Shown here: positions 1 through 64,000 of the stretch, piece by piece | Layout of the letters: the number at the start of each line of letters is the position of its first letter | How positions within the stretch are numbered: position 1 is the first letter of the stretch | NCBI GenBank assembly: GCA_963821585.1 | Contig: CAWGEI010000005.1 | Coordinates: 6,603-70,602 of the forward strand | Source: an uncultured Acidobacteriota bacterium | GTDB lineage: Bacteria > Acidobacteriota > Thermoanaerobaculia > Gp7-AA8 | Length of the DNA stretch: 64,000 bases | Reading direction: 5' to 3' | The notes under the pieces: model-generated | Database searches by the model: none | Told to the model about the DNA's origin: nothing | Seen by the model: the letters and a program-made list of their open reading frames with translations, nothing else | Program-made: the position numbers and the translations under genes

Positions 1-348
1 GGCGTCGCGGCGTACCCAGGTCTTGCCGCCGTCGGCCGACATCGCGATCGCGCCGCCGCCCCACAGCCCCCACGCCGCCGCCCAGAGCTGCCCCTTCCCG
101 TCGAGCACGAGGTTGTCGACGACGTAGCCCGGGAAGGGGATGCCGTTCCGTGGCGACGTCCAGCTCTTCGCGCCGTCTCGGGAGACGTACACCTCACCGC
201 CGCTGGTGCCGAGGTAGAGGGTGTCCGGATCGCGCGGATCGACGATCAGCGCGCGGGTGTCCGCACCGTGCAGACCGGCCCTGCGCCATTGCGCCGCGGC
301 GGGAAGGGTGACGAGAAGGATCGCGAGGAGAATGAGGAGTTTACGCAT
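1..348 (-). CDS. BNR/Asp-box repeat (sialidase/Ycf48-like beta-propeller) secreted protein, N-terminal part; the gene runs off the left edge
   Basis: Not in the ORF track because it is truncated. Hand translation of the reverse strand from ATG (rc of 346-348) gives MRKLLILLAILLVTLPAAAQWRRAGLHG...GGEVYVSRDGAKSWTSPRNG...AMSADGGKTWVRRD. It has a signal peptide plus two S-x-D-x-G-x-x-W Asp-box motifs. Confidence 0.75.
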   Translation of the reverse strand, partial: MRKLLILLAILLVTLPAAAQWRRAGLHGADTRALIVDPRDPDTLYLGTSGGEVYVSRDGAKSWTSPRNGIPFPGYVVDNLVLDGKGQLWAAAWGLWGGGAIAMSADGGKTWVRRDA

Positions 349-423
349 GTCGGCCGTGTTCAGGATGTTTTACCACAGGCGGCCTAAGCAAACGGTCGGC
401 CACGCTGTTATTCTTCGCGGCCG

Positions 424-1287
424 ATGAACACCCTCCGGACGTGCGTCTTCCCCTGCGCGGGCTTCGGGACCCGCTTCTTTCCCGCCACGAAGGTCATCCC
501 GAAGGAGATGCTGCCGCTGGTCGACAAGCCGATCCTGCAGTACGGGATCGAGGAGGCGCGCGACTCCGGGCTGGACAAGCTGATCATCGTCACGTCCAAG
601 GGGAAGGACACGATCCTGGACCATTTCGACCGCACCGCGGAGCTCGAGCGCTCGCTGCAGGAGCGGGGGAAGAACGACCTGCTGGCGGAGGTGGACAACG
701 TCAGCCGCATGGTCGACCTCATCTCCGTCCGCCAGAAGGAAGCCCTCGGCCTCGGCCACGCGGTGCTGACCGCGAAGGACGCGGTGGGCGACCACCCGTT
801 CGCGGTCGTGCTGCCGGACGACGTCATCCTGGCCGAGGAGCCGTGCCTGCTGCAGATGCGGCACGTGTTCGAGGAGACCGGGCGTCCCGTCGTGGCGCTG
901 ATGGAAGTGTCGCGCGAGGAGACGTCGCGCTACGGCATCGTCGCCGGAGAGCTGGTCGGCGAGCGGCGGTTCCGGATCACGGACATGGTCGAGAAGCCGA
1001 AGGTCAAGCCACCGTCGCAGTACGCGATCATCGGACGCTACATCCTGCCGCCGGACATCTTCCCGCTGCTGGAGAAGACCGAGCGCGGCGCGGGCGGCGA
1101 GATCCAGCTCACGGACGCGCTGCGCGAGCTGGTGCGCACCGGGGACTTCTACGGCTACGTGTTCAAGGGGCAGCGCTACGACGCCGGCGAGAAGCTCGGC
1201 TACCTGAAAGCGACCGTCGACTACGCGCTGCGGCACCCGAAGCTCGGCAGCGAATTCCGCGAGTACCTGAAGACCGCCGTCTCGTGA
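424..1287 (+). CDS. galU: UTP--glucose-1-phosphate uridylyltransferase
   Basis: 287-aa ORF. The N-terminus CVFPCAGFGTRFFPATKVIPKEMLPLVDKPILQYGIEEA and the motif VLPDD are typical of GalU. Confidence 0.93.
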   Translation: MNTLRTCVFPCAGFGTRFFPATKVIPKEMLPLVDKPILQYGIEEARDSGLDKLIIVTSKGKDTILDHFDRTAELERSLQERGKNDLLAEVDNVSRMVDLISVRQKEALGLGHAVLTAKDAVGDHPFAVVLPDDVILAEEPCLLQMRHVFEETGRPVVALMEVSREETSRYGIVAGELVGERRFRITDMVEKPKVKPPSQYAIIGRYILPPDIFPLLEKTERGAGGEIQLTDALRELVRTGDFYGYVFKGQRYDAGEKLGYLKATVDYALRHPKLGSEFREYLKTAVS

Positions 1288-1742
1288 AAGACCCCGATAA
1301 GCACCTCGACAGGCACCTCGACGTACTGGACCTGCCCGAAGACCTGCGCGACCTGATTCGCGAGTGCGCGGCGAAGGGCACACGCACGGTATTCGAGCGC
1401 AACCGCCGCCCGGTGGCGGCACTGGTCTCGTACGACGAGTACATGGCCCTGCGCGAGACGATCGAGATCGCGAACGACTCCCTGCTCTTCGCCAAGATCG
1501 CCGAAGCGGACGACGAGGAGGTCGAGCAGCGCGGGAAATACGAGCGGTTGCGCTTCGCGAAATCCGCCGCACCGATCTACGACGCCGCGCTGCGCCGCAT
1601 CGAGCTCGACCCCATCGTAGGCGCGCCGCTGTTCGAACCGCTGAAGGGACTGTGGAGTTACCGGACCGAGGAGCTGCGGATCATCTACAAGATCGTCGCG
1701 GAGGCGAAGATCGTGGTGATTCTGCACGTCACGAAAATGTAG
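1284..1742 (+). CDS. Single-polypeptide fusion of a Phd/YefM-like antitoxin and a RelE/ParE-like toxin
   Basis: GTG at 1284 overlaps the galU stop (GTGA). The N-terminal half, RTVFERNRRPVAALVSYDEYMALRETIEIANDS, is Phd/YefM-like. The C-terminal half, RLRFAKSAA...LKGLWSYRTEELRIIYKIVAEAKIVVILHV, is RelE/ParE-like. No stop codon separates the two halves. The TAG stop lies inside the family-1 repeat. Confidence 0.7.
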   Translation: MKDPDKHLDRHLDVLDLPEDLRDLIRECAAKGTRTVFERNRRPVAALVSYDEYMALRETIEIANDSLLFAKIAEADDEEVEQRGKYERLRFAKSAAPIYDAALRRIELDPIVGAPLFEPLKGLWSYRTEELRIIYKIVAEAKIVVILHVTKM

Positions 1743-1800
1743 GGCGTGGCTTCAGCCCGCCCCCCCACGGGAGAGGCGGGCTGAAGCCACGCCCTACGTT
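1737..1800. repeat. Family-1 inverted-doublet (REPIN-like) element, copy 1
   Basis: Arms GTAGGGCGTGGCTTCAGCCCGCC / GGCGGGCTGAAGCCACGCCCTACGTT around a 14-nt loop. Confidence 0.9.
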
Positions 1801-1816
1801 CCTATAAACTCGCGAC

Positions 1817-2404
1817 GTGAAATTCATCCTTGCCTCGGCGTCGCCGCGACGGCGCGAGTTGCTGGCCTCGATCGGGCTCGAGTTCGAGGTCCGGCCGAGT
1901 CATGTGCCCGAGATTTATCGGGAGGGCGAGGCGCCGGCGGAGTATGTGGCGCGGCTGTCGCGGGACAAGGCGAACGCGCTGGCGACGGAGCATCCTTCCC
2001 GCTGGGTGATCGCCGCGGATACCACTGTCCTCCTCGGCGACGAGCTGCTGGAGAAGCCTGTCGATTCCGCCGATGCCGCGCGCATGCTGGGCACGATCGC
2101 GGGGAAGACGCACGTCGTGTACACCGGCGTCACGCTGCAGAACCTGGAGCGCGAGCACCACGACACGCGCGTGGCGGAGTCCGAGGTGCGGATGCTGCCG
2201 CTTTCGGCGGAGGAGATCGAGTGGTACGTTGCCACCGGCGAGCCGCTCGACAAGGCCGGTGCGTACGCCGTCCAGGGTATCGGCGCGATGTTCATCGATT
2301 CCATCCATGGCAGCTACACGAACGTAGTCGGACTGCCGCTTGCTACGCTTTTTCAGATGCTCAGAACAGCGGGCATCGACCCTCTTATGGAGCCTAAACC
2401 ATGA
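1817..2404 (+). CDS. maf: Maf-like nucleoside triphosphate pyrophosphatase (septum formation inhibitor family)
   Basis: 195 aa. ILASASPRRRELL...VIAADTTV...KAGAYAVQG matches Maf family signatures. Confidence 0.9.
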   Translation: MKFILASASPRRRELLASIGLEFEVRPSHVPEIYREGEAPAEYVARLSRDKANALATEHPSRWVIAADTTVLLGDELLEKPVDSADAARMLGTIAGKTHVVYTGVTLQNLEREHHDTRVAESEVRMLPLSAEEIEWYVATGEPLDKAGAYAVQGIGAMFIDSIHGSYTNVVGLPLATLFQMLRTAGIDPLMEPKP

Positions 2405-3948
2405 CGTCTGCAGCAAAAGTCGGCATCGTGATGCTGATCGCCCTGGCCGTTCTCGGATACTTCGTCCTCCGCATCGAGGACATCAGCCTGAGCCGCTCGA
2501 AGACCACGCACGTCGTGAAGGCGGTCTTCGACGACGTCGCCGGTCTCGACGACGAGTCGGCGGTGCGCATCGCCGGCGTCCGCAAAGGGCACGTGACGGA
2601 CATCAAGGTCCTGCCCGACGGCCGCGCGGTGGTGACGATGCAGGTGGACGACGACGTGCCCCTGCACACCAACGCGCAGGCGAAGGTGGCGAACCTCGGC
2701 CTCCTCGGTGAAAAGTACATCGAGCTGGATCCCGGATCAACGCAGGCTCCGGTGCTGAAGACGGACGGCGAGATCGAGCTGCCGGGGACGCAGCCGGCGA
2801 GCTTCGACGACGTGACGGACCAGGTCAAAGCCATCGCGGACGACGTGAAGGCGATCACCGAGTCGCTGCGCGCCGTCGCGGGCGGCCCGACGGGGCAGCA
2901 GCGCCTCGACGAGATCGTGGAGAACGTCCGCGTGATCACGGCGGAGACGCGGGCGCTGATCGCAGCGAACCGCAACAACGTGGACGCGACGCTGGAGAAC
3001 ACCCGCATCATCACCGAGCATCTCCGCAACGAGATCCCGCGCCTGGCGGAATCGATCGACCGCGTCGCGAAGCAGATGGGCGGAACGGTCGGCGAGAACC
3101 GCGAGGATGTACGCGTCGTCGTGCAGAACCTGCGCGGCCTCTCCTCCGACCTGCGCACGACGGCGGACAACCTGAACGCCATCACGGGCAAGGTGAAGAG
3201 CGGCGAAGGGACCGTGGGCAAGCTGTTCTACAGCGACGAAGCGCACGACAAGCTCACCAGCGCGCTGTCGTCCGTCGAAGGCGGCGTGAAGTCGCTGCAG
3301 GAGACCCTCGGCCGCGCCACCCGCATCCAGATGGACCTGGGCATCCGCGCGGATTACTACGCGGGGCTGTCCCAGCAGAAGATCGCGGGCATCGAGCCGA
3401 AGGAGTTCGGCTCGGGCAACTCGCGCAGCGCGGTGGGCCTGCGGCTGATCCCGAACCCGGACATCAACCGTTTCTACAACATCGAGCTGAGCGACGACCC
3501 GCGCGGGAAGCGGCGCGACAAGGTGAACGTCGAGACGCGCACGAACCCGGCCACTGGGCAGAGCGAGACCATCGTCACGGAGACGAGCCGCTACGAGCGC
3601 GACTTCCTGATCTCGGGTCAGGTCGGCTGGCAGCTCGACCCGGCGCTGGCAGTCCGCGTGGGACTGTTCGACAGCACCGGCGGCATGGGCGCGGACTACC
3701 GCCTCAACGACCGGCTCGTGGTGACGGGCGAAGCGTTCGACTTCGGCCAGCGCCGCGACGACAACCCGCACCTGCGCCTCTACGGCGAGTACACGGTCCG
3801 GAAGGAGAAGCCGCGCACGCCGCGCCTCTTCGTCACGAGCGGCATCGACAACGCGCTCAACGACACGGCCTTCACGTTCGGCGGCGGGCTGCGGTGGAAG
3901 GACGAAGACCTGAAGTACTTGCTGGGATCGATTCCCCTCGGAAAGTAG
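2401..3948 (+). CDS. MlaD/MCE-domain protein with a long C-terminal extension
   Basis: 515 aa. There is an N-terminal TM helix, then an MCE fold (VKAVFDDVAGLDDESAVRIAGVRKGHVTDIKV...ANLGLLGEKYIELDPG). The C-terminal half is rich in beta-strand-like segments. Confidence 0.85.
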   Translation: MTSAAKVGIVMLIALAVLGYFVLRIEDISLSRSKTTHVVKAVFDDVAGLDDESAVRIAGVRKGHVTDIKVLPDGRAVVTMQVDDDVPLHTNAQAKVANLGLLGEKYIELDPGSTQAPVLKTDGEIELPGTQPASFDDVTDQVKAIADDVKAITESLRAVAGGPTGQQRLDEIVENVRVITAETRALIAANRNNVDATLENTRIITEHLRNEIPRLAESIDRVAKQMGGTVGENREDVRVVVQNLRGLSSDLRTTADNLNAITGKVKSGEGTVGKLFYSDEAHDKLTSALSSVEGGVKSLQETLGRATRIQMDLGIRADYYAGLSQQKIAGIEPKEFGSGNSRSAVGLRLIPNPDINRFYNIELSDDPRGKRRDKVNVETRTNPATGQSETIVTETSRYERDFLISGQVGWQLDPALAVRVGLFDSTGGMGADYRLNDRLVVTGEAFDFGQRRDDNPHLRLYGEYTVRKEKPRTPRLFVTSGIDNALNDTAFTFGGGLRWKDEDLKYLLGSIPLGK

Positions 3949-5031
3949 ATGATCCAAGTCATCCTCCTCTTTGGCGGAAGGTCCGCCGAGCACGAAGTCT
4001 CGATTCTGTCCGCGCGGTCGGTGGTGAAGGCCGCGCCGGCGGACCGCATCACGTTCACGCCGATGTGCATCGCACGCGACGGGAGGTTCGTCGCGCCGGA
4101 GCGCAGCGCGCGGATTCTGGAAGGCGCGGAGAAGAGCGTCGAAGGCGACGCGGATTTCTCGTTCGAGATCTGGTCCCGTACCGCGACGATCGACCTGGTC
4201 TTTCCGCTGATCCACGGCACGGGCGGCGAGGACGGCGCGCTGCAGGGCTATCTGGAAATCCTCGGGCTGCCGTACGGCGGCAGCAGCGTCACCGCGTCGG
4301 CCGTGGCGATGGACAAGGTCCACATGAAGCAGGCGTTCGCCGCGGCGAAGCTGCCGATGGTGGATTTCGTTCCCGTGCAGGAACACGACTGGCGGAACGA
4401 GCGCGAGCGCGTCGTGCGCGCGGTGACCAACGCGCTGCGGCTGCCGTATTTCGTGAAGCCCGCGAACACCGGCTCGTCGGTGGGTGTCACGAAGGTGAAG
4501 AACGACAAGGACCTTGCGACGGCCATGGACCACGCGTTCCGGTTCGACGAGAAATTGCTGATCGAGCGGGGAGTGGACGCGAGAGAGATCGAGGTCTCGA
4601 TCCTCGGCAACGAGACGCCGCAGGGATCGGTGCCGGGGGAGATCGTCGTGGGCCGGGAGTTCTACGACTACACGGACAAGTACGTGGAGAACAAGTCCTC
4701 CCTGGTCATCCCGGCGAAGCTGGCGAGCGACAAGGCGGCGGAGATCCAGCGACTGGCAATCGCCGCGTTCAAGGCGGTCGGGGCGTCGGGGTTCGCGCGC
4801 GTGGACTTCTTCCTCGAGCGGGGCACGAACCGGCTGTACCTGAACGAGATCAACACCATCCCTGGATTCACGAACATTTCGATGTACCCCAAGCTGTGGG
4901 AAGCGACGGAGCTGAAGTACCCCCGGCTGATCGAGCGCCTCATCACCCTCGGCATCGAGCGCTCCAAGGCGCGCAAGGCGCGCGGGGAGTCGACGATGCG
5001 CTGGTTCGACGAGGTGGCGCCGATTACGTAG
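3949..5031 (+). CDS. ddl: D-alanine--D-alanine ligase
   Basis: 360 aa. LLFGGRSAEHEVSILSA, HGTGGEDGALQG and EINTIPGFT are Ddl motifs. The stop TAG lies in ACGTAGGGCG, a family-1 repeat terminus fragment. Confidence 0.93.
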   Translation: MIQVILLFGGRSAEHEVSILSARSVVKAAPADRITFTPMCIARDGRFVAPERSARILEGAEKSVEGDADFSFEIWSRTATIDLVFPLIHGTGGEDGALQGYLEILGLPYGGSSVTASAVAMDKVHMKQAFAAAKLPMVDFVPVQEHDWRNERERVVRAVTNALRLPYFVKPANTGSSVGVTKVKNDKDLATAMDHAFRFDEKLLIERGVDAREIEVSILGNETPQGSVPGEIVVGREFYDYTDKYVENKSSLVIPAKLASDKAAEIQRLAIAAFKAVGASGFARVDFFLERGTNRLYLNEINTIPGFTNISMYPKLWEATELKYPRLIERLITLGIERSKARKARGESTMRWFDEVAPIT

Positions 5032-5043
5032 GGCGCGTGTGTC

Positions 5044-5213
5044 CTGTCGCCCGCTACGCGGGCTCGTTCCAACGCCCGCTTCGTGTTCCCCCGGCTGAAG
5101 CCGGGGGCTATTTTCTGGCAGCCCGCTACGCGGGCAAGAGGCAATAGACCCCGGCTTCAGCCGGGGGAACGAGCGCGCGACGTTGGATCGAGTCCGCGTA
5201 GCGGGCGGCAGAC
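5044..5213. repeat. Family-2 nested composite palindrome, copy A
   Basis: Layout is CTGTCGCCCGCTACGCGGGCTCG ... CCCCCGGCTGAAGCCGGGGGCTATTTTCT ... GCCCGCTACGCGGGC ... AATAGACCCCGGCTTCAGCCGGGGG ... CGAGTCCGCGTAGCGGGCGGCAGAC. Confidence 0.9.
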
Positions 5214-5294
5214 AACGCGTGTTTGGAGTGCGGATCAGCTACCATCGCGCGATCGTGCCCATCAGCGCAGAATGAAGTCCACCGCCCCCTGATC

Positions 5295-6938
5295 ATGTGG
5301 CCCCTTCGCATCGCCGCTGCGCGGCTTCGTCCCTTCAACGCCTCCACGTTCATCCGCACGGGGATCGTGCTGGTCGTCGTCGCGGCGTTCCTCGTCGGCG
5401 ACTACGCGCTGTTTGCGCGGCTCTTCGGCGCGATCGCGGGCGTCGAGTCGGAGACGCCGCTCTTTGCCCTCGGCCTGCTCCGCAACCTGCTCGGGCTGGT
5501 GTTTCTCGTCGCGACGGTGACGCTGTTGTCCTCCGCGATGGCGGCGGCGATCGCGTCGTACTTCACGGACCTCGATCTCGACATCTACCACGCCGGTCCG
5601 CGGTCGAAGCTGCGCATCGCCCTCTCACGGTGGCTGAAGACGCTGGTGCAGAGCGCGACGGTGGTGTTCCTATTTCTCGTGCCGCTGATCGTCGCCTTCG
5701 CGCGCCAGTACGACAAGCCGTTCGCGTTCTATCCCGCCGTGCTGGTGAACCTCGCGCTGCTGCTGACGATCCCGGTGACGCTGGCCTCGATCGTCATCCT
5801 GATGCTCGTGCGCTGGTTTCCGGTGCGACGGGTCTACCAGATCGTGGCGTCGATCGCCGTACTCGTGCTGACGCTGGTCGTGATCGCGTTCCGCATGAGC
5901 CGGCCGGAGCGCTTCTTCGCCGAGCTCTCGACGATTGACGTGGCCGAGGTGCTGCGGGCGATCGAGCTGCCTTCGATGAGCATCTATCCGAGCACGTCGC
6001 TCGCGGAACTGATGACGCGCAGCGATGCAGCGCCGTTCGCGCCGCGCATCGTGCTGATCGCGCTGATCGCGTTCATGGCATTCGCGGTGCTGGCGCGGGC
6101 GTGGTACTTCCGCGCGTTCGTGCGGGCGCGGGAGAGCATGGCGCCGGCGGCGATCGGGGCGTCGTCCGCGACGCGCATCCTGGACCGGCTCTTCGCGCGC
6201 GCGGACCCGCCGCTGCGGGCGATGATCGGCAAGGAAGTGCGCACGATCGGGCGCGACGTCGCGCAGTGGTCGCAGGTGTTCCTCATGGGCGCGCTGCTGT
6301 TCATCTATCTCTACAACATCCGCATGCTGCCGCTGGGCGGCGACGCGCGCGCGACGCTGGTGGCGTACGCGAACCTCGGCATGTCGGGCTTCGTGATCGC
6401 GGCGATCTGCCTGCGTTTCGCGTATCCGTCGGTGTCGGCGGAGGGGAAGGCGTTCTGGCTGATCCAGAGCGCGCCGATCTCGTACCGCGACTTCCTGCTG
6501 GTGAAGGTCGCGGTCTACGCGGCGCCGCTGACGCTGCTCTCGCTGCTGCTCACCGCGTTCGCGAATTTCATCCTCGGCGCGAACGCGGTGGTGTGGACGT
6601 TCACGCTGGCGGGCGCGCTGCTGCTGGCGGTGACGCTGGTGAGCCTGGGCGTGGGCCTCGGCGCGCTCTCGCCGGACTTCAACGCGGAGAATCCGCTGCA
6701 GGTGGGGCTGTCGCTGGGAGGATTCGGCTACATGGCCATTTCGCTCGCGTACGTCGCGGCGGTGATGGTGCTGATGGCCCGTCCGGTGATGAGCTACTTC
6801 CTGCGCGTGGTGGGCGTGGAGCAGGCCGCGATCTCGGCGACGATCCCGATCGTGATTGCGCTCACGTTGTCCGCGCTGCTATCGGTGATATCTCTGCTGG
6901 CAGCGGAACGCCGCCTCACCCGCTTCAAAAGCGATTAG
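5295..6938 (+). CDS. Polytopic membrane protein (10 or more predicted TM helices; ABC-2/'putative ABC exporter'-like)
   Basis: The ORF is open from 5223, but the upstream part reads through the repeat. The ATG at 5295 (MWPLRIAAARL...) is the more likely start. The sequence is hydrophobic throughout. Confidence 0.75.
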   Translation: MWPLRIAAARLRPFNASTFIRTGIVLVVVAAFLVGDYALFARLFGAIAGVESETPLFALGLLRNLLGLVFLVATVTLLSSAMAAAIASYFTDLDLDIYHAGPRSKLRIALSRWLKTLVQSATVVFLFLVPLIVAFARQYDKPFAFYPAVLVNLALLLTIPVTLASIVILMLVRWFPVRRVYQIVASIAVLVLTLVVIAFRMSRPERFFAELSTIDVAEVLRAIELPSMSIYPSTSLAELMTRSDAAPFAPRIVLIALIAFMAFAVLARAWYFRAFVRARESMAPAAIGASSATRILDRLFARADPPLRAMIGKEVRTIGRDVAQWSQVFLMGALLFIYLYNIRMLPLGGDARATLVAYANLGMSGFVIAAICLRFAYPSVSAEGKAFWLIQSAPISYRDFLLVKVAVYAAPLTLLSLLLTAFANFILGANAVVWTFTLAGALLLAVTLVSLGVGLGALSPDFNAENPLQVGLSLGGFGYMAISLAYVAAVMVLMARPVMSYFLRVVGVEQAAISATIPIVIALTLSALLSVISLLAAERRLTRFKSD

Positions 6939-6976
6939 AATCGAACCGCCTGAAGACAATCCGGCAAGGAGAAGAA

Positions 6977-7408
6977 ATGACCGCTATTCCTCCGCCCACG
7001 GTCCCCCCTGTGACTCCTCCGCCACCGGGAGGCGGGTCGTACACTCCGCCGCCCCCACCGCCACCGGGCGGAGTCAGCCCCAGCTCCGACCGGACGCTGA
7101 TGATCGTGCTCTCATACCTCGGCCTGCTCGCTCTGATTCCGTATCTGACGAAGAAGGAAGACGCCGAGATCCACTGGCACGCGAAGAACGGCGTGGGCCT
7201 GCTAATCCTCGATGTGGTGGTCGGGGTCGCCCTGTTCGTCCTCGGCATGATCATCAATCAGGTAGGCATTCCCTGTGGCTCGTTGGCCGTGAGCTGCATC
7301 GTCTGGATCGGCATCCTCGTCCTGCACGTTTACTGCATCACCCAGGCGGTCGGCGGAAAGCGTCCGCGGATCCCGGTCGTGACCGACTTCGCCGAGAAAT
7401 CGCTCTAA
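6977..7408 (+). CDS. Pro-rich N-terminus plus DUF4870-like 3-TM membrane protein
   Basis: ATG at 6977 is preceded by AAGGAGAAG. Sequence: MTAIPPPTVPPVTPPPPGGGSYTPPPPPPPGG...LMIVLSYLGLLALIPYLTKKEDAEIHWHAKNGVGLLIL. It is embedded in the longer spurious ORF 6101..7408. Confidence 0.8.
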   Translation: MTAIPPPTVPPVTPPPPGGGSYTPPPPPPPGGVSPSSDRTLMIVLSYLGLLALIPYLTKKEDAEIHWHAKNGVGLLILDVVVGVALFVLGMIINQVGIPCGSLAVSCIVWIGILVLHVYCITQAVGGKRPRIPVVTDFAEKSL

Positions 7409-7418
7409 GGTAGATCGG

Positions 7419-7739
7419 ATGTCCGACTCCACGCCACCGTCCCCACCACCCGCCCCCGCCGGTCCCGGCGGGGGTGGTCTCGTCTATCCGGCCAATCCGC
7501 CGAAAGACCCGGTTCTGATTCTCATCCTGAACCTAGTCTTCGGAATCGGGTACATCATGATGGGCCAGAAGACGAAAGGGATCGTCGCCATCGGTGCTTT
7601 CTGGGTGGTGACGTTCGCAACGTGCGGCCCGGGGAGCATCATCGCCGCGTTGTATGCGATCGACGGCTACCTGCAAGCGCAGCAGCTCCAGCAGGGACAC
7701 CCGGTCGGCGAGTGGACGTTCTTCAACGACCATCGGTAG
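7419..7739 (+). CDS. Pro-rich N-terminus plus TM2-like small membrane protein
   Basis: 106 aa: MSDSTPPSPPPAPAGPGGGG...LILNLVFGIGYIMMGQKTKGIVAIGAFW...YAIDGYLQAQ. Confidence 0.75.
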   Translation: MSDSTPPSPPPAPAGPGGGGLVYPANPPKDPVLILILNLVFGIGYIMMGQKTKGIVAIGAFWVVTFATCGPGSIIAALYAIDGYLQAQQLQQGHPVGEWTFFNDHR

Positions 7740-7743
7740 TCTT

Positions 7744-7836
7744 TGGAGTGCGGCGACGACTAGTCGCCGCTTTTCAATCTTTGCACGCTGAGCGCTCGAA
7801 GATAGGAAAGCGGCGACTCGCCGTCGCCGCACTCCA
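7744..7836. repeat. Long hairpin between convergent genes (30-nt arms, about 33-nt spacer)
   Basis: TGGAGTGCGGCGACGACTAGTCGCCGCTTT pairs with AAAGCGGCGACTCGCCGTCGCCGCACTCCA (3 mismatches). Each arm is itself self-complementary (GCGGCGAC/GTCGCCGC). Confidence 0.85.
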
Positions 7837-7838
7837 TA

Positions 7839-8204
7839 TCAGAACGGGTACAGCGGCGTGTTCCGCACGATCCAGTAGCTGGTCAGGACGAAGAACGCCG
7901 CCCACGCGAACCAGGGTTGCATGAGGAAGCGGGGCTGGCGACCTCGGAACAGGCTGGGGAGCGCGCACAGGGTCACGGCCAGCAGCAGGAAGAGCATCGG
8001 ATTGAGGCGGAAGGCCTCTTCGACGCGGCCGTGCAGCAGATGATGGAGCGCGCGCGTGGTGCCGCAGCCGGGGCATTCCAAGCCCGTCATCAGCCGGAAG
8101 GGGCATTGGGGGTAGAAGGCGTACGCCGTCGGCGGGAAGGTGAAGAGCACCCACCCACCGACGGCAGCCACGGCCGCGCTAACCGCGATTCGCCTGAGCT
8201 GCAC
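7839..8204 (-). CDS. DUF2752 family membrane protein
   Basis: 121 aa. CPFRLMTGLECPGCGTTRALHHLLHGRVEEAFRLNP is the DUF2752 signature. The gene overlaps the upstream gene by 26 nt. Confidence 0.85.
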   Translation of the reverse strand: MQLRRIAVSAAVAAVGGWVLFTFPPTAYAFYPQCPFRLMTGLECPGCGTTRALHHLLHGRVEEAFRLNPMLFLLLAVTLCALPSLFRGRQPRFLMQPWFAWAAFFVLTSYWIVRNTPLYPF

Positions 8205-8595
8205 TGATTGCCTGCATCATGTTGGCGCCGAAGACGATTCCCCAGATGATCGTGGCGACCAAGCCAACGCCAACGCCGATGAGCAGGAACATCTTCGCCT
8301 TCTGCGACGCTTCCTGCGCGCCGGCGATGTCGCCCTGCGCGAGCTTGGAATTGACCTGCGCGGAGAAGATGATCGCCACGATGCCGAGCGGGAGGCAGCA
8401 GCAGAGCGTGACCACGATCGACTGCCACAGGTAGTTCGGGATGGTCGCGGCGCCGACCGGCGGCGGCGCACCGAAGTTCGACGGCGGCGGGGGAGGCGTA
8501 TACGACGACGGAGCCCCGGCGCTCAGGGAGCGTCCGCAGTTCACGCAGACCGAGGCGTTATCGAGGTTGGACGTACCGCAATTCGGACAGTTCAA
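8179..8595 (-). CDS. Zinc-ribbon + Pro-rich linker + CD225/dispanin-family membrane protein
   Basis: CPNCGTSNLDNASVCVNCG, then PNYLWQSIVVTLCCCLPLGIVAIIFSAQVNSKLAQGDIAGAQEASQKAK. The likely start is TTG at 8595, 6 nt after AAGGAGG. The ORF track extends it to 8694. Confidence 0.85.
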   Translation of the reverse strand: MNCPNCGTSNLDNASVCVNCGRSLSAGAPSSYTPPPPPSNFGAPPPVGAATIPNYLWQSIVVTLCCCLPLGIVAIIFSAQVNSKLAQGDIAGAQEASQKAKMFLLIGVGVGLVATIIWGIVFGANMMQAISAAQANRG

Positions 8596-8606
8596 ACCAT
8601 TCCTCC

Positions 8607-8942
8607 TTATTTCGACGTGGCGATCGAGTATCCGATGAACGCCGCGTACGCGAGACCGATCAGAGCACCGGCACCGAAGGCGATCCAGCACCACATCTTT
8701 GCCTTCTCGGACGCTTCCTGGGCGCCCCCGACGTCACCGGCGTGCAGCTTCGAGTTTACCTGCGCGGCATAGATGATCGCCACGACTCCGAGGGGCATGC
8801 AGCAGCAGAACGCCGTCAGCACTGCCTGCACGAGGTAGTTGTTGATCTGCGGCAGAGGCGGAAAGCGGCGGATGCGCTCGTTGCAGTTCGTGCAGACGGT
8901 GGCGTTGTCGGCGCGGGCCACGCCGCAGCTCGTGCAGAACAT
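8607..8942 (-). CDS. Zinc-ribbon + CD225/dispanin-family membrane protein (paralog)
   Basis: 111 aa: MFCTSCGVARADNATVCTNCN...NNYLVQAVLTAFCCCMPLGVVAIIYAAQVNSKLHAGDVGGAQEASEKAK. Confidence 0.88.
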   Translation of the reverse strand: MFCTSCGVARADNATVCTNCNERIRRFPPLPQINNYLVQAVLTAFCCCMPLGVVAIIYAAQVNSKLHAGDVGGAQEASEKAKMWCWIAFGAGALIGLAYAAFIGYSIATSK

Positions 8943-9529
8943 TACTGTTGCACTCCTTCCGGATACTGCACGAAGGTCCCCGTCGAGAAGACGATGTCGT
9001 TGTCGAAGTCGGTCGTCTTCGTAAACGGCGTGTACTCCTGCAGCGAGTCGTGCTCGAACGTCTTGTCCGCGCCGGCGCTGCCGATCGCATAGGTCTCACA
9101 TGCGCCCGCCGGCCAGCACTCGTAGCGGAACTGTGTCTCCCAGCCGTCGAGCGTGGGGACGGACTTGACGTATTTCGGCACGAGCGCCGAGGAGAGGTCG
9201 CTCACCGACGAGACTTCGGGGTAGTGGTTCTGATCGGTCGAGTAGGCTTCCACCGCCGTCGCGATCGTTCGCATGTCCGCCATCGAACGCTTCTGCTTCG
9301 ACCGGTTGAGCGCCGTCAGGAAGTTCGGGATGGCGATGGCGGCCAGGATGCCAAGGACCGCGACGAGCACCAGTCCTCCGACGATGACGCCGATGATGAT
9401 GCCCGCGCTCTTCGAGCCCTCGCCGCGGGCCACGCGCTGCGAGCCGTTGCTGGGATTGCCGCAACGCGGACACGCCGCGTAGGAAACGTCGGTGACCTGA
9501 TTGCCGCACCAGGCGCAAAACGCCATCAC
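8942..9529 (-). CDS. Zinc-ribbon + TM + type II secretion GspG-like pseudopilin ectodomain; no prepilin cleavage motif
   Basis: 195 aa. CAWCGNQV...CPRCG, then a TM helix ending AAIAIPNFLTALNRSKQKRSMADMRTIATAVEAYSTD...LDGWETQFRY...YAIGSAGADKTFEHD. A G/FTLIE class-III signal is absent. Confidence 0.85.
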   Translation of the reverse strand: MMAFCAWCGNQVTDVSYAACPRCGNPSNGSQRVARGEGSKSAGIIIGVIVGGLVLVAVLGILAAIAIPNFLTALNRSKQKRSMADMRTIATAVEAYSTDQNHYPEVSSVSDLSSALVPKYVKSVPTLDGWETQFRYECWPAGACETYAIGSAGADKTFEHDSLQEYTPFTKTTDFDNDIVFSTGTFVQYPEGVQQ

Positions 9530-9565
9530 AAGCTCCAGTCGTACCGGGATTGGATGGCGGATTGT

Positions 9566-9648
9566 AACGTAGGGCGTGGCTTCAGCCCGCCTCTCTGGTC
9601 GAAACCCCCGCCCACGAGGGGAGGCGGGCTGAAGCCGCGCCCTACGTT
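9566..9648. repeat. Family-1 inverted-doublet (REPIN-like) element, copy 2
   Basis: AACGTAGGGCGTGGCTTCAGCCCGCC ... GGCGGGCTGAAGCCGCGCCCTACGTT with a 31-nt loop. Confidence 0.9.
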
Positions 9649-9655
9649 TGTGACA

Positions 9656-10204
9656 TCACCACATCATGCCGAGCTGCAGGCGCGCCGCCTCGGACATCAT
9701 GCTGCGATCCCAGACGGGGTCGAACACGACGTCGACTTCGGCGTTCTTCACACCAGGCAGGCTCACGAGCTTGCTCTTCACGTCGCTGGCGAGGACCGGA
9801 CCCATGCCGCAGCCGGGCGCGGTGAGGGTCATCTTGATCTTGACGTTCTTCCCGCCCTCGTCCGACGCCTCCAACTCGCAGAGGTAGACGAGGCCGAGGT
9901 CGACGATGTTCACCGGGATCTCGGGGTCGTAGCAGGTTTTGAGCGCTTCCCAGACCATCTCTTCCAGCTTCTCGGGAGTGAGCTCTTCCGGTTTGACCTC
10001 CGCGGTCTCCAGCGGAGCCTTGCCGATGGCCTCGACTTCAACGCCGGACACCCGGACCATCAGCCCGCGGTCGGTGATCAGCGTGTACGTGCCGCCGAGG
10101 GACTGGGTGATCGTCGCCTGGGCGCCCTTCGGGACGAGGACTTTCTCCCCGCTGGGGATCATGACGGCTTCTGTGTTGCGGCTGAAGGTGATTTCTTCTC
10201 TCAT
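9656..10204 (-). CDS. sufT: SUF Fe-S assembly protein SufT (DUF59/MIP18 domain)
   Basis: 182 aa. CYDPEIPVNIVDLGLVY...LTAPGCGMG is a DUF59 motif. It is the last gene of the suf operon. Confidence 0.85.
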   Translation of the reverse strand: MREEITFSRNTEAVMIPSGEKVLVPKGAQATITQSLGGTYTLITDRGLMVRVSGVEVEAIGKAPLETAEVKPEELTPEKLEEMVWEALKTCYDPEIPVNIVDLGLVYLCELEASDEGGKNVKIKMTLTAPGCGMGPVLASDVKSKLVSLPGVKNAEVDVVFDPVWDRSMMSEAARLQLGMMW

Positions 10205-10220
10205 CGCAGTTCGCTCCCGC

Positions 10221-10670
10221 TCATTCGGTACTCACCTTCTCGTCCCGGCCCTCGAGAGCACTTCGAAGGGTGTGCCAGGCCAGCGTCGCGCACTTGACGC
10301 GGGCAGGAAACTCGCTCACGCCCGAGAACGCCGCCAGGCGGCCGAGGTCCGAGGCGCTGAGACCGCTCGCATCGCCGGTGACCAGACGATGGAACGTATC
10401 GAAGAGGCGCTCGGCTTCCTCTCTGGACTTTCCTTTGATGGTCGAGCTCATCACAGACGCCGACGCCTTCGAAATGGCGCATCCGCTCCCGGTGAAGCTC
10501 ACCTCGGCGATCTTCTCGCCGTCGGTCTTGAGGAAGATCGTGTAGTGATCGCCGCAAAGCGGGTTGTAGCCATCGACACGCGAGGTGGCGTCCGCCATCT
10601 CGTGGAAGTTGCGGGGGTTCTTGTTGTGGTCGAGGATGACCTGCTGGTACAGCTCGCGTAAGTCGGACAT
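10221..10670 (-). CDS. sufU: SUF NifU/IscU-like Fe-S scaffold SufU
   Basis: MSDLRELYQQVILDHNKNPRNFHEM...NPLCGDHYTIFLK...GSGCAISKASAS. Start is at ATG 10670; the ORF track extends to 10715. Confidence 0.88.
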   Translation of the reverse strand: MSDLRELYQQVILDHNKNPRNFHEMADATSRVDGYNPLCGDHYTIFLKTDGEKIAEVSFTGSGCAISKASASVMSSTIKGKSREEAERLFDTFHRLVTGDASGLSASDLGRLAAFSGVSEFPARVKCATLAWHTLRSALEGRDEKVSTE

Positions 10671-10677
10671 TTTAAAT

Positions 10678-11922
10678 TTACCGGAAGACCTCGATGACGT
10701 TGTGCAACGCGGCAACGAGCGCGTCTGCTTCCTCGCGGGTGTTGTAGAGACCGAACGACGCGCGTCCGGTGGCCGGCACGTTGAACCGCATCATCAGCGG
10801 CTGGGCGCAGTGATGGCCGGTGCGCACGGCGATGCCTTCCTGATCGAGGATCGTGCCGATGTCGTGCGGGTGTACGCCTTCGAGCACGAACGAGATCACC
10901 GCCGCCTTCTCCGCGGCCGTGCCGATGATGCGCAGGCCCTCGATCTCGAGCAGGCGATTGGTCGCGTAGACGAGCAGATCGTGCTCGTGCGCGCCGATCG
11001 CGTCGAGTCCGATGGAGTCGACGTACTCCAGCGCCGCGGCCAGGCCGATGACGCCTTCGATGTTCGGCGTGCCCGCCTCGAACTTGTAGGGGAGCGCGTT
11101 GTAGGTCGTCTTCTCGTACGAGACGGAGAGGATCATGTCCCCGCCGCCCTGCCACGGAGGCATGGCCTCGAGCAGCGCCTGGCGTCCGTAGAGCACACCG
11201 ACGCCGGTCGGGCCGTAGACCTTGTGTCCGGAGAACGCGTAGAAGTCAGCGTCGAGGTCCTGGACGTCGACGCGGAGGTGCGGGACGCCCTGCGCGCCGT
11301 CGATCAGCACCACCGAGCCGTTCGCATGCGCGGACGCGACGATGCGCTTCACCGGATTGATGGTGCCGAGGGCGTTCGAGCCGTGGTTGACGGCGACGAG
11401 CTTCACGCGCGGATTGAGCATCCGCTCGAGCTCCTCGACCATCAACTCGCCCGCGTCGTTCACCGGCGCGACGCGGAGCTTGGCGCCCTTCTCCGCGCAG
11501 AGCATCTGCCACGGGACGATGTTCGAGTGGTGCTCGATGGCGGTGATGATGATCTCGTCGCCTTCGCGGACGTTCGTGCGCCCCCACGTCTGGGCGACGA
11601 GGTTGATGGCCTCGGTCGTCCCGCGCGTGAAGACGACTTCCTTGATGTCCCTGGCGTTGATGAAGCGCTGCACGACGCCGCGCGCGTTCTCGAACTCGAT
11701 CGTGGAGATCTCGGAGAGGTAGTGGACGCCGCGGTGGACGTTCGAGTTCTCCTGCGTGTAGTAGCGCACGATGCGGTCGATGACCGCCTGCGGCTTCTGC
11801 GTCGTGGCGGCGTTGTCGAGGTAGACCAGGCGCTTGCCGCGGGCGGCGCGGGCGAGGATCGGAAAGTCGCGTCGGATGCGGTTGACGTCGTAGGTGGTGA
11901 GGACTTCGGCGACGCTCATCAT
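10678..11922 (-). CDS. sufS: Cysteine desulfurase SufS
   Basis: MMSVAEVLTTYDVNRIRRDFPILA...YLDNAATTQKP...FSGHKVYGPTGVGVLYG...RTGHHCAQP. The ATG overlaps the sufD stop (ATGA). Confidence 0.93.
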   Translation of the reverse strand: MMSVAEVLTTYDVNRIRRDFPILARAARGKRLVYLDNAATTQKPQAVIDRIVRYYTQENSNVHRGVHYLSEISTIEFENARGVVQRFINARDIKEVVFTRGTTEAINLVAQTWGRTNVREGDEIIITAIEHHSNIVPWQMLCAEKGAKLRVAPVNDAGELMVEELERMLNPRVKLVAVNHGSNALGTINPVKRIVASAHANGSVVLIDGAQGVPHLRVDVQDLDADFYAFSGHKVYGPTGVGVLYGRQALLEAMPPWQGGGDMILSVSYEKTTYNALPYKFEAGTPNIEGVIGLAAALEYVDSIGLDAIGAHEHDLLVYATNRLLEIEGLRIIGTAAEKAAVISFVLEGVHPHDIGTILDQEGIAVRTGHHCAQPLMMRFNVPATGRASFGLYNTREEADALVAALHNVIEVFR

Positions 11923-13090
11923 GCTTCTCCTATCCGCTCCGGCAGGCGCTGCGGGAGCGACTGGAAGAGCGCCCGGCGGATCTGCTCGCGCACGGGCTCG
12001 ATCTTCATACGGTCCACGAGCTCGCTGGCGAAGGCGTAGACGAGGAGGTTGCGGGCCTCTTCTTCGCCGATGCCGCGCGAGCGCAGGTAAAACAGCGGCT
12101 CCGGCTCGATCTGTCCGATGGTCGAGCCGTGGTTGCACTTGACGTCGTCGTTGTGGATCTCGAGGGTCGGCTTGGAGTCGACCACCGCGGTCTCGCTGAG
12201 CAGGAGATTGCGGTTCACCTGGCGCGAGACGGTCTTCTGCGCGTCGGGACGGACGATGATCTTGCCGTCGAACACGCCGCGCGCGTTCCCGTCGAGGATG
12301 CCCTTGTAAAGCTCGAAGCTCTCGCAGTGCGGCTTGATGTGGTCGATGACCGTGCGGTTGTCGAGATGCTGCGTGCCGGCGCCGACGAAGAGGCCGTCGA
12401 GGACGATGGACGCGCCTTCGCCCGCGAGGGCGACATGAATCTCGGTGCGTGCGATTGCGCCGCCGAGGAGGATGTTGTGCGAGGTGACGTTCGCCGCGCG
12501 CTCCTGGCGGATGAAGATGTTGCCGACGTGGAAGGCCTCGCGCGATTCGCACTCGACCTTGTAGTGGTCCACGACCGCGCTCTCGTCCGCGACGATCTCG
12601 GTGACGGAGTTGGTGAAGTACTTCCCAGAGCCGATGTACGTCTCGACGATCGTCACCTGCGCGTTGCGGCCCACGACGATCGTGTTGCGCGGGTGCGACC
12701 AGATGCCATCACCGCGACCGACGAAGATGAGGTGAATGAAGCCGTCGACGACCTTGCCGTCCGGGATGACGATTTGCGCGCCGTCCTGCTGGTTCGCGGT
12801 GTTGAGCGCGACGAGGGCGTTGCGCTCCCAGTCGGCGATATGGATTTCCGAGTCGCCGCGGTAGGGGTTTTCACCGGAGACGAAGCGGCCGTTGACAAAG
12901 ACGAGCTCCATCGACGCGTGTCCCGCGTGGGAGATTGGGGGATCAACAGCGATGGGCGAGTCATCCACGCGCCAGGCGATCTTCTGCAGCGGCGCGAGGT
13001 TGGTGTAGCGCCACTCCTCGATGCGCGGCGTCGGCCACCCGAGTTTTGCGAATCGCTCGGCGGCCTCGGATCGAAGGTCGGTGACGACGC

Positions 13091-13094
<4 letters not shown>
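11919..13094 (-). CDS. sufD: Fe-S cluster assembly protein SufD
   Basis: 391 aa with a SufB/SufD beta-helix C-terminal region (VDSKPTLEIHNDDVKCNHGSTIGQI...LFYLRSRGI). Confidence 0.9.
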
Positions 13095-13840
<746 letters not shown>

Positions 13841-13863
13841 TTGTTTCCTTTGGCTCAGTTGCT

Positions 13864-13929
13864 ATTCACCACAGAGAGCACAGAGATCACGGAGAGCTCT
13901 CTGTGGTCTCTGTGCCCTCTGTGGTGAAT
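13864..13929. repeat. 66-bp near-perfect palindrome between sufB and sufC (arms built from 9-nt CACAGAGNN sub-repeats)
   Basis: ATTCACCACAGAGAGCACAGAGATCACGGAGAG | CTCTCTGTGGTCTCTGTGCCCTCTGTGGTGAAT. The 33-nt arms have 3 mismatches and no spacer. Confidence 0.9.
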
Positions 13930-13935
13930 CGGTCC

Positions 13936-15368
<1,433 letters not shown>

Positions 15369-15372
<4 letters not shown>

Positions 15373-15827
15373 GAGGCCACCAGTCGTTGCTTGTCGATCA
15401 CGGGGATCGGCATTCCGCCACGCACGAGATCGTCGAGCGTGACCTGTTCAAAAGCTCCTTTGACTGCCCGGTTGATGCCGAACATGAACCGCCGGGACGG
15501 GCAGGCCACGCGGATCGCGCAGGTCGCCTCGCCGTGGTCGTCGAAGGTCTCGCACTCGGTGAGGTCCCATGGCCCCTCGAAGATCTCGATGAGGTGGCCG
15601 AGGGTAACGACCTCGGGGTTGCCGTCGAAGGAGTAGCCGCCCCCGACGCCCCGGTGCGAATGGATCACCGCGCCGTGGTTGAGAGTCTTCAGTACCTTGG
15701 TCACCGCCGGCAGGGGCAGGTGGTAGAACTCGGCAATCTCGCGCGCGGAGGTCACCTCTCCCGCACGGCGGGCGAGGTAAACAACGGCAAGAAGGCCGTA
15801 ATCGGTGAGTCTGGAGATCTTCAACAT
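15369..15827 (-). CDS. Rrf2-family transcriptional regulator (IscR/SufR-like), first gene of the suf operon
   Basis: 152 aa. [20 protein letters not shown]...HRGVGGGY, followed by a Cys cluster (C..C.....C). Confidence 0.88.
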
Positions 15828-15851
15828 GCGGGTCGTTTCCCCTGAAGCGGC

Positions 15852-15878
15852 GAAACCGTACCATGTCGGTACGGTTTC
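15852..15878. promoter_or_regulatory. Candidate Rrf2 operator: 11-bp inverted repeat with a 5-bp spacer upstream of the rrf2-suf operon
   Basis: GAAACCGTACC ATGTC GGTACGGTTTC is a perfect dyad lying 25-51 nt upstream of the rrf2 start codon (15827). Confidence 0.45.
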
Positions 15879-15910
15879 TTACAACCGGATGGATTGATGG
15901 GAGATTCCGC

Positions 15911-16098
15911 CTGCCGCCCGCTACGCAGGCTGGACATCAACGCTCCCTCGCGTCCCCCGGCTGAAGCCGGGGTCTATTCTCTCAAGCCGCCTACGGCGGC
16001 TGGAACCCGAGCCTGCGTAGCAGGCACCAGAAAATAGACCCCGGCTTCAGCCGGGGAGACGGCGGCGCGATGAGATCAGCCCGCGTAGCGGGCGGCAG
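15911..16098. repeat. Family-2 nested composite palindrome, copy B
   Basis: Same module order as copy A. The central hairpins here are GCCGCCTACGGCGGC and GCCTGCGTAGCAGGC. Confidence 0.88.
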
Positions 16099-16140
16099 AA
16101 AAGTGGCACCCTGCTTGCGATTCGTCAGACCAGGACGGCC

Positions 16141-16671
16141 ATGAAAAACAGACTGATGTTCCCGTTGGTATTTGTCGCGGCGTGGGGGGTGGCGTGCAGT
16201 GGCGACGGAGCCCGGCGCGGCGCACAGCAGAACAACTACGAAACCGTTCAGGAAGGCTCGGCCGCGGGCGTGACGTCGACGATTCACGGGCCGGGCGAGG
16301 TGCTTCCGCCGGTCACGGGGACGAACGCGGATACGACCTCAGCCTTCACGATCGACCCGAACACGGCCGCCACGACAGTAGCGGTCGCACCACCCATGCC
16401 GGAGCCAATGCCGGTCACGGCGACAACGCCGGCTCGTTATCCGATTCCTCAGACTTCCGCCGTGCCGGTCCGGCAACCGCCTCCGGAGCGCGCACCCGAA
16501 CCCGCGCCTGCACCGCCTACGGAGACCGCGCCGCCTACCGAGACGGCGCCTCCCACGGAGACCGCACCCCCGACAAAGACGGACACGGTCGCGCAGCCAG
16601 GCGAGCAGGAGCAGGCAGAGCCGCAAGCGGAAGAGCCGCCTCCGACGACGACGGACACAAGGGGACAATAG
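16141..16671 (+). CDS. Secreted (possibly lipidated) Pro/Thr/Ala-rich protein
   Basis: 176 aa. Signal peptide MKNRLMFPLVFVAAWGVAC, then a low-complexity tail with APPTET repeats. The stop TAG falls in the first unit of the downstream hairpin. Confidence 0.7.
   Translation: MKNRLMFPLVFVAAWGVACSGDGARRGAQQNNYETVQEGSAAGVTSTIHGPGEVLPPVTGTNADTTSAFTIDPNTAATTVAVAPPMPEPMPVTATTPARYPIPQTSAVPVRQPPPERAPEPAPAPPTETAPPTETAPPTETAPPTKTDTVAQPGEQEQAEPQAEEPPPTTTDTRGQ
16510..16581 (+). repeat. In-frame 18-bp tandem repeat x4 (APPTET/APPTKT)
   Basis: gcaccgcctacggagacc / gcgccgcctaccgagacg / gcgcctcccacggagacc / gcacccccgacaaagacg. Confidence 0.85.
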
Positions 16672-16768
16672 GACGGATAGGACGAATAGGACCTATAGGA
16701 CAAGCAAGAGTCCACCCACCCGTTTCTCCCTATCCGTCCTATAGGTCCTATCCGTCCTATCGTCCTAT
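16668..16768. repeat. Hairpin with arms built from 9-nt ATAGGACNN sub-repeats
   Basis: ATAGGACGGATAGGACGAATAGGACCTATAGGAC ... CTATCCGTCCTATAGGTCCTATCCGTCCTATCGTCCTAT. Confidence 0.88.
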
Positions 16769-16780
16769 ACTGCGCGCCCT

Positions 16781-17660
<880 letters not shown>

Positions 17661-17668
<8 letters not shown>

Positions 17669-19706
17669 ATACTTTTTCGAGCTGCTGACCGAAGAGATCC
17701 CCGCGTGGATGCACGACGCGGCGGCCGCCACGCTGCGCGAGCGCCTGAGCGCCCTGTCCCTAAACACGGTGTCTAACGACGTGACCGTCAACTCGACGCC
17801 ACGGCGCATCATCTTCCTGCTGAAGAACCTCGCCGTCCGCGAGGAAGACCGCGAGCAGGAAGTGAAAGGGCCGCCGAAGAAGTCGCCCGAGGCCGCGCTG
17901 CAGGGCTTCCTCAAGAAACAGAACGCCACGGCCGACGACATCCTCCCTTCGACCGACGAGTACATCCGCATCAGGAAGAAGATCACCGGCCGCGACACGC
18001 GGGAGATCCTCGCGGAGCGCATTCCGGAGATCGTTCAGTCGATCCGCTGGCCGAAGATGATGCGCTGGGGCAACGGCGAGCATTCGTACATCCGTCCGAT
18101 CCACAGCGTCGTCTCGATCTTCGAAGGCGAGCACCTGCCGATCACGATCTTCGGCACACCGTCCGGCACGACCACCGTCGGCCACCGCACGCTCGCGCCG
18201 AAGGCCTTCAGCGTCGCGTCGTACAACGACTACGTGACGAAGCTCGAACTGGCGCGCGTGTATATCGACGCCGACCGCCGCAGGCACGGGATGGCCGCGG
18301 CGGCGATCTCGCTGTCCAAGGACGTCGAAGGGAAGCCGGCTGACGACGCGTCGATCTGGTCGCAGTGGCAGTACCTCACCGAATATCCGGGCCTCGTGCG
18401 CGCGGAGTTCCGCGGCGAGTACCTGGCGCTGCCCGAGGAAGTGCTCGTGACGGTGATGCGCGTGCATCAGAAGCAGCTCCCGATCCGCGACCGCAACGAC
18501 CGCCTCACCAGCTCGTTCCTGGCGGTGCTCGACAACGAGGGCGATCCGGACGGCAACGCCGCGTACGGCAACTCCTTCGTCACCAACGCGCGCTTCGCCG
18601 ACGCGCAGTTCTTCTACGACACCGACCGGCGCAGGAAGCTCGAGGACCGCCTCGAGCAGCTCACGCACCTGCAGTTCCAGGAGAAGCTCGGCAACTATCT
18701 CGACAAGACGAAGCGCGTGGAGCGCATCGCGCGCGGGATCCTCGATGACGAGGACGTCGCGACGGCCGCGCGTCTCTGCAAGTCCGACCTCGTCACCGAG
18801 ATGGTGAAGGAGTTCACGGACCTGCAGGGCCAGATCGGCGGCATCTACGCGCGCGAGGAAGGGCTGCCGGACAATGTCTGGCAGGCGATCTACGATCACT
18901 ACCAGCCGGTCAGCCTCGACGACGCGCTGCCGCGCCACATCACCGGCGCGGTGGTCTCACTCGCCGATCGCATCGACACGCTCGTCGGCTTCTTCTCCAT
19001 CGGCGCGAAGCCGACCGGTTCGAAGGACCCGTTCGGCCTGCGGCGCGCCGCGCAGGGCGTCGTGCAGATCCTGCTGAACCGGGACAAACGCGAGGTGAAG
19101 ATCGGCATCGACAAGCTGATCGACCTCGGCATGGAAGCCTACGGACAACAGGCAACGGGTAACGGGCAACTCAAAACCGATCTCCTCGCCTTCTTCGCCG
19201 AGCGCGTCCGCACGATTCTCGAAGCCTCGGCGTGGCAATTCGCGTACGACGAGATCGCCGCGGCGATGGAAGCGGGATGGGCGTCATCGCTCACGGACCT
19301 CGTCGACCGCACCGGCGCCGTGAAGGCCGTTCGCAACGAGCCCGACTTTCTCTCCCTGCTCGACTCGGCGAAGCGCATCGCGAACATCACCGAGGGGCAT
19401 GCGTCGAACCGGGTCGATGCGACGCGGCTCGAGCACGCGACCGAGAAGCGGCTCAACGAGCTCGCCGACGCCGTCGTGGTCCAGATCGGGGAGCTGAGCG
19501 CCGAGCGGCAGTACCGCATGGCCCTCGAATCATTCGCGGCGCTGGCGCCCGAGCTGGAGACGTTCTTCAAGGACGTCCTCGTCAACGTGGAGGATCAGGA
19601 CGTGCGTACCAACCGGCTCTCGCTTCTCCGCAAGGTGGGCGGCGCGGCCATGAAGATCGCGGACGTGACGAAGATCGTCGTCGATCGCCGCGATTACCGC
19701 GCGTGA
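17661..19706 (+). CDS. glyS: Glycine--tRNA ligase beta subunit
   Basis: 681 aa. It overlaps the glyQ end and has a typical GlyS N-terminus ([11 protein letters not shown]). Confidence 0.93.
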
Positions 19707-20947
19707 GCCGCCCAGCCGTCGTCCTCCTGCTCTGCTGCACGCTCCTCGCGTGCCGCGAGGACGCGCCTCCTCCCGCCGCCGCCAAAGCACCCGCGCCGCC
19801 CGCGCGCATCGCGGCGACGCCGGACAATGACTCCGACAACTCGTTGAATCTCATGTACGGCGCCGCGGTCGTCTCCCGCACCGGCGAGCTGCACCTCGAA
19901 AACTCTGCCGTCCACACGATCGACGGGTTCGCCGAGACCATCTGGATGTCCGCGCCCGGCGTGCCGGAAGAGATGCTGGTCTATTCGATGCTCGCGCCCA
20001 CGCGCCTGCAGCGCGTCGGCATCAGCACCCACAGCGGCGACGACGCGGTGGACAGCGTCGCCTTCGCCGCGTCGATGGACGGGAAGACGTGGACGGATCT
20101 CGGCACGCTGAAAGCCACGCGCACGGACGAGCGGCAGTTCCTGGACGTGAAGCCGACCGTCGCGCACTACCTCCGCGTCCGCACGATCGATCCCGCGGGG
20201 CGCTACTACGTCCGCCTGCGCGGTGTCCACGCGATCGGCGAGGAGGTAGCGGCGCCGAAGACACCGTCGTTCAGCGGCTGCTGGATGATCAACGGGGAGC
20301 GCGCGCACCTGGAGCAGCACGGTGCGCGCATCACGGGCGTGATCGAGAGCGATCCGCCGGCGTACATCGACGGCGGCACGGACAACCGCGCGGGGATGAT
20401 CATGTGGATGCGCGGTCTGACGTGGGGCTACGCGGTGATCACGCGCTCGCCTAACGGAGAGCATCTCTCGGGGTTGAGCTTCTTCGAGGAAGTAGACAAG
20501 AACATCGGCGAGGGGTGGTTCGGGGAGAGATGTAACGTAGGGCGTGGCTTCAGCCCGCCCTCCCCGGGGGCGGGCGGGCTGAAGCCACGCCCTACGTTGT
20601 TCTTCGCTCGCGCGAAGCGGTATTCGCTGTACGGGCTGGTCTTCGATGCGAACGACCGGCTCGTCGAGGAAGTGAGCGAACCGACGCTCGATGTCCTGGC
20701 CTCGCTGATCGCCTCTGCGTCGCAGCCGATGCGGCTCGTCGCGCGCGAGCTGCGCTACACCCCCGAGCAGAACCGGCAGCACGCGGCGGCGCGGCTGCAG
20801 GCGATCCGCGCCGCACTCGAACGGCGCGGGGTGAACCTCTCCCGGATCGAGTTCGTCAACGCGGGCGGCGACACCGGCGGAATCGTCCTCCGCTCTTCCC
20901 TTCAGCGAGCGCTCCTCAGCCGCGTCGACCTCGTTTCTGGGACATAA
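19703..20947 (+). CDS. Lipoprotein with a discoidin (F5/8 type C)-like domain and a degenerate OmpA-like C-terminal domain; carries an in-frame family-1 repeat
   Basis: GTG at 19703 overlaps the glyS stop. Lipobox LLAC is present. ...[38 protein letters not shown] is discoidin-like. The frame stays open through the repeat ([23 protein letters not shown]). Confidence 0.75.
20534..20598. repeat. Family-1 inverted-doublet (REPIN-like) element, copy 3, located inside the CDS
   Basis: AACGTAGGGCGTGGCTTCAGCCCGCC ctccccgggggcg GGCGGGCTGAAGCCACGCCCTACGTT. Confidence 0.9.
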
Positions 20948-20957
20948 TCCGGGCGCT

Positions 20958-23663
20958 ATGACGACGACGTACGTCTATTACTTCGGTGATGGCCACGCCG
21001 AGGGCAACGCGAAGATGAAAGAGATCCTCGGCGGCAAAGGCGCGGGCCTCGCCGAGATGACGAACATCGGAGTGCCGGTGCCCCCGGGCTTCACGATCTC
21101 CACGGGCGTCTGCACGTACTTCTACGAGCACGACAAGTCGTATCCGCCCGAGCTGAAGCAGGCCGTCGCGGAGAACCTGGCGAGGGTCGAGGAGTCGGTC
21201 GGACGGAAGTTCGGCGATCACGCCCAACCGCTGCTCGTGTCCGTGCGCTCCGGCGCGCGCGCGTCGATGCCCGGGATGATGGACACGATCCTCAACCTCG
21301 GGCTCAACGACGAGACCACGCAGGGACTGGCGACGTCCTCGGGCGACGAGCGCTTCGCGCTGGATTCGTACCGCCGCTTCATCCAGATGTACTCGGACGT
21401 CGTGCTGGAGATCGACCGCGAGCACTTCGAGCACGAGCTCCACGCCTTGCGCGACCGCGTGGGCGTGAAGACCGACGCGGAGATCCCCGCCGAGTCGCTG
21501 CGCGAGCTCGTCGCCACGTACAAGGGCATCGTCCGCGAGCGCGGCGGCCGCGAGTTCCCGCAGGACGTCCACGATCAACTCTGGGGCGCGATCGGTGCCG
21601 TGTTCACGTCGTGGAACAACCAGCGCGCGATCACCTACCGCAAGCTGAACAACATTCCCGACGACTGGGGCACCGCGGTCAACGTGCAGTCGATGGTGTT
21701 CGGCAACATGGGCGACGACTGCGCCACCGGGGTCGCGTTCACACGCAATCCCGCGAACGGCGAGAGGCGATTCTTCGGCGAGTACCTCCCGAACGCGCAG
21801 GGCGAAGACGTGGTCGCGGGCATCCGCACGCCGCTGCCGATCAGCGAGCTCGAGAAGTCGATGCCCGACGCGTACAACCAGCTCGTCGACGTCTACAAGA
21901 AGCTCGAGTCGCACTACCGCGACATGCAGGACATCGAGTTCACGATCCAGTCGCGGAAGCTGTACCTGCTGCAGACGCGCACCGGCAAGCGCACCGGCTT
22001 CGCCTCCGTGAAGATCGCGTGCGACATGGTCGACGAAGGGCTGATCACGAACACCGAGGCCGTCGAGCGCGTCGAGGCCGGGCAGATCACGCAGCTCCTC
22101 GCGCCGGTGTTCGACGCCGCGGAGAAAGAGAAGGCCCTCAAGGGCGGACGCATGCTCGGACGCGGACTGCCCGCCGGACCGGGCGCCGCGGCGGGACAGA
22201 TCGTTTTCAGCGCGGAGAACGCCGTGCGCATGGCGAAGGACGGCCCGGTGATCCTCGTGCGCATCGAGACGTCGCCCGAGGACATCGCCGGTATGCACAG
22301 CGCCGCGGGCATTCTCACGACGCGCGGCGGACTCACGTCGCACGCCGCCGTCGTCGCGCGCGGCATGGGACGCCCGTGCATCGTCGGCGCGGGCGCGCTG
22401 CGAGTCGACTACGGCAAGGGCGAGCTGCGCAGCGAAGGCCACGAGCCGCTCGAAGAGGGCGACTGGGTCTCCATCGACGGCACGACCGGCGAGGTCATCG
22501 GCGGCAAGCTGGCCACGCGCCCCTCGGAAGTCGTGCAGGTCCTGCTCGAAGGCTCGATGAAGGCGGAGGACTCGGAGACGTACCGCAACTTCGACCGCCT
22601 CCTGAAGTGGGCCGACGAGATCCGCACCCTCGGCATCCGCACGAACGCGGACACGCCGAACGACGCGCACGTCGCGCGCCTGTTCGGCGCGCAGGGCATC
22701 GGCCTGTGCCGCACGGAGCACATGTTCTTCGCGGAAGAGCGCATCCTCCGCGTGCGCGAGATGATCCTCGCGCGCGACGAGAAGGGCCGCCGCAAGGCGC
22801 TCGCCGAGATCCTGCCGTATCAGGCCGGCGACTTCGAAGGGATCTTCCGCGAGCTCGCGGGCATGCCCGTCACCGTGCGCCTCCTCGATCCGCCGCTGCA
22901 CGAGTTCCTGCCGCAGACCGAAGCGCAGATCTCGGCCGTGGCGCGCGAGATGAACTGGGGCTTCGTCGAGCTGCGCAACAAAGTGTCGCAACTGCACGAG
23001 CTCAACCCGATGCTCGGCCACCGCGGCTGCCGCCTCGGCATCACCTACCCCGAGATCTACGAGATGCAGGTGCGCGCGATCTTCCAGGCCGCATGCGCCG
23101 TGAAGAAAGACGGCATCGACGTGTTCCCCGAGGTGATGATCCCCCTGGTCGGGACGACCAAGGAACTGCAGCTCACGACCGAAGTCACGCATCGCGTCGC
23201 CACCGAGGTGATGAAGGAGACGGGCATCCAGGTCGACTACCTCGTCGGGACGATGATCGAGATCCCGCGCGCGGCGCTCATCGCCGGCCAGCTCGCGGAG
23301 ATCGCAGAGTTCTTCTCGTTCGGCACGAACGACCTCACCCAGATGACGTTCGGCTACTCACGCGACGACGCGGGCTCGTTCCTCCCCGAGTACGTCGACA
23401 AGAAGATCCTGAAAAAGGACCCGTTCGAGTCGATCGACCAGGAAGGCGTCGGGCAGCTCGTCCGGCGGGGAACGGACGACGGGCGGGCGGCGAACCCGAA
23501 CCTCAAGGTCGGCGTGTGCGGCGAGCACGGCGGCGACCCCGACTCCATCCGCTTCTTCCGGGCGTGCGGCCTGAACTACGTGTCGTGCTCCCCGTACCGC
23601 GTACCGGTCGCCCGTCTGGCGGCCGCGCAGGCGGAGCTTGAACAGAAGGCCTACGAGGGTTGA
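20958..23663 (+). CDS. ppdK: Pyruvate, phosphate dikinase
   Basis: 901 aa. [10 protein letters not shown], the [18 protein letters not shown] phospho-His loop and the GICGE-like CGEHGGDP C-terminus. Confidence 0.96.
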
Positions 23664-23664
23664 G

Positions 23665-24228
23665 TCACTCGTCTTCCTTCTTTTCCTTGTACCGGTGCCA
23701 CACCCAGAACCCGATCGCAATCAGGGCGATGACCGCCAGGCCGTACTTCTCGATGTGCTCGACGCGGCCGAGGAGACTCTCGATGGCGCGGCCGAAGTAG
23801 TAGCCCGCGGCGGTGATGACCGCCGCCCATAGCGCGCAACTGATGGCCTGGTAGAACAGGAACTTCAGCAGCGCGATGCGCGACATGCCGATGATCACCG
23901 CGCAAGTGATCCGCAGCCCGTACACCCACTGCGTGAGGATGATCGCGGTAACGCCGTAGCGCTCGAAGACGCGCACGCCTTTCCCGAAGTGGCGCTTCAT
24001 CCTCGGGAAGCGATCGAGCAGCCTCACACCGTGCGCGCGGCCGAGCCAGAACCAGAAGAGATGCCCGAGGTAGGCGCCGGCGAACGCGACCACACCGACG
24101 GCGAACGGGTCGAGGTAGTTGCGTGACGCAAAGAACCCCGCGGCGACGAGAATGGCCTCGCCTTCGAGGAAGGTCCCGACAAAAACTGCCAGATAGCCGA
24201 AATCCTGCAGCAGTGATTCGGGTGACAT
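23665..24228 (-). CDS. DedA family membrane protein
   Basis: 187 aa: YLAVFVGTFLEGEAILVAAGF...RFPRMKRHFGK. Confidence 0.88.
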   Translation of the reverse strand: MSPESLLQDFGYLAVFVGTFLEGEAILVAAGFFASRNYLDPFAVGVVAFAGAYLGHLFWFWLGRAHGVRLLDRFPRMKRHFGKGVRVFERYGVTAIILTQWVYGLRITCAVIIGMSRIALLKFLFYQAISCALWAAVITAAGYYFGRAIESLLGRVEHIEKYGLAVIALIAIGFWVWHRYKEKKEDE

Positions 24229-24300
24229 TCAGCCCTCTGCCAGTGCAAGATTCGGGGCGCGGAGGAAATTGTGATGGTTCACGGGCACATTAAGGATGTC

Positions 24301-24810
24301 ATGTCCCGCACACTGACGATCAATCTGGTCGTGACTCTGGTCGTGATTCTGGTCGGGGCCCTCCCGGTCCTGGCTGAGGAAAAAAAGGCTGAGAAAAAGA
24401 CGGCGGATGCCGCGGCTACGACCACGGCTGCCGCCGCGAAGCCGCAGGCACAGCCCGACTCCCCGCTCGTCGCCGCGTCCAGGCGCGCGAACCGCCTCGG
24501 CAAGAAGCCCACGAACGTCATCACCAACGCGACGCTCAAGAGCTCCGGCGCGAACGCGCACGTCTCCACCACGGACAAGCCGGCCCTCCCGGTGCTCCAG
24601 CCGCTCGCGCCGTCCAGCGACACGCCCGAGGTGGCAGCCGTGAAAGCGCAGCAGGAGCAGCGCGCGAAGGCCGCCGAGCAGGCGGAAAAGGATCGTAAGA
24701 CGAAGGACGAGGAGCAGCAGAAGGCGCGGAGGGAAGCCGCCGCGGCCGAGGAAGGCCAGGAGGGCGACGCGTCGGAAGTCACCGGGTCCACGCCGCCGCC
24801 GCAATTCTGA
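24301..24810 (+). CDS. Secreted low-complexity Ala/Lys/Glu-rich protein
   Basis: ATG at 24301 follows AAGGA. There is a signal/TM segment (LTINLVVTLVVILVGALPVLA), then a charged low-complexity region. The ORF track starts at 24271. Confidence 0.6.
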   Translation: MSRTLTINLVVTLVVILVGALPVLAEEKKAEKKTADAAATTTAAAAKPQAQPDSPLVAASRRANRLGKKPTNVITNATLKSSGANAHVSTTDKPALPVLQPLAPSSDTPEVAAVKAQQEQRAKAAEQAEKDRKTKDEEQQKARREAAAAEEGQEGDASEVTGSTPPPQF

Positions 24811-24884
24811 TCCCGTGCGCACCGCGGCTAGCGGCGCACTCCTTCCCGTGATTTCTGCAGGTGCATGGACCCAATGCTAACAGC

Positions 24885-24945
24885 AACGTAGGGCGTGGCT
24901 TCAGCCCACCTTTTTGGACGGCACGCTGTAGCCACGCCCTACATT
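24885..24945. repeat. Family-1 element, copy 4 (degenerate right arm)
   Basis: AACGTAGGGCGTGGCTTCAGCCCACC ... GCTGTAGCCACGCCCTACATT. The inner part of the right arm is missing. Confidence 0.7.
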
Positions 24946-24952
24946 CTTTCGC

Positions 24953-25108
24953 TTACGCGTGTCGGTGCTGGCTCCGGCGCCACGCCTTCACTCCGCCGAT
25001 GACGCCGGCGATCATGGCGAGACGGCCGAAGCCGAGCATGCGCGCCGCGCCCCTGGCCGAGGTCTGGCCGAGGCGGAAGGCGACCAGTCGCTTGATGAAG
25101 TTCAGCAT
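24953..25108 (-). CDS. Unannotated 51-aa small basic/hydrophobic protein
   Basis: Below the ORF-track size cutoff. GGAGG lies 7 nt before the ATG (rc of 25106-25108). Sequence: MLNFIKRLVAFRLGQTSARGAARMLGFGRLAMIAGVIGGVKAWRRSQHRHA. Confidence 0.45.
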   Translation of the reverse strand: MLNFIKRLVAFRLGQTSARGAARMLGFGRLAMIAGVIGGVKAWRRSQHRHA

Positions 25109-25186
25109 GTGTTGTCCTCCATTCTCTCCGCTTCTTTTGCAACCGCGAGGCCAGCGCTAACCCTCTGAGGTAAGATCACTTAGCAC

Positions 25187-27208
25187 ATGCGTCGGACGCT
25201 CCTGATCTTCCTCGCCGTGGCCCTCCTTTACACCGGTCTCGGCTTCCTTCCCGGCTACACGTTTGCGCCTCTCGACGTGCCGCTGGACTTCGACGCGTGG
25301 AAGCACGATCCGACGCAGCGCGTGCGCGTCTCCAACTCCCTGCTCACCGACGTCATCGTGCAATTCATCCCCTGGGATCGCGAGATCCTCCGCCTGGCGG
25401 GGGAAGGCCAGTGGCCGTGGACGAATCGCTGGGCGGGCGACGGCGGACCGCTGTTCGCGAATCCGCAGACCGCGCTCTTCTCGCCGTTCACTTGGCCGCG
25501 CATGCTCCTCGGGCTCGACGGCTGGGCGGTGATGGCGTTGCTGAAGCTCCTGGCGGCAATGCTGTGCGCGTATTGGCTCGCACGCGAGCTCGACGTGCCG
25601 CGGCCGCAGGCGATCTTCTCCGGAATCGTGTACGCGACCGCGGGCTACACGATCGTCTGGCTCCTGTATCCGATCACCAGCGTCTTCACGCTCCTCGCGG
25701 GACTGGCCGCGGCGATGCTGCGTCTGATGAAGGTCCCGCGCATGCGCAACGCCGCGCTGGTGATCCTCTTCGCCGCGCTGTGTGCCGCCGGCGGTCATCC
25801 GGAGACGCTCTTCCTCGGCGTCCTCGGCATCGGACTGTTCCTGATCTGGGAAGCGGAGAAGCGCCGCGAATTCGGACTGCTGGCCCTCGTGCCGTCGTTC
25901 GCCGGCGCGGTGCTCGGCTTTCTGCTGATGGCGGTGCAGCTCGCGCCGTTCCTGGCGCTGCTCCGCGACAGCTACGCCGAGGTGCTGCGGCCGCGGATCG
26001 CGCATCCGTTCCGCGCGTGGGGCGTGCTGTCTCAGGTGCTGCCCGGAGTCCTCGGCAGTCCACTGCAGGGCGAGCTCGATCTGACGGCGGTGCCGCTGGC
26101 GGAGAACTTCAACCTGCGCGCGGGCGGCTTCATCGGCGCGATCGTGCTGCTGGCCATCATCCTCGCGTGGCGCGGGCTCACGCCGTCGCTGAAACGCGGG
26201 CTGGCCATCGGTGTCCTCGCGCTCGTCGCCTCGTGGTATCCGCCGGGACTGTGGTCCGTACTGCGGAACGTGCCGGTGCTGCGCGTGCTCACACTCGAGT
26301 ATGGCGTGGCGTTGTTCGTCCTGTTCGGATCGATCGCGGCGGGTCCGGCGCTCTTCATTCTTGCGTCCCGCCGGCGCCGCAAGATCGGCAGCGCGCTCGC
26401 GCTGGCGGGAGTGATCGCGGTGATCGCCGGACTCTTTCCGCTCGTCGCACCCGGCCCGCTGAAGAGCATCGCCCGGACCGGGATCACGGCGCTGCGCGAG
26501 CGCGGCCAGCTGCGTCAGGCGCCGGAAGTCTACGAAGAGCGCCTCGGCTATTACGTCTCCGCCGCGGGACTGACGACGCTGCGCCGGGCCGCGCTGCCGG
26601 GCGCGTGCTGGCTGCTGGCGGGGATCGCGCTCGCGCTGCCGGTGCGGCGCCGGATGGCGATGCTGCTCATCGCCGCGGGGGGTGAGCTGCTCGCGTTCGG
26701 CATCGGCTTCAATCCGGCGGTGAAGATGACGGACGTCCCCCCGGAGCCGGACGTCGTCCGCGAGATCCGCCTGCGCGATCCCGAACGGCAGTTCCTCCTC
26801 GCGGAGCACTTCGAGGTCTTTCCTGCGAATCTCGCGACGCTGTACCAGGTCCGCGACGCAATCTCGTACGACGCACTGAGCCAGAAGCCGCGCGTCGAGG
26901 AGCTGGCACCACGCGGCTACGACCCGCTGATGCACACGTTCAATCCGATCCTGGCGCCCGAGGAGGTGCAGCAGCTCGGAGCGATCGGCGTGCGCTGGGT
27001 GCTGAGCCGTGGCGACGTCGCCGGCGCGACGCGCATCGCGGGCCCGCCTCCGCCCGCGGTCGGCGTGTACGAAGTGCCGAACGCCGTTCCGCAGCCGCTG
27101 CCGGCGAACAACGTCCCGCCGGGCCTGATCCTCGGCGCGGTGATCTCCCTGCTCGCGGCGGCGGCGAGCATCGGATGGCTGCGGCTCTACACGATCGAGC
27201 CAGGTTAA
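25187..27208 (+). CDS. Large polytopic membrane protein, YfhO/GT-C-like
   Basis: 673 aa. The N-terminus LDVPLDFDAWKHDP...DVIVQFIPWD...FANPQTALFSPF resembles the YfhO family. Many TM helices are present. Confidence 0.7.
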   Translation: MRRTLLIFLAVALLYTGLGFLPGYTFAPLDVPLDFDAWKHDPTQRVRVSNSLLTDVIVQFIPWDREILRLAGEGQWPWTNRWAGDGGPLFANPQTALFSPFTWPRMLLGLDGWAVMALLKLLAAMLCAYWLARELDVPRPQAIFSGIVYATAGYTIVWLLYPITSVFTLLAGLAAAMLRLMKVPRMRNAALVILFAALCAAGGHPETLFLGVLGIGLFLIWEAEKRREFGLLALVPSFAGAVLGFLLMAVQLAPFLALLRDSYAEVLRPRIAHPFRAWGVLSQVLPGVLGSPLQGELDLTAVPLAENFNLRAGGFIGAIVLLAIILAWRGLTPSLKRGLAIGVLALVASWYPPGLWSVLRNVPVLRVLTLEYGVALFVLFGSIAAGPALFILASRRRRKIGSALALAGVIAVIAGLFPLVAPGPLKSIARTGITALRERGQLRQAPEVYEERLGYYVSAAGLTTLRRAALPGACWLLAGIALALPVRRRMAMLLIAAGGELLAFGIGFNPAVKMTDVPPEPDVVREIRLRDPERQFLLAEHFEVFPANLATLYQVRDAISYDALSQKPRVEELAPRGYDPLMHTFNPILAPEEVQQLGAIGVRWVLSRGDVAGATRIAGPPPPAVGVYEVPNAVPQPLPANNVPPGLILGAVISLLAAAASIGWLRLYTIEPG

Positions 27209-27237
27209 GTGTGGATGGGGTCAGACCCCAACCATAC

Positions 27238-28236
27238 TTACGCCACCTCGGACTTCAGCGAACGCGTCATGAGCCGCTGGATGGCGCCTCGCGGCGACTC
27301 GCCTTCGTAGAGCACGCGGTGCATCTCGTGCGTGATCGGCATCTCGATGTGATGCCGCTCCGCGAGCGCCTGCGCCGATTTCGAGGTCTTGATCCCCTCG
27401 GCCACGAACTTCGCGTCGCGGAGGATGTCTTCGAGCTTCTGCCCTTTGCCGAGTTGCACGCCGACGGTGCGGTTCCGCGAGAGCGCGCCGGTACACGTGA
27501 GCACGAGATCGCCCATGCCCGCCAGCCCCGCGAACGTCTCCAGGCGTCCGCCGAGGGCGATGCCGAGGCGGGTCATCTCGCGGAGGCCGCGCGTGATCAG
27601 CGCGGCGTTGGTGTTGAAGCCGAGGCCGAGGCCTTCGAGGGTCCCGGCGGCGATGGCGACGACGTTCTTCAGCGACCCCGCCAGCTCGACGCCCACCACG
27701 TCCTCGGAGTGATACAGCCGGAACGTCGGCGACGACATGAAGTGCTGCGCCTGTTGCGCGAACTCGACGTTGCGGGACGCGATCACCGCCGCCGTGGGAT
27801 TGCCGTTCGCGGTCTCGATCGCGAAGGTCGGACCGGAGAGCACGGCGAACGCCGTGAGCTGGTCGCCGAGGACTCCCGCCGTCACCTCGGACATCCGATC
27901 GAGTGATTCGTTCTCGATGCCTTTCGTGCCGGAGATGACCTTCACCGGCCCGAGGAAGTGCTCGCGCAGGTTGGTGAGGACTTCGCGGTAGTGATGGCTG
28001 GGTACGACCATGAAGTGCGTGTCGGAGAACGTCGCCGCCTCGGCGAGATCATTCGTCGCGCGGATCCCCTCGCCGAGCTTCACGCCGCGCAGGTAGTCGG
28101 GATTCTCGCCCGTCTCGGCGATCGTCTGCGCGACCGCGGCGTCGTGCGCCCACAGCACGACCTCGTTGCCCGCGCGCTGCGCGGCCACGGCCATCGCCGT
28201 GCCGAACGCACCCGCGCCGATGACGGAGATCTTCAT
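27238..28236 (-). CDS. gpsA: NAD(P)H-dependent glycerol-3-phosphate dehydrogenase
   Basis: MKISVIGAGAFGTAMA...NPDYLRGVKL...KGIE...GLREM. The ATG at 28236 overlaps the plsY stop (ATGA). The ORF track extends spuriously to 28650. Confidence 0.93.
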   Translation of the reverse strand: MKISVIGAGAFGTAMAVAAQRAGNEVVLWAHDAAVAQTIAETGENPDYLRGVKLGEGIRATNDLAEAATFSDTHFMVVPSHHYREVLTNLREHFLGPVKVISGTKGIENESLDRMSEVTAGVLGDQLTAFAVLSGPTFAIETANGNPTAAVIASRNVEFAQQAQHFMSSPTFRLYHSEDVVGVELAGSLKNVVAIAAGTLEGLGLGFNTNAALITRGLREMTRLGIALGGRLETFAGLAGMGDLVLTCTGALSRNRTVGVQLGKGQKLEDILRDAKFVAEGIKTSKSAQALAERHHIEMPITHEMHRVLYEGESPRGAIQRLMTRSLKSEVA

Positions 28237-28883
28237 TCGTCCTCCTCCTTCTTGCGGCCGAGCCTCCGCTCCGTGCCGCGCGCGAGCCGGGCGATGTTCG
28301 AGTGATGCTTGAGAATCACGGCCAGCGCGATGCCGATGCTGAGGACCGTGCGCCAGTACGGCGCGTCGATCGCGACGAAACGGAACAGCAGCGGAATCGA
28401 CGCGGCGCTGAGGATCGACGCCAGCGAGACCATCCGCGACAGCAGGACGACGATCGCGAACACCAGCACCGACGCCGCGAACACGCGCGGATCGAGCGCG
28501 AGGATGACCCCCGCCGCCGTCGCCACACCCTTGCCTCCATGAAAGCGCAGCCACACCGGAAACATGTGTCCGAGCACGGCCACAAGCCCCGCCAGCGCGA
28601 TCCACATCTCCCGCGACTGCCACGGCTGTGGCCCCGGCCCATACGGCCACTCCGGCCGCCCGACGATCCAGCGCGCGATCAGGATGATGGCCACGCCTTT
28701 CGCGAGATCGCCCAGCAGCGCGAGCACCCCGGCCCCCTTCCCCGCCGTCCGCGCGACATTCGTCGCCCCCACGTTCCCGCTCCCCTCCCGCCGCACGTCC
28801 TTCCCCGCAAACACCCGCGCCACGAGATAGCTGAAGGGAATCGAGCCGACAAAGTACGCGACGAGGAGGAGGGCGGCGGACAT
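28233..28883 (-). CDS. plsY: Glycerol-3-phosphate acyltransferase PlsY
   Basis: 216 aa: YFVGSIPFSYLVAR...GSGNVGATNVAR...HMFPVWLRFHGGKGVAT. Confidence 0.93.
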   Translation of the reverse strand: MSAALLLVAYFVGSIPFSYLVARVFAGKDVRREGSGNVGATNVARTAGKGAGVLALLGDLAKGVAIILIARWIVGRPEWPYGPGPQPWQSREMWIALAGLVAVLGHMFPVWLRFHGGKGVATAAGVILALDPRVFAASVLVFAIVVLLSRMVSLASILSAASIPLLFRFVAIDAPYWRTVLSIGIALAVILKHHSNIARLARGTERRLGRKKEEDE

Positions 28884-28890
28884 GCGGGGG

Positions 28891-29406
28891 CTATTGTAGT
28901 TTGCGCACTCGCTCCGCGAAGCGCGCCAGACTGATCGCGGGATAGCGGTAGAGGTCGGGCTCGATGGCGGTGAAGAACGCGAACAGCTTCGCCGGCTCGA
29001 CGAGCCCGTTGTCGATCATCGCTCGCACATCCTGCCGGTCGATATCATGGTCGCGTTCGATCTTCGCCAGCGCCTGCGCATAGAAGTCGTAGTGATGAAA
29101 GGACAGCTTGCCTTCACGTGCGATGAAACGGCTGCGGTCCTCCCATCCTGGCAGTTGCGGGATGAAGTCATCGGGAGATGCGAGCTCCACGTTGATCTGC
29201 AGGGCTTCCTTCACTTCAGGAATCGCACGCAGCACGCGATCGTGCTCGGGGATGAGCTTGATGTCGATGTCGAGCGTGCTCTCCCGCCATCCCTGCAGCA
29301 CCGCGGTCGCGCCGCCGGTGAGATAGATGCGGCCTTCCACGACCGCTTCGCGCGCCAGTGCGCGCATGAAAGCGCGAAGCCGATCCTGCGTTACTCGCTC
29401 ACGCAT
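28891..29406 (-). CDS. Minimal nucleotidyltransferase-fold protein (DUF6036/AbiEii-like)
   Basis: 171 aa. TGGATAVLQGWRESTLDIDI fits the NTase G[GS]-x(n)-D-x-D motif, followed by a helical C-terminal domain. Confidence 0.6.
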   Translation of the reverse strand: MRERVTQDRLRAFMRALAREAVVEGRIYLTGGATAVLQGWRESTLDIDIKLIPEHDRVLRAIPEVKEALQINVELASPDDFIPQLPGWEDRSRFIAREGKLSFHHYDFYAQALAKIERDHDIDRQDVRAMIDNGLVEPAKLFAFFTAIEPDLYRYPAISLARFAERVRKLQ

Positions 29407-29678
29407 TCGGCGGCGCGCTCGAAACTCACCAGGCGTCGGATCAGTGCGTTGTAACGAGAGTGCGCCTCGTCGGGATCATCTTCGGCGAGAAGATCGTAGA
29501 GGCGATGTTCCGGGTGGCTGCCGTCGGCCGGATCGGCGATGACCAGTCCGAGATCGCGCAACCGCGGCGCCCCTACCAGAACGAGGAACGCCGGAACGGA
29601 TTCAACGCCGTTGGCGAGGTCGCGAAGGCCTTCGCGAATCAGATCCGCGCCGGGGAGCGCATCGGAGATCTCTCGCAT
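29391..29678 (-). CDS. 95-aa acidic protein, translationally coupled partner of the nucleotidyltransferase
   Basis: It overlaps the downstream gene by 16 nt. I recognised no family. Confidence 0.55.
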   Translation of the reverse strand: MREISDALPGADLIREGLRDLANGVESVPAFLVLVGAPRLRDLGLVIADPADGSHPEHRLYDLLAEDDPDEAHSRYNALIRRLVSFERAAECVSE

Positions 29679-29701
29679 CTGGCGCGAGTATAAGGGGATC
29701 T

Positions 29702-29890
29702 CTGTCGCCCGCTACGCGGGCTCGTTCCCAGCGACCGCGCTATTCCCCCGGCTGAAGCCGGGGTCTATTTTCTGTAGCCCGCTACGCGGGCAGAATTTGC
29801 CGCCGTAGGCGGCGACAGAAAATAGCCTCCGGCTTCAGCCGGAGGACTGCGACGGGTTGGGGTTGCGAGCCCGCGTATGCGGGCGGCAGA
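29702..29890. repeat. Family-2 nested composite palindrome, copy C
   Basis: CTGTCGCCCGCTACGCGGGCTCGTTCC ... CCCCCGGCTGAAGCCGGGGTCTATTTTCT ... GCCCGCTACGCGGGC / GCCGCCGTAGGCGGC ... AATAGCCTCCGGCTTCAGCCGGAGG ... CGAGCCCGCGTATGCGGGCGGCAGAG. Confidence 0.9.
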
Positions 29891-29900
29891 GATTTGCCCC

Positions 29901-31040
29901 TCACATCCCGTCGAAGGCGTTCTCGAGATCCGCGATCAGGTCCTCGATGTCCTCGATCCCCACCGAGATGCGCACGAGGCCCGGGGTGATGCCGAGGCGA
30001 GTGCGGGTCTCCAGGGGGACGGACGCGTGCGTCATCGTCTCCGGGTGCGAGATCAGCGTCTCCACGCCGCCGAGGGATTCGGCGAGGGAGCAGAGGCGGA
30101 CGCGGTCGAGGAACTTCTTCGCGTTCTCCAGCGAGCCCAGATCGAACGAGATCATCGAGCCGAAGCCGTTCATCTGGCGCTTCGCCAGCTCGTGCTGCGG
30201 ATGGTCCGAGAGGCCGGGGTAATAGATCTTCTGCACCTTCGCGTGGTGCGAGAGGTAATTCGCCATCGCCATCCCGTTCTCTTCGTGGCGCTTCATCCGC
30301 ACCGCCAGCGTCTTCACGCCGCGCAGCACGAGCCACGAATCGAACGGCGACAGGATCGCGCCGACCGCGTTCTGCAGGAAGCCGATCTGCTCGCCGAGGT
30401 CGTCGCGGTTCGAGATCACCGCGCCACCCACCGAGTCCGAATGACCGTTGAGGAACTTCGTTGTCGAGTGCACGACGATGTCCGCGCCCAGCTCGATCGG
30501 CTTCTGCAGCCAAGGCGAGCAGAACGTGTTGTCGACGACCACCAGCGCGCCCGCCTGGTGCGCGACGTCCGCGCACGCGGCCAGGTCCGTTACCGTCATC
30601 ATCGGATTCGTCGGCGTCTCCAGGAACACGAGCTTCGTGTTCGCCTGCAGCGCGTTGCGCACGTTGTCCACGTTCGACGTATCGACGTACGTGAACTCCA
30701 GCCCGAACTTCCCCAGCACGCGGCTGAACAGGCGGTACGAGCCGCCGTACATGTTCTCGCCCGCAATCACGTGATCGCCCGACTTCAGCAGGCGGAAGAC
30801 CGTGTCCGTCGCCGACATGCCGGACGCGAAGCAGTGTCCGTACTTGCCCTTCTCCAGCGCGGCGAGGTTCGCCTCGAGCGCCGAGCGCGTCGGGTTCTGC
30901 GTGCGCGCGTACTCGTAGCCCTTATGGCGTCCGAGCTCGGGCTGCACGTACGTCGAGGTCTGATAGATCGGGATGGTGACGGCGCCGGTGTGCGGCTCGG
31001 GCTCCTGCCCGGCGTGAATGCAATCGGTGGAAAAACCCAT
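29901..31040 (-). CDS. Cystathionine gamma-synthase/gamma-lyase family PLP enzyme
   Basis: 379 aa: TGAVTIPIYQTSTY...HSTTKFLNGHSD. Confidence 0.9.
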   Translation of the reverse strand: MGFSTDCIHAGQEPEPHTGAVTIPIYQTSTYVQPELGRHKGYEYARTQNPTRSALEANLAALEKGKYGHCFASGMSATDTVFRLLKSGDHVIAGENMYGGSYRLFSRVLGKFGLEFTYVDTSNVDNVRNALQANTKLVFLETPTNPMMTVTDLAACADVAHQAGALVVVDNTFCSPWLQKPIELGADIVVHSTTKFLNGHSDSVGGAVISNRDDLGEQIGFLQNAVGAILSPFDSWLVLRGVKTLAVRMKRHEENGMAMANYLSHHAKVQKIYYPGLSDHPQHELAKRQMNGFGSMISFDLGSLENAKKFLDRVRLCSLAESLGGVETLISHPETMTHASVPLETRTRLGITPGLVRISVGIEDIEDLIADLENAFDGM

Positions 31041-31045
31041 GGTGA

Positions 31046-31993
31046 TCAGGACTCCTTGCGCCAGCGCGAATAGACGCCCTTGGACATGTAGCGTTCCGAG
31101 GCGTCGGGGATGAGGGTCACGACCCGCTTGCCGCGGCCGAGGCGGCGCGCGACTTCCAGCGCGGCGCTGACGTTCGCACCCGCGGAGGACGCGCCGAGGA
31201 TGCCTTCCTCACGAGCCAGCCGCGCGACCATATCGAACGCGGGATCGTCATCGACTTTGATCACGTCCGTCGCCAGCGACATGTCGAGGACGGGAGGGAT
31301 GAACGACGATGCGCCGATGCCTTCCACTTCGTGCGGACCTGCTTCGCCGCCCTTGAGGATCGATCCCTGCGGCTCGACCACATAACACTCGACGTCCGGC
31401 AGGCGTTCGCGCAGGTACTTCGCGACGCCGCTGAACGTACCGCCCGTGCCCGCGCCCGCGAGCCATGCGTCGACGCGGCCTTCCATCTGTTCGAAGATCT
31501 CGGCGCCGGTCGTTTCGTAGTGCGACTCCGCGTTGTACGGATTCGCGAATTGCTGCGGGACGTATGCGCCTTCGATGTCCAGCGCGAGCTCCTGCGCCTT
31601 CGCGATCGCGGCCTTCATGCCCGCGTCCTTCGGCGTGAGGATCACTTCGCCGCCGAGGGCTTTCATGACTTCGCGCTTCTCGATGGAGAAGTTCTCGGGG
31701 ACGCAGAGGATGACGCGATAGCCCTTCTGCACGCCGGCGAGCGCGAGGCCCACGCCGGTGTTGCCGGCGGTCGGCTCGATGATCGTGCCGCCGGGCTTCA
31801 GCAGACCGTCGCGCTCCGCGCGCTCGATCATGCCGATGCCGATGCGGTCTTTCACCGAGAAGCCCGGGTTGAGGAGCTCCATCTTCACGAAGATGTCTGC
31901 GTCGTCGGGGCCGGGGATGCGGTGCAGTCGGACCATCGGCGTGTTGCCGATGAGATCGAGGACGGAGTCAACAGGGAGGGAGGTCTTGCTCAA
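31046..31993 (-). CDS. Cysteine synthase / cystathionine beta-synthase-like PLP enzyme
   Basis: LIGNTPMVRL...NPGFSVKDRIG...GNTGVGLA. The ORF is open to TTG 32017, but that codon lies inside the upstream terminator's U-tract, so TTG 31993 is preferred. Confidence 0.85.
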   Translation of the reverse strand: MSKTSLPVDSVLDLIGNTPMVRLHRIPGPDDADIFVKMELLNPGFSVKDRIGIGMIERAERDGLLKPGGTIIEPTAGNTGVGLALAGVQKGYRVILCVPENFSIEKREVMKALGGEVILTPKDAGMKAAIAKAQELALDIEGAYVPQQFANPYNAESHYETTGAEIFEQMEGRVDAWLAGAGTGGTFSGVAKYLRERLPDVECYVVEPQGSILKGGEAGPHEVEGIGASSFIPPVLDMSLATDVIKVDDDPAFDMVARLAREEGILGASSAGANVSAALEVARRLGRGKRVVTLIPDASERYMSKGVYSRWRKES

Positions 31994-32011
31994 GCGGCGC
32001 GGATGATAGCG

Positions 32012-32043
32012 CAACAAAAAGCCGGCGCGGTTGGCGCCGGCTT
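32012..32043 (-). terminator. Rho-independent terminator of the zinc-ribbon gene
   Basis: Minus strand reads AAGCCGGCGC caacc GCGCCGGCTT TTTGTTG, 27 nt after the stop at 32070. Confidence 0.7.
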
Positions 32044-32069
32044 CGGAAGGGTCGATTGTTCCTGAACTG

Positions 32070-32393
32070 TCAGGCCCAGCTCGAAGGGCGGCTGTTCGAT
32101 CGGCGCTGGTTGTAGCAATCGCGGCAATAGACCGGCTTGCCGCTGACGGGCGTGAACGGAACCTCGGTCGGGATTCCGCAGCTGTCGCAGGTAACGCTCA
32201 CCATCTGGCGCGAGCGGCCGTCGGAACCGCCGTTCCCGTCGCGGGAGGTCTTGCGTTTGTCGCGGCAGTTCTTACAGCGCTTCGGCTCGTTCGTGAATCC
32301 GCGCTCGGCGTAGAACGCCTGTTCGTTGCGGCTGAAAATGAATTCCTGTCCGCAGTCGGCGCAGTTGAGGGATTTGTCGTTGAAAGTGTCCAT
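32070..32393 (-). CDS. Duplicated CxxC zinc-ribbon protein
   Basis: 107 aa. CADCGQEFIFSRNEQAFYAERGFTNEPKRCKNC plus a second CDSCG...CRDC unit. Confidence 0.8.
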   Translation of the reverse strand: MDTFNDKSLNCADCGQEFIFSRNEQAFYAERGFTNEPKRCKNCRDKRKTSRDGNGGSDGRSRQMVSVTCDSCGIPTEVPFTPVSGKPVYCRDCYNQRRSNSRPSSWA

Positions 32394-32683
32394 GAAACCT
32401 TGATCTCCTAACCTGTTGTTACCTGATGAACGACGTTTGCCGCAGCGGATGTCACGTGCGGGGGGCCGCGACCCTGCCCCCGCTTGATGGGTAGATACTA
32501 CGAAGTGCGTTGAGAATCGACCCCCTTCCGAGTCCGCAGGAACAACACGATCCCCTCAACGAACGCCGCTGTCCGACTGGAGGTGTGCATATTGATCCCG
32601 ATGGCATGGGTTTTAGCATAGTTTTCGAAAGGAAGGCAACGCAGAAGGACGTACTCCAAATAAAAGCGTCAAGGTATTGACCA

Positions 32684-33523
32684 TTGAAGGAACCAACCAA
32701 AATCCGCATCGGCCCGGCGGGCTGGAGCTACAAAGATTGGGAAGGCGTCGTCTACCCGTCGCACGGTTCGAAGTTCGACGCACTCGGCTATCTCGCGCAG
32801 TTTTTCGACACCATCGAGATCAACTCGCCGTTCTATCGCATCCCTCCGCCGACACACTCGAAGAGCTGGGTGAAGCGCGTCGCCGTGAACGACAATTTCA
32901 AGTTCACGACGAAGATCTATCGCGGCTTCACGCACGAGACCGAGGCGCTGTCGAAGGATGACGTGCAGGCGTTCCGCAACTACCTCGACCCTCTCATGGA
33001 AGCCGACCGCCTCGGCGCGATCCTCATCCAGTTCCCGTGGAGCTTCAAGAACACGCCCGAGTCCCGCGCGAAGCTCGTCAAGCTCTTCGGCGCCTTCAAG
33101 GACTACCCGCAGTCCCTCGAAGTACGGCACTCGACGTTCCAGGTGCCGGAGCTCTACGAGCTCCTGGACGAGCACGACGTCGCCTGGGTGAACGTCGACC
33201 AGCCGCTGTTCAGCGACTCCGTGAAGCCGGCGGACACGGTGACCGGTCCCGTCGCGTACGCGCGCTTCCACGGACGCAACTACGAGAAGTGGTTCGCGCA
33301 CGACGAATCGTGGGAGCGCTACAACTATCTCTACTCCGAGCGGGAGCTCGCGCCGTGGGTCGAGCGCATCGAGCGGATGGCGAAGAAGCGCGACACGTAC
33401 GTGATCACCAACAACCACTTCCGCGGCCAGGCCATCCTGAACGCGGGCGACCTCAAGGAGTCGCTGGGCCAGGACGCAACGCTGCCTCCGCAGTTGAAGG
33501 AGGCCTACCCCGACCGGACGTAG
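32684..33523 (+). CDS. DUF72 (UPF0759/YecE-like) protein
   Basis: 279 aa. IRIGPAGWSYKDWEGVVYP...FDTIEINSPFYR is the DUF72 signature. The start is TTG. The stop TAG lies inside the family-1 repeat. Confidence 0.88.
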   Translation: MKEPTKIRIGPAGWSYKDWEGVVYPSHGSKFDALGYLAQFFDTIEINSPFYRIPPPTHSKSWVKRVAVNDNFKFTTKIYRGFTHETEALSKDDVQAFRNYLDPLMEADRLGAILIQFPWSFKNTPESRAKLVKLFGAFKDYPQSLEVRHSTFQVPELYELLDEHDVAWVNVDQPLFSDSVKPADTVTGPVAYARFHGRNYEKWFAHDESWERYNYLYSERELAPWVERIERMAKKRDTYVITNNHFRGQAILNAGDLKESLGQDATLPPQLKEAYPDRT

Positions 33524-33580
33524 GGCGTGGCTTTAGCCCGCCTCCCCCGGGGGAGGCGGGCTAAAGCCACGCCCTACGTT
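33518..33580. repeat. Family-1 inverted-doublet (REPIN-like) element, copy 5, with a compensatory arm substitution
   Basis: ACGTAGGGCGTGGCTTTAGCCCGCC tcccccggggga GGCGGGCTAAAGCCACGCCCTACGTT. Confidence 0.9.
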
Positions 33581-33600
33581 GCGAGGTACGATTCGCGCGA

Positions 33601-35475
33601 ATGACTCGCAAGAAACGCGTGGTCGGGACGGCCGGCCACATCGATCACGGGAAGACCTCCCTCGTGCGCGCGCTGACCGGCATCGACACCGATCGCCTTC
33701 CCGAAGAGAAGCGCCGCGGCATCACCATCGACCTCGGATTCGCGAGCTGGTTCACCGACGACTTCCAGATCGGCTTCGTCGACGTGCCCGGCCACGAGCG
33801 CTTCGTCAAGAACATGCTCGCCGGCATCGGCGGCATCGACAGCGTGCTCCTCGTGGTCGCGGCGGACGAATCGATCAAGCCTCAGACCCGCGAGCATTTC
33901 GCGATCTGCAAGCTCCTCGGCATCAGCTCCGGCGTCATCGCCATCACCAAGAGCGATCTCGTGGAGCGCGACATCCTCGAGCTTGTCCGATTGGAGGTGG
34001 AAGAGCTCGTGGCCGGGAGCTTCCTGGAAGGAAAAGCGATCGTGCCGGTGAGCAGCACGACCGGCGCCGGTCTCGACGACCTCCGCGCGGCGATTCTCGA
34101 ATCCGTTTCCGCCATCGGCGACCGCGACGCGAGCACGCGCGTGTTCCGTCTGCCCATCGACCGCGTGTTCACCATGAAAGGCTTCGGCTCGGTGATCACC
34201 GGCACGACGTACTCCGGCCGCGTGAAAGTCGAGGACGAAGTGGAAGTGCTCCCCAGCGCGCGACGCAGCCGCGCGCGTGCGATCCAGGTCCACAGCGAGC
34301 CGCGCGACGAAGCGTCCGCGGGCGAGCGGACGTCGATGAACCTCGCCGACATCGCGCTCGAGGATCTGCACCGCGGACATCAGGTGCTGCACCCAGACAC
34401 GCTGCGGCCGTCGCAGGTGATCACCGTGCGCATCGAGCTCCTTCCCGATGCGAAGCCGCTCAAGGAACAGACCCGCATCCGCTTCCACCACCTGTCCGCC
34501 GAGCTCCTCGGCACGGTTCGATTTGTCGACGTCACGACAGAGCTACGCCCCGGCGAGAGCGCGTTCGCGCAGATCCGTCTCGAATCGCCCATCGTCGCCG
34601 TCGCCGGCGATCGCTTCGTCATACGCCGCTACTCGCCCGCGTTCACCATCGGCGGCGGAGTGATCCTCGACGCGCACCTCTCGAAGCTCAGCCGCAGCAC
34701 GCGTCCGGAGATCCTGGAGACGCTCGCGAGCGGCACGCTGCCGCAGCGCGTGGAACTGATCGCGAAGCTGCAGGGACTCCGCGGCGTATCGCTCGATGAG
34801 CTGCAGGCGCGCACCGGCATCCGCATCGAGTCGCTGACGAAGGAACTGCGCGGCGTCCCGAACGTCGCGAAGACCGGCAATATGTTCGTCCACAACGACG
34901 TGCTCACCGACTTCCGCCGCAAGTCGATGGCCTTCATGGAGCGCTACTTCAAGGACAACAAGATGGCGACGAGCGTGCCGAAGGGAGAGTTCGTGCAGAA
35001 GCTCATCCCCCCGGGCGCGCCGGTGAACTATCTACTCAACGACCTGGCGAAGGAGAACATCGCCACGGTGCAGGGCGACGCTCTCGACATCCCCGGGCGC
35101 TCGAAGACGCTGGGCGGCACGGAAGGCGAGCTCGCGCGCGCCATCGAGCTGAAGTACGCCGATGCGGGATTACAGACGCCCGCGACGTCCGAGCTCATCA
35201 AAGCGATTCCGCAGAGGCCAAAAGTCATCGAAGGCATCATCGCGTACCTCGTGAAACAGGGAACGCTCGTGCGCCTCGCCGACGGCATCTACCTGCACCG
35301 CGACGTCGTCGCATCCGCGCGCGAGAAGCTCGCGACGAAGAAGGGCGAGACGATCGACGTCGGCCAGTTCAAGGACCTCTTCGGCATCTCCCGCAAGGTC
35401 GCGATCCCGCTGCTGGAGCACTTCGATCGCGAGGGAGCGACGAAGCGGATTGGCGACGCGCGGCAGGTGCTGTGA
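33601..35475 (+). CDS. selB: Selenocysteine-specific translation elongation factor
   Basis: 624 aa. [40 protein letters not shown], plus C-terminal winged-helix repeats. Confidence 0.9.
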
Positions 35476-35577
35476 TCACCTGAGCTCCGCGCTCGATAAG
35501 ACCGTCACCGTTTGGTTCTCGAATGGAGACGGCGTGATGATCTCTGACGTGCGTGCAATCTGTACGATCCACTGAAC

Positions 35578-36180
35578 ATGCTTCTACTCGCACTCGCACT
35601 GGCCGCGACCCTGGACGTTCCCCGCGTCTCGGCACCCGTCATCGACGGCACGGTCGCGGCCGGGGAATGGAGATCCGCGAAACGCGTCGAGCTGACGAAC
35701 GGCGGCCACGCGCTGCTGCAGCACGACGGAACGTTTCTGTACATCGCCATCCGCGGCCCGCGCACCGGAATCGCGAGCCTGTGCATGCCGCAGGGGAAAG
35801 ACGTAGCGATTCTCCACGCTTCGGCCGCACTCGGCACCGCGGTGTTCCGGGACGGCCACGCGACGCGCGAGTTCGTCTGGACCAATCGCGACACGACGGA
35901 CACCGCCGCGCGCGACAAGTTCCTCGCCGCCGAGCATTGGTTCGCGAACACCACCCCGCGCGGCCACGTCGATCGCGAGATGCAGATCGCCATCGCGGGG
36001 AGGAAGGAGATCCCGCTCACGATCGCCTTCATGAGCTTCGCGCCGAACGAAGAGCAGCGCATTCACGTGTGGCCGGCAGAGTTGAACGACGCCTGCGCGT
36101 CGATCGACCTCGCCTCGGGGAAGACCGAGGGGACGCTGGTGTTCGATCGCGCCCAATGGGGCGTGCTGCGGCTTCGCTGA
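35578..36180 (+). CDS. Secreted hypothetical protein (CBM9/DOMON-like by pattern)
   Basis: 200 aa. Signal peptide MLLLALALAATL, then PVIDGTVAAGEW. The family assignment is weak. Confidence 0.6.
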   Translation: MLLLALALAATLDVPRVSAPVIDGTVAAGEWRSAKRVELTNGGHALLQHDGTFLYIAIRGPRTGIASLCMPQGKDVAILHASAALGTAVFRDGHATREFVWTNRDTTDTAARDKFLAAEHWFANTTPRGHVDREMQIAIAGRKEIPLTIAFMSFAPNEEQRIHVWPAELNDACASIDLASGKTEGTLVFDRAQWGVLRLR

Positions 36181-36181
36181 C

Positions 36182-36349
36182 CTAGTCGTCCTTGCCGCTG
36201 GTCCAGGACGGCGGGTCGCTCGCGGGGAAGGACTCCGCGATGGCTTCGTCCACGCGGTCGTCGTCGTCGAGCGGGGCCTTCGGGTCCCGCAGCGGATCAA
36301 TTCTTCCGCCGCGCTCCTTTTCCCAGTCCTTCTGCGGTGGCTCTGCCAT
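36182..36349 (-). CDS. Unannotated 55-aa acidic protein with an ESFPASDPP motif
   Basis: Hand translation gives MAEPPQKDWEKERGGRIDPLRDPKAPLDDDDRVDEAIAESFPASDPPSWTSGKDD. It is below the ORF-track cutoff. It overlaps the 3' end of the upstream gene by 53 nt in another frame. Confidence 0.5.
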   Translation of the reverse strand: MAEPPQKDWEKERGGRIDPLRDPKAPLDDDDRVDEAIAESFPASDPPSWTSGKDD

Positions 36350-37043
36350 TGGTCCGGTCCTCGTAGCCTTTCGGAATTGCGACCATACTCTCCGGGACGT
36401 CCCGCTGCGAAATCGCGACCACCGCGCGCTCTACGACCAGCTCGCCTTTGCCGACCGGAACGGTGGTGCGGTCGAGGAGCGGAAAGCCGCGCACGGCGAC
36501 GAGCTCGCGGTCGACGTCGCGCATCATCGGCGCGAGCGGCGACGACGGCGTCTCGCTCGCGTGCATCATGGCAAAGAGCTCGTCCGGGATGGCCGAGTGC
36601 TCCGCGAGCCAGAGCTCGCGTTTGTAGCCGCCGGAGACGATCGTCACCTGCTCCGCGCGGACTCCCTGGAGCTCGCGCCGTTCCTTCGTCCGCGCGAACA
36701 CCGCGCGCGCGTAGTGCGGCGGCAGCGCGGCGGAGTTCACCGCCGTGCGGCGCTCGACGATCGCGGGCAACGCCTCGGTCTTCACCGTACGCGCGACGTC
36801 GTCCACGACCGTGACCGTCTTCGCGCGGGTGTCGAAGAGCCGCCAGACATCGTGCTCGGCCGTGCTGCGGGCCCGGTCTCCGGCGATGACGATGGTGTGA
36901 TCGTGCGGTTTCTTGTCGATCGTCGTCCGGATGGTCACGATCGTCGCGCGCACCTGCGGCCCCGCTGCGGCAGGCTTCGCCGGCTGTGGCGCGGGTTTAC
37001 ACGAGAGGCAAACCGCAATGACGAGGAGGCAGAGACGTCTCAC
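36297..37043 (-). CDS. Hypothetical secreted/lipoprotein
   Basis: 248 aa. MRRLCLLVIAVCLSCKPAP is a signal sequence. No family recognised. Confidence 0.65.
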   Translation of the reverse strand: MRRLCLLVIAVCLSCKPAPQPAKPAAAGPQVRATIVTIRTTIDKKPHDHTIVIAGDRARSTAEHDVWRLFDTRAKTVTVVDDVARTVKTEALPAIVERRTAVNSAALPPHYARAVFARTKERRELQGVRAEQVTIVSGGYKRELWLAEHSAIPDELFAMMHASETPSSPLAPMMRDVDRELVAVRGFPLLDRTTVPVGKGELVVERAVVAISQRDVPESMVAIPKGYEDRTNGRATAEGLGKGARRKN

Positions 37044-39709
37044 TACTCTTTCGCGTCGTACCAGCTCTTCCCCCAGTGCACATCCACGGCGAGAGGGACA
37101 GCCAGCGGGAAAATACCCTCCATGGTCTCTTTCACGATCCCCGCCACGTCGGCCGCGCTCGGCTCCGGCGCCTCGATCACGATCTCGTCATGGACGGTCA
37201 GCAGCATCCGCGCGCCCGCACCGTGCGCGGTGAGGCGATCCTCCAGGGCGATCATGGCCATCTTCAGGATGTCCGCCGCCGTGCCCTGGATCGGCGCGTT
37301 CGTCGCCATCCGCTCGGCGTTGCCGCGTACGGTGAACGAGCGGTTGTGGATCTCCGGGATGTACCGCACGCGGCCGAACAGCGTCGTCACCTTCCCCGTG
37401 CTCCGCGCGTCGGCCAGCGTCCGGTCCAGATACTCCTGGATCTTCGGATAGCGCGAGAAGTACGCCTCGATCCACTCCTTCGCCTGCTGCCCCGAGATCC
37501 CGAGCTCGTTCGCCAGCCGGAAGGCCGACATGCCGTACAGCACGCCGAAGTTGATCGTCTTCGCCGCGCGGCGCTGCTCCACCGTCAGCTCGTCCTCAGG
37601 GATGTTGAACATCTTCGACGCCGTCGCGCGGTGGATGTCGGCGCCGCGGCGGAAGGTCTCGATCAGCGACTCGTCCTGCGAGATGTGCGCGAGGATGCGC
37701 AGCTCGACCTGCGAGTAATCCGCGGAGAGCAGCACCGAGCCCTCGTCCGCGATGAACGCCTTGCGGATCTCCCGGCCGGTCTGCGTACGGATGGGGATGT
37801 TCTGCAGGTTCGGGTCGGACGACGACAGCCGTCCCGTCGCCGCGACGGCCTGGTTGAACGTCGTGTGGACGCGCCCGTCTTTCCCGACGAGCAGCGGCAG
37901 CGCGTCGATGTACGTCCCCTTGAGCTTGTGCAGCTCGCGGTGCTGGAGGATGAGCTGCGGCACGGCGAAGCCGTGGCTGGCCAGCTCTTCGAGCACTTCC
38001 ACGCTCGTCGAGAAGCTCTTCGTGGTCTTGGTCTTCTTGATGACCGGGTAGTTCAGCTTCTCGAAGAGGATGTGGCCGAGCTGGAGCGGGGAGTTGATGT
38101 TGAACTCCGTCCCCGCCTCCTCGTACACGCGGCGCTCGAGGTCCGCGATCTGCTCGCCGAACGTCTTCGACATCGCGCGCAGCAGGCCGGTGTCGATGCG
38201 GATGCCGCGGTCTTCCATCTTGCCGAGGACGGGGAAGAGCGGCATCTCGATCTGCTCGTAGATGCGCGGCAGGGCCTCGTCGCGGCGCAGCTCCGGCCCG
38301 AGCACGTCCTTCAGCGCCACCGTCACCTCGGACTTCTCGCCGAGGTACTGCAGGAGCGGGGTGAGTCTCGAGGAGCCGATCTCGTGGTCGATCTCGAACA
38401 GCGGGGCCGTCTTCTCGACCACCTTGCGCGCGGAAATGTCCTGCTTGAGACGATCGCGGGCGATGTTCCCCAGCGCGTGGCTGGGCAGGCCGGGATTGAT
38501 GACGTACGACATCAGCATCACGTCTTCCCAGCGCGTGGGAACGGGCCAGCCGAGGGCGTGGAGACGGCGGGTCTGCGCCTTCGCGTCGTACGTGACGATG
38601 ACGCGGTCGCTGGCGAGGAGGTCGCGCAGCGCGTCGTGCATCTCGCTCGTGCCGCCGTACTCCTTCGCGATCGGAACGAGCAGCGACTCCGAGGGCTTCA
38701 TGGAGAGCGAGGCGGCGATCGGGGCGTCGAAGCCGTCCGGCGTCTCCGGCTCGAGCCACAACGCGATCGGCTCGCCGGGCCCGGCGAATGTGCGGACGTC
38801 CTCCGCGCTCCCCGCAATCCGCACCTCCTTCTCCACCGGCGGCGCCTCGGGCAGAAACTCCTGCATCAGGGAGGCGAACTCCAGGCGGGAGAAGATGTCG
38901 TGCAGCTTCGGGCGGTCGGGATCGGTGCGCTTGAGCGTCTCGAAGTCGATGGCGAGATCGAGGTCGCACTTGATGCGCGCCAGTTCCTTGGAGAGGTAGG
39001 CCTTGTCCTTGTTGTCCTCCAGCGCTTTGCGCTGCGTCGCCTTCTTGATCTGATCGAGGCTCCCGTACACGCCGTCGAGCGAGCCGAACTGCTGGATCAG
39101 GCCCTTCGCGCCCTTCTCGCCGATGCCGGGGACGCCCGGGATGTTGTCGATGGCGTCGCCCCAGATGGCCATGACGTCGACGACCTTCTCCGGCGGCAGG
39201 CCGAACGCCTCTTCGACGCCCTTGGCGTCGTACATGGTCTCGCGGCCGGTGTGGTAGAGGCGGATGCCGTCGCCGACGAGCTGGAAGAAGTCCTTGTCGC
39301 TGGTGGCGATGACGACGTCATAGCCGCGGTCGCGCGCCGAGCACGCCAGCGAGCCGATGAAGTCGTCCGCCTCCCACTCCGTCGAGCGGATCACCGGGAT
39401 GCGGAAGCCGTCCAGGACTTCATAGACCAGCGGCACCTGCACGACGAGGTCGTCGGGCATCGGCTTGCGGTCTTTCTTGTAGTCGGCGAACTGGCTCGTG
39501 CGCGCCGTCTCCCGGCCATCGTCGAAGGCCACAGCGATGCAATCGGGGTTGTGGTCCTTGAGCAGCTTCTTCAGCGTCGTGACGAAGCCGTAGACGGCGT
39601 TCGTCGAAAACCCGTCCGAGTTCGTCAGATGACGGATCGCGTAGTAGGAGCGGTAGACGTTGTTGGAGCCGTCAATGATGAAGAGGGAGGGGCGCTTCGA
39701 CTTGGGCAC
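37043..39709 (-). CDS. polA: DNA polymerase I
   Basis: 888 aa. 5'-nuclease N-terminus (LFIIDGSNNVYRSYYA) and polymerase motifs (DYSQVELRILAH, QGTAADI, VHDE). Confidence 0.97.
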   Translation of the reverse strand: MPKSKRPSLFIIDGSNNVYRSYYAIRHLTNSDGFSTNAVYGFVTTLKKLLKDHNPDCIAVAFDDGRETARTSQFADYKKDRKPMPDDLVVQVPLVYEVLDGFRIPVIRSTEWEADDFIGSLACSARDRGYDVVIATSDKDFFQLVGDGIRLYHTGRETMYDAKGVEEAFGLPPEKVVDVMAIWGDAIDNIPGVPGIGEKGAKGLIQQFGSLDGVYGSLDQIKKATQRKALEDNKDKAYLSKELARIKCDLDLAIDFETLKRTDPDRPKLHDIFSRLEFASLMQEFLPEAPPVEKEVRIAGSAEDVRTFAGPGEPIALWLEPETPDGFDAPIAASLSMKPSESLLVPIAKEYGGTSEMHDALRDLLASDRVIVTYDAKAQTRRLHALGWPVPTRWEDVMLMSYVINPGLPSHALGNIARDRLKQDISARKVVEKTAPLFEIDHEIGSSRLTPLLQYLGEKSEVTVALKDVLGPELRRDEALPRIYEQIEMPLFPVLGKMEDRGIRIDTGLLRAMSKTFGEQIADLERRVYEEAGTEFNINSPLQLGHILFEKLNYPVIKKTKTTKSFSTSVEVLEELASHGFAVPQLILQHRELHKLKGTYIDALPLLVGKDGRVHTTFNQAVAATGRLSSSDPNLQNIPIRTQTGREIRKAFIADEGSVLLSADYSQVELRILAHISQDESLIETFRRGADIHRATASKMFNIPEDELTVEQRRAAKTINFGVLYGMSAFRLANELGISGQQAKEWIEAYFSRYPKIQEYLDRTLADARSTGKVTTLFGRVRYIPEIHNRSFTVRGNAERMATNAPIQGTAADILKMAMIALEDRLTAHGAGARMLLTVHDEIVIEAPEPSAADVAGIVKETMEGIFPLAVPLAVDVHWGKSWYDAKE

Positions 39710-39726
39710 GGGGGCGGATTATAGGA

Positions 39727-39807
39727 GTGCTGAGTGCTGGGTGCTGAGTGCTGGGTGCTGAGTGCTGGGTCACGCCTGCCGTTCTCTCAGCACCCAGCAC
39801 TCAGCAC
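39727..39807. repeat. Hairpin/tandem repeat built from a 7-nt (14-nt) GTGCTGA/GTGCTGG unit
   Basis: (GTGCTGAGTGCTGG)x3 GT ... CTCAGCACCCAGCACTCAGCAC, followed by TTTT. Confidence 0.88.
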
Positions 39808-39809
39808 TT

Positions 39810-40300
39810 TTCCTCTGAAAGCACTAACGGACCCTTTCGGGTCCGTTGTGGTACATCGGGCTGGACTGCTGCGGCCAGTTGGTGGGGTTCAAGGAAGCTA
39901 AGTGAGTAATCGTCCAAAATCGGTCCAATAGTCAAGGAGGGAGCCCGCAGCAGCCACTTGGCGCAGGCAAGTCAGGTGTGACCCGCGCAAGCGTGGTTTC
40001 GAGGTCCATTTCGAAACCTGATTCATCGTGCTCTCTCCTACTGCATTCGGTAGGCCAACTTCACCGGAAGCGTCCCAATCAGCACAGAAACAGAATGTTT
40101 CAGCGGGCGCAAGCGCAGAAGTTCCAGTAATCAAGAGAGATACGCCCTCCGCTTGTGAAAAAAAGCGCATGCGGGATGACGACAGGATCGGTGGAAAGTT
40201 TTTCCACCCCTCGAAGGGCCGTTGCAATTCTGACCACCCGGCAGGAGGTAAATATTGACCACCCCGCTTCCCCCGGCGCGCGATGCACCAGGGTTGAGCC
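39810..40300. other. About 490-bp low-GC non-coding island with several stable local hairpins; candidate structured RNA locus of unknown class
   Basis: Hand counts give about 48-53% G+C in 60-nt blocks, against much higher flanks. There is no convincing ORF. Hairpins: AACGGACCC-TTTC-GGGTCCGTT (39826-39847), GGTTTCGA-ggtccatt-TCGAAACC (39996-40019) and GGTGGAAA-gtt-TTTCCACC (40190-40208). Confidence 0.4.
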
Positions 40301-40303
40301 GCG

Positions 40304-40522
40304 TCAGCGCGCGGCGGAACCCAGCAACGAGTTCAGATCCCGCAGGAACGACTCCAGCTCGATGCGATACCCCTCCGCGACCTCCGCGAGCGTCTCATCG
40401 TTGGCGCGGCTGCAGCCGTTGCAGCCGCCGAGGTGATACGCCGCGAAGACCCAGCGCGCTTTCGGGTGCTTCTCCAGCGCCTCGGAAACGATGGTCGTGG
40501 GCGTAAACATGCGGCCGAACAT
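40304..40522 (-). CDS. DUF1858 / hybrid-cluster-associated redox disulfide domain protein
   Basis: 72 aa: TIVSEALEKHPKARWVFAAYHLGGCNGCSRANDETLAEVAEGY. Confidence 0.75.
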   Translation of the reverse strand: MFGRMFTPTTIVSEALEKHPKARWVFAAYHLGGCNGCSRANDETLAEVAEGYRIELESFLRDLNSLLGSAAR

Positions 40523-40530
40523 TCTAGATC

Positions 40531-40618
40531 AGAGCGCGGAGCGCAGAGGGCAGAGCGCAGAAGGCCACCGCCCCACCACCGAGTTCTTCTGCCCTCTGCG
40601 CTCTGCCCTCTGCGCTCT
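40531..40618. repeat. Hairpin with arms built from 7-nt AGAGCGC/AGAGGGC sub-repeats; fills the divergent intergenic region
   Basis: AGAGCGCGGAGCGCAGAGGGCAGAGCGCAGAAGG ... TTCTTCTGCCCTCTGCGCTCTGCCCTCTGCGCTCT. Confidence 0.88.
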
Positions 40619-40621
40619 ACA

Positions 40622-40876
40622 ATGCGGACCGTGACCGTGCGCCTCCTCTTCTTTGCCGTCCTCCGCGACATCGCGGGGACCGATTCCCGCGAGCTCGCGC
40701 TGGCGGACGGGACGACGGCGCGCGACGTGTGGCAATCGCTACGCGGGGAGTTCGCGAAGCTGGCCGACTACACCCAGCCGCCGATGATCGCCGTCAACGA
40801 GAGCTACGCCGATCCCGAGACCATCCTTCGCGACGGCGACGAGCTCGCGTTCATCCCCCCCGTGGCCGGCGGTTGA
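40622..40876 (+). CDS. moaD: Molybdopterin synthase sulfur carrier subunit (MoaD/ThiS fold, C-terminal GG)
   Basis: 84 aa: MRTVTVRLLFFAVLRDIAG...DGDELAFIPPVAGG*. Confidence 0.85.
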   Translation: MRTVTVRLLFFAVLRDIAGTDSRELALADGTTARDVWQSLRGEFAKLADYTQPPMIAVNESYADPETILRDGDELAFIPPVAGG

Positions 40877-40878
40877 CG

Positions 40879-41295
40879 ATGCCCTACCTCACCGACGACC
40901 CGATCGATCCCCGCGCGCTCGTCGAGCGCGTCATGCGCCGTTCCGACGGCGCGTACGTCCTCTTCGAAGGCGTCGTGCGCAACCACCACGAAGGCCGGGC
41001 CGTCGAGTCGATCTTCTACGACGCCTACCGTCCCATGGCCGAGAAGGAGATCGATACGATCGTGCGCGAGATCGCCGCTCGCTACCCCGACGTCGCCCTC
41101 GCCATCCTCCACCGCCTCGGCCACCTCATCGTCGGCGACTCCTCGATCGCGATCGTCGCGTCGTCGCCGCACCGCGCCGAGGCGTTCGAGGCCTGCCGGA
41201 TGATGATCGACCGCATCAAAGAGACCGTCCCCATCTGGAAGAAAGAGCGCGGCCCGAATGGCGAGGAGTGGGTCGGATGGCAGGGCCGATGCTGA
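40879..41295 (+). CDS. moaE: Molybdopterin synthase catalytic subunit
   Basis: 138 aa: GAYVLFEGVVRNHHEGRAV...IVASSPHRAEAFEACRMMIDRIKETVPIWKKE. Confidence 0.9.
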   Translation: MPYLTDDPIDPRALVERVMRRSDGAYVLFEGVVRNHHEGRAVESIFYDAYRPMAEKEIDTIVREIAARYPDVALAILHRLGHLIVGDSSIAIVASSPHRAEAFEACRMMIDRIKETVPIWKKERGPNGEEWVGWQGRC

Positions 41296-41924
41296 GCGAC
41301 GAAGTCCCAGCCCTGCCCGCGGCGAGCGCCATCGTCCTCCGCGAGCCATTCGAGATCCTGATGATGCGCCGCCACGCCGGCGCGTCGTTCATGCCCAACG
41401 CCTGGGTCTTTCCCGGCGGCATCGCCGAGGAGCTCGATCACGAGCTCGGCGGACTGAAAGTCACCGCCGTGCGCGAGACCTTCGAAGAGACCGGCGTCTG
41501 GCTCGCCGCGCCGCTCGAAGACCCGGAGCACAAACGCCGGCGCCTCCTCGCCGGCAGCACATCCATCCGGCACCTGCTGGCCGAGGCGCCGTTCGATCCC
41601 GGGACCCTCATCCTCACCTCCCGCTGGATCACGCCCATCGGCGTCCCGAAACGCTTCGACACGTACTTCTACCTGGCCAGGGCCCCCCGCGACACGATCG
41701 CGACCGCCGAGGACCACGAGTCCGTCGACGTCACCTGGATCCATCCCGAAGCAGCGCTCGCGAAACACGCCGCCCGCGAGATGCAGATGGTCTTTCCCAC
41801 CCTGCGCAACCTCGAGGCGCTGTGCGGCTTCGACAGCATCGACGCATTGATCGAGTCGCGCCGCGGCATCACCGTCGAGCCGATCATCCCCGTGCTCGTG
41901 GATGGCAAACCAACGCTGAAGTGA
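41268..41924 (+). CDS. NUDIX hydrolase
   Basis: 218 aa. Nudix box GGIAEELDHELGGLKVTAVRETFEETGV. The start is uncertain; several ATG codons lie within the moaE overlap. Confidence 0.85.
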   Translation: MGRMAGPMLSDEVPALPAASAIVLREPFEILMMRRHAGASFMPNAWVFPGGIAEELDHELGGLKVTAVRETFEETGVWLAAPLEDPEHKRRRLLAGSTSIRHLLAEAPFDPGTLILTSRWITPIGVPKRFDTYFYLARAPRDTIATAEDHESVDVTWIHPEAALAKHAAREMQMVFPTLRNLEALCGFDSIDALIESRRGITVEPIIPVLVDGKPTLK

Positions 41925-41926
41925 CC

Positions 41927-42676
41927 ATGGACATCCGCTCCATCACCGCCCCGAACCCCGGCCCGTTCACCCTCGACGGCACGCGCACCTACCTCCTCGG
42001 CGAGACGGCGGTCCTCGACCCCGGTCCCGCGATCGGCTCGCACATCGATGCGATTCACGCCGCGATGCCGCGTCTCGAGACCATCCTCATCACCCACCGC
42101 CACGGCGATCACGCGCCCGCCGCGGTGCCCCTGAAACAGCGCACCGGCGCGCGGATCATCGCGCCGCGCAACGTCCTCGATAGCGGATTGGACAAGGTCG
42201 ACCAGCGCGTCGAAGGCGGAGAAGTCCTGTCCATCGGCGGCGTCGAGGTCGAAGTGATCGCCACCCCCGGCCACACGAACGAGCACGTGTGCTATCTGAC
42301 GTCCGAGGGCGACCTCTTCACCGGCGACACCATCCTCGGCGCCGGCACCACCGCCATCTTCCCTCCCGACGGCCACATGGGCGACTACCTCCGCTCCCTG
42401 CAGATCCTCCGCGAGCGCAACCCGAAACGGATCCACCCCGCCCACGGTCCCACCCGCGACGACGCCGTCGCGCTCATCGACGAGTACATCACCCACCGTC
42501 TGGCCCGCGAGCGCCAGATCCTCGCCGCAATCGCCGCGGGCGCGCAGACGCTGCAGGACCTGCGCAAGCGCGTCTATCCGGTGCTCAACCCTCAGCTCCA
42601 CGGCGCCGCGGAGATCCAGCTGACCGCGCACCTGATCAAGCTGCGCGAAGAGGGCCGCACCACCCTGTCATTCTGA
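41927..42676 (+). CDS. MBL-fold metallo-hydrolase
   Basis: 249 aa: ILITHRHGDHAPAA...TPGHTNEHVC. The stop TGA lies inside the family-3 repeat. Confidence 0.88.
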   Translation: MDIRSITAPNPGPFTLDGTRTYLLGETAVLDPGPAIGSHIDAIHAAMPRLETILITHRHGDHAPAAVPLKQRTGARIIAPRNVLDSGLDKVDQRVEGGEVLSIGGVEVEVIATPGHTNEHVCYLTSEGDLFTGDTILGAGTTAIFPPDGHMGDYLRSLQILRERNPKRIHPAHGPTRDDAVALIDEYITHRLARERQILAAIAAGAQTLQDLRKRVYPVLNPQLHGAAEIQLTAHLIKLREEGRTTLSF

Positions 42677-42766
42677 GCCGCGTAGACGGCGAAGAATCCC
42701 CCGCCGAAGCATACGACGCGCTCAACGCACGGGATCCTTCGCCGTCTACGCGGCTCAGGATGACAG
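42665..42766. repeat. Family-3 hairpin element (GTCATCCTGAGC...GCGTAGAC...GAAGGATCC type), copy 1
   Basis: CTGTCATTCTGAGCCGCGTAGACGGCGAAGAATCC ... GGATCCTTCGCCGTCTACGCGGCTCAGGATGACAG. Confidence 0.9.
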
Positions 42767-42767
42767 G

Positions 42768-43223
42768 TCAGCGCGGGATTACCGTCCTGATGAAGCTCTT
42801 GTTCACGAAGTACGTGTCGTCCTCGGCGTCGATGCGCACGAACGACTCCGTCTGATCGTTCAGCACGTCCGAGATGCGCGAGGACTCGCGGGGGCGGTCG
42901 CCGATGGGGATCATTCCTTCGATGCGCGTGCCGTCCGCGAGCTCGAGGATGGTCAGCTTCTCGATCATCGTCGAGTCGAGGTCCACGATGTCCGGGAGCT
43001 TCTCGTAGCGTACCCAGAGGACCTGGTCGCGATTGAGCATCTTCGGCACGCCGGCGCAGACCATAGGGAAGAAGCGCCGCCTCCCGTTGAGATAGTCGGC
43101 GACGGACTCCGGGCCGTCGCGCCGCTCCGCGTACGGCGCCAGATAGAGAAAGTGCTCCTCGGGCTCGGCGCGTGCGAGAGCGACGATCACCGCGACCTCG
43201 ATCATCGGGACCTGGTAGGCCAT
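42768..43223 (-). CDS. Hypothetical protein
   Basis: 151 aa with non-repetitive, protein-like composition. No family recognised. Confidence 0.6.
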   Translation of the reverse strand: MAYQVPMIEVAVIVALARAEPEEHFLYLAPYAERRDGPESVADYLNGRRRFFPMVCAGVPKMLNRDQVLWVRYEKLPDIVDLDSTMIEKLTILELADGTRIEGMIPIGDRPRESSRISDVLNDQTESFVRIDAEDDTYFVNKSFIRTVIPR

Positions 43224-43249
43224 TCGTGCGCAATAGAATACGACGCGAC

Positions 43250-44173
43250 ATGAAACACAAAGACTTCATCGAAGTAACCGACTACACCGCGGACGAGGTC
43301 CTGGAGCTCTTCCGCCTCGCCGCGGACATGAAGAAAGACAAGGACCAGTACCGCACCGCGCTGGCGGGGCAGACGCTGGCGATGATCTTCGAGAAATCGT
43401 CGACGCGCACGCGGGTCTCGTTCGAGGTGGGGATGTACCAGCTCGGCGGCCACGCGCTGTTCCTCTCCTCGCGCGACATCCAGCTCGGCCGCGGCGAGCC
43501 GATCACCGACACCGCGCGCGTGCTCTCGCGCTACGTCGACGGCATCATGGCCCGCACTTTCGCGCACAAGACCGTCACCGACCTCGCCGAGTACGCGACC
43601 GTACCCGTGATCAACGGACTCACGGACCTCTCGCACCCCTGCCAGTCGATGACCGACTACTTCACCGCGTGGGAGAGGTTCGGCGGCAATCTCAAGGGCC
43701 GCAAGATGGCGTACGTCGGCGACGGCAACAACATGGCCCACTCGCTCCTCGTCGCCGCGCCGAAGGTGGGCATGGACATCGCTGTAGCCACTCCCGCGGA
43801 CTACGCCCCGAACGCCGAGGTCGTGGCGGAGGCGCAGGCAGCCGCGCGCGAGGCGGGAACGAAAGTGATCCTCACGAACTCGATGGACGAAGCCATCAAA
43901 GACGCCGACATCGTCGAGACCGACGTGTGGGCGTCGATGGGACAGGAAGCCGAGGCCGAGAAGCGCAACCGCGACTTCCACGGCTGGATGGTCGACGCCC
44001 GCCACATGGCCTCGGCGAAGAAGGACGCGATCTTCATGCACTGCCTCCCCGCCCACCGCGGCGAGGAAGTCGCGGCCGAAGTCATCGACAGCCCGGCATC
44101 CGTAATCTACGACGAAGCGGAGAATCGCCTGCACGTGCAGAAGGCGATCATGTATACCTTGATGAAGAAGTAG
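43250..44173 (+). CDS. argF: Ornithine carbamoyltransferase
   Basis: MKHKDFIEVTDYT...FEKSSTRTRVSFE...HPCQ...HCLPAHRGEE. Start is at ATG 43250; the ORF track starts at 43172. Confidence 0.93.
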   Translation: MKHKDFIEVTDYTADEVLELFRLAADMKKDKDQYRTALAGQTLAMIFEKSSTRTRVSFEVGMYQLGGHALFLSSRDIQLGRGEPITDTARVLSRYVDGIMARTFAHKTVTDLAEYATVPVINGLTDLSHPCQSMTDYFTAWERFGGNLKGRKMAYVGDGNNMAHSLLVAAPKVGMDIAVATPADYAPNAEVVAEAQAAAREAGTKVILTNSMDEAIKDADIVETDVWASMGQEAEAEKRNRDFHGWMVDARHMASAKKDAIFMHCLPAHRGEEVAAEVIDSPASVIYDEAENRLHVQKAIMYTLMKK

Positions 44174-44174
44174 G

Positions 44175-44262
44175 CAGTCGACAGTTGGCAGTTGACAGGA
44201 GAGCCCGCACACCCCCGGCGTTCTCCCTCTCCTGCCAACTGCCAACTGCAAACTGTCAACTG
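44175..44262. repeat. Hairpin with arms built from 7-nt CAGTTGG/CAGTTGA sub-repeats
   Basis: CAGTCGACAGTTGGCAGTTGACAGGAGAG ... CTCTCCTGCCAACTGCCAACTGCAAACTGTCAACTG. Confidence 0.88.
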
Positions 44263-44264
44263 AA

Positions 44265-45269
44265 ATGGCAGACGCTCACACACGCCACGGCCGCGGCCTC
44301 GTCGTCGTCATCTTTCTGGCCGTCGTCTTCTTCGCACTCCTCGCCCTGATCATCCTCAGATCGGGCGGAGGAAAGAGCGAGGAAGCGGCGGCGGTCGAGA
44401 CGTTGACGGTGCTGCCGGCGCGCGTCCGCATGCGCACCGAGCCGCAGGCGCGCGCGCCCGTCGTGGCGACGCCGACGAGCGGCGACCGCCTCACGCTGCT
44501 CGAGGACCGCGGCGCGTGGGTCCGCGTGCAGACCGCGGACGGCCTGGTCGGCTGGGCCGAGCGCTCCGCGCTGGAGAAGACGGCCGAGGTGCAACGGCGG
44601 ATGCAGCGGTACGAGGCGATCCGGAAACTGCCGCCGCTGCAGGGCGAAGCCACCGATCGCGTCCAGCTCTACGCCGGCCCGGGCATCTTCTATCCGCTGA
44701 TGGGAGAGATCGCGGCGGGCACGCAGGTCGTCGTCTACACGCGCGATCACGACTTCTACGTCGTCGAGCACGGCAAGGCCATCGCGTACGCGAACGTCGA
44801 CGCGATCGACCTCAGCGCGTCCGGCACGCGCCAGCTCGACGTCCGGACCGCGAGCCTGCCGCAGACCGGGACCGCCGCGACCGAAACGCAGCCGCCCGTC
44901 GCCGACACCGCCGTCGCGGAGCCTCCGCCGATCACCGAAACGCAGCCCGAACCGGAGCCGGTGGAGCGCTCCACGGGCGTCTACAGCGCCGTGCCTCCCG
45001 GCGGAACGCAACCCGAGGAGCTGGATCGCGTCGTGCCGCGCTATCCGCCCGCCGCGCGACGCGCGGGCGTCGCCGGCGCCGTCGTGGTCCGCGGGATCGT
45101 CCGCCGCGACGGTACGATCGACAACGTCGAGATCCTCAAGGACCTCCCCCACGGCCTCGGCGACGAAGCGCGCCGCGCGGTGAGCCGCTGGCGCTTCCGC
45201 CCGGCAACGTTCCGCGGCGAGCCGATCGACGTGTATTACACGGTGACGGTGAATTTCAAACTGCAGTAG
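44265..45269 (+). CDS. TM + tandem SH3-like domains + Pro-rich linker + TonB C-terminal domain protein
   Basis: 334 aa. [46 protein letters not shown] is SH3_3-like. [18 protein letters not shown]...[12 protein letters not shown]...[24 protein letters not shown] is TonB_C-like. Confidence 0.85.
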
Positions 45270-45287
45270 CGCGTTCTGATCGCGCCC

Positions 45288-46226
45288 ATGTCCCGCTTCA
45301 CCTTCCCCCATGCTCCCGGCGATCTCATCGGTGCACACCTCTCGACGCAGGGAGGGCTGCACACGATCTTCGAGCGCGCGTCCGCCATCGGCGCAACCGC
45401 CGCGGCGCTGTTCGCGAAGAACGGAAACCAGTGGCTAGGGAAGACGCTCACGGACGAGCACTGTGCGACGTTCGCGTCGCAGCGCAACGTGGCGCCGCTG
45501 CTCACGCACGCGTCGTATCTGATCAACCTCGCGGGAACAAACGAGGACTTCCACCGCAAGTCGATCGCCGCGCTGATCGACGAGCTCGATCGCGCCGAAC
45601 GCCTCGGCATTCACGCCGTCGTCCTCCACCCCGGTGCGCACCTGGGCGCGGGCTCCGCTGCAGGGGTAGACCGCATCGCCCGCTCGCTGGACCAGGTCCA
45701 TGCGGCAATCCCGCACCATCGCGTCGTCACGCTGCTGGAGACGGGCGCGGGACAGGGCACGTGCGTCGGCTGCACGTTCGAGGAGCTGGGCCGCATGATC
45801 CGGCTCGTCGACGATCCCAAGCGCGTCGGCATCTGCTTCGACACCTGTCACGTGTTCGCCGCCGGCTACGAGATGCGCACGCGCGACGCGTACGAGCGAA
45901 CCATGGACGAGCTGATCCGCCACGTGGGCCTGGACAACGTCGGCGCGTTCCACCTCAACGACTCGAAGAAACTCCTCGGCTCCCGCGTCGACCGCCACAC
46001 CCACATCGGCGAAGGCGAGCTCGGACTGGAGCCGTTCCGCTTCCTGCTCAACGACCCGCGGTTCGCGCGCATCCCGAAGGTGATCGAGACGCCGAAGGAC
46101 GTGGAGACGATTTCGGACCAGCGCAATTTGCGCGTGTTGCGGTCGCTGATCGGGGAGTCTCAAAGTCGGAAAGTCTCAAAGTCTCAAAGAAGAAGACGAA
46201 CGGCTGCTGTCGCAGCATCTCTTTGA
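45288..46226 (+). CDS. nfo: Endonuclease IV (deoxyribonuclease IV)
   Basis: 312 aa: IGAHLS...HASYLINLA...VLHPGAH...LETGAGQG...CFDTCH...HLNDSK. The last about 25 codons ([24 protein letters not shown]) are encoded by the downstream hairpin repeat. Confidence 0.9.
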
Positions 46227-46245
46227 GACTTTGCGACTTTGAGAC
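46155..46245. repeat. Hairpin with arms built from 8-nt GTCTCAAA sub-repeats
   Basis: GAGTCTCAAAGTCGGAAAGTCTCAAAGTCTCAAAGAAG ... CTCTTTGAGACTTTGCGACTTTGAGAC. The loop holds its own mini-hairpin, GCTGC-tgtc-GCAGC. Confidence 0.88.
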
Positions 46246-46291
46246 CCCGTATTGCGAGGGTCGTGACGGTTCAGCTAGAGTGCGGCGCCAA

Positions 46292-47540
<1,249 letters not shown>

Positions 47541-47542
<2 letters not shown>

Positions 47543-47712
47543 GCTGGAATCAGCAAAATGATGCTGGAGCCAGCTCCACGATGCTGTGGCCAGCTCAAAT
47601 GTGCTGGAAACAGCAGGAAAATGCTGGCGCCAGCAAAATAATGCTGCGGCCAACAAAATAATGCTGCGGCCAGCTCCAGAAATGCCGGACCAGCACGAAA
47701 ATGCTGGAATTA
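47541..47712. repeat. Tandem array of about 9 x 20-bp units, each with a GCTGGNNCCAGC dyad
   Basis: Units start at 47541, 47561, 47581, 47601, 47621, 47641, 47661, 47682 and 47701. The consensus is about ATGCTGGNGCCAGCNAAAAT. Confidence 0.88.
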
Positions 47713-47770
47713 ACTCGTTCGACGATTTTTCCAGCTCGCCAGAGCTCCGCGCAGCATTTATGGAGTGCCG

Positions 47771-47857
47771 GTGTCATCCTGAGTCGCGTAGACGCGGAGG
47801 ACCTTCCCCCCTGCCACGTGGAAGGTCCTTCGCTGTCTACGCAGCTCAGGATGACAC
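47771..47857. repeat. Family-3 hairpin element, copy 2
   Basis: GTGTCATCCTGAGTCGCGTAGACGCGGAGGACCTTCC ... GGAAGGTCCTTCGCTGTCTACGCAGCTCAGGATGACAC. Confidence 0.9.
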
Positions 47858-47912
47858 CTTGGATGACACCTGGGCACACGCCTCTGAAACCCCGCGTTGT
47901 GGCAGCCGTAGG

Positions 47913-48068
47913 CCGTACCGGCGAGCCGCCGGTGGACCGGCCGGCCAGCGGCCGGCGCTCCACATGTGCCCTCACCCCGCTCGTCGAGAAGGCGAACGAC
48001 GCACGAGCAGACGCAGGAAGGCGCGCCGGCTGCCAGCCGGCCGGTCCACCGGCGGCTCGCCGGTGCGG
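47913..48068. repeat. Long GC-rich inverted repeat (about 46-nt arms, about 64-nt spacer)
   Basis: CCGTACCGGCGAGCCGCCGGTGGACCGGCCGGCCAGCGGCCGGCGC ... GCGCCGGCTGCCAGCCGGCCGGTCCACCGGCGGCTCGCCGGTGCGG. Confidence 0.85.
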
Positions 48069-48090
48069 GGCCTGTGGTGAATGCAAGACC

Positions 48091-48978
48091 TCACGCGCTG
48101 GCGGCGCGGAATTCGAGGAACCAGGGCTCGCGGCGGCCGAATTTGGTCGCGAGGGCTACGCCGACGCCGAAGATGCTGGACAGGGACCAGAGGATGGTTC
48201 CGACGACGGGGATGAAGCGCAACGAACCGAGAAGCAACACGCCGATCACGACCATGGCCAGGTCGCCGCGGAGCCACTTCCGCTGCTCGAGCTGACCGCG
48301 CGAGCGCGCGCCGGCGATCAGGGTGCCCACCGCGTGGAAGACGGCGATCATGCCGTAGATCTTGGTCAGCAGAGCGAACACGGCCAGCGCGGCGAGCAGC
48401 GGGATGCCGACGACGTACGGCACGAGGTAGCTGAACGCGATCGCGGTGAGGACGAAGCTGGTCAGCGCGACGAGGCCGAGGACGAAGCAGTGCAGCGCGC
48501 TGGTGCGCACTTCGACGGACGACAGGCGGATCTCACGGCCGCTCATGAGCGTCACCACGATCGCCGCGATCAGCCACACCAGCACCAGCGAGGCGATGAT
48601 GGCATTCTTCGTCAGCGCGCCCGCGGCCCCTTCCAGCGACGCCAGCGGGTAGATCCGGCCACCCACGCGCCCTTCCGCACCCATCAGCGTCGCGCCCGCA
48701 TGGATCAGGTTTCCCTGCACGCGTCCGTTCCCCGCGAACGTCACCTTCCCGCCGATGACCAGCAGATCGCCAGCGATCACTTCCCGCAGCAGGAGCGTCC
48801 CGCCGTAGACCTGCACCGTGCCGAGGACCGGCTCGTCGATGGTCGCGTTCTCGTCGACGAAGTGCGTGTCCGAGGTCGTCGTCCGCGACTGCCCCTTCGC
48901 CCCGGTCGGCAGAACGACCGCGAACAGCGCCACCAGCGCCGCAACGACGGTCAGCGGAACGACGAGCCGTCTAAACAT
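48091..48978 (-). CDS. Membrane protein with an N-terminal bactofilin-like (polymer-forming beta-helix) repeat region and 5-6 TM helices
   Basis: 295 aa: GTVQVYGGTLLLREVIAGDLLVIGGKVTFAGNGRVQGNLIHAGATLMGAEGRVGGRIY, then a hydrophobic C-terminal half. It is the third gene of the ECF sigma operon. Confidence 0.65.
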   Translation of the reverse strand: MFRRLVVPLTVVAALVALFAVVLPTGAKGQSRTTTSDTHFVDENATIDEPVLGTVQVYGGTLLLREVIAGDLLVIGGKVTFAGNGRVQGNLIHAGATLMGAEGRVGGRIYPLASLEGAAGALTKNAIIASLVLVWLIAAIVVTLMSGREIRLSSVEVRTSALHCFVLGLVALTSFVLTAIAFSYLVPYVVGIPLLAALAVFALLTKIYGMIAVFHAVGTLIAGARSRGQLEQRKWLRGDLAMVVIGVLLLGSLRFIPVVGTILWSLSSIFGVGVALATKFGRREPWFLEFRAASA

Positions 48979-49387
48979 CGACTCCCTTCGGCGCGCGGCG
49001 CAGCAGGAAGTACAGGATGGTATTGATGGCCACGAACAGCACCGCGACGAGCGGTCCGCCGATCGCGCGCCCGGTCAGCTGCAAGAACGTGAGCAGCGCT
49101 TCGAGCGACGGCATCGACGACGTGACGACCGTGATCGGAGAGATCCCTGCATACGCCGAGAGCACGATCGCCAGCGTCAGCGCCGACACCAGGCCCGCGC
49201 CGACCAGAGGCCACGTGCGGTGCGACGAGCCTTCCCAGGACGCCAGCGGCAGCGCGTCCACACGGATGGGACGATGCTCGATCTCGAGCGGCAGCGCGAA
49301 GTCCTCCTCGAGCGCGCGGCACTCCGCGCACGACTCGAGGTGAGCCGCGTTCGCCTCCGGATCCTGCAGGTATTCCTCACATGTCAT
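48971..49387 (-). CDS. Anti-sigma factor (zf-HC2-like N-terminus, membrane anchored)
   Basis: 138 aa: MTCEEYLQDPEANAAHLESCAECRALEE, then TM helices. It overlaps the sigma gene by 4 nt. Confidence 0.75.
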   Translation of the reverse strand: MTCEEYLQDPEANAAHLESCAECRALEEDFALPLEIEHRPIRVDALPLASWEGSSHRTWPLVGAGLVSALTLAIVLSAYAGISPITVVTSSMPSLEALLTFLQLTGRAIGGPLVAVLFVAINTILYFLLRRAPKGVDV

Positions 49388-49971
49388 AAAGGTTCCACGA
49401 AAGATCCGAGCGATTCCTTCAGCAAATTCCGCGCTCGGAACAGTTTGTTCTTGACCGTGCCGAGGGGGAGCTTCTTCATCGAAGCGATCTCCTCGTACGA
49501 GAGCTCCGCGAAGTGGCGGAGCTGAATGAGCTCGCGATAATCGGACGGCAACTGCTCGACGGCCTTGTCGATCGCGGCGCTGAGCTGCTTGTTCTTGAGC
49601 GCGCGGTACGGAGAAATGCCGTCGTCGGCAAACTCGCGCTCTTTCCCGCTCGGCTCTTCCTCGGTCGGCCGCGCCAGCGGCACCTCGGAGATCGACTTCT
49701 TCCGCAGCGCATCGATGGCGCTGTTCTGCGCGATCCGGAACAGCCAGGTCGAGAACTGATACTTCGGATCGTAGCGATCGAGTGCGAGATAAACCTTCAC
49801 GAAAATTTCCTGCGCCAGATCGTGCGCGTCTTCGTAGCGATGCGTGATCCGGTACACGTAATTGACGAGCCGCTTCTCGTAGCGGCCCACCAGCGTCGTG
49901 AACAGGTCCCTTTCGCCGCCGAGGATCCGCTCCACGAGGGCGCGGTCATCGAGCTGAACACGTTCTGCCAT
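49384..49971 (-). CDS. ECF-type RNA polymerase sigma-70 family factor
   Basis: 195 aa with region 2 (DAHDLAQEIFVKVY...FSTWLFRIAQN) and region 4 (SYEEIASMKKLPLGTVKNKLFRAR). Confidence 0.92.
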   Translation of the reverse strand: MAERVQLDDRALVERILGGERDLFTTLVGRYEKRLVNYVYRITHRYEDAHDLAQEIFVKVYLALDRYDPKYQFSTWLFRIAQNSAIDALRKKSISEVPLARPTEEEPSGKEREFADDGISPYRALKNKQLSAAIDKAVEQLPSDYRELIQLRHFAELSYEEIASMKKLPLGTVKNKLFRARNLLKESLGSFVEPL

Positions 49972-50030
49972 TCGATTCTACGGGCGTCAGGACTGAAGGT
50001 TGCCCGAGGGCGATGATACCCTGCCGCGGG

Positions 50031-50753
50031 ATGATCGAAATCCAAGATCTCACAAAGAGATACGGCGATTTCACGGCCGTGGATGGCCTCAGCCTTACCG
50101 CCGCGGCCGGTGAGATCTTCGGCTTCCTCGGACCGAACGGGGCCGGAAAGACCACCACCATCCGCATCGTGGCGGGCTTATCCCTGCCGTCCAGCGGCTC
50201 CGTGGTGGTCAACGGAGTCGACGTCATCCACGACGCCGTGCGGGCAAAATCGATCATGGGCTACGTGCCCGACCGGCCGTACCTCTACGAGAAGCTCACC
50301 GGCCGCGAGCTGCTGCACTTCGTCGCCGACCTCTACCGGCGGCCATGGAGCGAGTGCGAGCCGCGCGCGGTCGAGATGCTCCGCTACTTCGACCTCGGCG
50401 ACTGGATCGACGCCCGCATCGAGAACCTGTCGCACGGGATGAAGCAGAAGCTCGTGCTCGTCTCGGCGCTGGTCCACGACCCCACGGTGCTGGTGATCGA
50501 TGAGCCGATGGTCGGCCTGGACGCGCTCGCGCAGAAACAGGTGAAGGTGCTGTTCCGCAACCTCGCGAATGCGGGAAAGACCGTGTTCCTGACGACGCAC
50601 ACGCTGTCGGTGGCGGAAGCGGTGTGCGACCGCATCGCCATCATCAACCGCGGCCGGATCGTCGCGAGCGGCACGACCGCGGAGCTGAAGAAGGATGCGG
50701 CGCTGGAGGACGCGTTCCTGGCGCTGACGTATGACACTTCGACGCCTGGATGA
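50031..50753 (+). CDS. ABC transporter ATP-binding protein (ABC-2 type)
   Basis: MIEIQDLTKRYGDF...GPNGAGKTTT...LSHGMKQKL...LVIDEP. The ORF track starts at 50013. Confidence 0.92.
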   Translation: MIEIQDLTKRYGDFTAVDGLSLTAAAGEIFGFLGPNGAGKTTTIRIVAGLSLPSSGSVVVNGVDVIHDAVRAKSIMGYVPDRPYLYEKLTGRELLHFVADLYRRPWSECEPRAVEMLRYFDLGDWIDARIENLSHGMKQKLVLVSALVHDPTVLVIDEPMVGLDALAQKQVKVLFRNLANAGKTVFLTTHTLSVAEAVCDRIAIINRGRIVASGTTAELKKDAALEDAFLALTYDTSTPG

Positions 50754-51567
50754 GCTCCGCGCGCACCGCAGGGACGACGCGCTCCGCCGCGGCATCAATC
50801 CGCGGGATGTGGATCTCCTGCTCTCCGATCTTCTCGACCGGTCGCTCGCGTATCTGTACGCGCACGGCGAGCTGGAAGTGGACTCCACGCAGCTCGACGC
50901 ACGGCTCGCGCGGCGTTACGCGGGCGAGCCGCTGCAGTACATCCGCGGGCACACGGAGTTCTACTCGCGCGACTTCCTGGTCGACGCGCGCGCGCTGATC
51001 CCGCGCCCGGAGACGGAGCTGCTCGTGGAGACGGCGATCGAGCGCGCGCCTGCGCACGGACACGTGGTCGACATCGGCACGGGGACCGGGTGCATCGCGA
51101 TCTCCATCGAGCGCGAGCGCTCGGACCTGCAGGTGCTGAGCGTCGATCGATCGCTCGACGCACTCGCGCTCGCGGCGACGAACAAGGCGCGGCTGGAGTC
51201 CAACGTGATGCTCGCGGCGTCGGACGTGCTCGCGAGCGTCCGCGGCACGTTCGACATCATCGTGTCGAATCCGCCGTACGTGCCGCTCGGGGAGTACCGG
51301 CAGCTCGCGGTCGAGGTGCGCATTCACGAGCCGCGCATGGCGCTGACGCCCGGGCCGGCCGGCACGGAGATCATCGAGCGGATTCTCGACGAGGCGCACG
51401 CGCGCCTGGAGCCGCGCGGCTGCCTGATCCTGGAAGTGGGATACGGGCAGGAGGAAGCGATCCGCACGCTGGCCGCGGCGAAGCGATACGACGTCGAGGA
51501 GTTCCTTCCTGACCTCGCCGGGATTCCGCGCGTCGTCGTATTATCCGCGCATGCCGAGCCACGATAA
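50731..51567 (+). CDS. prmC: Peptide chain release factor N(5)-glutamine methyltransferase
   Basis: 278 aa: VDIGTGTGCIAIS...IIVSNPPYV. Confidence 0.9.
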   Translation: MTLRRLDELRAHRRDDALRRGINPRDVDLLLSDLLDRSLAYLYAHGELEVDSTQLDARLARRYAGEPLQYIRGHTEFYSRDFLVDARALIPRPETELLVETAIERAPAHGHVVDIGTGTGCIAISIERERSDLQVLSVDRSLDALALAATNKARLESNVMLAASDVLASVRGTFDIIVSNPPYVPLGEYRQLAVEVRIHEPRMALTPGPAGTEIIERILDEAHARLEPRGCLILEVGYGQEEAIRTLAAAKRYDVEEFLPDLAGIPRVVVLSAHAEPR

Positions 51568-51904
51568 GTGCCTCTTCTGCCGCATCGCCGCGGGCGAGAT
51601 CCCGGCGAAGAAGGTCCACGAAGACGCCGACGTCGTCGCCTTCCACGACATCAACCCCCAGGCCCCGACGCACGTGCTGGTGATCCCGCGCAAGCACATC
51701 CCGATGCTGAACGACCTCACGGACGCGGACGCCGCGACGATCGGCACGACGCTCGTACGGGCATCGGAGATCGCGCGCGACCTGCGGCTGCACGATGACG
51801 GCTACCGCCTGGTGGTCAACAACGGCGAAGGCGCGGGCCAGACGGTGTTCCACATCCACGTCCACATCCTCGGCGGCCGCAACTTCGGCTGGCCACCCGG
51901 CTGA
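51551..51904 (+). CDS. HIT family (histidine triad) protein
   Basis: 117 aa: CLFCRIAAGEIPAKKVHED...GQTVFHIHVHILGG. Confidence 0.93.
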   Translation: MPSHDKCLFCRIAAGEIPAKKVHEDADVVAFHDINPQAPTHVLVIPRKHIPMLNDLTDADAATIGTTLVRASEIARDLRLHDDGYRLVVNNGEGAGQTVFHIHVHILGGRNFGWPPG

Positions 51905-51910
51905 GGCCGG

Positions 51911-51943
51911 GATTGAGGATGAAGGATTGAGGATTGAGGATTA
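51911..51943. repeat. 7-nt tandem repeat GATTGAG/GATGAAG x about 5
   Basis: gattgag gatgaag gattgag gattgag gatta. A weak complementary segment, CCTCAGATTCATCTCC, lies at about 52124-52139. Confidence 0.75.
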
Positions 51944-51981
51944 GAACCCGTAGCCCAAGACGGTGGCGCTCGGAGGGAAGT

Positions 51982-52107
51982 CCCCTCTCCCCGCGCGTCG
52001 AGCGTGGGGAGAGGGTTAGGGTGAGGGGTCGCTCCTCGCTCGAGGCACGTCCCCTCACCCGGCGCTTCGCGCCACCCTCTCCCCACGCTCACGCGCGGGG
52101 AGAGGGG
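51982..52107. repeat. Inverted pair of CCCCTCTCCCC...GGGGAGAGGG-T-GAGGGTGAGGGG type hairpin repeats
   Basis: CCCCTCTCCCCGCGCGTCGAGCGTGGGGAGAGGGTTAGGGTGAGGGG (51982-52028) and CCCCTCACCC...ACCCTCTCCCCACGCTCACGCGCGGGGAGAGGGG (52051-52107). Confidence 0.8.
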
Positions 52108-52169
52108 ACGGGGGCCGAGAGACCTCAGATTCATCTCCTGCCCCCCGCGCCCTGCCCCCCGCCCCCTGA

Positions 52170-54026
52170 TCAAGCCGGCGGGGGCACGCGGAAGCGCGTG
52201 CCGCTGAAGGTCAGCCGGCCGCTCTTCTTGCGCGCGCCACGGCGCTGGGCGAGGAAGTCTTCCTTCGCTTCCTTGAGCGTCGAGGGCACGTAGCTCGCGC
52301 CGGCCTTGAGGGTCTTCTGGCGGTCGCGCGAGAACGCGGAGCCGCCGGCCACGATGGCCAGCTCGGGGAAGTTCGCGTTCAGGAGCTGCAGCATCGCGTG
52401 GCCCTGGCCGAGGTGGTCGGGGTTCGTGCAGGAGACGAACACGGCTTCCGGCTTCACTTCGTTGATGAACGCGATCAGCTCGGGCTCCGGCAGGTCGGTG
52501 AAGTAATCCGCCGTATACCCCTCGGTCCGCAGCAGCTGGGTGAGCATCAGCGTGCCGAGGGAGAGGCGCTCGCCGGCGACGGAGACGGCGACGATGTGCT
52601 TCGTCGGATCGGGCGTCCCCGCGTTGCGGTCGCCGAAACGGATGATCAGCTCGCGCACGACGTCCTTGATGAAGTGATCGTGCGCCTGGGTGATGCGCTT
52701 GCGGTCGAGCTCTTCCTGCGCGAACGTGAGCGTCGGGATGAAGAGGTCCGTGAACATCTCCTCCATCGTCGAGGCCTCGGCGTACCGGTCGGCGATGGCG
52801 ATCGCGCCCGTTCTGTCGCGCAGGAGCAGGCGGTTGTAGTAGCTGAGGTAGCCCTCCAGCGGGTCCTCGCTGCCGAACATGATCGAGAAGATCCGCAGCG
52901 CGGGGATGAACTCGCCGCCGACGGTGAGACACACGGTGATCGGTGTCGCGAGCAGCAGGCCGACCGGACCCCAGAGCCAGCCCCAGAAAATCGCCGCGAG
53001 TAACAGGGCTATGGGAGATACCCCGACGCGATGTCCGACGACGATCGGCTCGATGAACCCGCCGATCAGCTGGTCGCTGAAGACGAACAGGCCGAGGACG
53101 GCGAGGGAGGAGTACCAGTTCGGAAAGACGGCGAACGCGAGGAACGTCGGCGCCGCGGCACTGAGCACCGCGCCGATGTACGGGATGAAGCGCAGCAATC
53201 CCGCGAGCACACCCCACAGCGCGGCGTGCGGCACGCGCAACATCCACAGGCCGATGCCGATGAGCACACCGAACCCGATGTTCAACAACGCAATCGTGAG
53301 CAGGTAACGGCTGATGCGCTGCGACGTCTCGCCGATGGCCTGGGTCGTCACGGTGAGATGGGCGCGTCCCGCGACGCGCAGCAGTTTGTCCCGCAATTGC
53401 TCGCGGTCGCGGAGGAGGAAGAAGACGACCACGACGACGAGGAACGTCGCGGCGACACCCTCGACGCTCGGCGCCACTTCCTCGTAACGCTCGGCGAGCG
53501 TCTTCCGCTCCGGGATGACGCGCACCTTGAGCTGCTCGCGCTCGCGTGTCTCGCCGACGGCGGCCACGCGCTGCAGCGCGTCTTCGAGCAGGGTGAACTG
53601 GCCGGCGCGCTTGCGGATCGACGCCAGCTTGCGGTCGACGTTGTCGCTGGTCGCCGCGCTGCTCAGCTCTTTTGCGACGGAGTTCAACTGCTGGTAGATC
53701 CACCAGCCGCCGAATCCCAGGGCGATCGTCGTCAGGCCGAGGGAGAGGACGATGGCGCCGGTGCGGCGGATGATGGTGCGCTCCAGGCGGATGACGATCG
53801 GCGTCAGAAGAAATGCGAAGAGCACCGCGAGCGCGACCGGCACGACCACGGGTCGCGCAAAGTGCAGCACGGCGATGACGATGATCGTCCCGACCAGGAT
53901 GCGGGCGTTGCCTTCGCGCCGGTCGACCGTGCGCTTGTCGACGACAGCCTCCGGCTGGGGGCGCGGAGGCATGCGCCGCATGGAGAGCGTGCGGTCAAAC
54001 CGATCTGTGTCTTCTTCGTCGGGCAC
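52170..54026 (-). CDS. AI-2E (PerM/UPF0118) family permease fused to a C-terminal CarH/LitR-type helical bundle and B12-binding-like domain
   Basis: 618 aa. The N-terminal about 380 aa are permease (LLRFIPYIGAVLSAAAP). The C-terminus HIVAVSVAGERLSLGTLMLTQLLRTEGYTADYF...KPEAVFVSCT...LAIVAGGSAF follows the B12-binding Rossmann pattern, with Leu where the DxHxxG His normally sits. Confidence 0.8.
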   Translation of the reverse strand: MPDEEDTDRFDRTLSMRRMPPRPQPEAVVDKRTVDRREGNARILVGTIIVIAVLHFARPVVVPVALAVLFAFLLTPIVIRLERTIIRRTGAIVLSLGLTTIALGFGGWWIYQQLNSVAKELSSAATSDNVDRKLASIRKRAGQFTLLEDALQRVAAVGETREREQLKVRVIPERKTLAERYEEVAPSVEGVAATFLVVVVVFFLLRDREQLRDKLLRVAGRAHLTVTTQAIGETSQRISRYLLTIALLNIGFGVLIGIGLWMLRVPHAALWGVLAGLLRFIPYIGAVLSAAAPTFLAFAVFPNWYSSLAVLGLFVFSDQLIGGFIEPIVVGHRVGVSPIALLLAAIFWGWLWGPVGLLLATPITVCLTVGGEFIPALRIFSIMFGSEDPLEGYLSYYNRLLLRDRTGAIAIADRYAEASTMEEMFTDLFIPTLTFAQEELDRKRITQAHDHFIKDVVRELIIRFGDRNAGTPDPTKHIVAVSVAGERLSLGTLMLTQLLRTEGYTADYFTDLPEPELIAFINEVKPEAVFVSCTNPDHLGQGHAMLQLLNANFPELAIVAGGSAFSRDRQKTLKAGASYVPSTLKEAKEDFLAQRRGARKKSGRLTFSGTRFRVPPPA

Positions 54027-54039
54027 TCGGGTGCTGAGT

Positions 54040-55869
54040 CTACTGCAAGGGCGTGGCCGCCGGCTCGGACCAGGAGATTGCTTCGAGGCTCAACCCGAGC
54101 TCGCGACCGTCATCTTTCGGCCGGATGGGCTGGTCGGTCGCGAGGAGCAGCTGGTTCGCGCCTTCGCGATGGCTCGGCAGGATGTACCGGAGATCCAGCT
54201 TGCCGTTCGGTGGCGCGGTCCGGCGATCGATCACGGTCCCGTTCCACGTCAAGGTGATCACCGGCGGCCTCGGCGTCGCATCCACGGGCGCATGCAGTCT
54301 CAGGCGCAGCTCTCCCTGCCCGTAAAGCGCGGGGGAAAGGAGGATCTCGCCCTCGCGCTGCATCCAGCGCCAGTGGTTCCGGCCGTCGGTCTCGAGCAGG
54401 TGCCAGCCGCGGGACCAGCGAATGATGCGGCGCATCGGGACGACACCGATCTCGAAGAAGCGCGGCCGTGTGATCTCGAAGAGCTGCTCCCGCTTGCGCG
54501 TGAACATGCGGATGCCGGGATGCTGCCGCTCGCCCTCGAAGAGGTAGTAATTCCCGGCCACCAGATCCTCGGCCGGCAACTCTTCGTCATGGCCAACGAT
54601 GCGGTAGTCATAGTCGCCGATGACATACGCCGCGTGGTAGGCGAGATTCACCTGCACGTAGACGCGGGGCCCGGTTTTGGGGACGTTCGTCCGGATCCAT
54701 TGGAATGCAGCGACGGCCGGGGCCGGCTCGGTGCGCGCGAAGCGCAGCGCCGGCCATGTCCATTTGGCAAGCGACCAGGTGACGAACCCCGACAGGACCA
54801 GGAAAAGCGGCAGGCGCGCGCGCGACGGCACGAGCTGCGCGACGGCCTCCGCACCCGCGACGGCGAGGAATGCGTGCAGCGGCAGATAGGCGATCGCGTA
54901 GCGCGCCAGCGCCGACATGTCGAGCATCAGCCAGGTGAGGACCGCCATCGGCAGGAACATGACCAGGAGCACGGCGATGCTCCACCGTCTCCGCACGAGC
55001 GCGTCGAGGAGCGCGACGGCAGCGAGAATCACCACCGCGAACCGCGCTCGCCCGCCTCCCTGCGGATAGAGAAACACGCGCGGCGCCAGTTCGCGCAGCG
55101 GCGTGCGGTACGGATTGCGGAAGGAGTCGGTCTCGCGGAGGTGCTTCTGGATGTAGCGCACTTCCTCGAGGTAGGCGGCAGGAAAGCCGGTGGAGTAGTA
55201 CGCCGCGCCGAGATAAGCGAGGAAGACGACCGCCGCGGCGGCGAGCCACGAGAGAACGAAAGTCTTCATCCGGCGCAACGCGAAGGCGCCGAGGAGCGCG
55301 GGGGGCGCGGCGACGAGGAGGAGTTGCGGGCGGATGCCACACGCCAGGGCGGTGAGGAGCGCGCCGGCCAGGTAGGCACTCGAGCTGCGTCCGCCGCGCA
55401 GCAGCAGAGCCGCCGCGAACAGGATCAGCGCCAGGGCGGGGACGTCGCTCAAGCCGGTACCGCCGTGGTACCAGACGGACGGCAGAAACGCGGTCATCGC
55501 CGCCACGCTGAACGCGAACGGCGTCCGGAAACGCAGCTCGCGGGCCAGGAGGAATGCCGCGGGGAAGACCAGCATCGACGCCAGCGTGGCCACGGCTTGC
55601 AGCGCGTGAAAATCGGTGTCGGTGAAGAGCCGCGCGACCTTCGCCGCGGCGATGAAGAGCGGATAGCCGGGCGGATGGGGGTGGTGCGGCTTGACGTCGT
55701 ATTCGCTCACGCCGAACGCGAACAGGGTCTCGTCCCAGTCGTGAAGCGTCATCGACAGCGCGGGAAAGCGGGTGAGCGCAATCGCGACTGCAAGAATGTT
55801 GAAGAGGATTTTCTGGCCGCGGGTCAAGGAGATGGGAGACTCACGAAGGGCAGCGAGATACGCGAGCAT
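54040..55869 (-). CDS. GT-C-fold membrane glycosyltransferase (DUF2723/PMT-like)
   Basis: 609 aa: DWDETLFAFGVSEYDVKPHHPHPPGYPLFIAAAK, then many TM helices and a soluble C-terminal domain. Confidence 0.75.
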   Translation of the reverse strand: MLAYLAALRESPISLTRGQKILFNILAVAIALTRFPALSMTLHDWDETLFAFGVSEYDVKPHHPHPPGYPLFIAAAKVARLFTDTDFHALQAVATLASMLVFPAAFLLARELRFRTPFAFSVAAMTAFLPSVWYHGGTGLSDVPALALILFAAALLLRGGRSSSAYLAGALLTALACGIRPQLLLVAAPPALLGAFALRRMKTFVLSWLAAAAVVFLAYLGAAYYSTGFPAAYLEEVRYIQKHLRETDSFRNPYRTPLRELAPRVFLYPQGGGRARFAVVILAAVALLDALVRRRWSIAVLLVMFLPMAVLTWLMLDMSALARYAIAYLPLHAFLAVAGAEAVAQLVPSRARLPLFLVLSGFVTWSLAKWTWPALRFARTEPAPAVAAFQWIRTNVPKTGPRVYVQVNLAYHAAYVIGDYDYRIVGHDEELPAEDLVAGNYYLFEGERQHPGIRMFTRKREQLFEITRPRFFEIGVVPMRRIIRWSRGWHLLETDGRNHWRWMQREGEILLSPALYGQGELRLRLHAPVDATPRPPVITLTWNGTVIDRRTAPPNGKLDLRYILPSHREGANQLLLATDQPIRPKDDGRELGLSLEAISWSEPAATPLQ

Positions 55870-55895
55870 GGGACGGCCCGCATTCTGTCATCATT

Positions 55896-57653
55896 ATGTC
55901 CATCACAAACAAGCAGCATCCGGGAGGTCTCGTGTCACGAATTCGCGTGTGGACGCTGTTCGCAGTCGTCGTTCTCTGCTGTACCGCGTCCGCGCAGGAC
56001 ACGCGCATCGGGGAATCGATCGAGGTCTCGATCGTCAACGTCGAGGTTCACGTCACGGACAAGCAGGGGAACCGCGTGACCGGGCTGCGGGCGGAGGACT
56101 TCGAGATCCGGGAGAACGGCAAGGCCCAGCCGATCACGAACTTCTCGGAGTACGTTTCGGCGGGCTCCGCCGGGACGGCGGCGGTCGAAGCGGCGCCCGG
56201 GAGTGCGGCTGTGAGCTCGTCCGTGAAGGCCGAGGCTCCGCCGCGGCTGCGGCGCTCGATCGTGCTGTTCATCGAGCCACTCACCCTCGCCAACTTCCGG
56301 GCGAAGGAGTTTTTCGACTCCCTCCGCACCCTGCTGCGGCGCACGGTCGAGAAAGGCGATCAGGTCTCGATCGTCACCTTCGTGCGCGCGACGCGCATCC
56401 GCCAACCGTTCACGGACGACATGGCCAGCATCGACACCACGCTCGCCGCGCTGGAGAAAGAAATGACCGGCGTCGAGGGCAATACCTACGACGAGAGCAG
56501 GTTCGTGCTCGCCGAGGCGGCGTCGTTCGAGAAGGAGTACGAGGAAGCGCTTACCGAGCTCGGATTCCCCCCGCCGGGCAACAGTACACCCGTGTCCATG
56601 TCCGAGCTGGCTGCGGCACGGCGGGAGCTCTTCCTGATCCGCCAGAAGACCGCGGCGCTGGAGTCGCTCATCCAGAGCATCTCCGGCGCGGACGCACGCA
56701 AGATCCTGATCATGGCCCCGCGCCGCTTCGGGTTGTACGCGGGGGCCCATTACTTCGGCGGAGCCGTTCCGACCCAATACAGGCAGGAACTGGACACGAC
56801 GCAGTATCGGCAGTCGCTCATCGCCAAGGCGAACGCCAACGGCGTGACGATCTACACGCTCCATCCGGAAGGGCTGCTGAACACGAGCAGCAACGATCCG
56901 TCGATCTCGGGCCAGGACCGCATGGTGAGCACGCTCGAGCAGGATCTCGCCCGTGCGAGACTCGGCAACGGGATCCTGATGAATGAGTCCTCGGCGCTGG
57001 ATGAGGTCGCGGTCGCGACCGGCGGTCTCAGCGCATGGGGGAGCACGGGCATCGCGAAGCTGCTCCCCCGGGTCGGCGACGACCTCGAGACCTACTACTC
57101 GCTCGCGTACAGGGCCACGGCGACGGGGAAGGACGCCGCGCGCAAGATCGTCGTCACGACGAAGAATCCGGCCCACGTCGTGCGGGCGCGGAAGCAGTTC
57201 GTCGAAAAGTCCGAGACGACGCAGATCAAGGACCGCGTGCGCTCGAACCTGTTCCAGAAGGTCGAGGGCTCGAGCGCGCAGATTCCGTTCGACGTGGCGG
57301 TGGGGACGGTCAAGAAGACCGGCAGGAACCGCTGGACGGTGCCGCTGAAGATCCGCATCCCGATCGGCAGCCTGACGACCTTGCCGCGCGGCCCCGAGGA
57401 GTCGGGAACGTTCTCCGTCTTCTTCGCCACCGGCGGCGTCCTCGGCGTCATGAGCGAAGTCGAGCAGCGCACACAGTCGTTCACCATCCCCCGCGGCGAC
57501 GTCGCGCGCGCGAAGACGTCGCACTTCACGTACGACCTCGAGCTCTCGATCGACCAGCTCGTGAAGTCCCTGTCGATCGCGGTGATGGACGACGTCGGCA
57601 AGGAGTTCGGCATCAAGCGGTACACGCTGCCGAAGGAATCTGCCGCCCGCTGA
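55896..57653 (+). CDS. VWFA-related (acidobacterial-type) domain protein, secreted
   Basis: 585 aa: IEVSIVNVEVHVTDKQGNRVTGLRAEDFEIRENGKAQPITNF, then a VWA-like region. The last codons and the TGA stop lie in family-2 copy D. Confidence 0.85.
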   Translation: MSITNKQHPGGLVSRIRVWTLFAVVVLCCTASAQDTRIGESIEVSIVNVEVHVTDKQGNRVTGLRAEDFEIRENGKAQPITNFSEYVSAGSAGTAAVEAAPGSAAVSSSVKAEAPPRLRRSIVLFIEPLTLANFRAKEFFDSLRTLLRRTVEKGDQVSIVTFVRATRIRQPFTDDMASIDTTLAALEKEMTGVEGNTYDESRFVLAEAASFEKEYEEALTELGFPPPGNSTPVSMSELAAARRELFLIRQKTAALESLIQSISGADARKILIMAPRRFGLYAGAHYFGGAVPTQYRQELDTTQYRQSLIAKANANGVTIYTLHPEGLLNTSSNDPSISGQDRMVSTLEQDLARARLGNGILMNESSALDEVAVATGGLSAWGSTGIAKLLPRVGDDLETYYSLAYRATATGKDAARKIVVTTKNPAHVVRARKQFVEKSETTQIKDRVRSNLFQKVEGSSAQIPFDVAVGTVKKTGRNRWTVPLKIRIPIGSLTTLPRGPEESGTFSVFFATGGVLGVMSEVEQRTQSFTIPRGDVARAKTSHFTYDLELSIDQLVKSLSIAVMDDVGKEFGIKRYTLPKESAAR

Positions 57654-57834
57654 CGCGGGCTCGTTCTCGCGCCGCCCGCACGGTCCCCCCGGCTGAAGCC
57701 GGGGTCTATTGTCTGGCAGCCCGCTACGCGGGCAAGAGAACAGGCCCGCGTAGCGGGCCCAAGGGAATAGCTCCCGGCTTCAGCCGGGAGACGACGAGGG
57801 GCAACCCAGGAACGAGCCCGCGTAGCGGGCGACA
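57640..57834. repeat. Family-2 nested composite palindrome, copy D
   Basis: CTGCCGCCCGCTGACGCGGGCTCGTTC ... CCCCCGGCTGAAGCCGGGGTCTATTGTCT ... GCCCGCTACGCGGGC / GCCCGCGTAGCGGGC ... AATAGCTCCCGGCTTCAGCCGGGAG ... GAACGAGCCCGCGTAGCGGGCGACAG. Confidence 0.9.
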
Positions 57835-57841
57835 GTTGCCC

Positions 57842-59338
57842 CTACTTCTTCCAGCGCAAAACCGGCTGGCGCGCCGCACGGGCTTCGTCGAGTCTCCGCA
57901 CCGGCGTCGTGTGCGGCGCGCTGCGCACGAGCTCCGGGCGCTCCTCGGTCTCGCGGGCGATGGAGATCATCGCCTCGCAGAACGCGTCCAGCTCTTCCTT
58001 CGGCTCGCTCTCCGTCGGCTCGATCATGAGCGCGCCGGAGACGATCAGCGGGAAGTAGATCGTCGGCGGGTGGAAGCCGTAGTCCATGAGGCGCTTGGCG
58101 ATGTCGAGGGTGTGGACGTCCTTCGGCGTCTGCAGCTTGTCCGAGAAGACCACCTCGTGCAGCGACGGCGCGTCGTAGGGCAGGTGGTAGTGCTTCTTCA
58201 GGCGCGCACGGATGTAGTTGGCGTTCAGCACGGCGAGCTGCGCGATGCGCCGCAGGCCGGTGGGGCCCATCGAGCGCATGTACGTCAGCGCGCGCACGAG
58301 CACGTTGAAGTTGCCGTGGAACGCGCGCATGCGGCCGATGGAGTCCGGGTGCGAGAAGTCGCAGTAGAACGTGCCGTCTTCACGGCGCTCGATCGTCGGC
58401 GTCGGGAGGAACGGCACGAGCGTCTCGCTGACGCCCACCGGACCCGCACCCGGTCCGCCGCCGCCGTGCGGCGTGGAGAACGTCTTGTGCAGGTTCGAGT
58501 GAATGACGTCGATGCCCATGTCGCCGGGCCGGGCGATGCCGACGAAGGAGTTGAGGTTCGCGCCGTCGCAGTAGAGGTACGCACCCTTCGCGTGCAGGAT
58601 GTCCGCCATGGCGCGGATCTCGGACTCGAAGACGCCCAGCGTGTTCGGCACGGTGATCATCAGCGCCGCCACGTCCTCGGTCACCGCGGCCTCGAGGGTC
58701 GACAGATCGACCGTGCCGCGGTTGTTCGACTTCAGCTCCCGGATCTCGTAGCCGGCAAACGCCGCGGACGCGGGATTCGTCCCGTGCGCGGAGTCGGGGA
58801 TGAGGATGTACTTGCGCGGGTTGCCGGTCTTGGCCAGCGCCTTGTGCACCATCAGGATGCCGGTGAGCTCCCCGTGCGCGCCCGCGACCGGCTGCAGCGT
58901 CACGCGCGGCAGGCCGAAGATCTCTTTCAGCGTCTGCTCGAGGTGCCATAGCAGCTCGAGGTTGCCCTGCACCTGATGCTCGGCCTGGAGCGGATGCGAG
59001 TGCGCGAAGCCGGGCGTGCGCGCGATCTCTTCGTTGATGCGCGGGTTGTGCTTCATCGTGCACGAGCCGAGGGGATAGAGGCCGGCGTCGATGGAGAGGT
59101 TCAGCTTCGACAGCCGCGTGAAGTGCCGGATCACGTCGACCTCGGACACCTCGACTTCGTCCACGATCTCGTCGCGCCGGAGCGACGCGGGGAGCAGCGC
59201 GTCGAGCGGCTGCTCCGGGACGTCCAGCGTGGGCAGCTGGTAGCCGCGGCGGCCGGCCTTCGAGCGCTCGAAGATGAGCGGCTCGAGAGACGACTGCTTC
59301 TTCATGGTTTCCTCGTCGACTGCTTCGATGACCGTCAT
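57842..59338 (-). CDS. gcvPB: Glycine dehydrogenase (decarboxylating) subunit 2
   Basis: MTVIEAVDEETMKKQSSLEPLIFERSKAGRRGY...GSCTMKHNP...HSNLHKTFSTPHGGGGPG. The ATG at 59338 overlaps the gcvPA stop. Confidence 0.95.
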   Translation of the reverse strand: MTVIEAVDEETMKKQSSLEPLIFERSKAGRRGYQLPTLDVPEQPLDALLPASLRRDEIVDEVEVSEVDVIRHFTRLSKLNLSIDAGLYPLGSCTMKHNPRINEEIARTPGFAHSHPLQAEHQVQGNLELLWHLEQTLKEIFGLPRVTLQPVAGAHGELTGILMVHKALAKTGNPRKYILIPDSAHGTNPASAAFAGYEIRELKSNNRGTVDLSTLEAAVTEDVAALMITVPNTLGVFESEIRAMADILHAKGAYLYCDGANLNSFVGIARPGDMGIDVIHSNLHKTFSTPHGGGGPGAGPVGVSETLVPFLPTPTIERREDGTFYCDFSHPDSIGRMRAFHGNFNVLVRALTYMRSMGPTGLRRIAQLAVLNANYIRARLKKHYHLPYDAPSLHEVVFSDKLQTPKDVHTLDIAKRLMDYGFHPPTIYFPLIVSGALMIEPTESEPKEELDAFCEAMISIARETEERPELVRSAPHTTPVRRLDEARAARQPVLRWKK

Positions 59339-60726
59339 CGGCGCTCCCGGGAGATCGCAGCGCTCAGCGCGGCCGCGTACGTGTCGAGCTGCTCTCTGGT
59401 GTGCAGCTCGGTGACGGCGACGAGGAAGTCGCGCTCGTGGCCCGCGTAGAACGGCCCGAGCGGAATGCCGCCGAGGATCTTTTCGTGCTCGAGGTCGGCG
59501 AGGATCTGCGTGGCGTCGACGGGCGTCCGCACGACCAGCTCGTTGTAGACCGGGCCGCCGAACGGAAACTCGACCTGCGCAATTGCTTTCAGCTTGTCGC
59601 GCAGGTACGCGGTCTTCTGCAGGCACTGCGTCCCCACCTCGCGCAGGCCTTCCTTGCCCATCAGCGAGAGGTACATGTTCGCAGCGAGCGCGATGAGCGC
59701 CTGGTTCGTGCAGATGTTCGACGTGGCCTTGCCGCGGCGGATGTGCTGTTCGCGCGTGGCCAGCGTCAGGACGTACGCGCGCTTCCCGTCGACATCCACC
59801 GTCTCGCCGACGAGACGTCCCGGCATGTGGCGCTTCAGCGCGTCGCGGACGACCATGAAGCCGACGTACGGGCCGCCGAACTGCGTCGGAATCCCCCACG
59901 CCTGCCCCTCGCCCACGCAGATGTCGAAGCCGTGGTTTCCCGGAGGAGCGAGCACGCCGAGGGACGTGGCTTCGGCGATGACGGCGATCTTGGTGAGACC
60001 ACCCGCCGCCTGCGCGACCGCGTCGTAGTCCTCGATGACGCCGAGAAAGTTCGGCGACTGAATCGCGACCGCGAATGCGCCTTCGCTTGCGGCGCGAAGG
60101 GCATCGAGATCCACGCGGCCGTCCGCGTCCCAGCCGATCTCCACGATCTCGAGACCGAGGTTCTGCACGTACGTGTGGACGGTGTCGAGGTAATGCGGGT
60201 GGATCGACTTCGCGACGACGACCTTCGTCTTCCCTTTGACCAGGCGCTCCGCGAGCAGCACGGCCTCACACAGCGCGGTCGAGCCGTCGTACAGCGACGC
60301 GTTGGCGACGTCGAGTCCCGTCAGCAGGCACTGGTGGGTCTGGTACTCGAAGATCGACTGCAGCGTCCCCTGCGACACCTCGGGCTGATACGGCGTGTAC
60401 GCGGTGAGGAACTCCGCGCGCAGCAGGAGCTGATCGACGCAGGCGGGCTGGTAGTGCGCGTAGGCGCCGCCGCCGAGGAAGGAGATGTGGTCGACGGCGG
60501 TGAGGTTGCGCGCCGCCAGGCCACGGAACCACCGCCGCGTCTCGATCTCGGACCACGGCCCGGGGATGTCGAGCAGGCCCTCGAGCTTGACGTCGTCCGG
60601 GATGGTGTCGAACAGGCGGTCGATGGAGTCGACGCCGATGACATCCAGCATCTCGCGGATGTCTTCACCGGCGTTGGGGATGTAACGGTGGGAAGAAGAG
60701 GAAGCTGTCGGGTCGGGAAGACTCAT
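59335..60726 (-). CDS. gcvPA: Glycine dehydrogenase (decarboxylating) subunit 1
   Basis: 463 aa: HRYIPNAGEDIREML...FLGGGAYAHY...AYTPYQPEVSQG. Confidence 0.95.
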   Translation of the reverse strand: MSLPDPTASSSSHRYIPNAGEDIREMLDVIGVDSIDRLFDTIPDDVKLEGLLDIPGPWSEIETRRWFRGLAARNLTAVDHISFLGGGAYAHYQPACVDQLLLRAEFLTAYTPYQPEVSQGTLQSIFEYQTHQCLLTGLDVANASLYDGSTALCEAVLLAERLVKGKTKVVVAKSIHPHYLDTVHTYVQNLGLEIVEIGWDADGRVDLDALRAASEGAFAVAIQSPNFLGVIEDYDAVAQAAGGLTKIAVIAEATSLGVLAPPGNHGFDICVGEGQAWGIPTQFGGPYVGFMVVRDALKRHMPGRLVGETVDVDGKRAYVLTLATREQHIRRGKATSNICTNQALIALAANMYLSLMGKEGLREVGTQCLQKTAYLRDKLKAIAQVEFPFGGPVYNELVVRTPVDATQILADLEHEKILGGIPLGPFYAGHERDFLVAVTELHTREQLDTYAAALSAAISRERR

Positions 60727-60738
60727 GGAAATGACGGG

Positions 60739-61131
60739 TCAGTGCGCGGATTCTTTTTCGATGTACTCGTCGTACTCTTCGGCGGTCATCAGCTCGTCGA
60801 TCTCGGTCGGGTCGCTGACGCGGATGCGGACCATCCACCCGTCGCCATACGGGTCGGAGTTGATGAGGGCGGGGTTGTCGGCGAGTGCTTCGTTCACTTC
60901 GACGACTTCGCCCGACACGGGCGAGAAAAGCTCCGAGACGGCCTTCACCGACTCGATGCTGCCCAGTTCGTCGACCGCGTCGAGCTGCGAGCCGACCTGC
61001 GGCAGCTCGACGAATACGACGTCGCCGAGCTCTTTCTGCGCGTAGTCGGTGATGCCGATCGTCGCCACGTCGCCTTCGAGGTGAACGTACTCGTGGCTCT
61101 TCGCGTACCGGTTGTCTTCAGGGCTGGCCAT
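60739..61131 (-). CDS. gcvH: Glycine cleavage system H protein
   Basis: 130 aa. SHEYV...GITDYAQKELGDVVFVELP...ESVKAVSELFSP contains the lipoyl-Lys motif. Confidence 0.96.
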   Translation of the reverse strand: MASPEDNRYAKSHEYVHLEGDVATIGITDYAQKELGDVVFVELPQVGSQLDAVDELGSIESVKAVSELFSPVSGEVVEVNEALADNPALINSDPYGDGWMVRIRVSDPTEIDELMTAEEYDEYIEKESAH

Positions 61132-61149
61132 AGCTTGCCTCCAGGTGTG

Positions 61150-62247
61150 CTATTTCGCTCGCTTGTAGAAAGGAGTAGGGATGACGCGGGCCCGGGTTTC
61201 CTTACCGCGGATGAGCACCATGAACTCGCTGCCCTGGGCCGACTTGTCGAGCGGAAGATAAGCGAGTCCGATCGCTTTTTTCAATGTCGGCGAATGGGTA
61301 CCGGACGTAACGACGCCGATCTCCTCGCCGCCTTCGACGACCGGGTAGCCGTGACGGCCGATGCCGCGGTCGACCATCTCGAAGCCGACGAGCTTCCGCC
61401 GCGGCCCTTCGGACTTCTCCCGCGCGATGACGTCGCGCCCGACGAAGTCGCCCTTGTCGAGCTTCACGATCCACCCGAGGTCGGCTTCGATCGGGGTCGT
61501 GGTCTGGTCGATGTCGTTGCCGTAGAGCGCCATCTTCGCTTCGAGCCGGAGCGTGTCCCTCGCGCCGAGGCCGCACGGCTTGACGCCGGCGTCGACGAGC
61601 TTGCGGAGAATGCGCGGCGCGTGCTCGGGCGCGACGTAGATCTCGAAGCCGTCCTCGCCGGTGTAGCCCGTGCGCGAGACGATCGCCGGCACGCCGTCGA
61701 CGTTGCCGGTGGTGAAGCGGTAGTACTTGATGTCCGCGAGGCTCGCATCGGTCATCGGCTGCAGCACGCGCTCGGCCTCGGGGCCCTGGATCGCGAGCTG
61801 GGCGTAATCGGCGCTGACGTTCTGTACCTCGACGTCGAGCCCGCTCGCTGCCTGCCGGAGCCACTCGAAGTCCTTGTCGGTATTCGAGGCGTTGACCACG
61901 ACGAAGAAGTCGCTGGGCGTGTTCTGGTAGATGAGGATGTCGTCGACGAATCCGGCGTCCTGGTAGAGCAGGCCGTTGTAGTGGATGCGGCCCGTGTCGA
62001 GCTTCGCGACGTCGTTGCAGGTAGAGAGCTGCAGGAGCTCGAGCGCCTGCGGACCTTTGACGGTGAGCTCGCCCATGTGCGAGACGTCGAACACGCCGAC
62101 CTTCGTGCGCACCGCCTCGTGCTCTTCGAGGATGCCGCTGAACTGCACCGGCAGCTCCCAGCCGCCGAAGTCGACCATCTTCCCGCCGAGCTCTTTCTCG
62201 ACTTCGTTGAGAGGGGTTTTCTTCAGCGGCTCCGTGGATTCAGACAT
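61150..62247 (-). CDS. gcvT: Glycine cleavage system aminomethyltransferase T
   Basis: 365 aa: MVDFGGWELPVQF...HEAVRTKVGVFDVSHMGE. Confidence 0.96.
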   Translation of the reverse strand: MSESTEPLKKTPLNEVEKELGGKMVDFGGWELPVQFSGILEEHEAVRTKVGVFDVSHMGELTVKGPQALELLQLSTCNDVAKLDTGRIHYNGLLYQDAGFVDDILIYQNTPSDFFVVVNASNTDKDFEWLRQAASGLDVEVQNVSADYAQLAIQGPEAERVLQPMTDASLADIKYYRFTTGNVDGVPAIVSRTGYTGEDGFEIYVAPEHAPRILRKLVDAGVKPCGLGARDTLRLEAKMALYGNDIDQTTTPIEADLGWIVKLDKGDFVGRDVIAREKSEGPRRKLVGFEMVDRGIGRHGYPVVEGGEEIGVVTSGTHSPTLKKAIGLAYLPLDKSAQGSEFMVLIRGKETRARVIPTPFYKRAK

Positions 62248-62254
62248 CTCTGCG

Positions 62255-62270
62255 GCCTCCCGAGGGAGGC
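62255..62270 (-). promoter_or_regulatory. Hairpin that pairs the gcvT Shine-Dalgarno with an adjacent anti-SD
   Basis: The minus-strand mRNA reads GCCUCC-CUCG-GGAGGC cgcagag AUG. The GGAGG sits 8 nt before the start codon and forms the 3' arm of a perfect 6-bp stem. Confidence 0.5.
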
Positions 62271-62412
62271 GTAACGTAGCACAACTGGCGCTGCACGGGA
62301 CCCTTTCACGACTCGATGCCGGCGACTTGCCGCTATGAAGTGCGGCGGCAGCGCGTAGAGTACTTGCTCGCGTGGCTTGCGTTTCCTATGCGGTTGCAAC
62401 ATATTGTTATTC

Positions 62413-63192
62413 ATGCACCGCCTGGCTGCTGTTCTTCTCGCCGTCCTGGCCACGCTATCGCTCCACGCCGCGCTCGGTCCGGGCGCGGAGATGCCGGTCA
62501 CGCCGGCGTCGTACGGGGCCATCTCCGGCTCGCAGCAGACTCTCGCGGTGGCCACGGACGGAACGGACTTTCTGGCGCTGTGGCGTGATGACACTCCGGG
62601 CCGCGACGGCATCTACGCGACCGTCCTGAGCGAAAACGGCGGGACGCGGCCGCTCGCGCCGGTGCCGATCGTCCGCGGAGGACTGATCGACATCAGCGTC
62701 GTGTGGACAGGCCACAGCTATCTCGTCGTGCTGGCGCGCTACCTGGAGCCGGGATTCGTCCTGAGCCTGAATCGCGACGGCGAGATCGTCTCGCCGCTGC
62801 GTGCCCTGGATCTCGGCGGCGATCTGGGCATCACCGAGCTGGCGTGGAACGGCAGCCGGGTGCTGGCCCTGGCCCGCGACGAATCCGGGACCACCGCGGC
62901 GCTGCTGGACGCGGAAGGCAACGTCGTGCGCTCGGGAATCCAGCTGCCCGGCGGAATTCATGATTTCCGCGTGGAGGCGGCCGGCGACGCGTTCCTCGTC
63001 GCGTGGGTCGAGCAGCTCTCTCTGTCGCCCCACACGATGCGCGCCCGCGCGGCAAGAATCTCGGCCACGGGCAAGGTCAGCGCTCCGGTCAACCTGACGG
63101 AGCCGCTGCCGGGATTCGTCGGCATCGAGACCGCGTCCAACGGTACGGAAGTGGGCGTCGTGGCGAGGCGGGCAGCTCGTCCGACACGGTGA
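62413..63192 (+). CDS. Secreted repeat protein (propeller-like ...ASNG...V.W... units), first part
   Basis: ATG at 62413 gives the signal peptide MHRLAAVLLAVLATLSLHA. The ORF track starts at TTG 62377. The ORF ends ...ETASNGTEVGVVARRAARPTR*, in the middle of a repeat unit. Confidence 0.7.
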   Translation: MHRLAAVLLAVLATLSLHAALGPGAEMPVTPASYGAISGSQQTLAVATDGTDFLALWRDDTPGRDGIYATVLSENGGTRPLAPVPIVRGGLIDISVVWTGHSYLVVLARYLEPGFVLSLNRDGEIVSPLRALDLGGDLGITELAWNGSRVLALARDESGTTAALLDAEGNVVRSGIQLPGGIHDFRVEAAGDAFLVAWVEQLSLSPHTMRARAARISATGKVSAPVNLTEPLPGFVGIETASNGTEVGVVARRAARPTR

Positions 63193-64000
63193 TCTACCGC
63201 GCCACCATCGATGCGGAACTCGCGGTAAGCGCGGACGCGCCGCTCGCACTGGAGCCGTACGCGAGCAGCAACGTCGAGGTCAGCGCGACGTCACGCGGCT
63301 TCGTGGCAACGTATTTCGCGATCAATCACGCTCAACTGAAGACGGTCGCCTTCGGATTCACCAGGAAAATCGGCACGATCGATTTGCCGTGGTCGCCGGG
63401 CTACGGCATGACCATCGCCTCGAATGGCCACGCGATCATGGCGTTCTGGGGGATCTATCCAGCGCGCGCCGCGGCGTTCGATGCGTCGCTCACGCGTGTG
63501 ACGAGCGGGATCATCGCCGTCCCTCGTGCTCCGGTGGCGCAGGCGGCCCCGGTCATCGCCAGCGCCGGCGATACGGGCCTGGCCGCATGGCTCGAATCCG
63601 GGACGCTGAAGCTGCGGCGGCTGGACCAGCACGCAAACCCGCTCGACGCGCAGCCGGTCGTGGTCGCGAGCAACGTCGAATACCGCCCGGCCATGGTCTT
63701 CACCGGCCAGCTCTGGCTGATCGCCTTTGTGGATATCACCACGGGGATCCGGGTCCAGCGGATGTCGCCGGAGGGCGTGCTGCTCGGCGAGCCGCTCACC
63801 CTGGACATTCCGACGGGCGACGTCGCCATCGCGTGGAACGGCAAAGTCGCGGCGCTGGTCATGACGTCGAGCTTCCGCCGCATCGGCCTGAGCCTGGTCC
63901 GATTCTCCGCGACCGGCGAGCGCCTGGACGCGTCTCCGATCGTGTTGACGGGCGAGCGATCGGTCGACGATCCGGCCATCGCCTCGAATGGCGACGGGTT
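63189..64000 (+). CDS. Continuation or second gene of the same repeat protein; runs off the right edge
   Basis: Not in the ORF track because it is truncated. Hand translation from GTG 63189 (GTGA overlap) is open to 64000: VIYRATIDAELAVSADAP...MTIASNGHAIMAFWGIYP...GDVAIAWNGKVAALVM...PAIASNGDG. The unit pattern matches the upstream ORF. Confidence 0.7.
   Translation, partial: MIYRATIDAELAVSADAPLALEPYASSNVEVSATSRGFVATYFAINHAQLKTVAFGFTRKIGTIDLPWSPGYGMTIASNGHAIMAFWGIYPARAAAFDASLTRVTSGIIAVPRAPVAQAAPVIASAGDTGLAAWLESGTLKLRRLDQHANPLDAQPVVVASNVEYRPAMVFTGQLWLIAFVDITTGIRVQRMSPEGVLLGEPLTLDIPTGDVAIAWNGKVAALVMTSSFRRIGLSLVRFSATGERLDASPIVLTGERSVDDPAIASNGDG

Follow-up and report, generated by a model that had tools for sequence, protein, structure and literature searches.

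Host gene and domain organization

The window, i.e., the whole 64-kb stretch of DNA that was analysed, contains a gene for a predicted lipoprotein (19703-20947), the GTG start of which overlaps the stop codon of glyS. Within this gene lies a palindromic repeat. The features of the gene and of the repeat are listed below.

19703..20947, plus strand: host gene, 414-aa predicted lipoprotein (ORF and translation)
19703..19753, plus strand: signal peptide with lipobox (..TLLAC, Cys17), assigned by pattern only
19913..20200, plus strand: F5/8 type C (discoidin, CBM32-like) domain, residues 71-166 (Pfam PF00754, E = 4e-9)
20534..20598, no strand: REP doublet (REPIN-like palindrome), 65 bp (inverted repeat, five-copy family)
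20534..20565, plus strand: left REP unit, made up of an AAC-GTAG tag and then a 9-bp bulged stem (TTCA loop) of its own (ssDNA fold, family core)
20567..20598, minus strand: right REP unit, the left unit in inverted orientation (family core match on the minus strand, arm complementarity)
20599..20947, plus strand: divergent OmpA-like C-terminal domain, residues 300-414, alternating beta/alpha (Pfam, AlphaFold2)

In the alignment of homologs, Cys17 of the lipobox (LLAC) was nearly invariant. The discoidin-like domain that the original prediction had placed upstream of the repeat was supported by the Pfam match and by Foldseek, the best matches for this region being CBM32/F5-8C domains (e.g., 3f2z, TM 0.77); however, the AlphaFold2 model (mean pLDDT 88, pTM 0.84) revealed a second beta domain of ~110 residues intervening between it and the repeat. 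The protein is thus ordered as discoidin/F5-8 type C domain, second beta domain, linker and divergent OmpA-like domain. The C-terminal domain, which had been described as a degenerate OmpA-like pattern, was folded confidently in the model, and while its own match to Pfam OmpA (PF00691) was weak (E = 0.06, residues 314-389; 14 bits against a cut-off of 27), 29 of 36 orthologs matched the family at E <= 0.01 (best E = 7e-7). Its identity was assigned from these matches in the orthologs; a Foldseek search of the whole model against the PDB recovered nothing beyond the discoidin/CBM32 domain. Residues 277-296 formed a coil with pLDDT ~54 between domains with pLDDT > 90, and the interdomain linker is accordingly predicted by the model to be disordered.

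The combination of a lipobox and an OmpA-like domain would fit a periplasmic, peptidoglycan-associated lipoprotein equally well as a surface protein. Of the features of Pal-type lipoproteins, the host protein has a putative lipobox Cys and may have the C-terminal OmpA_C-like domain, PF00691 being below the cut-off here; its discoidin and beta domains are extras that are not Pal-like. It had also been considered that the two halves might normally be encoded by separate genes. Both domains were, however, present in a single protein in all 57 full-length homologs collected from Thermoanaerobaculia MAGs, and a gene fusion by the repeat was thereby ruled out.

Anatomy of the palindrome

The two arms of the element (20534-20565 and 20567-20598) are 32 nt each, 97% complementary and separated by a 1-nt spacer. 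Both 23-nt arm cores, the right one read on the minus strand, showed no mismatch to the family core GTAGGGCGTGGCTTCAGCCCGCC. Together with one further base, the 65 bp constitute 22 codons (residues 278-299) and make up the entire interdomain linker, bounded directly by a conserved TGT Cys codon and by the conserved TTCTTCGC. The position of the element, its membership of a repeat family and its in-frame placement within a single gene, between the parts for two domains, as originally proposed, were all borne out. A small conserved hairpin, CTTCGC-N4-GCGAAG, is also seen in the sequence directly 3' of the site.

Translation confirmed that ORF 19703-20947 stays open straight across the element. 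The accompanying claim that only this frame avoids the TAG proved incorrect: two of the three frames are stop-free, the third holding both TAG and TGA, and by symmetry the same pattern of open frames exists on the other strand.

As RNA, the element was calculated to form a hairpin of -74.1 kcal/mol (z = -11.6). For a single 30-nt arm folded as ssDNA, the bulged stem of 9 bp and its TTCA loop gave -9.3 kcal/mol (z = -3.8), a value that none of 200 shuffles equalled. With Rfam 15 covariance models the element gave no match at the gathering score, generic hairpin hits (e.g., miRNA precursors) reaching 20-36 bits vs gathering scores of 60-99. In the mRNA, a hairpin of -74 kcal/mol could impede ribosomes or attract RNases.

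The great stability of this hairpin and its location exactly at a domain boundary would be expected if the palindrome were kept for an advantageous mRNA hairpin, which might act as a pause between domains, as a processing or stability site, or in intragenic transcription attenuation, or else for its Gly/Pro-rich peptide. No terminator-like U-tract follows the hairpin, however, and a scan of 19500-21200 found no intrinsic terminator. Weighed together with the ortholog data described below, retention for either advantage is considered very improbable.

A family of GTAG-tagged REP doublets

The arm core matched the window ten times, as five inverted pairs, and yielded no match in 100 dinucleotide shuffles. 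All ten arms begin with (A)A(C/T)GTAGGG, and every one of the five copies is an inverted pair with a spacer of 0-27 nt. Besides the copy in the lipoprotein gene, the window holds the following four, each of which is either intergenic or overlaps the 3' end of a gene.

1736..1800, no strand: family copy 1; its GTAG gives a TAG stop (1740-1742) to the upstream plus-strand gene
9566..9648, no strand: family copy 2, with a 27-nt spacer; intergenic, flanked by one minus-strand gene on each side
24885..24945, no strand: family copy 4, with a degenerate right arm; intergenic
33518..33579, no strand: family copy 5, a perfect palindrome with 31-nt arms; gives a TAG stop (33521-33523) to gene 32684-33523

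The statement that the other copies terminate genes therefore applies to those at 1736 and 33518, which supply TAG codons, and not to the intergenic ones at 9566 and 24885. Neither a target-site duplication nor a common flanking motif was consistent among the five copies; a TGT direct repeat flanks two of them, at a frequency compatible with chance.

A GC-rich stem-loop unit, the 5' GTAG, dispersed copies near gene 3' ends and inverted doublets were all observed, as in GTAG-tagged REPs and REPINs, and the element is classed here as a REPIN-like, non-autonomous REP doublet with a GTAG tag. The Thermoanaerobaculia genome that carries it is dense in repeats of this type. A MITE was rejected as an alternative classification, the whole element being one palindrome without a distinct core and the five copies lacking consistent direct repeats. 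With the REPIN/RAYT system the element shares two inverted REP units with a short spacer that form one long hairpin, multiple near-identical dispersed copies, and the GTAG tag that is the hallmark of RAYT-associated REPs. The REP-associated tyrosine transposases (RAYTs; Y1 transposase, PF01797) that mobilise that system had no visible counterpart in the 64-kb window: neither a RAYT gene nor a REPtron turned up, PF01797 being absent from the matches listed for the ~48 genes scanned there.

The element was likewise compared with the Rickettsia palindromic elements (RPEs), which were reported as selfish palindromes lying in frame in ORFs that likely still encode functional proteins (Ogata et al. 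2000, cited in PMC3733652 and PMC3184786). The cited articles describe them as ~105-146 bp long and restricted to Rickettsia (PMC3184786, PMC3733652), and RPE-4 and RPE-6 are of the CGTC type, not the GTAG type (PMC3733652). Common to both are the in-frame insertion of a palindrome and the notion that such palindromes give rise to new peptide segments; in contrast, the present element is 65 bp, of the GTAG type, without sequence relationship to the RPEs, and belongs to a free-living high-GC soil lineage. Membership of the RPEs was thus rejected on length, GTAG type and Thermoanaerobaculia context, although the element works like an RPE.

Reading frame and constraint downstream of the element

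The GC3 of the gene was 0.90 before the element and 0.85 after it, with no change of phase. The dN/dS of the downstream domain was 0.17-0.48 in pairs bearing elements vs 0.45 in an element-free pair; for the C-terminal part of the window gene it was 0.48 against the ortholog L022 and 0.27 against L001, and in the clade denoted B, whose copies are older and inherited, it was 0.24-0.25. These values show that the downstream domain stays under purifying selection in element-bearing lineages, and together with the continuous GC3 phase they make read-through translation of the element the best inference.

Two further possibilities, that the arrangement is an error of metagenome assembly or that the insertion inactivated a gene which has not yet acquired stops, were weighed against the same data. 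The sequence probably comes from a MAG or a long contig, the copy is young, such that a pseudogene might still appear intact, and relative to L022 the dN/dS is higher in the C-terminal part (0.48) than in the N-terminal part (0.26). An equal C-terminal value of 0.45 is obtained, however, from the pair that lacks elements, and the constraint downstream of the older copies of clade B argues that such genes remain functional for long periods. The frame of the window gene has also been preserved through a change in linker length (see below). As for assembly, independent assemblies displayed the same phenomenon at the same site, and the loci L004 and L025, from different data sets, were identical. 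Artefact or gene death is hence regarded as scarcely credible.

Replacement of an older linker

The closest relative of the window gene, L022/P0002 (sister, bootstrap 99/100), possesses a non-palindromic linker of 42 nt, which is homologous at the DNA level to the linkers of L036 and L037. This 42-nt (14-residue) type looks ancestral from the sequence comparison; its ancestral status and the dating depend on deeper nodes of the tree, the branching of L036 and L037 relative to the window-L022 pair having a bootstrap of 14-23/100. Provided that this ancestry holds, the comparison shows that the element replaced the older linker after the split from L022, the closest sampled relative. With a linker of 66 nt in place of 42 nt, the gene gained eight codons net (24 nt) and kept its frame. 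The original prediction of an expressed insert of 21-22 residues therefore needs correction, in that 22 residues stand in place of 14 and there was no net insertion of 22.

By sequence divergence the window copy is recent: the 95% upper bound on the divergence of its arm cores from the family core was 0.063 per site, and dS to L022 was ~0.28-0.30. The precise replacement of a linker by such a young, near-perfect element needs an insertion and at least two deletions in a short time, which is not obviously neutral or likely.

The elements of the window gene and L001 were 0.89 identical, significantly more than the 4-fold sites (0.69; P = 1e-4), as might result from selection on a functional element. 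The excess was not significant, however, when compared with the overall CDS identity of 0.82 (P = 0.08), and two recent, independent insertions of one conserved family consensus account for it as well. Taken alone, the dating of the two copies against neutral sites was equivocal, and their independence is concluded from the tree together with the shared non-palindromic linker.

Recurrence and decay at the same linker in orthologs

Among ~33 Thermoanaerobaculia orthologs, the same linker was found to have received palindromic repeats of at least four families in at least six independent events. The linkers of L001, L004, L005, L007 and L023 were far more palindromic than any shuffle, with further cases in L034 and L039, and four of the linker-repeat families are also dispersed elsewhere in their own genomes. 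Different families occupy the linker in the sister pair P0003/P0007 (bootstrap 100), as they do in clade B and L006/L007. In L001, the linker comprises first a partial arm and then a full element, an arrangement that indicates serial events.

Intra-CDS palindromes were scanned over 186 kb using homology-defined spans, which superseded a GC3-based version that missed known cases. Seven of the eight fall at the host-gene linker, which accounts for ~1.6% of the surveyed CDS; for a site of 60-100 bp, this gives P ~1e-10 under uniform placement. The one other in-frame copy, in GlyS of L039, is sited in a variable loop.

Inherited copies displayed progressive loss. In clade B, the copies have junctions in common and central deletions of 9-12 nt, in L038 one arm has been lost, and in L008 a 20-nt arm is all that remains of the element. 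Most orthologs, about two thirds, have a linker without a palindrome.

These results are best explained if selfish repeats were captured neutrally in a disordered linker that tolerates them and then decayed, an explanation to which we assign a probability of about 75%. One copy of the REP doublet would have landed, by a presumably RAYT-type transposition, in the DNA for the disordered linker that joins the beta-sandwich half to the OmpA-like half, and the insertion with its accompanying deletions, the order of which is likewise presumed, would have replaced the 14-residue linker. The Gly/Pro/Ser-rich translation is compatible with a flexible tether, and the host gene probably stayed intact because of this compatibility and because two of the three frames on each strand of the palindrome are free of stops. 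The repeat would now be translated as the whole 22-residue linker, and the event was probably essentially neutral. The linker may thus serve as a permissive sink, in which insertions survive selection, are inherited and decay via point mutations and central or arm deletions. Neutrality is favoured because of the decay seen in clade B, L038 and L008 and because most orthologs carry no palindrome.

The same evidence bears on a function for the hairpin or the peptide. Palindromes recur at this domain boundary, and of the two open frames, the same one was taken in all four independent in-frame events of family 1/1b (P = 0.06), which hints at selection on the peptide. On the other hand, about two thirds of the orthologs do without a palindrome, inherited copies lose their palindromy through central and arm deletions, and four unrelated sequences encode unrelated peptides.

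A more substantial, though still unlikely, alternative to neutral capture is that the linker DNA or a resident repeat is a preferred site of REP insertion or replacement, so that serial replacement rather than mere tolerance is at work. Six independent events of four families at one site comprising ~1.6% of the surveyed CDS point in this direction, and the concentration at P ~1e-10 could reflect targeting of insertion, not selection alone. Sister lineages with different families (P0003 vs P0007; clade B vs L006/L007) are what element-by-element replacement would yield, the partial arm plus full element of L001 points to serial events, and the elements replaced the previous linker instead of adding to it. 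REPs are also documented targets of other mobile elements (PMC3184786, PMC3733652), and the conserved small hairpin immediately 3' of the site could be a further pointer. Against targeting, the five window copies share neither a flanking motif nor a target-site duplication, and the comparison genes GlyS and PPDK encode compact essential enzymes, in which a selection filter alone predicts few survivors. The GlyS copy of L039 also lies in a variable loop, as the permissive-site model predicts. Furthermore, the sister of the window gene has a non-repeat linker, which renders a resident element unnecessary, barring a gain and loss that left no trace.

In its strongest form, which we regard as doubtful, the linker would be a landing pad at which different REP families are preferentially inserted and serially overwrite one another, their Gly/Pro-rich translations being retained as a tether. 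If so, the target preference of REPs and REPINs could be defined from a natural, repeatedly hit site, and in Thermoanaerobaculia interdomain linkers would regularly, and not by rare accident, derive from selfish palindromes.

Relation to known in-gene repeats

The novelty implied by the original prediction does not stand, as GTAG REPs inside ORFs, mostly dimers (more than half) encoding 20-30 aa, have been documented in several species (Di Nocera, De Gregorio & Rocco 2013, BMC Genomics 14:522; PMC3733652). These repeats are mostly extragenic and near gene 3' ends, their GTAG termini donate TAG stops, and the intra-ORF copies are a minority (PMC3733652); the in-ORF inserts were suggested to be neutral, since they reside in flexible linkers or loops (PMC3733652). 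The present doublets share with them the GTAG tag with a GC-rich hairpin, inverted pairing and the donation of TAG. They differ in repeat sequence and in host, an acidobacterium (Thermoanaerobaculia), and the gene concerned encodes a lipoprotein, whereas theirs are DNA-repair or RNA-related. Here, moreover, the element is the whole linker after replacement, and several families occur at the site across orthologs. Read-through of a GTAG REP dimer within a gene is therefore already known, and the added finding is recurrence at the same linker. For this there is a precedent in recB of Xanthomonas campestris and X. oryzae, in which different REPs lie at about the same site of orthologous coding regions (PMC3733652). 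That is a single two-species case, whereas at least six events of four families are placed on a tree here, with inheritance and decay and with linker replacement.

Considered singly, the window element is one more read-through GTAG REP dimer that extends the phenomenon to the Acidobacteriota. The ortholog series amounts to a time course at a single site, leading from a fresh insertion (window) and serial insertions (L001) through vertical inheritance to central deletion, the loss of an arm and a residual footprint, and across four repeat families it illustrates how selfish palindromes can turn into an ordinary-looking linker. It also offers a natural system for the question of whether REP/REPIN insertion is targeted or filtered by selection. 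For annotation pipelines and repeat maskers, elements of this kind within real genes are to be expected in repeat-dense, high-GC genomes.

Some candidate traces at the linker were set aside. In the distant P0044/46/47 clade, 'GSLKPR' was a candidate footprint of family 1 but was dropped, L028, the one related locus with DNA, being without the arm core; weak palindromes in A/G/P-rich linkers such as those of L002 and L003 scored within the shuffle range and were not counted. In the flanks of the ortholog loci, no exact family-1 copies were present outside the linkers, while a mismatch-tolerant search of these flanks recovered second copies of the L004 and L023 families.

Anatomy of the Element and Its Copies in the Window

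The palindrome at 20534-20598 (65 bp; 32-nt arms, 97% complementary, 1-nt spacer) was confirmed, at exactly the predicted coordinates, to lie in frame within the lipoprotein ORF 19703-20947 and to belong to a dispersed family. The window contains 10 matches to its 23-nt arm core GTAGGGCGTGGCTTCAGCCCGCC, arranged as five inverted pairs (1736, 9566, 20534, 24885, and 33518), against none in 100 dinucleotide-preserving shuffles. Within each arm, a GTAG tag precedes a separate hairpin that has a bulged 9-bp stem and a TTCA loop (-9.3 kcal/mol, z = -3.8), and the doublet, consisting of two such units in inverted orientation, has a predicted RNA fold of -74 kcal/mol (z = -11.6). This anatomy is that of GTAG-tagged REPs and REPINs, short hairpin units and their inverted doublets. 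Four structural and distributional hallmarks of the class were found; as for the fifth, the cognate REP-associated tyrosine transposase (RAYT), no gene was found within the 64-kb window. Rfam has no family covering the element, and no terminator-like tail was found 3' of it.

In the copies 1736-1800 and 33518-33579, the GTAG contains the TAG with which the upstream gene ends (at 1740-1742 and 33521-33523, respectively), and those at 9566 and 24885 are intergenic; the statement that the other copies terminate genes was thus correct for two and incorrect for two. Known GTAG REPs behave likewise: neighbouring ORFs often take their TAG stop from the REP termini (Di Nocera et al. 2013, PMC3733652).

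The Host Gene and Probable Read-Through of the Element

The host ORF (414 aa), whose GTG start overlaps the glyS stop, stays open through the element. Two of the element's three frames lack stops (NVGRGFSPP... and RRAWLQPA...), TAG and TGA occurring in the third, and, because it is palindromic, the opposite strand also has two open frames; the claim that only the frame in use avoids TAG was therefore wrong. A Pfam search identified an F5/8 type C domain at residues 71-166 (E = 4e-9) and a weak OmpA match at residues 314-389 (E = 0.06). Since OmpA was matched at E <= 0.01 in 29 of 36 orthologs, the description "degenerate OmpA-like" holds at the family level. All 57 homologs, from Thermoanaerobaculia/Acidobacteriota MAGs and about 375-440 aa long, carry both halves, and the gene order glyS - lipoprotein gene - PPDK is conserved among relatives. 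Fusion of two normally separate genes by the element, named beforehand as the outcome that would count against an insert, was thus ruled out.

Third-position GC keeps the same phase on either side of the element (0.90 upstream, 0.85 downstream). An AlphaFold2 model (mean pLDDT 88, pTM 0.84) showed two confidently folded regions, between which residues 277-296 lack secondary structure, with pLDDT down to about 54. Downstream of the linker, dN/dS was 0.17-0.48 in element-carrying pairs versus 0.45 in an element-free pair, indicating that the OmpA-like domain is still under purifying selection; this in turn implies that the element is probably translated, being read through within one gene. That it represents an artefact or lies in a pseudogene is unlikely.

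Probable Replacement of an Earlier Linker

In the close-relative DNA alignment, the element starts directly after a conserved Cys codon (TGT|AACGTAGGG) and its 3' end adjoins the conserved TTCTTCGC, and hence it constitutes the linker between the beta-sandwich and OmpA-like halves and is not an addition to it. The closest relative, L022/P0002 (aa identity 85% in the conserved parts on the two sides of the linker and 82% when the full-length alignment is used), is the sister of the window gene (bootstrap 99/100) and has a 42-nt, non-palindromic linker unrelated to the element. Its DNA is homologous to that of the linkers in L036/P0008 and L037/P0012, which fall in other well-supported tree pairs, and it therefore looks ancestral, although the deeper nodes needed to confirm this reach only 14-23/100 bootstrap. 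On that reading, the element would postdate the divergence from L022 and would have taken the earlier linker's place, with a net gain of 24 nt (8 codons). The predicted insert of 21-22 residues would then be a replacement of the 42-nt linker, not an extension of it, and the original interpretation is supported in part. The window's element is young: neither arm core differs from the family core (divergence <= 0.063 per site, 95% upper bound), whereas dS to L022 is about 0.28-0.30.

Directly 3' of the element, at 20602-20617, lies a short hairpin without mismatches (CTTCGC-TCGC-GCGAAG), formed by the conserved codons for FARAK; L022 has it too, and L001 has a version whose stem is shortened to 5 bp (TTCGC/GCGAA).

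Recurrent Colonisation of the Orthologous Linker

Palindrome scores of linker DNA were compared with 100 dinucleotide shuffles. The window linker scored 29 (shuffle maximum 11), and high scores were also obtained for L001 (23), L004 (29; L025 is identical), L005 (19), L007 (16), and L023 (19), all remaining linkers being within the shuffle range. Two further cases, L034 and L039, came from a homology-defined scan.

Repeat families at the linker
Family 1: window, L001
Family 1b, a variant one base shorter: L004, L005, L038, L039
ATAGGTCCTAT-type: L007; diverged homolog in L006
TGGAGTGCGG-type, about 110 nt: L023
99-nt GGAGCGCCG...-type: L034; 20-nt arm footprint in L008

In-frame copies of families 1 and 1b
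window 20534-20598
L001:3847-3932
L004:3708-3777
L005:3684-3733
L039:2314-2366
L039:912-971

These are real dispersed families: the L023 and L004 repeats have second copies elsewhere in their own loci, and the window holds relatives of the L007 type at 16677 and of the L023 type at 7744. In L034, the 99-nt palindrome of a fourth family (2803-2901, RSAAFQAAGPPASSRQGDGRQDASVPAGRMPALQ) is the linker; in L008, only the exact 20-nt right arm of this type is left (3727-3746), encoding PAGRMPA, a peptide also seen at the protein level in the P0037/P0038 linkers.

With the linker columns excluded from the tree, clade B (P0025/26/27/30/34) was monophyletic (bootstrap 100) with identical element junctions, indicating one old insertion that was later eroded: deletions removed 9-12 nt from its centre, and in L038 the left arm is gone. 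The L007/P0029 pair, sister to clade B (bootstrap 100), carries a different repeat family, as do the sisters P0003 and P0007 relative to each other (bootstrap 100, 90% aa identity). In L001, a partial left arm (GCAGGGCGTGGCTTCAGCCCG, 3847-3870, encoding AGRGFSP) directly precedes the complete element, indicating two successive events, or a partial duplication, at the same linker. At least six independent colonisations are thereby counted: window, L001, L023, the clade B ancestor, the L006/L007 ancestor, and the L034/L008 lineage. The different families in sister lineages, the serial structure in L001, and the replacement of linkers would all suit a true hotspot, a preferred site of insertion or replacement; however, the five window copies share no flanking motif or duplication, and we regard this explanation as improbable.

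Among eight internal palindromes in 186 kb of homology-defined CDS from 38 loci, seven were at the linker and one in a GlyS loop (L039), with none in PPDK. The linker makes up about 1.6% of this sequence and received six of seven independent events; were placement uniform, P would be about 1e-10, a value in which insertion bias and survival are inseparable. Orthologous linkers range in length from about 14 to 47 residues.

The best explanation, with a probability of roughly three in four, is neutral survival of selfish REP doublets in an unconstrained, disordered linker. Such doublets would bombard the repeat-dense genome, and selection would purge nearly all insertions into coding DNA. The linker would act as a disordered tether free in sequence and length, where in-frame outcomes could survive owing to two stop-free frames of three and Gly/Pro/Ser-rich translations; surviving copies would be inherited and then decay. 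The in-frame family 1/1b copies, from four independent events, are all read in the same open frame (GFSPP...GLKP) and none in RRAWLQPA...AEATPYV, which hints at selection for the Gly/Pro/Ser-rich reading, albeit with P = 0.06. A functional hairpin or peptide is nevertheless unlikely: copies have decayed in clade B and L008, and about two thirds of orthologs have no palindrome at the linker, which argues against selection for the hairpin.

The GlyS copy (L039:912-971, in the P0030 genome) is an in-frame family-1b doublet in the gene for the glycyl-tRNA synthetase beta subunit, and its reading frame is the one used in the lipoprotein (GGAAGFSPPTASGGLKPAAPL). Compared with the window GlyS loop (residues near 494-505, about 19140-19175), the L039 loop is 11 residues longer, between near-identical flanks.

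Relation to Known Repeats and Other Palindromes in the Window

REPs wholly inside ORFs are known from several species, more than half of them as dimers that encode 20-30 aa; as they lie in flexible linkers or loops, they are perhaps neutral. In two Xanthomonas species, recB carries different REPs at about the same site (PMC3733652). Rickettsia palindromic elements (RPEs) and other in-frame repeats have been reviewed (PMC3184786). Events of this type are therefore already documented, the ortholog series being of moderate added interest; in the literature we found described neither multi-family recurrence on such a scale at one orthologous linker nor a documented replacement of an older linker.

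The window, a housekeeping chromosomal region (glyQS, PPDK, polA, gcvPTH, selB, suf, ddl, maf), is very rich in such repeats, with 16 strong palindromes of 40-104 bp in roughly nine sequence families, among which the element alone lies inside a well-supported gene. Two others overlap the 3' ends of genes and may encode their C-terminal residues:
42664-42767, palindrome overlapping gene 41258-42676
46157-46245, palindrome overlapping gene 45288-46226

The sole Rfam match at gathering score was Acido-Lenti-1 RNA (RF01687; 38.9 bits, cut-off 37):
29798-29845, minus strand, Acido-Lenti-1 match within palindrome 29744-29846

This match coincides with one arm of a dispersed palindrome of the CCCCCGGCTGAAGCCGGGG type, to which a copy at 5085-5170 is related; at least here, the Acido-Lenti-1 "sRNA" motif may thus be a REP-like repeat unit.

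What the first reader, a model, noticed from the sequence alone, without database searches (positions are those of the whole stretch)
39810..40300. About 0.5-kb low-GC, ORF-poor island between polA and a DUF1858 gene: candidate structured RNA of unknown class
Hand counts of 60-nt blocks give about 48-53% G+C, clearly below the flanking sequence. All ORFs here are short with non-protein-like composition. The best is a 42-codon minus-strand ORF, MNQVSKWTSKPRLRG..., preceded by AGGAG. The region contains several perfect local stems: AACGGACCC/GGGTCCGTT with a UUUC loop (GAAA on the other strand), GGTTTCGA/TCGAAACC, GGTGGAAA/TTTCCACC, and two GCAA-looped stems (ACCCGC-GCAA-GCG(T)GGT and GC-GCAA-GC). 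In a GC-rich genome, compositional islands like this are usually RNA genes or foreign DNA.
Basis: partly seen in the sequence, partly recalled or inferred. Interest (0 to 1): 0.6.

Follow-up and report, generated by a model that had tools for sequence, protein, structure and literature searches.

The report
Abundant structured RNA carrying a small ORF
The low-GC gap upstream of polA is a real, single-copy gene of soil Thermoanaerobaculia (Acidobacteriota): it makes an abundant, folded RNA, unknown to Rfam and Pfam, that also carries a 42-codon reading frame kept intact across about a hundred relatives.

Summary
Window 39710-40303 is intergenic, with 52-58% G+C against 62-70% in the flanks, and the listed stems are there. 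The conserved element is on the minus strand, and its 3' half (about 40061 to 39812) is a genuine structured RNA. Four helices (H4, H3, H2, H1) are 94.6% paired in 96 distinct sequences, and 22 of 42 pairs change on both sides. Soil metatranscriptome contigs cover it at summed word depths up to about 10,000. No Rfam family, tRNA or tmRNA matches. It is not simply non-coding, however. Every indel in those copies is a multiple of 3. The one clade that lost the ATG shows +1/+2 indels. Meanwhile a roughly 70-nt loop closed by H2 is invariant even at synonymous sites, so the RNA sequence itself is under selection. The best reading is a lineage-specific dual-constraint (coding plus structured) RNA gene. 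It is not a polA leader: polA follows it in only 85 of 125 loci. The 5' third (40193-40262) looks like regulatory DNA, including a relic sigma-54 box of a divergent gene that this genome has lost. Function, transcript ends and translation remain unproven.

The parts
39812..40061 (-). Minimal transcript: structured RNA that carries the small ORF. The 5' end is not mapped and could lie up to about 40195.
   Evidence: Identity to 45 species is 0.83-1.00 over 39816-39965 and 0.68-0.87 up to 40035, against 0.4-0.66 in the flanking coding DNA. One RNA-run contig spans 39818-40061. Model R1 finds exactly one copy in the 64-kb window.
39898..40026 (-). 42-codon ORF, MNQVSKWTSKPRLRGSHLTCLRQVAAAGSLLDYWTDFGRLLT*, stop codon included.
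   Evidence: ATG and frame are kept in 41/45 species found by DNA pattern alone and 102/106 unique copies overall. Indels per element are 0, -3 or +3 in those copies. There are no stops in frame 0 (0/102), against 26/102 in frame 2.
40031..40039 (-). Purine-rich Shine-Dalgarno-like tract (AGGAGAGAG), 4-12 nt before the ATG.
   Evidence: Seen directly in the sequence. GGAG/GAGG-type tracts sit at the same place in most but not all relatives.
39995..40018 (-). Helix H4 (GGUUUCGA / UCGAAACC) with a variable loop, inside the ORF.
   Evidence: All 8 pairs change on both sides somewhere in the set; 94.1% of cells are paired in 96 sequences.
39955..39993 (-). Helix H3 (12 pairs with a 1-nt bulge), inside the ORF.
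   Evidence: 7 pairs change on both sides. For example, pair 61-88 is GC 76, AU 18, GU 1 with no mismatch, and pair 65-84 is GU 62, GC 34. That G.U would be A.C on the plus strand.
39865..39954 (-). Helix H2 (39945-39954 with 39865-39874). It joins ORF codons 25-28 to the 3' UTR and closes the invariant loop.
   Evidence: 99.3% paired. The synonymous GCU to GCC change in the ORF is compensated in the 3' UTR partner: CG 71, UA 15, UG 4. The two arms form a perfect 9-nt inverted repeat (I22).
39875..39944 (-). Roughly 70-nt nearly invariant loop: last 15 ORF codons, stop, and first 23 nt of the 3' UTR. It holds two UCCUUGA and two UUGGAC(C)GAUU repeats and a CCUCCUU tract.
   Evidence: Identity is 0.95-1.00. 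This is also the region of highest RNA depth.
39818..39850 (-). Helix H1 (9 bp, GNRA loop) extended by CAC/GUG and followed by CUUU: the probable intrinsic terminator and 3' end.
   Evidence: C-G/G-C and A-U/C-G swaps are seen (GC 81, CG 11; AU 74, GC 17). The loop varies only within GNRA, and a U3-4 tract is conserved. It does not meet the scanner's criterion of at least 5 T.
40062..40192 (-). Conserved upstream non-coding stretch: probable promoter and/or 5' UTR. Islands are TTTTTTCACAAG, CTTGATT, TTGCG and AAGTTGGC.
   Evidence: Length is nearly constant (145 +/- 1 nt in 54/60). There is no consensus fold (RNAalifold -5.7) and there are no stacked covarying pairs. No frame is consistently open.
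40193..40262 (.). Palindrome GGAAAGTTTTTCC (40193-40205) and GTTGCAATTCTGACC (40221-40235): probably DNA-level control elements rather than RNA structure.
   Evidence: In relatives, CTGGC-N7-TTGCA (a sigma-54 -24/-12 box) precedes the ATG of a divergent ~220-aa secreted-protein gene. Box and gene are both present in 75 loci, both absent in 33 and discordant in 8. The window lacks that gene and the TGGC half.

Best explanation
This is a discrete, single-copy gene on the minus strand, specific to a soil lineage of Thermoanaerobaculia. Its transcript is about 0.25-0.4 kb, is abundant, and probably ends at the H1 GNRA hairpin plus short U tract.

Two selective constraints are superimposed on it. 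First, it folds into four helices (H4, H3, H2, H1), and H2 displays a roughly 70-nt loop whose nucleotide sequence is frozen. Second, it carries a 40-45-codon ORF with ATG and an SD-like tract. The ORF's frame is maintained, its N-terminal half is free to vary, and its C-terminal 19 residues (VAAAGSLLDYWTDFGRLLT, predicted as one helix) lie in the frozen RNA.

Proposed mechanism (inferred): the RNA toggles between two states. In the folded state the invariant loop is presented to a conserved partner, either RNA or protein. In the translated state a ribosome starting at the AUG must melt H4, H3 and the 5' arm of H2. This would make it a dual-function (coding plus riboregulatory) RNA.

Shown: conservation, strand, helices, frame maintenance, RNA-level constraint, abundance and independence from polA. 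Inferred: actual translation, transcript ends, the partner of the loop, and any regulatory output.
For: Distribution: 45 species-level genomes, all Thermoanaerobaculia/Acidobacteriota, carry one copy each. A metagenome scan confirmed 131 relatives, of which 80 loci were kept.

Conservation: the element is better conserved than the neighbouring coding DNA.

Structure: 94.7% of cells are paired in A1 and 94.6% in A3, against 33-44% for slid controls. Pairs with changes on both sides number 14 and 22, against 0-8 for the controls. No shuffle out of 500 reached these values.

Strand: recurrent G.U pairs (65-84, 95-199, 29-51, 30-50) would be A.C mismatches on the plus strand.

Expression: RNA runs hold the core. 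Summed contig depth reaches about 10,800 in X30 and 679 in X29 over 39883-39960. Adapter-joined ends recur at 39882-39886 in three runs.

ORF: ATG and frame are intact in 41/45 species of the unbiased set. Indels are multiples of three per element. The only clade with ACG in place of ATG also carries +1/+2 indels.

RNA-level constraint: the 26-nt ACTATTGGACCGATTTTGGACGATTA is invariant in a search that allowed all synonymous codons. The one common synonymous change in the invariant C-terminal codons is compensated across H2.

No known family: Rfam, ARAGORN, Pfam, NCBIfam and PADLOC, PDB. Only about 20-30 predicted proteins match, in 5.8 billion clusters and 1.84 billion representatives. No papers were found.

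Not a polA leader: the downstream gene is polA in 85/125 loci, an AIR-synthase-like gene in 12 and a LigB-like gene in one.
Against: Translation is not demonstrated.

Variability in codons 1-23 shows no three-base periodicity (0.55 / 0.71 / 0.61 by codon position), so the N-terminal amino-acid sequence is not under protein-level selection.

The ATG sits inside an invariant CACGAUGAA motif that could be conserved for RNA reasons.

The RNA strand is A-poor, so open frames are fairly common by chance: frame 2 is open in 76/102 copies.

The 80 metagenome loci were ranked by tblastn to the peptide, so they are biased towards intact ORFs. Only the 45 GTDB loci are unbiased.

Four species have a disrupted N-terminal ORF yet keep the invariant RNA.

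No partner or target of the loop is known. The loop's internal structure cannot be tested because it does not vary.
Confidence: 0.5

Rival explanations
1. Purely non-coding structured sRNA. The 42-codon frame is not translated. Its openness and the ATG are by-products of RNA motif conservation and of an A-poor strand.
For: There is no codon periodicity in the variable half. Amino-acid conservation simply tracks the RNA stems. The core is invariant at synonymous sites. Four species have a broken N-terminal frame but an intact RNA core. Abundance is at the level usual for stable RNAs. Gene callers almost never predict the ORF.
Against: At least 5 distinct indel classes in H4, the H4-H3 junction and the 5' edge are all 0/+3/-3 in ATG-bearing copies. 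The only +1/+2/-1/-2 indels occur in the clade that also lost the ATG. Hairpin loops of a non-coding RNA have no reason to change by triplets. An SD-like tract lies at the right distance in most copies. Frame 0 has no stop (0/102), against 26/102 in frame 2.
Confidence: 0.22
2. Ordinary mRNA of a small helical protein. The helices and the hairpin only tune stability and translation, and the RNA has no function of its own.
For: The ORF, ATG and SD-like tract are conserved. The peptide is predicted as a single helix over residues 16-41, with pLDDT 77-81 in its conserved part. A terminator-like hairpin follows the ORF.
Against: It cannot explain complete freezing of synonymous positions in TAT TGG ACC GAT TTT GGA CGA TTA across species whose neighbouring genes are only about 40-65% identical. 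It cannot explain the equally frozen 3' UTR segment 39875-39897. The N-terminal half evolves without protein-level constraint.
Confidence: 0.15
3. Cis-acting leader of polA. An upstream ORF and the H1 hairpin form a translation-coupled attenuator that controls read-through into polA.
For: polA follows on the same strand in 85/125 loci. In many it starts only 13-30 nt after H1, which leaves no room for a separate promoter. A G-rich tract (CAGGGG) follows H1 in many relatives. One RNA contig reads past H1 into the following sequence (X28).
Against: In 17 loci with more than 700 nt of downstream sequence, polA is absent. It is replaced by an AIR-synthase-like gene (12 loci) or a LigB-like gene, while the RNA is unchanged. 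In the window, an 83-nt repeat hairpin is inserted between H1 and polA. I could not find a conserved alternative (antiterminator) pairing for H1, by eye or in the stack search. The core's abundance suggests a stable separate RNA.
Confidence: 0.1

Closest known systems
Dual-function bacterial sRNAs (SgrS/SgrT, RNAIII/delta-haemolysin, SR1/SR1P, AzuCR); comparison from general knowledge
   Same: It is an abundant transcript of a few hundred nucleotides with conserved secondary structure and a terminator-like 3' hairpin. It also contains a conserved ORF of about 40 codons. Part of the sequence is conserved beyond what the peptide needs.
   Different: There is no sequence or model similarity to any of them. 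Here the ORF lies inside the helices and the frozen 'RNA module' overlaps the ORF's 3' end, rather than being a separate seed region. Neither base-pairing targets nor translation have been shown.
tmRNA (ssrA)
   Same: It is a single-copy, abundant, highly structured RNA of similar size that embeds a short reading frame with a conserved C-terminal peptide.
   Different: There is no tRNA-like domain or CCA end (ARAGORN found none). There is no Rfam tmRNA hit even at E <= 1. The ORF has its own ATG and SD-like tract. The peptide ends in ...GRLLT, not in a hydrophobic Ala-rich degron. The distribution is restricted to one lineage.
Type I toxin mRNAs of the hok/mok kind
   Same: It is a heavily folded, nucleotide-conserved mRNA of about 0.3-0.4 kb in which a small ORF is buried in structure.
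   Different: The peptide is not a hydrophobic membrane helix: it carries K/R/D residues throughout. The locus is single-copy and syntenic rather than mobile or multicopy. There is no PADLOC match. No antisense RNA is evident.
Leader-peptide transcription attenuators and arrest-peptide leaders (trp, SecM, MifM type)
   Same: A short ORF with a conserved C-terminal segment is followed by a hairpin just upstream of a downstream gene.
   Different: The downstream gene is not constant. No alternative pairing was detected. The conservation is at nucleotide level, not peptide level.

Membership tests
Any Rfam 15 family (including tmRNA, RNase P RNA, 6S, SRP, OLE/GOLLD/ROOL/raiA-type large RNAs, riboswitches) | Covariance-model match at or near the family's gathering score | tested here: not met
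   In 39000-41000 the only hits at E <= 1 are spurious miRNA-type matches on the two repeat hairpins. The whole window at gathering thresholds gives only Acido-Lenti-1, at 29798-29845. The divergent homologue L028 gives only a 12.9-bit hit at E 3.7.
tmRNA | tRNA-like acceptor/T-arm domain formed by the 5' and 3' ends, and a tag ORF without its own start signals | tested here: not met
   ARAGORN finds no tmRNA, permuted forms included. The ORF has an ATG in 41/45 species and an SD-like tract.
Dual-function (coding + regulatory) sRNA, as a kind rather than a homologous family | Discrete, abundant, structured transcript | tested here: inconclusive
   Structure is supported and so is abundance.
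Dual-function (coding + regulatory) sRNA, as a kind rather than a homologous family | Small ORF that is actually translated | not testable with these tools
   The evidence is indirect only: frame and ATG are maintained and indels come in triplets. No Ribo-seq or proteomics data were accessible.
Dual-function (coding + regulatory) sRNA, as a kind rather than a homologous family | RNA activity independent of the peptide (base-pairing or protein binding) | not testable with these tools
   Indirect only: synonymous sites and the 3' UTR segment are frozen.
Leader-peptide attenuator of polA | Obligate linkage to the regulated gene | tested here: not met
   polA is downstream in 85/125 loci. It is absent in 17 loci with more than 700 nt of downstream sequence, where an AIR-synthase-like or LigB-like gene takes its place.
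Leader-peptide attenuator of polA | Mutually exclusive terminator/antiterminator pairings | tested here: inconclusive
   No stacked covarying alternative to H1 or H2 was found. A weak 3-bp crossing pair, UGG/CCG (176-216: GC 66, GU 10, AU 7), was seen.
Type I toxin-antitoxin | Hydrophobic membrane peptide, and a multicopy or mobile distribution | tested here: not met
   The peptide sequence is charged throughout. There is one copy per genome at a syntenic site. There is no PADLOC hit.
Intrinsic (Rho-independent) terminator, for H1 | G+C-rich hairpin directly followed by a U tract | tested here: inconclusive
   The hairpin covaries and has a GNRA loop. The tail is only CUUU/UUUU, placed after a CAC/GUG extension, and it fails the scanner's criterion of 5 T in 8. 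At least one RNA contig reads through it.
Sigma-54 (-24/-12) promoter, for the motif at 40221-40235 on the plus strand | TGGC-N7-TTGC(A/T) upstream of a gene | tested here: not met
   The full box accompanies a divergent secreted-protein gene in 75 relatives. In the window the TGGC half and the gene are both missing.

The most novel reading that the evidence does not exclude
The RNA is a new lineage-specific 'housekeeping' riboregulator or RNP scaffold. Its frozen 70-nt loop, with two UUGGAC(C)GAUU and two UCCUUGA repeats and an anti-SD-like CCUCCUU, binds a conserved cellular partner such as the ribosome, an RNA-binding protein or a set of mRNAs. Translation of the embedded ORF acts as the switch that opens or closes that loop. 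That would be a translation-gated RNA module with no described counterpart.
Probability: 0.25. Interest if true: 0.8.

Novelty: new member of a known kind. Interest (0 to 1): 0.62.

Why it matters
Thermoanaerobaculia are common, mostly uncultured soil bacteria. Contigs matching this element's conserved core reach summed depths of about 10,000 in a public soil metatranscriptome, yet the element has no Rfam or Pfam family, no annotation and no literature. It gives a clean natural example of one sequence under both RNA-level and reading-frame selection. A synonymous change is compensated across a helix that joins the ORF to its 3' UTR. The frame constraint vanishes exactly in the clade that lost the start codon. 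A covariance model (R1) and a 100-sequence alignment now exist. With them the element can be annotated in metagenomes, removed from 'unknown' metatranscriptome reads and tested experimentally.

Tried and rejected
- Known RNA families: Rfam at permissive thresholds on the window and on a divergent homologue found nothing. ARAGORN found nothing.
- Signal scans: the sigma-70 promoter and terminator scan gave 0 sites. By eye I found no convincing -35/-10 pair for the RNA gene.
- Long ORF: the 109-codon ORF (39898-40227) and other long frames in the 5' region are not conserved. The best frame is open in only 38/106 copies, and there is no Pfam or NCBIfam hit.
- 5' region structure: RNAalifold gave -5.7 kcal/mol, and no stacked covarying pairs appeared within 40062-40192 or between it and the 3' domain. 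The apparent P1 and 'L1/L2 loop' motifs are better explained as DNA elements of a divergent sigma-54 promoter.
- Closing helix GAGAGCAC/GUGCUUUC: rejected, because relatives with UCAC keep GUGC.
- SD-sequestering hairpin in a fixed register (window CCUAC/GUAGG): rejected, 47% paired against 33-48% for slid controls.
- Covariation inside the invariant loop: too few variable columns, and the signals that appear are clade-correlated.
- polA attenuator: see the rival explanations.
- Phage origin: the invariant 23-mer has no match in viral contigs.
- Peptide relatives: only upstream-extended calls of the same ORF turned up. PDB and PADLOC gave nothing. AlphaFold2 gives a single helix of moderate confidence.
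- Literature: three searches found nothing relevant.
Full report
**1. What is at the coordinates**

The interval 39710-40303 lies between two minus-strand genes. polA starts at 39709; its N-terminal 303 residues match the 5'-3' exonuclease domains at E 1.7e-53. A 72-aa DUF1858 / prismane-associated redox-disulfide domain protein occupies 40304-40522. G+C falls to 0.52-0.58 across 39800-40299, against 0.62-0.72 in the flanks. Folding of the single sequence is only slightly better than folding of shuffles: z = -2.07 on the plus strand and -2.37 on the minus strand. The single sequence therefore decides nothing.

No Rfam family, tRNA or tmRNA is found. The only permissive-threshold hits are miRNA models. 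They match two long hairpins built of heptad repeats (39726-39808 and 40531-40618) that flank the island. The one genuine Rfam hit in the window is Acido-Lenti-1, at 29798-29845. It pointed to Acidobacteriota.

**2. Expression**

Many soil, rhizosphere and sediment metatranscriptome runs hold 8-16% of the sampled 31-mers of 39810-40300. I laid Logan contigs of eight RNA runs on the window. They cover 39811-40061.

- Summed word depth over 39883-39960 reaches about 10,800 in run X30, 679 in X29 and 276 in X31.
- Several contigs are 100% identical to the window over 39886-39968.
- Adapter-joined contig ends recur at 39882-39886 in three independent runs. They also occur at 39841-39851 and at 40003/40021. 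This suggests discrete RNA ends or preferred cleavage sites.
- Contigs carry no direction, so these data do not give the strand.
- Depth outside the invariant core cannot be compared, because contigs of other species no longer match there.

I could not map ends on better-matching relatives.

**3. Relatives**

An exact search with a 24-specified-base pattern (one N) from the core, across one genome per GTDB species, returned 45 loci. All are Thermoanaerobaculia/Acidobacteriota MAGs with one copy each. Aligned to the window, the conserved block runs from about 39812 to about 40262.

| Region | Identity to the 45 species |
|---|---|
| 39816-39965 | 0.83-1.00 |
| 39886-39955 | 0.93-1.00 |
| polA 5' end | 0.43-0.66 |
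| DUF1858 3' end | 0.2-0.6 |

The window's heptad hairpin at 39726-39808 is an insertion that most relatives lack.

A second, independent search of JGI metagenomes used only the degenerate peptide pattern LL[DN]YWTDF. It found 131 relatives, and 80 loci were kept. Together these give 106 distinct full-length copies. No copy of the invariant 23-mer exists in the viral collection. Model R1 finds a single copy in the 64-kb window.

**4. Strand and structure**

Several helices contain positions that are A.C on the plus strand but G.U on the minus strand. Examples are GCGCGGG/CCUGCGC and CGCUUG/CAAGUG. The functional strand is therefore the minus strand, the same as polA.

For the 3' half I defined four helices on the MAFFT alignment A1:

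- H4: 39995-40018
- H3: 39955-39993
- H2: 39945-39954 with 39865-39874
- H1: 39826-39847, extended by CAC/GUG

| Alignment | Cells paired | Slid controls | Pairs changing on both sides | Slid controls | Shuffles reaching observed |
|---|---|---|---|---|---|
| A1, 45 sequences | 94.7% | 33-40% | 14 of 42 | 0-4 | 0 of 500 for paired cells and double changes |
| A3, 96 distinct sequences | 94.6% | 36-44% | 22 of 42 | 1-8 | 0 of 500 on every measure |

A3 comes from a covariance model built on A1 (R1) and re-aligned over 100 sources. Alignment to the model biases A3 towards this structure. The sequence-only alignment A1 gives the same picture.

Clear compensations include:

- H1 pair 236-254: GC 81, CG 11
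- H1 pair 231-259: AU 74, GC 17
- H3 pair 61-88: GC 76, AU 18, GU 1, no mismatch
- H2 pair 97-197: CG 71, UA 15

The H1 loop varies only within GNRA: GAAA, GGAA, GACA, GAGA and GCAA.

**5. The small ORF**

I first expected indels to break it, and they do not.

- In the 45 genomes selected by DNA alone, 41 keep the ATG and the frame, at 40-45 codons.
- Over all 106 copies, 102 have an in-frame ATG 30-33 codons upstream of the TAT codon.
- In ATG-bearing copies, length changes in the H4 loop, the H4-H3 junction and the 5' edge are 0, -3 or +3. One further copy shows a +1/-1 split between two adjoining segments with zero net change, probably an alignment boundary effect.
- The only net +1/+2/-1/-2 changes occur in one clade (L001, L010, L012, L025). 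Three of its four members also have ACG instead of ATG.
- In that clade, L001 and L010 carry an alternative in-frame ATG further downstream, and L025 has an in-frame TGA followed by GTG. These three points are my reading of the alignment.
- Frame 0 of the variable N-terminal part has no stop in 102 copies. Frame 2 has one or more stops in 26.
- A purine-rich GGAG/GAGG tract precedes the ATG in most copies.

Caveats:

- The metagenome loci were ranked by tblastn to the peptide, so they are biased towards intact frames.
- The ATG lies in an invariant CACGAUGAA motif.
- The RNA strand is A-poor, which makes open frames common.
- Variability in codons 1-23 shows no three-base periodicity: mean entropy is 0.55, 0.71 and 0.61 at codon positions 1, 2 and 3. 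The N-terminal amino-acid sequence is therefore not itself under selection.

**6. RNA-level constraint inside the ORF**

The last 19 codons (VAAAGSLLDYWTDFGRLLT) and the first 23 nt after the stop form the loop closed by H2. They are almost invariant.

The peptide-pattern search accepted any synonymous codon. Even so, all 80 loci carry the identical ACTATTGGACCGATTTTGGACGATTA. Variation is confined to CTT/CTC/CTA, GAC/AAC, CTC/ATC/TTC, ACT/ACC/ACA and the stop. The one frequent synonymous change in the 45-genome set (GCU to GCC) is compensated by its H2 partner, which lies in the 3' UTR.

Selection therefore acts on the RNA sequence itself. The loop contains two UCCUUGA and two UUGGAC(C)GAUU repeats and a CCUCCUU tract identical to the anti-SD end of 16S rRNA; that last identity is from my own knowledge. 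The loop's internal fold cannot be tested, because almost nothing in it varies.

**7. The peptide, if it is made**

No Pfam, NCBIfam, PADLOC or PDB relative exists. Twelve predicted proteins match in 5.8 billion clusters, and 20 match among 1.84 billion representatives. Nearly all of these are upstream-extended calls of the same ORF; one is a spurious hit to an alanine-rich repeat protein. AlphaFold2 with a 13-row alignment gives a disordered N-terminus and one helix over residues 16-41. Mean pLDDT is 67, rising to 77-81 over the conserved part.

**8. The 5' part of the island is different**

The region 40062-40192 has nearly constant length: 145 +/- 1 nt in 54 of 60 copies. It holds conserved islands (TTTTTTCACAAG, CTTGATT, TTGCG, AAGTTGGC). 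It has no consensus fold and no stacked covarying pairs, either internally or with the 3' domain. It has no conserved reading frame. A fixed-register SD-sequestering hairpin is not supported.

Further upstream, most relatives carry a divergent gene for a ~220-aa secreted protein (MKKKLTIAALLL...NWSxGxGxGxFVFGDF). Its ATG lies 9-10 nt from GGTCAGAATTGCA. On that gene's strand the sequence reads CTGGC-N7-TTGCA, a canonical sigma-54 -24/-12 box. Box and gene are both present in 75 loci, both absent in 33 and discordant in 8.

The window has lost this gene and the TGGC half. It keeps GTTGCAATTCTGACC (40221-40235) and the palindrome GGAAAGTTTTTCC (40193-40205). I therefore read 40193-40262 as regulatory DNA rather than structured RNA. 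The retained halves may serve the RNA gene's own, still unidentified, promoter. The 5' end of the RNA is unknown: it lies at or upstream of 40061 and probably no further than about 40195.

**9. Relation to polA**

polA follows on the same strand in 85 of 125 loci. It often starts only 13-30 nt after H1, so some read-through into polA is likely there. In 17 loci with enough downstream sequence polA is absent. In 12 of these (the L015/L028 clade) an AIR-synthase-family gene follows, and in L019 a LigB-family gene follows. In the window a repeat hairpin separates H1 from polA. The RNA itself is unchanged in all these settings. No alternative antiterminator pairing was found. The element is therefore an autonomous gene, not a dedicated polA leader.

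**10. Verdict**

The finding is real and more than chance. Its interpretation as a structured RNA of unknown class holds for roughly the 250-nt 3' half. That RNA also carries a reading frame which selection keeps open.

The most likely description is a Thermoanaerobaculia-specific, abundant, dual-constraint RNA gene, either a dual-function sRNA or a structured small-ORF mRNA whose RNA sequence has a role of its own (confidence about 0.5). The rivals are:

- a pure ncRNA (0.22)
- an ordinary small-protein mRNA (0.15)
- a polA attenuator (0.10)

The kind is known. The family is not in Rfam or Pfam, and the literature searches found nothing on it. The function, the transcript ends and translation itself remain to be shown.

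Noticed in passing
window 39726-39808, 40530-40618, 13870-13925, 16663-16770, 44169-44262, 46156-46245: A class of intergenic long hairpins whose two arms are tandem arrays of 7-9-nt units. Each hairpin uses a different unit (e.g. GTGCTGA/GTGCTGG, CAGAGCG/CAGAGGG, CACAGAGAG/TCTCTGTGG). They produce spurious miRNA hits in permissive Rfam searches. The one at 39726-39808 is an insertion that most relatives lack.
   Followed up: partly
window 29798-29845 (minus strand): Acido-Lenti-1 RNA (RF01687), 38.9 bits against a gathering score of 37. It is the only Rfam family above threshold in the 64-kb window.
   Followed up: no
relatives, e.g. L064 about 310-430 nt upstream of the RNA core anchor, opposite strand; relic in window 40193-40262: A divergent ~220-aa secreted-protein gene (signal peptide, then the NWSxGxGxGxFVFGDF motif) is preceded by a canonical sigma-54 -24/-12 box, CTGGC-N7-TTGCA, whose 3' end lies about 20 nt upstream of its ATG. 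Box and gene are present together in 75 loci and absent together in 33. The window has lost both.
   Followed up: partly
window 39718-39723 (minus strand): A perfect TATAAT lies 8 nt upstream of the polA GTG start, which could indicate a nearly leaderless polA transcript in this genome. It is not conserved in relatives, and no -35 was found.
   Followed up: no
window 47531-47674: A tandem array with 20-nt and 60-nt periods (GCTGGAGCCAGCAAAATAAT-like units, 68-75% matches).
   Followed up: no
window 39882-39886, 39841-39851 and 40003/40021: Sequencing-adapter junctions recur at these positions in contigs from three or four independent metatranscriptomes. This suggests discrete RNA ends or cleavage sites inside the element, for example an abundant fragment of about 120-140 nt running from 40021/40003 to 39884. 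The strand and the meaning are unresolved.
   Followed up: partly
alignment A3 columns 175-177 with 215-217 (window about 39875-39877 with 39856-39858): A possible 3-bp pairing, UGG/CCG, crosses H2 and shows some compensation (GC 66, GU 10, AU 7). It could be a pseudoknot, an alternative conformer or a phylogenetic coincidence.
   Followed up: no
window 40623 onward (plus strand): A MoaD/ThiS-like ORF (MRTVTVRLLFFAVLRDIAGTDSRELALADG...), my reading of the sequence, begins just after the second repeat hairpin. No family search was run on it.
   Followed up: no

Follow-up and report, generated by a model that had tools for sequence, protein, structure and literature searches.

An AI-2E-family transporter with a C-terminal cobalamin-binding-type module in which leucine replaces the axial histidine

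Introduction

Sensor modules are currently being sought among cobalamin-binding domains (CBDs), and what AI-2E transporters do and how they are regulated is for the most part obscure. Within the 64,000-nucleotide stretch of DNA analysed here (the window), one gene brings the two together, encoding an AI-2E-family permease that ends in a CarH/LitR-type module with leucine at the site of the cobalt-ligating histidine. The locus raises the question of whether such a module might still bind a corrinoid, and what it might do on a transporter.

Overall architecture of the fusion protein

The gene starts with GTG and encodes a protein of 618 residues, which comprises a membrane domain, a four-helix cap, a Rossmann-type domain and a short C-terminal tail.

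52170..54026, (-) strand: whole gene, AI-2E-family transporter plus cobalamin-binding-type module (618 aa, GTG start)
52881..53911, (-) strand: AI-2E/TqsA-type membrane transport domain, residues ~39-382 (from PF01594, hydrophobic segments and Foldseek)
52602..52880, (-) strand: short linker and four-helix cap (B12-binding_2-like), residues 383-475 (from the 5c8a alignment, model helices and conservation)
52272..52601, (-) strand: Rossmann-type B12-binding domain, residues 476-585 (from PF02310, model strands, motif spacing and invariant residues)
52563..52565, (-) strand: codon of Leu488, the site of the cobalt-ligating His (TtCarH H177) (from alignments to 5c8a, 8j2w, 8j2y and P0133)
52173..52271, (-) strand: C-terminal helix and tail TFSGTRFRVPPP, residues 586-618 (from the conservation string and pLDDT)

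The GTG start and the long form are supported by the N-terminal peptide DEEDTDRFDRTLSMRR, which precedes the first internal Met and is kept in orthologues; public gene calls contain both 618-residue and 603-residue versions. According to the homologue listing, proteins of 97-100% identity occur in Thermoanaerobaculia MAGs.

Pfam analysis assigned residues 43-368 to AI-2E_transport (PF01594; E 2.6e-49, 168.6 bits against a cut-off of 34.3), and the N-terminal half of the predicted structure resembles TqsA (7nb6_A), with a Foldseek E-value of 2.4e-10 and a TM-score of 0.74 normalised to the target. The membrane domain belongs to the AI-2E/PerM transporter family (PF01594, TC 2.A.86) and has a TqsA-like fold; a loop inside it (residues 115-185) is poorly conserved and modelled with low confidence. 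Cryo-EM of TqsA/YdiK revealed a homopentamer with both the N- and C-terminus in the cytoplasm and an elevator-type mechanism, in which the C-terminal half forms the transport domain, and larger members of the family carry C-terminal GAF, TPR-like or nucleotide-binding domains (PMC9475539).

The initial annotation had described a permease followed by a CarH/LitR-type module, and this two-domain architecture is borne out by the PF01594 and PF02310 matches together with the 7nb6 and 5c8a folds. In the whole protein, residues 477-579 match the B12-binding family PF02310 at a score of 36.6 bits, which exceeds the gathering cut-off (32.1), and the C-terminal fragment alone reaches 38.9 bits. The NCBIfam model of CarH covers residues 397-582 (E 1.7e-9; 37.4 bits against an equivalog cut-off of 400), and thus includes the cap helices as well. 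Sequence search of the PDB yielded the photocobilins 8j2w/8j2x (E 5e-8) and 8j2y, and CarH (5c8a; E 4e-4).

In a monomeric AlphaFold2 model, built from an alignment of 50 full-length fusions, the C-terminal module is predicted with high confidence (block-mean pLDDT ~83-93 over residues 401-590). The cap is composed of four helices (residues 392-401, 405-418, 421-441 and 447-467), and the Rossmann domain has strands at residues 477-482, 505-509, 528-532 and 557-561. Structural similarity search using Foldseek revealed that the C-terminal half resembles the CBD of CarH (5c8a), with a TM-score of 0.85 and an rmsd of 2.5 Å, as well as LitR (3whp), AerR (7te2; TM 0.76) and photocobilin, instead of the generic flavodoxin-like or receiver domains that had been considered as another outcome. 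The C-terminal module is a CBD of the CarH/AerR type, with a four-helix cap and a Rossmann domain.

Beyond the CBD, neither Pfam nor the model shows an additional domain, and the protein stops at residue 618. As the protein ends after the CBD, the only plausible output of the module is the transporter itself. The tail TFSGTRFRVPPP is conserved, yet it is predicted to be disordered, with pLDDT values below 50 at residues 599-618.

Residues of the putative cobalamin-binding site

In sequence alignments to PDB entries, Leu488 (motif GERLSLG) falls in the column of the axial His (motifs GERHEIG and GEWHAL); the replacement of the canonical His by Leu, proposed earlier, is reproduced against both 5c8a and the photocobilins. 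The Rossmann motif reads E486-R-L488-S-L-G491, followed after 40 residues by S532-C-T534 and after another 26 residues by G561-G562. Compared to the classical D/ExHxxG...SxL...GG motif, the Gly and Ser elements and their spacing are present (ExLxxG-x40-SxT-x26-GG), whereas the His is missing; we call this spacing canonical relative to what we take to be the reference spacing of MetH. In the cap, alignment to 5c8a showed that L440, D441, D450 and H451 correspond to W131, H132, E141 and H142 of TtCarH, respectively.

The published light-response signature of CBDs consists of GxxW, EH and GxxH (PMC11796333). The present module deviates from it at G128 (Gln, Q437), W131 (Leu, L440), E141 (Asp, D450) and H177 (Leu, L488), and retains only H142 (H451). 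It lacks the determinants of AdoCbl photochemistry, namely the lower axial His and, in the cap, the Trp and Glu by which the 5'-deoxyadenosyl group is held. Gating of the permease by green light, with the module as a CarH-like photoreceptor that depends on AdoCbl, would be consistent with the overall CarH-type fold and the retained H142-equivalent His; however, all four signature substitutions stand against it, as does the observation that the signature-less CBD of another AI-2E fusion, HaAI-2E, bound neither AdoCbl nor MeCbl (PMC11796333). Moreover, the source organisms are soil bacteria. Owing to the missing cap Trp for AdoCbl, the module is not a CarH-like photoreceptor; we rejected this reading on the signature residues and consider it highly improbable.

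Alternatively, the module might bind another tetrapyrrole or ligand, such as heme, and so let the transporter respond to redox state or heme. The SCHIC domain of AppA has the CBD fold but binds heme, with a cap Trp-to-Leu change (L239 for W94 of AerR) and a heme-ligating His two residues off the B12 His position (PMC9144470). L440 is likewise a Leu, and the invariant H451 could serve as an axial ligand. However, the loop VAGERLSLG contains no His at all, on which ground ligation of the SCHIC type was rejected; in addition, cobalamin proteins rank first in both the sequence and the fold searches, and the GG motif for the nucleotide tail, which heme does not require, is kept. A heme sensor is therefore improbable.

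Conservation in the Thermoanaerobaculia clade

Scanning species-representative genomes with an alignment of this clade only detected the module in 91 species genomes, from which 80 loci with 77-97% identity were retained; all of them come from Thermoanaerobaculia or Acidobacteriota 'gp7' soil MAGs. L488 is invariant in all 76 full-length orthologues, as are D450, H451, E486, R487, G491, S532, C533, G561 and G562. The mean column conservation in these 76 sequences is 0.926 for the cap, 0.852 for the Rossmann domain and 0.836 for the membrane core. The cap (residues 383-475) is the most conserved region of the protein, with 48 of its 93 positions invariant. As conservation is higher in the module than in the membrane core, the module is under strong purifying selection, and is functional rather than decaying.

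Gene neighborhood

A GT-C-like open reading frame (54040-55869) ends 13 nt ahead of the GTG start of the permease. The initial annotation had pointed to this adjacency, which is real, but a functional link between the two genes, as it implied, was rejected, since the GT-C-like gene lies upstream of the permease at only six of the 80 orthologous loci; a VWA-like gene occurs at one. The label GT-C is itself weak, with best E-values of 0.018 and 0.9, and sequence search of the PDB with this open reading frame gave no match. The adjacency is lineage-specific and incidental.

The downstream synteny is kept, with a convergent HIT gene at 71, PrmC at 69, an ABC ATPase at 64 and an ECF sigma factor at 57 of the 80 loci, and gcvPA lies ~1.6 kb upstream of the permease in most genomes. 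The gap between gcvPA and the permease is taken to be gcvPB, which a probe did not detect directly. The genes that flank the permease are housekeeping genes. No cobalamin riboswitch or other relevant RNA was found near the gene in the window and in five orthologous loci. Pfam scanning of chosen open reading frames across the window, some of which had no match and possibly lie on the wrong strand, gave no B12-related gene, and none adjoins five distant fusions (P0122, P0139, P0140, P0153 and P0160), the neighborhoods of which are mutually unrelated.

A large family of AI-2E-CBD fusions

Searching the 236-residue module against 1.84 billion representatives of 50%-identity clusters using HMMER gave 1148 matches. 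An AI-2E domain, whole or as a fragment, is additionally present in at least 64 of the best 150 cluster matches; the named fusion members span four phyla. The combination of PF01594 and PF02310 is precomputed in public annotation for all 120 close homologues listed, several of which were named 'PerM/methanogenic corrinoid protein MtbC1' by JGI. The earlier statement that no permease-attached case had been described proved wrong, because HaAI-2E was reported by Yu et al. (PMC11796333). The fusion architecture is known, and the present protein belongs to a large, catalogued and nearly unstudied family.

The signature residues vary widely across this family. Non-fusion proteins are nearly all canonical (GW..EH, GExHxxG), whereas the cap Trp together with the EH pair is found in no permease-adjacent CBD of a fusion; the exception P0160 has an extra, second CBD that is near-canonical (GW..EQ, EExHxxG). 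The axial His is missing from most AI-2E fusions. Subgroup A, which is the clade described above, has the signature GERLSLG..VSCT..AGGS, and its sister subgroup B retains the His in the same context (GEVHxLG..SCT..AGG). In the very large subgroup C, every element of the B12 motif is altered to give a signature of its own (DExDxxA..AxL/V..GRW), with Asp in place of the His in 116 of the 119 proteins and GRW in place of the GG pocket. Its named members come from Planctomycetota, Methylomirabilota and Gammaproteobacteria, the taxonomy and context of subgroups B and C being drawn from five contigs and source names only. Most subgroup C proteins are annotated as AI-2E only, so that an unannotated tail of the CBD fold is present on a very large set of '600-aa AI-2E transporters'. 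Judged by its sequence, the clade of the present protein is unusual among the fusions in that it keeps all other elements of the classical motif as well as the invariant cap His451.

Outside the clade, the module is most closely related to P0133, a genuine canonical CBD protein that stands alone (34% identity); the neighbor-joining tree has no support values and serves as a rough guide only. P0133 differs from the present module by W-to-L, E-to-D and H-to-L changes, and both have AH[ED]H, VSC and AGG in common. In addition, fusion P0220 carries a SpoIIE/PP2C phosphatase.

The changes in subgroup C indicate that the CBD fold can persist on AI-2E proteins without a recognizable B12 site. The module might accordingly be a cofactor-less pseudo-CBD, derived from a cobalamin-binding domain that has given up corrinoid binding, and act as a cytoplasmic scaffold that regulates or stabilizes the transporter, for instance by oligomerization, autoinhibition or partner binding. 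We regard this as the main rival explanation and as a serious possibility, though one that falls short of an even chance. Several points are in line with it. Neither the axial His nor the cap Trp, which are the best established of the binding determinants, is left; AI-2E fusions as a rule lack the His, down to the Asp and GRW of subgroup C; no genomic link to B12 was found at the loci scanned; and the cap surface, which is strictly conserved, would fit a protein-protein interface, as would the disordered but conserved tail. However, a pure scaffold would not need the invariant G491, S532 and G561-G562 at canonical spacing. Moreover, the His-less, AI-2E-fused CBD of HaAI-2E bound OHCbl (PMC11796333), and other Rossmann CBDs are known to bind cobalamin in the His-off state, with Leu under the cobalt (PMC13331322).

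A proposed light-independent regulatory module

The explanation that we favor, with our confidence about evenly divided, is that the module still binds a corrinoid and acts as a light-independent regulatory module on the transporter. From the retained elements of the nucleotide-tail pocket of real B12 binders, we infer corrinoid binding, and with it a binding mode and a coupling to transport. The protein is an inner-membrane transporter of the AI-2E/TqsA type, in which the last membrane element is followed by a linker of ~10 residues and a cytoplasmic CBD. The corrinoid would be held independently of light in a base-off and His-off state, with Leu488 covering the cobalt from below; on the upper face, His451, which is invariant in the cap, might ligate aquo- or hydroxocobalamin. 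A ligand-dependent shift of the cap against the Rossmann domain might then modulate transport by restraining or releasing the elevator domain. Such a movement of the cap relative to the Rossmann domain occurs in CarH (PMC9144470), and the coupling is suggested by the position of the module, which hangs on the C-terminal half, the mobile elevator domain in TqsA.

Several comparisons argue for corrinoid binding. The clade keeps the Gly and Ser pocket elements that subgroup C has lost, the His-less CBD of HaAI-2E binds OHCbl, and P0133 and the His-keeping subgroup B are similar to the module. The His-off mode is favored by the Rossmann CBDs that have Leu, Thr, Arg or Asn under the cobalt (PMC13331322), and H451 as the upper ligand by the precedent of LAerR and by the cap position of H451, which faces the upper ligand in CarH. 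A sensor role is suggested by the signaling outputs found on some fusions, the SpoIIE/PP2C domain of P0220 and the diguanylate cyclase of HaAI-2E.

Other points weigh against corrinoid binding: the tested relative HaAI-2E has Arg and not Leu, and a different architecture; no cobalamin riboswitch or B12 gene was found in the regions scanned; subgroup C keeps the fold with all elements of the B12 motif changed; and the invariance of the Gly and Ser residues is possibly only structural. The OHCbl precedent itself might reflect adventitious attachment to an exposed His, and a pentameric transporter is not obviously compatible with the head-to-tail CBD dimers of CarH. The most specific version of the favored explanation, a new coordination type in which a base-off corrinoid sensor with Leu488 below and His451 above the cobalt would gate an elevator transporter allosterically, is conceivable but in our judgement rather unlikely.

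What is new here is an AI-2E transporter that ends in a CBD whose site, apart from the Leu that takes the axial position, is canonical. If the sensor reading is true, this would be the first ligand-gated, more precisely B12-status-gated, AI-2E transporter. By extension, the family of AI-2E proteins with a cryptic CBD might represent widespread transporters or transceptors that use a repurposed B12 fold, with Acidobacteriota, Planctomycetota, Methylomirabilota and Gammaproteobacteria as the candidate range. The clade offers a clean natural test case, as only the axial His, now Leu, and the AdoCbl cap are changed in a canonical site, the module sits on the presumed mobile elevator domain, and the protein is encoded by a conserved single gene across a soil lineage. 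Whether it binds a corrinoid would tell whether His-off sensing exists beyond enzymes, and whether vitamin status can directly gate a transporter.

Comparison with known systems

TqsA/YdiK (7nb6, TC 2.A.86) shares the Pfam family and the membrane fold with the present protein, and its C-terminus is likewise on the cytoplasmic side on which the CBD is predicted to lie. However, TqsA ends in a short helix, whereas the present protein ends in a CBD, a domain that is absent from the published list of C-terminal domains in this family (PMC9475539).

Compared to CarH and LitR (TtCarH 5c8a/5c8d, LitR 3whp), the module has the same two-subdomain fold, the ExxxxG loop, the S-x-small motif, the GG motif and the H142-equivalent His. 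It differs in that it has no MerR DNA-binding domain, is fused to a transporter, and carries the substitutions W131 to Leu, H132 to Asp, E141 to Asp and H177 to Leu. AerR/PpaA (7te2) and stand-alone CBDs such as P0133 also possess the cap and the Rossmann fold; unlike the present module, they have lost neither the axial His below the cobalt nor the Trp of the cap, and they work through protein partners instead of a covalently attached transporter. Among these relatives, LAerR senses OH-cobalamin independently of light, by capturing it with an upper-axial His (PMC9144470), the role proposed here for His451.

Base-off/His-off Rossmann CBDs with Leu, Thr, Arg or Asn under the cobalt are found in Mmp10/DUF512, CFeSP, TsrM/QueG and OxsB (PMC13331322). 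CFeSP, Mmp10/DUF512, TsrM, OxsB and TokK resemble the present module in having a Rossmann B12 domain without a His ligand and an uncharged or hydrophobic residue under the cobalt (Leu in Mmp10), as compared by description. [quoted passage not shown] It binds OHCbl, but neither AdoCbl nor MeCbl, and was termed a light-independent CBD (PMC11796333). HaAI-2E and the present protein both consist of an AI-2E domain followed by a CarH-type CBD, and both lack the axial His and the light-response signature. Compared by the published description, they differ in the residue at the H177 position, Arg in HaAI-2E and Leu in the present protein, and in the diguanylate cyclase, which only HaAI-2E possesses.

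Permease tail and surrounding genes

The features of the window considered here are as follows.

29798-29845, minus strand, Acido-Lenti-1 sRNA (RF01687; scores 38.9 bits, gathering cut-off 37)
29901-31040, minus strand, PLP enzyme gene of Cys/Met metabolism
48091-48978, minus strand, membrane protein ORF
48971-49387, minus strand, putative anti-sigma factor ORF
49384-49971, minus strand, ECF sigma factor gene
52173-52226, minus strand, conserved C-terminal tail of the permease
54040-55869, minus strand, GT-C-like membrane protein gene (weak HMM support for the GT-C assignment)
55896-57653, plus strand, VWA-like protein gene

The AI-2E permease ends with a tail (residues 601-618, TFSGTRFRVPPP), which is conserved across the alignment of 76 orthologues and is predicted to be disordered in the structure model, with pLDDT values below 50. 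Possibly, this tail constitutes a short linear interaction motif. The GT-C-like gene is found in six of the 80 orthologous loci and the VWA-like gene in a single one; together, the two genes (54040-57653), which separate the glycine-cleavage genes from the permease gene, appear to have been inserted in a lineage-specific manner. The ECF sigma factor gene is followed by the putative anti-sigma factor and membrane protein ORFs, neither of which matched any Pfam family, and the synteny of this trio (48091-49971) is kept in 55-57 of 80 related genomes. The Acido-Lenti-1 sRNA lies directly 3' of the PLP enzyme gene.

Related AI-2E proteins outside the window

P0174 and its relatives P0278-P0396 are AI-2E proteins, ~600-650 residues long, that form a very large group and carry a cryptic tail of the cobalamin-binding-type (CBD) fold; the named members of the group belong to Planctomycetota, Methylomirabilota and Gammaproteobacteria. 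A signature peculiar to this tail, DExDxxA ... AxL/V ... GRW, is conserved, and most members are annotated as AI-2E only.

At locus L082 (6587-9914), the gene of P0139, a His-retaining AI-2E-CBD fusion, is transcribed divergently from the genes of a CsoR-type metal repressor and a cation-diffusion facilitator, in this single instance.

Two further fusions (with locus L084, 4731-7196) carry additional domains: P0220 combines AI-2E and CBD with a SpoIIE/PP2C phosphatase, and P0160 combines AI-2E with a degenerate CBD and a second, canonical one. These architectures suggest that signalling outputs can take their input from the permease-CBD unit as a module.
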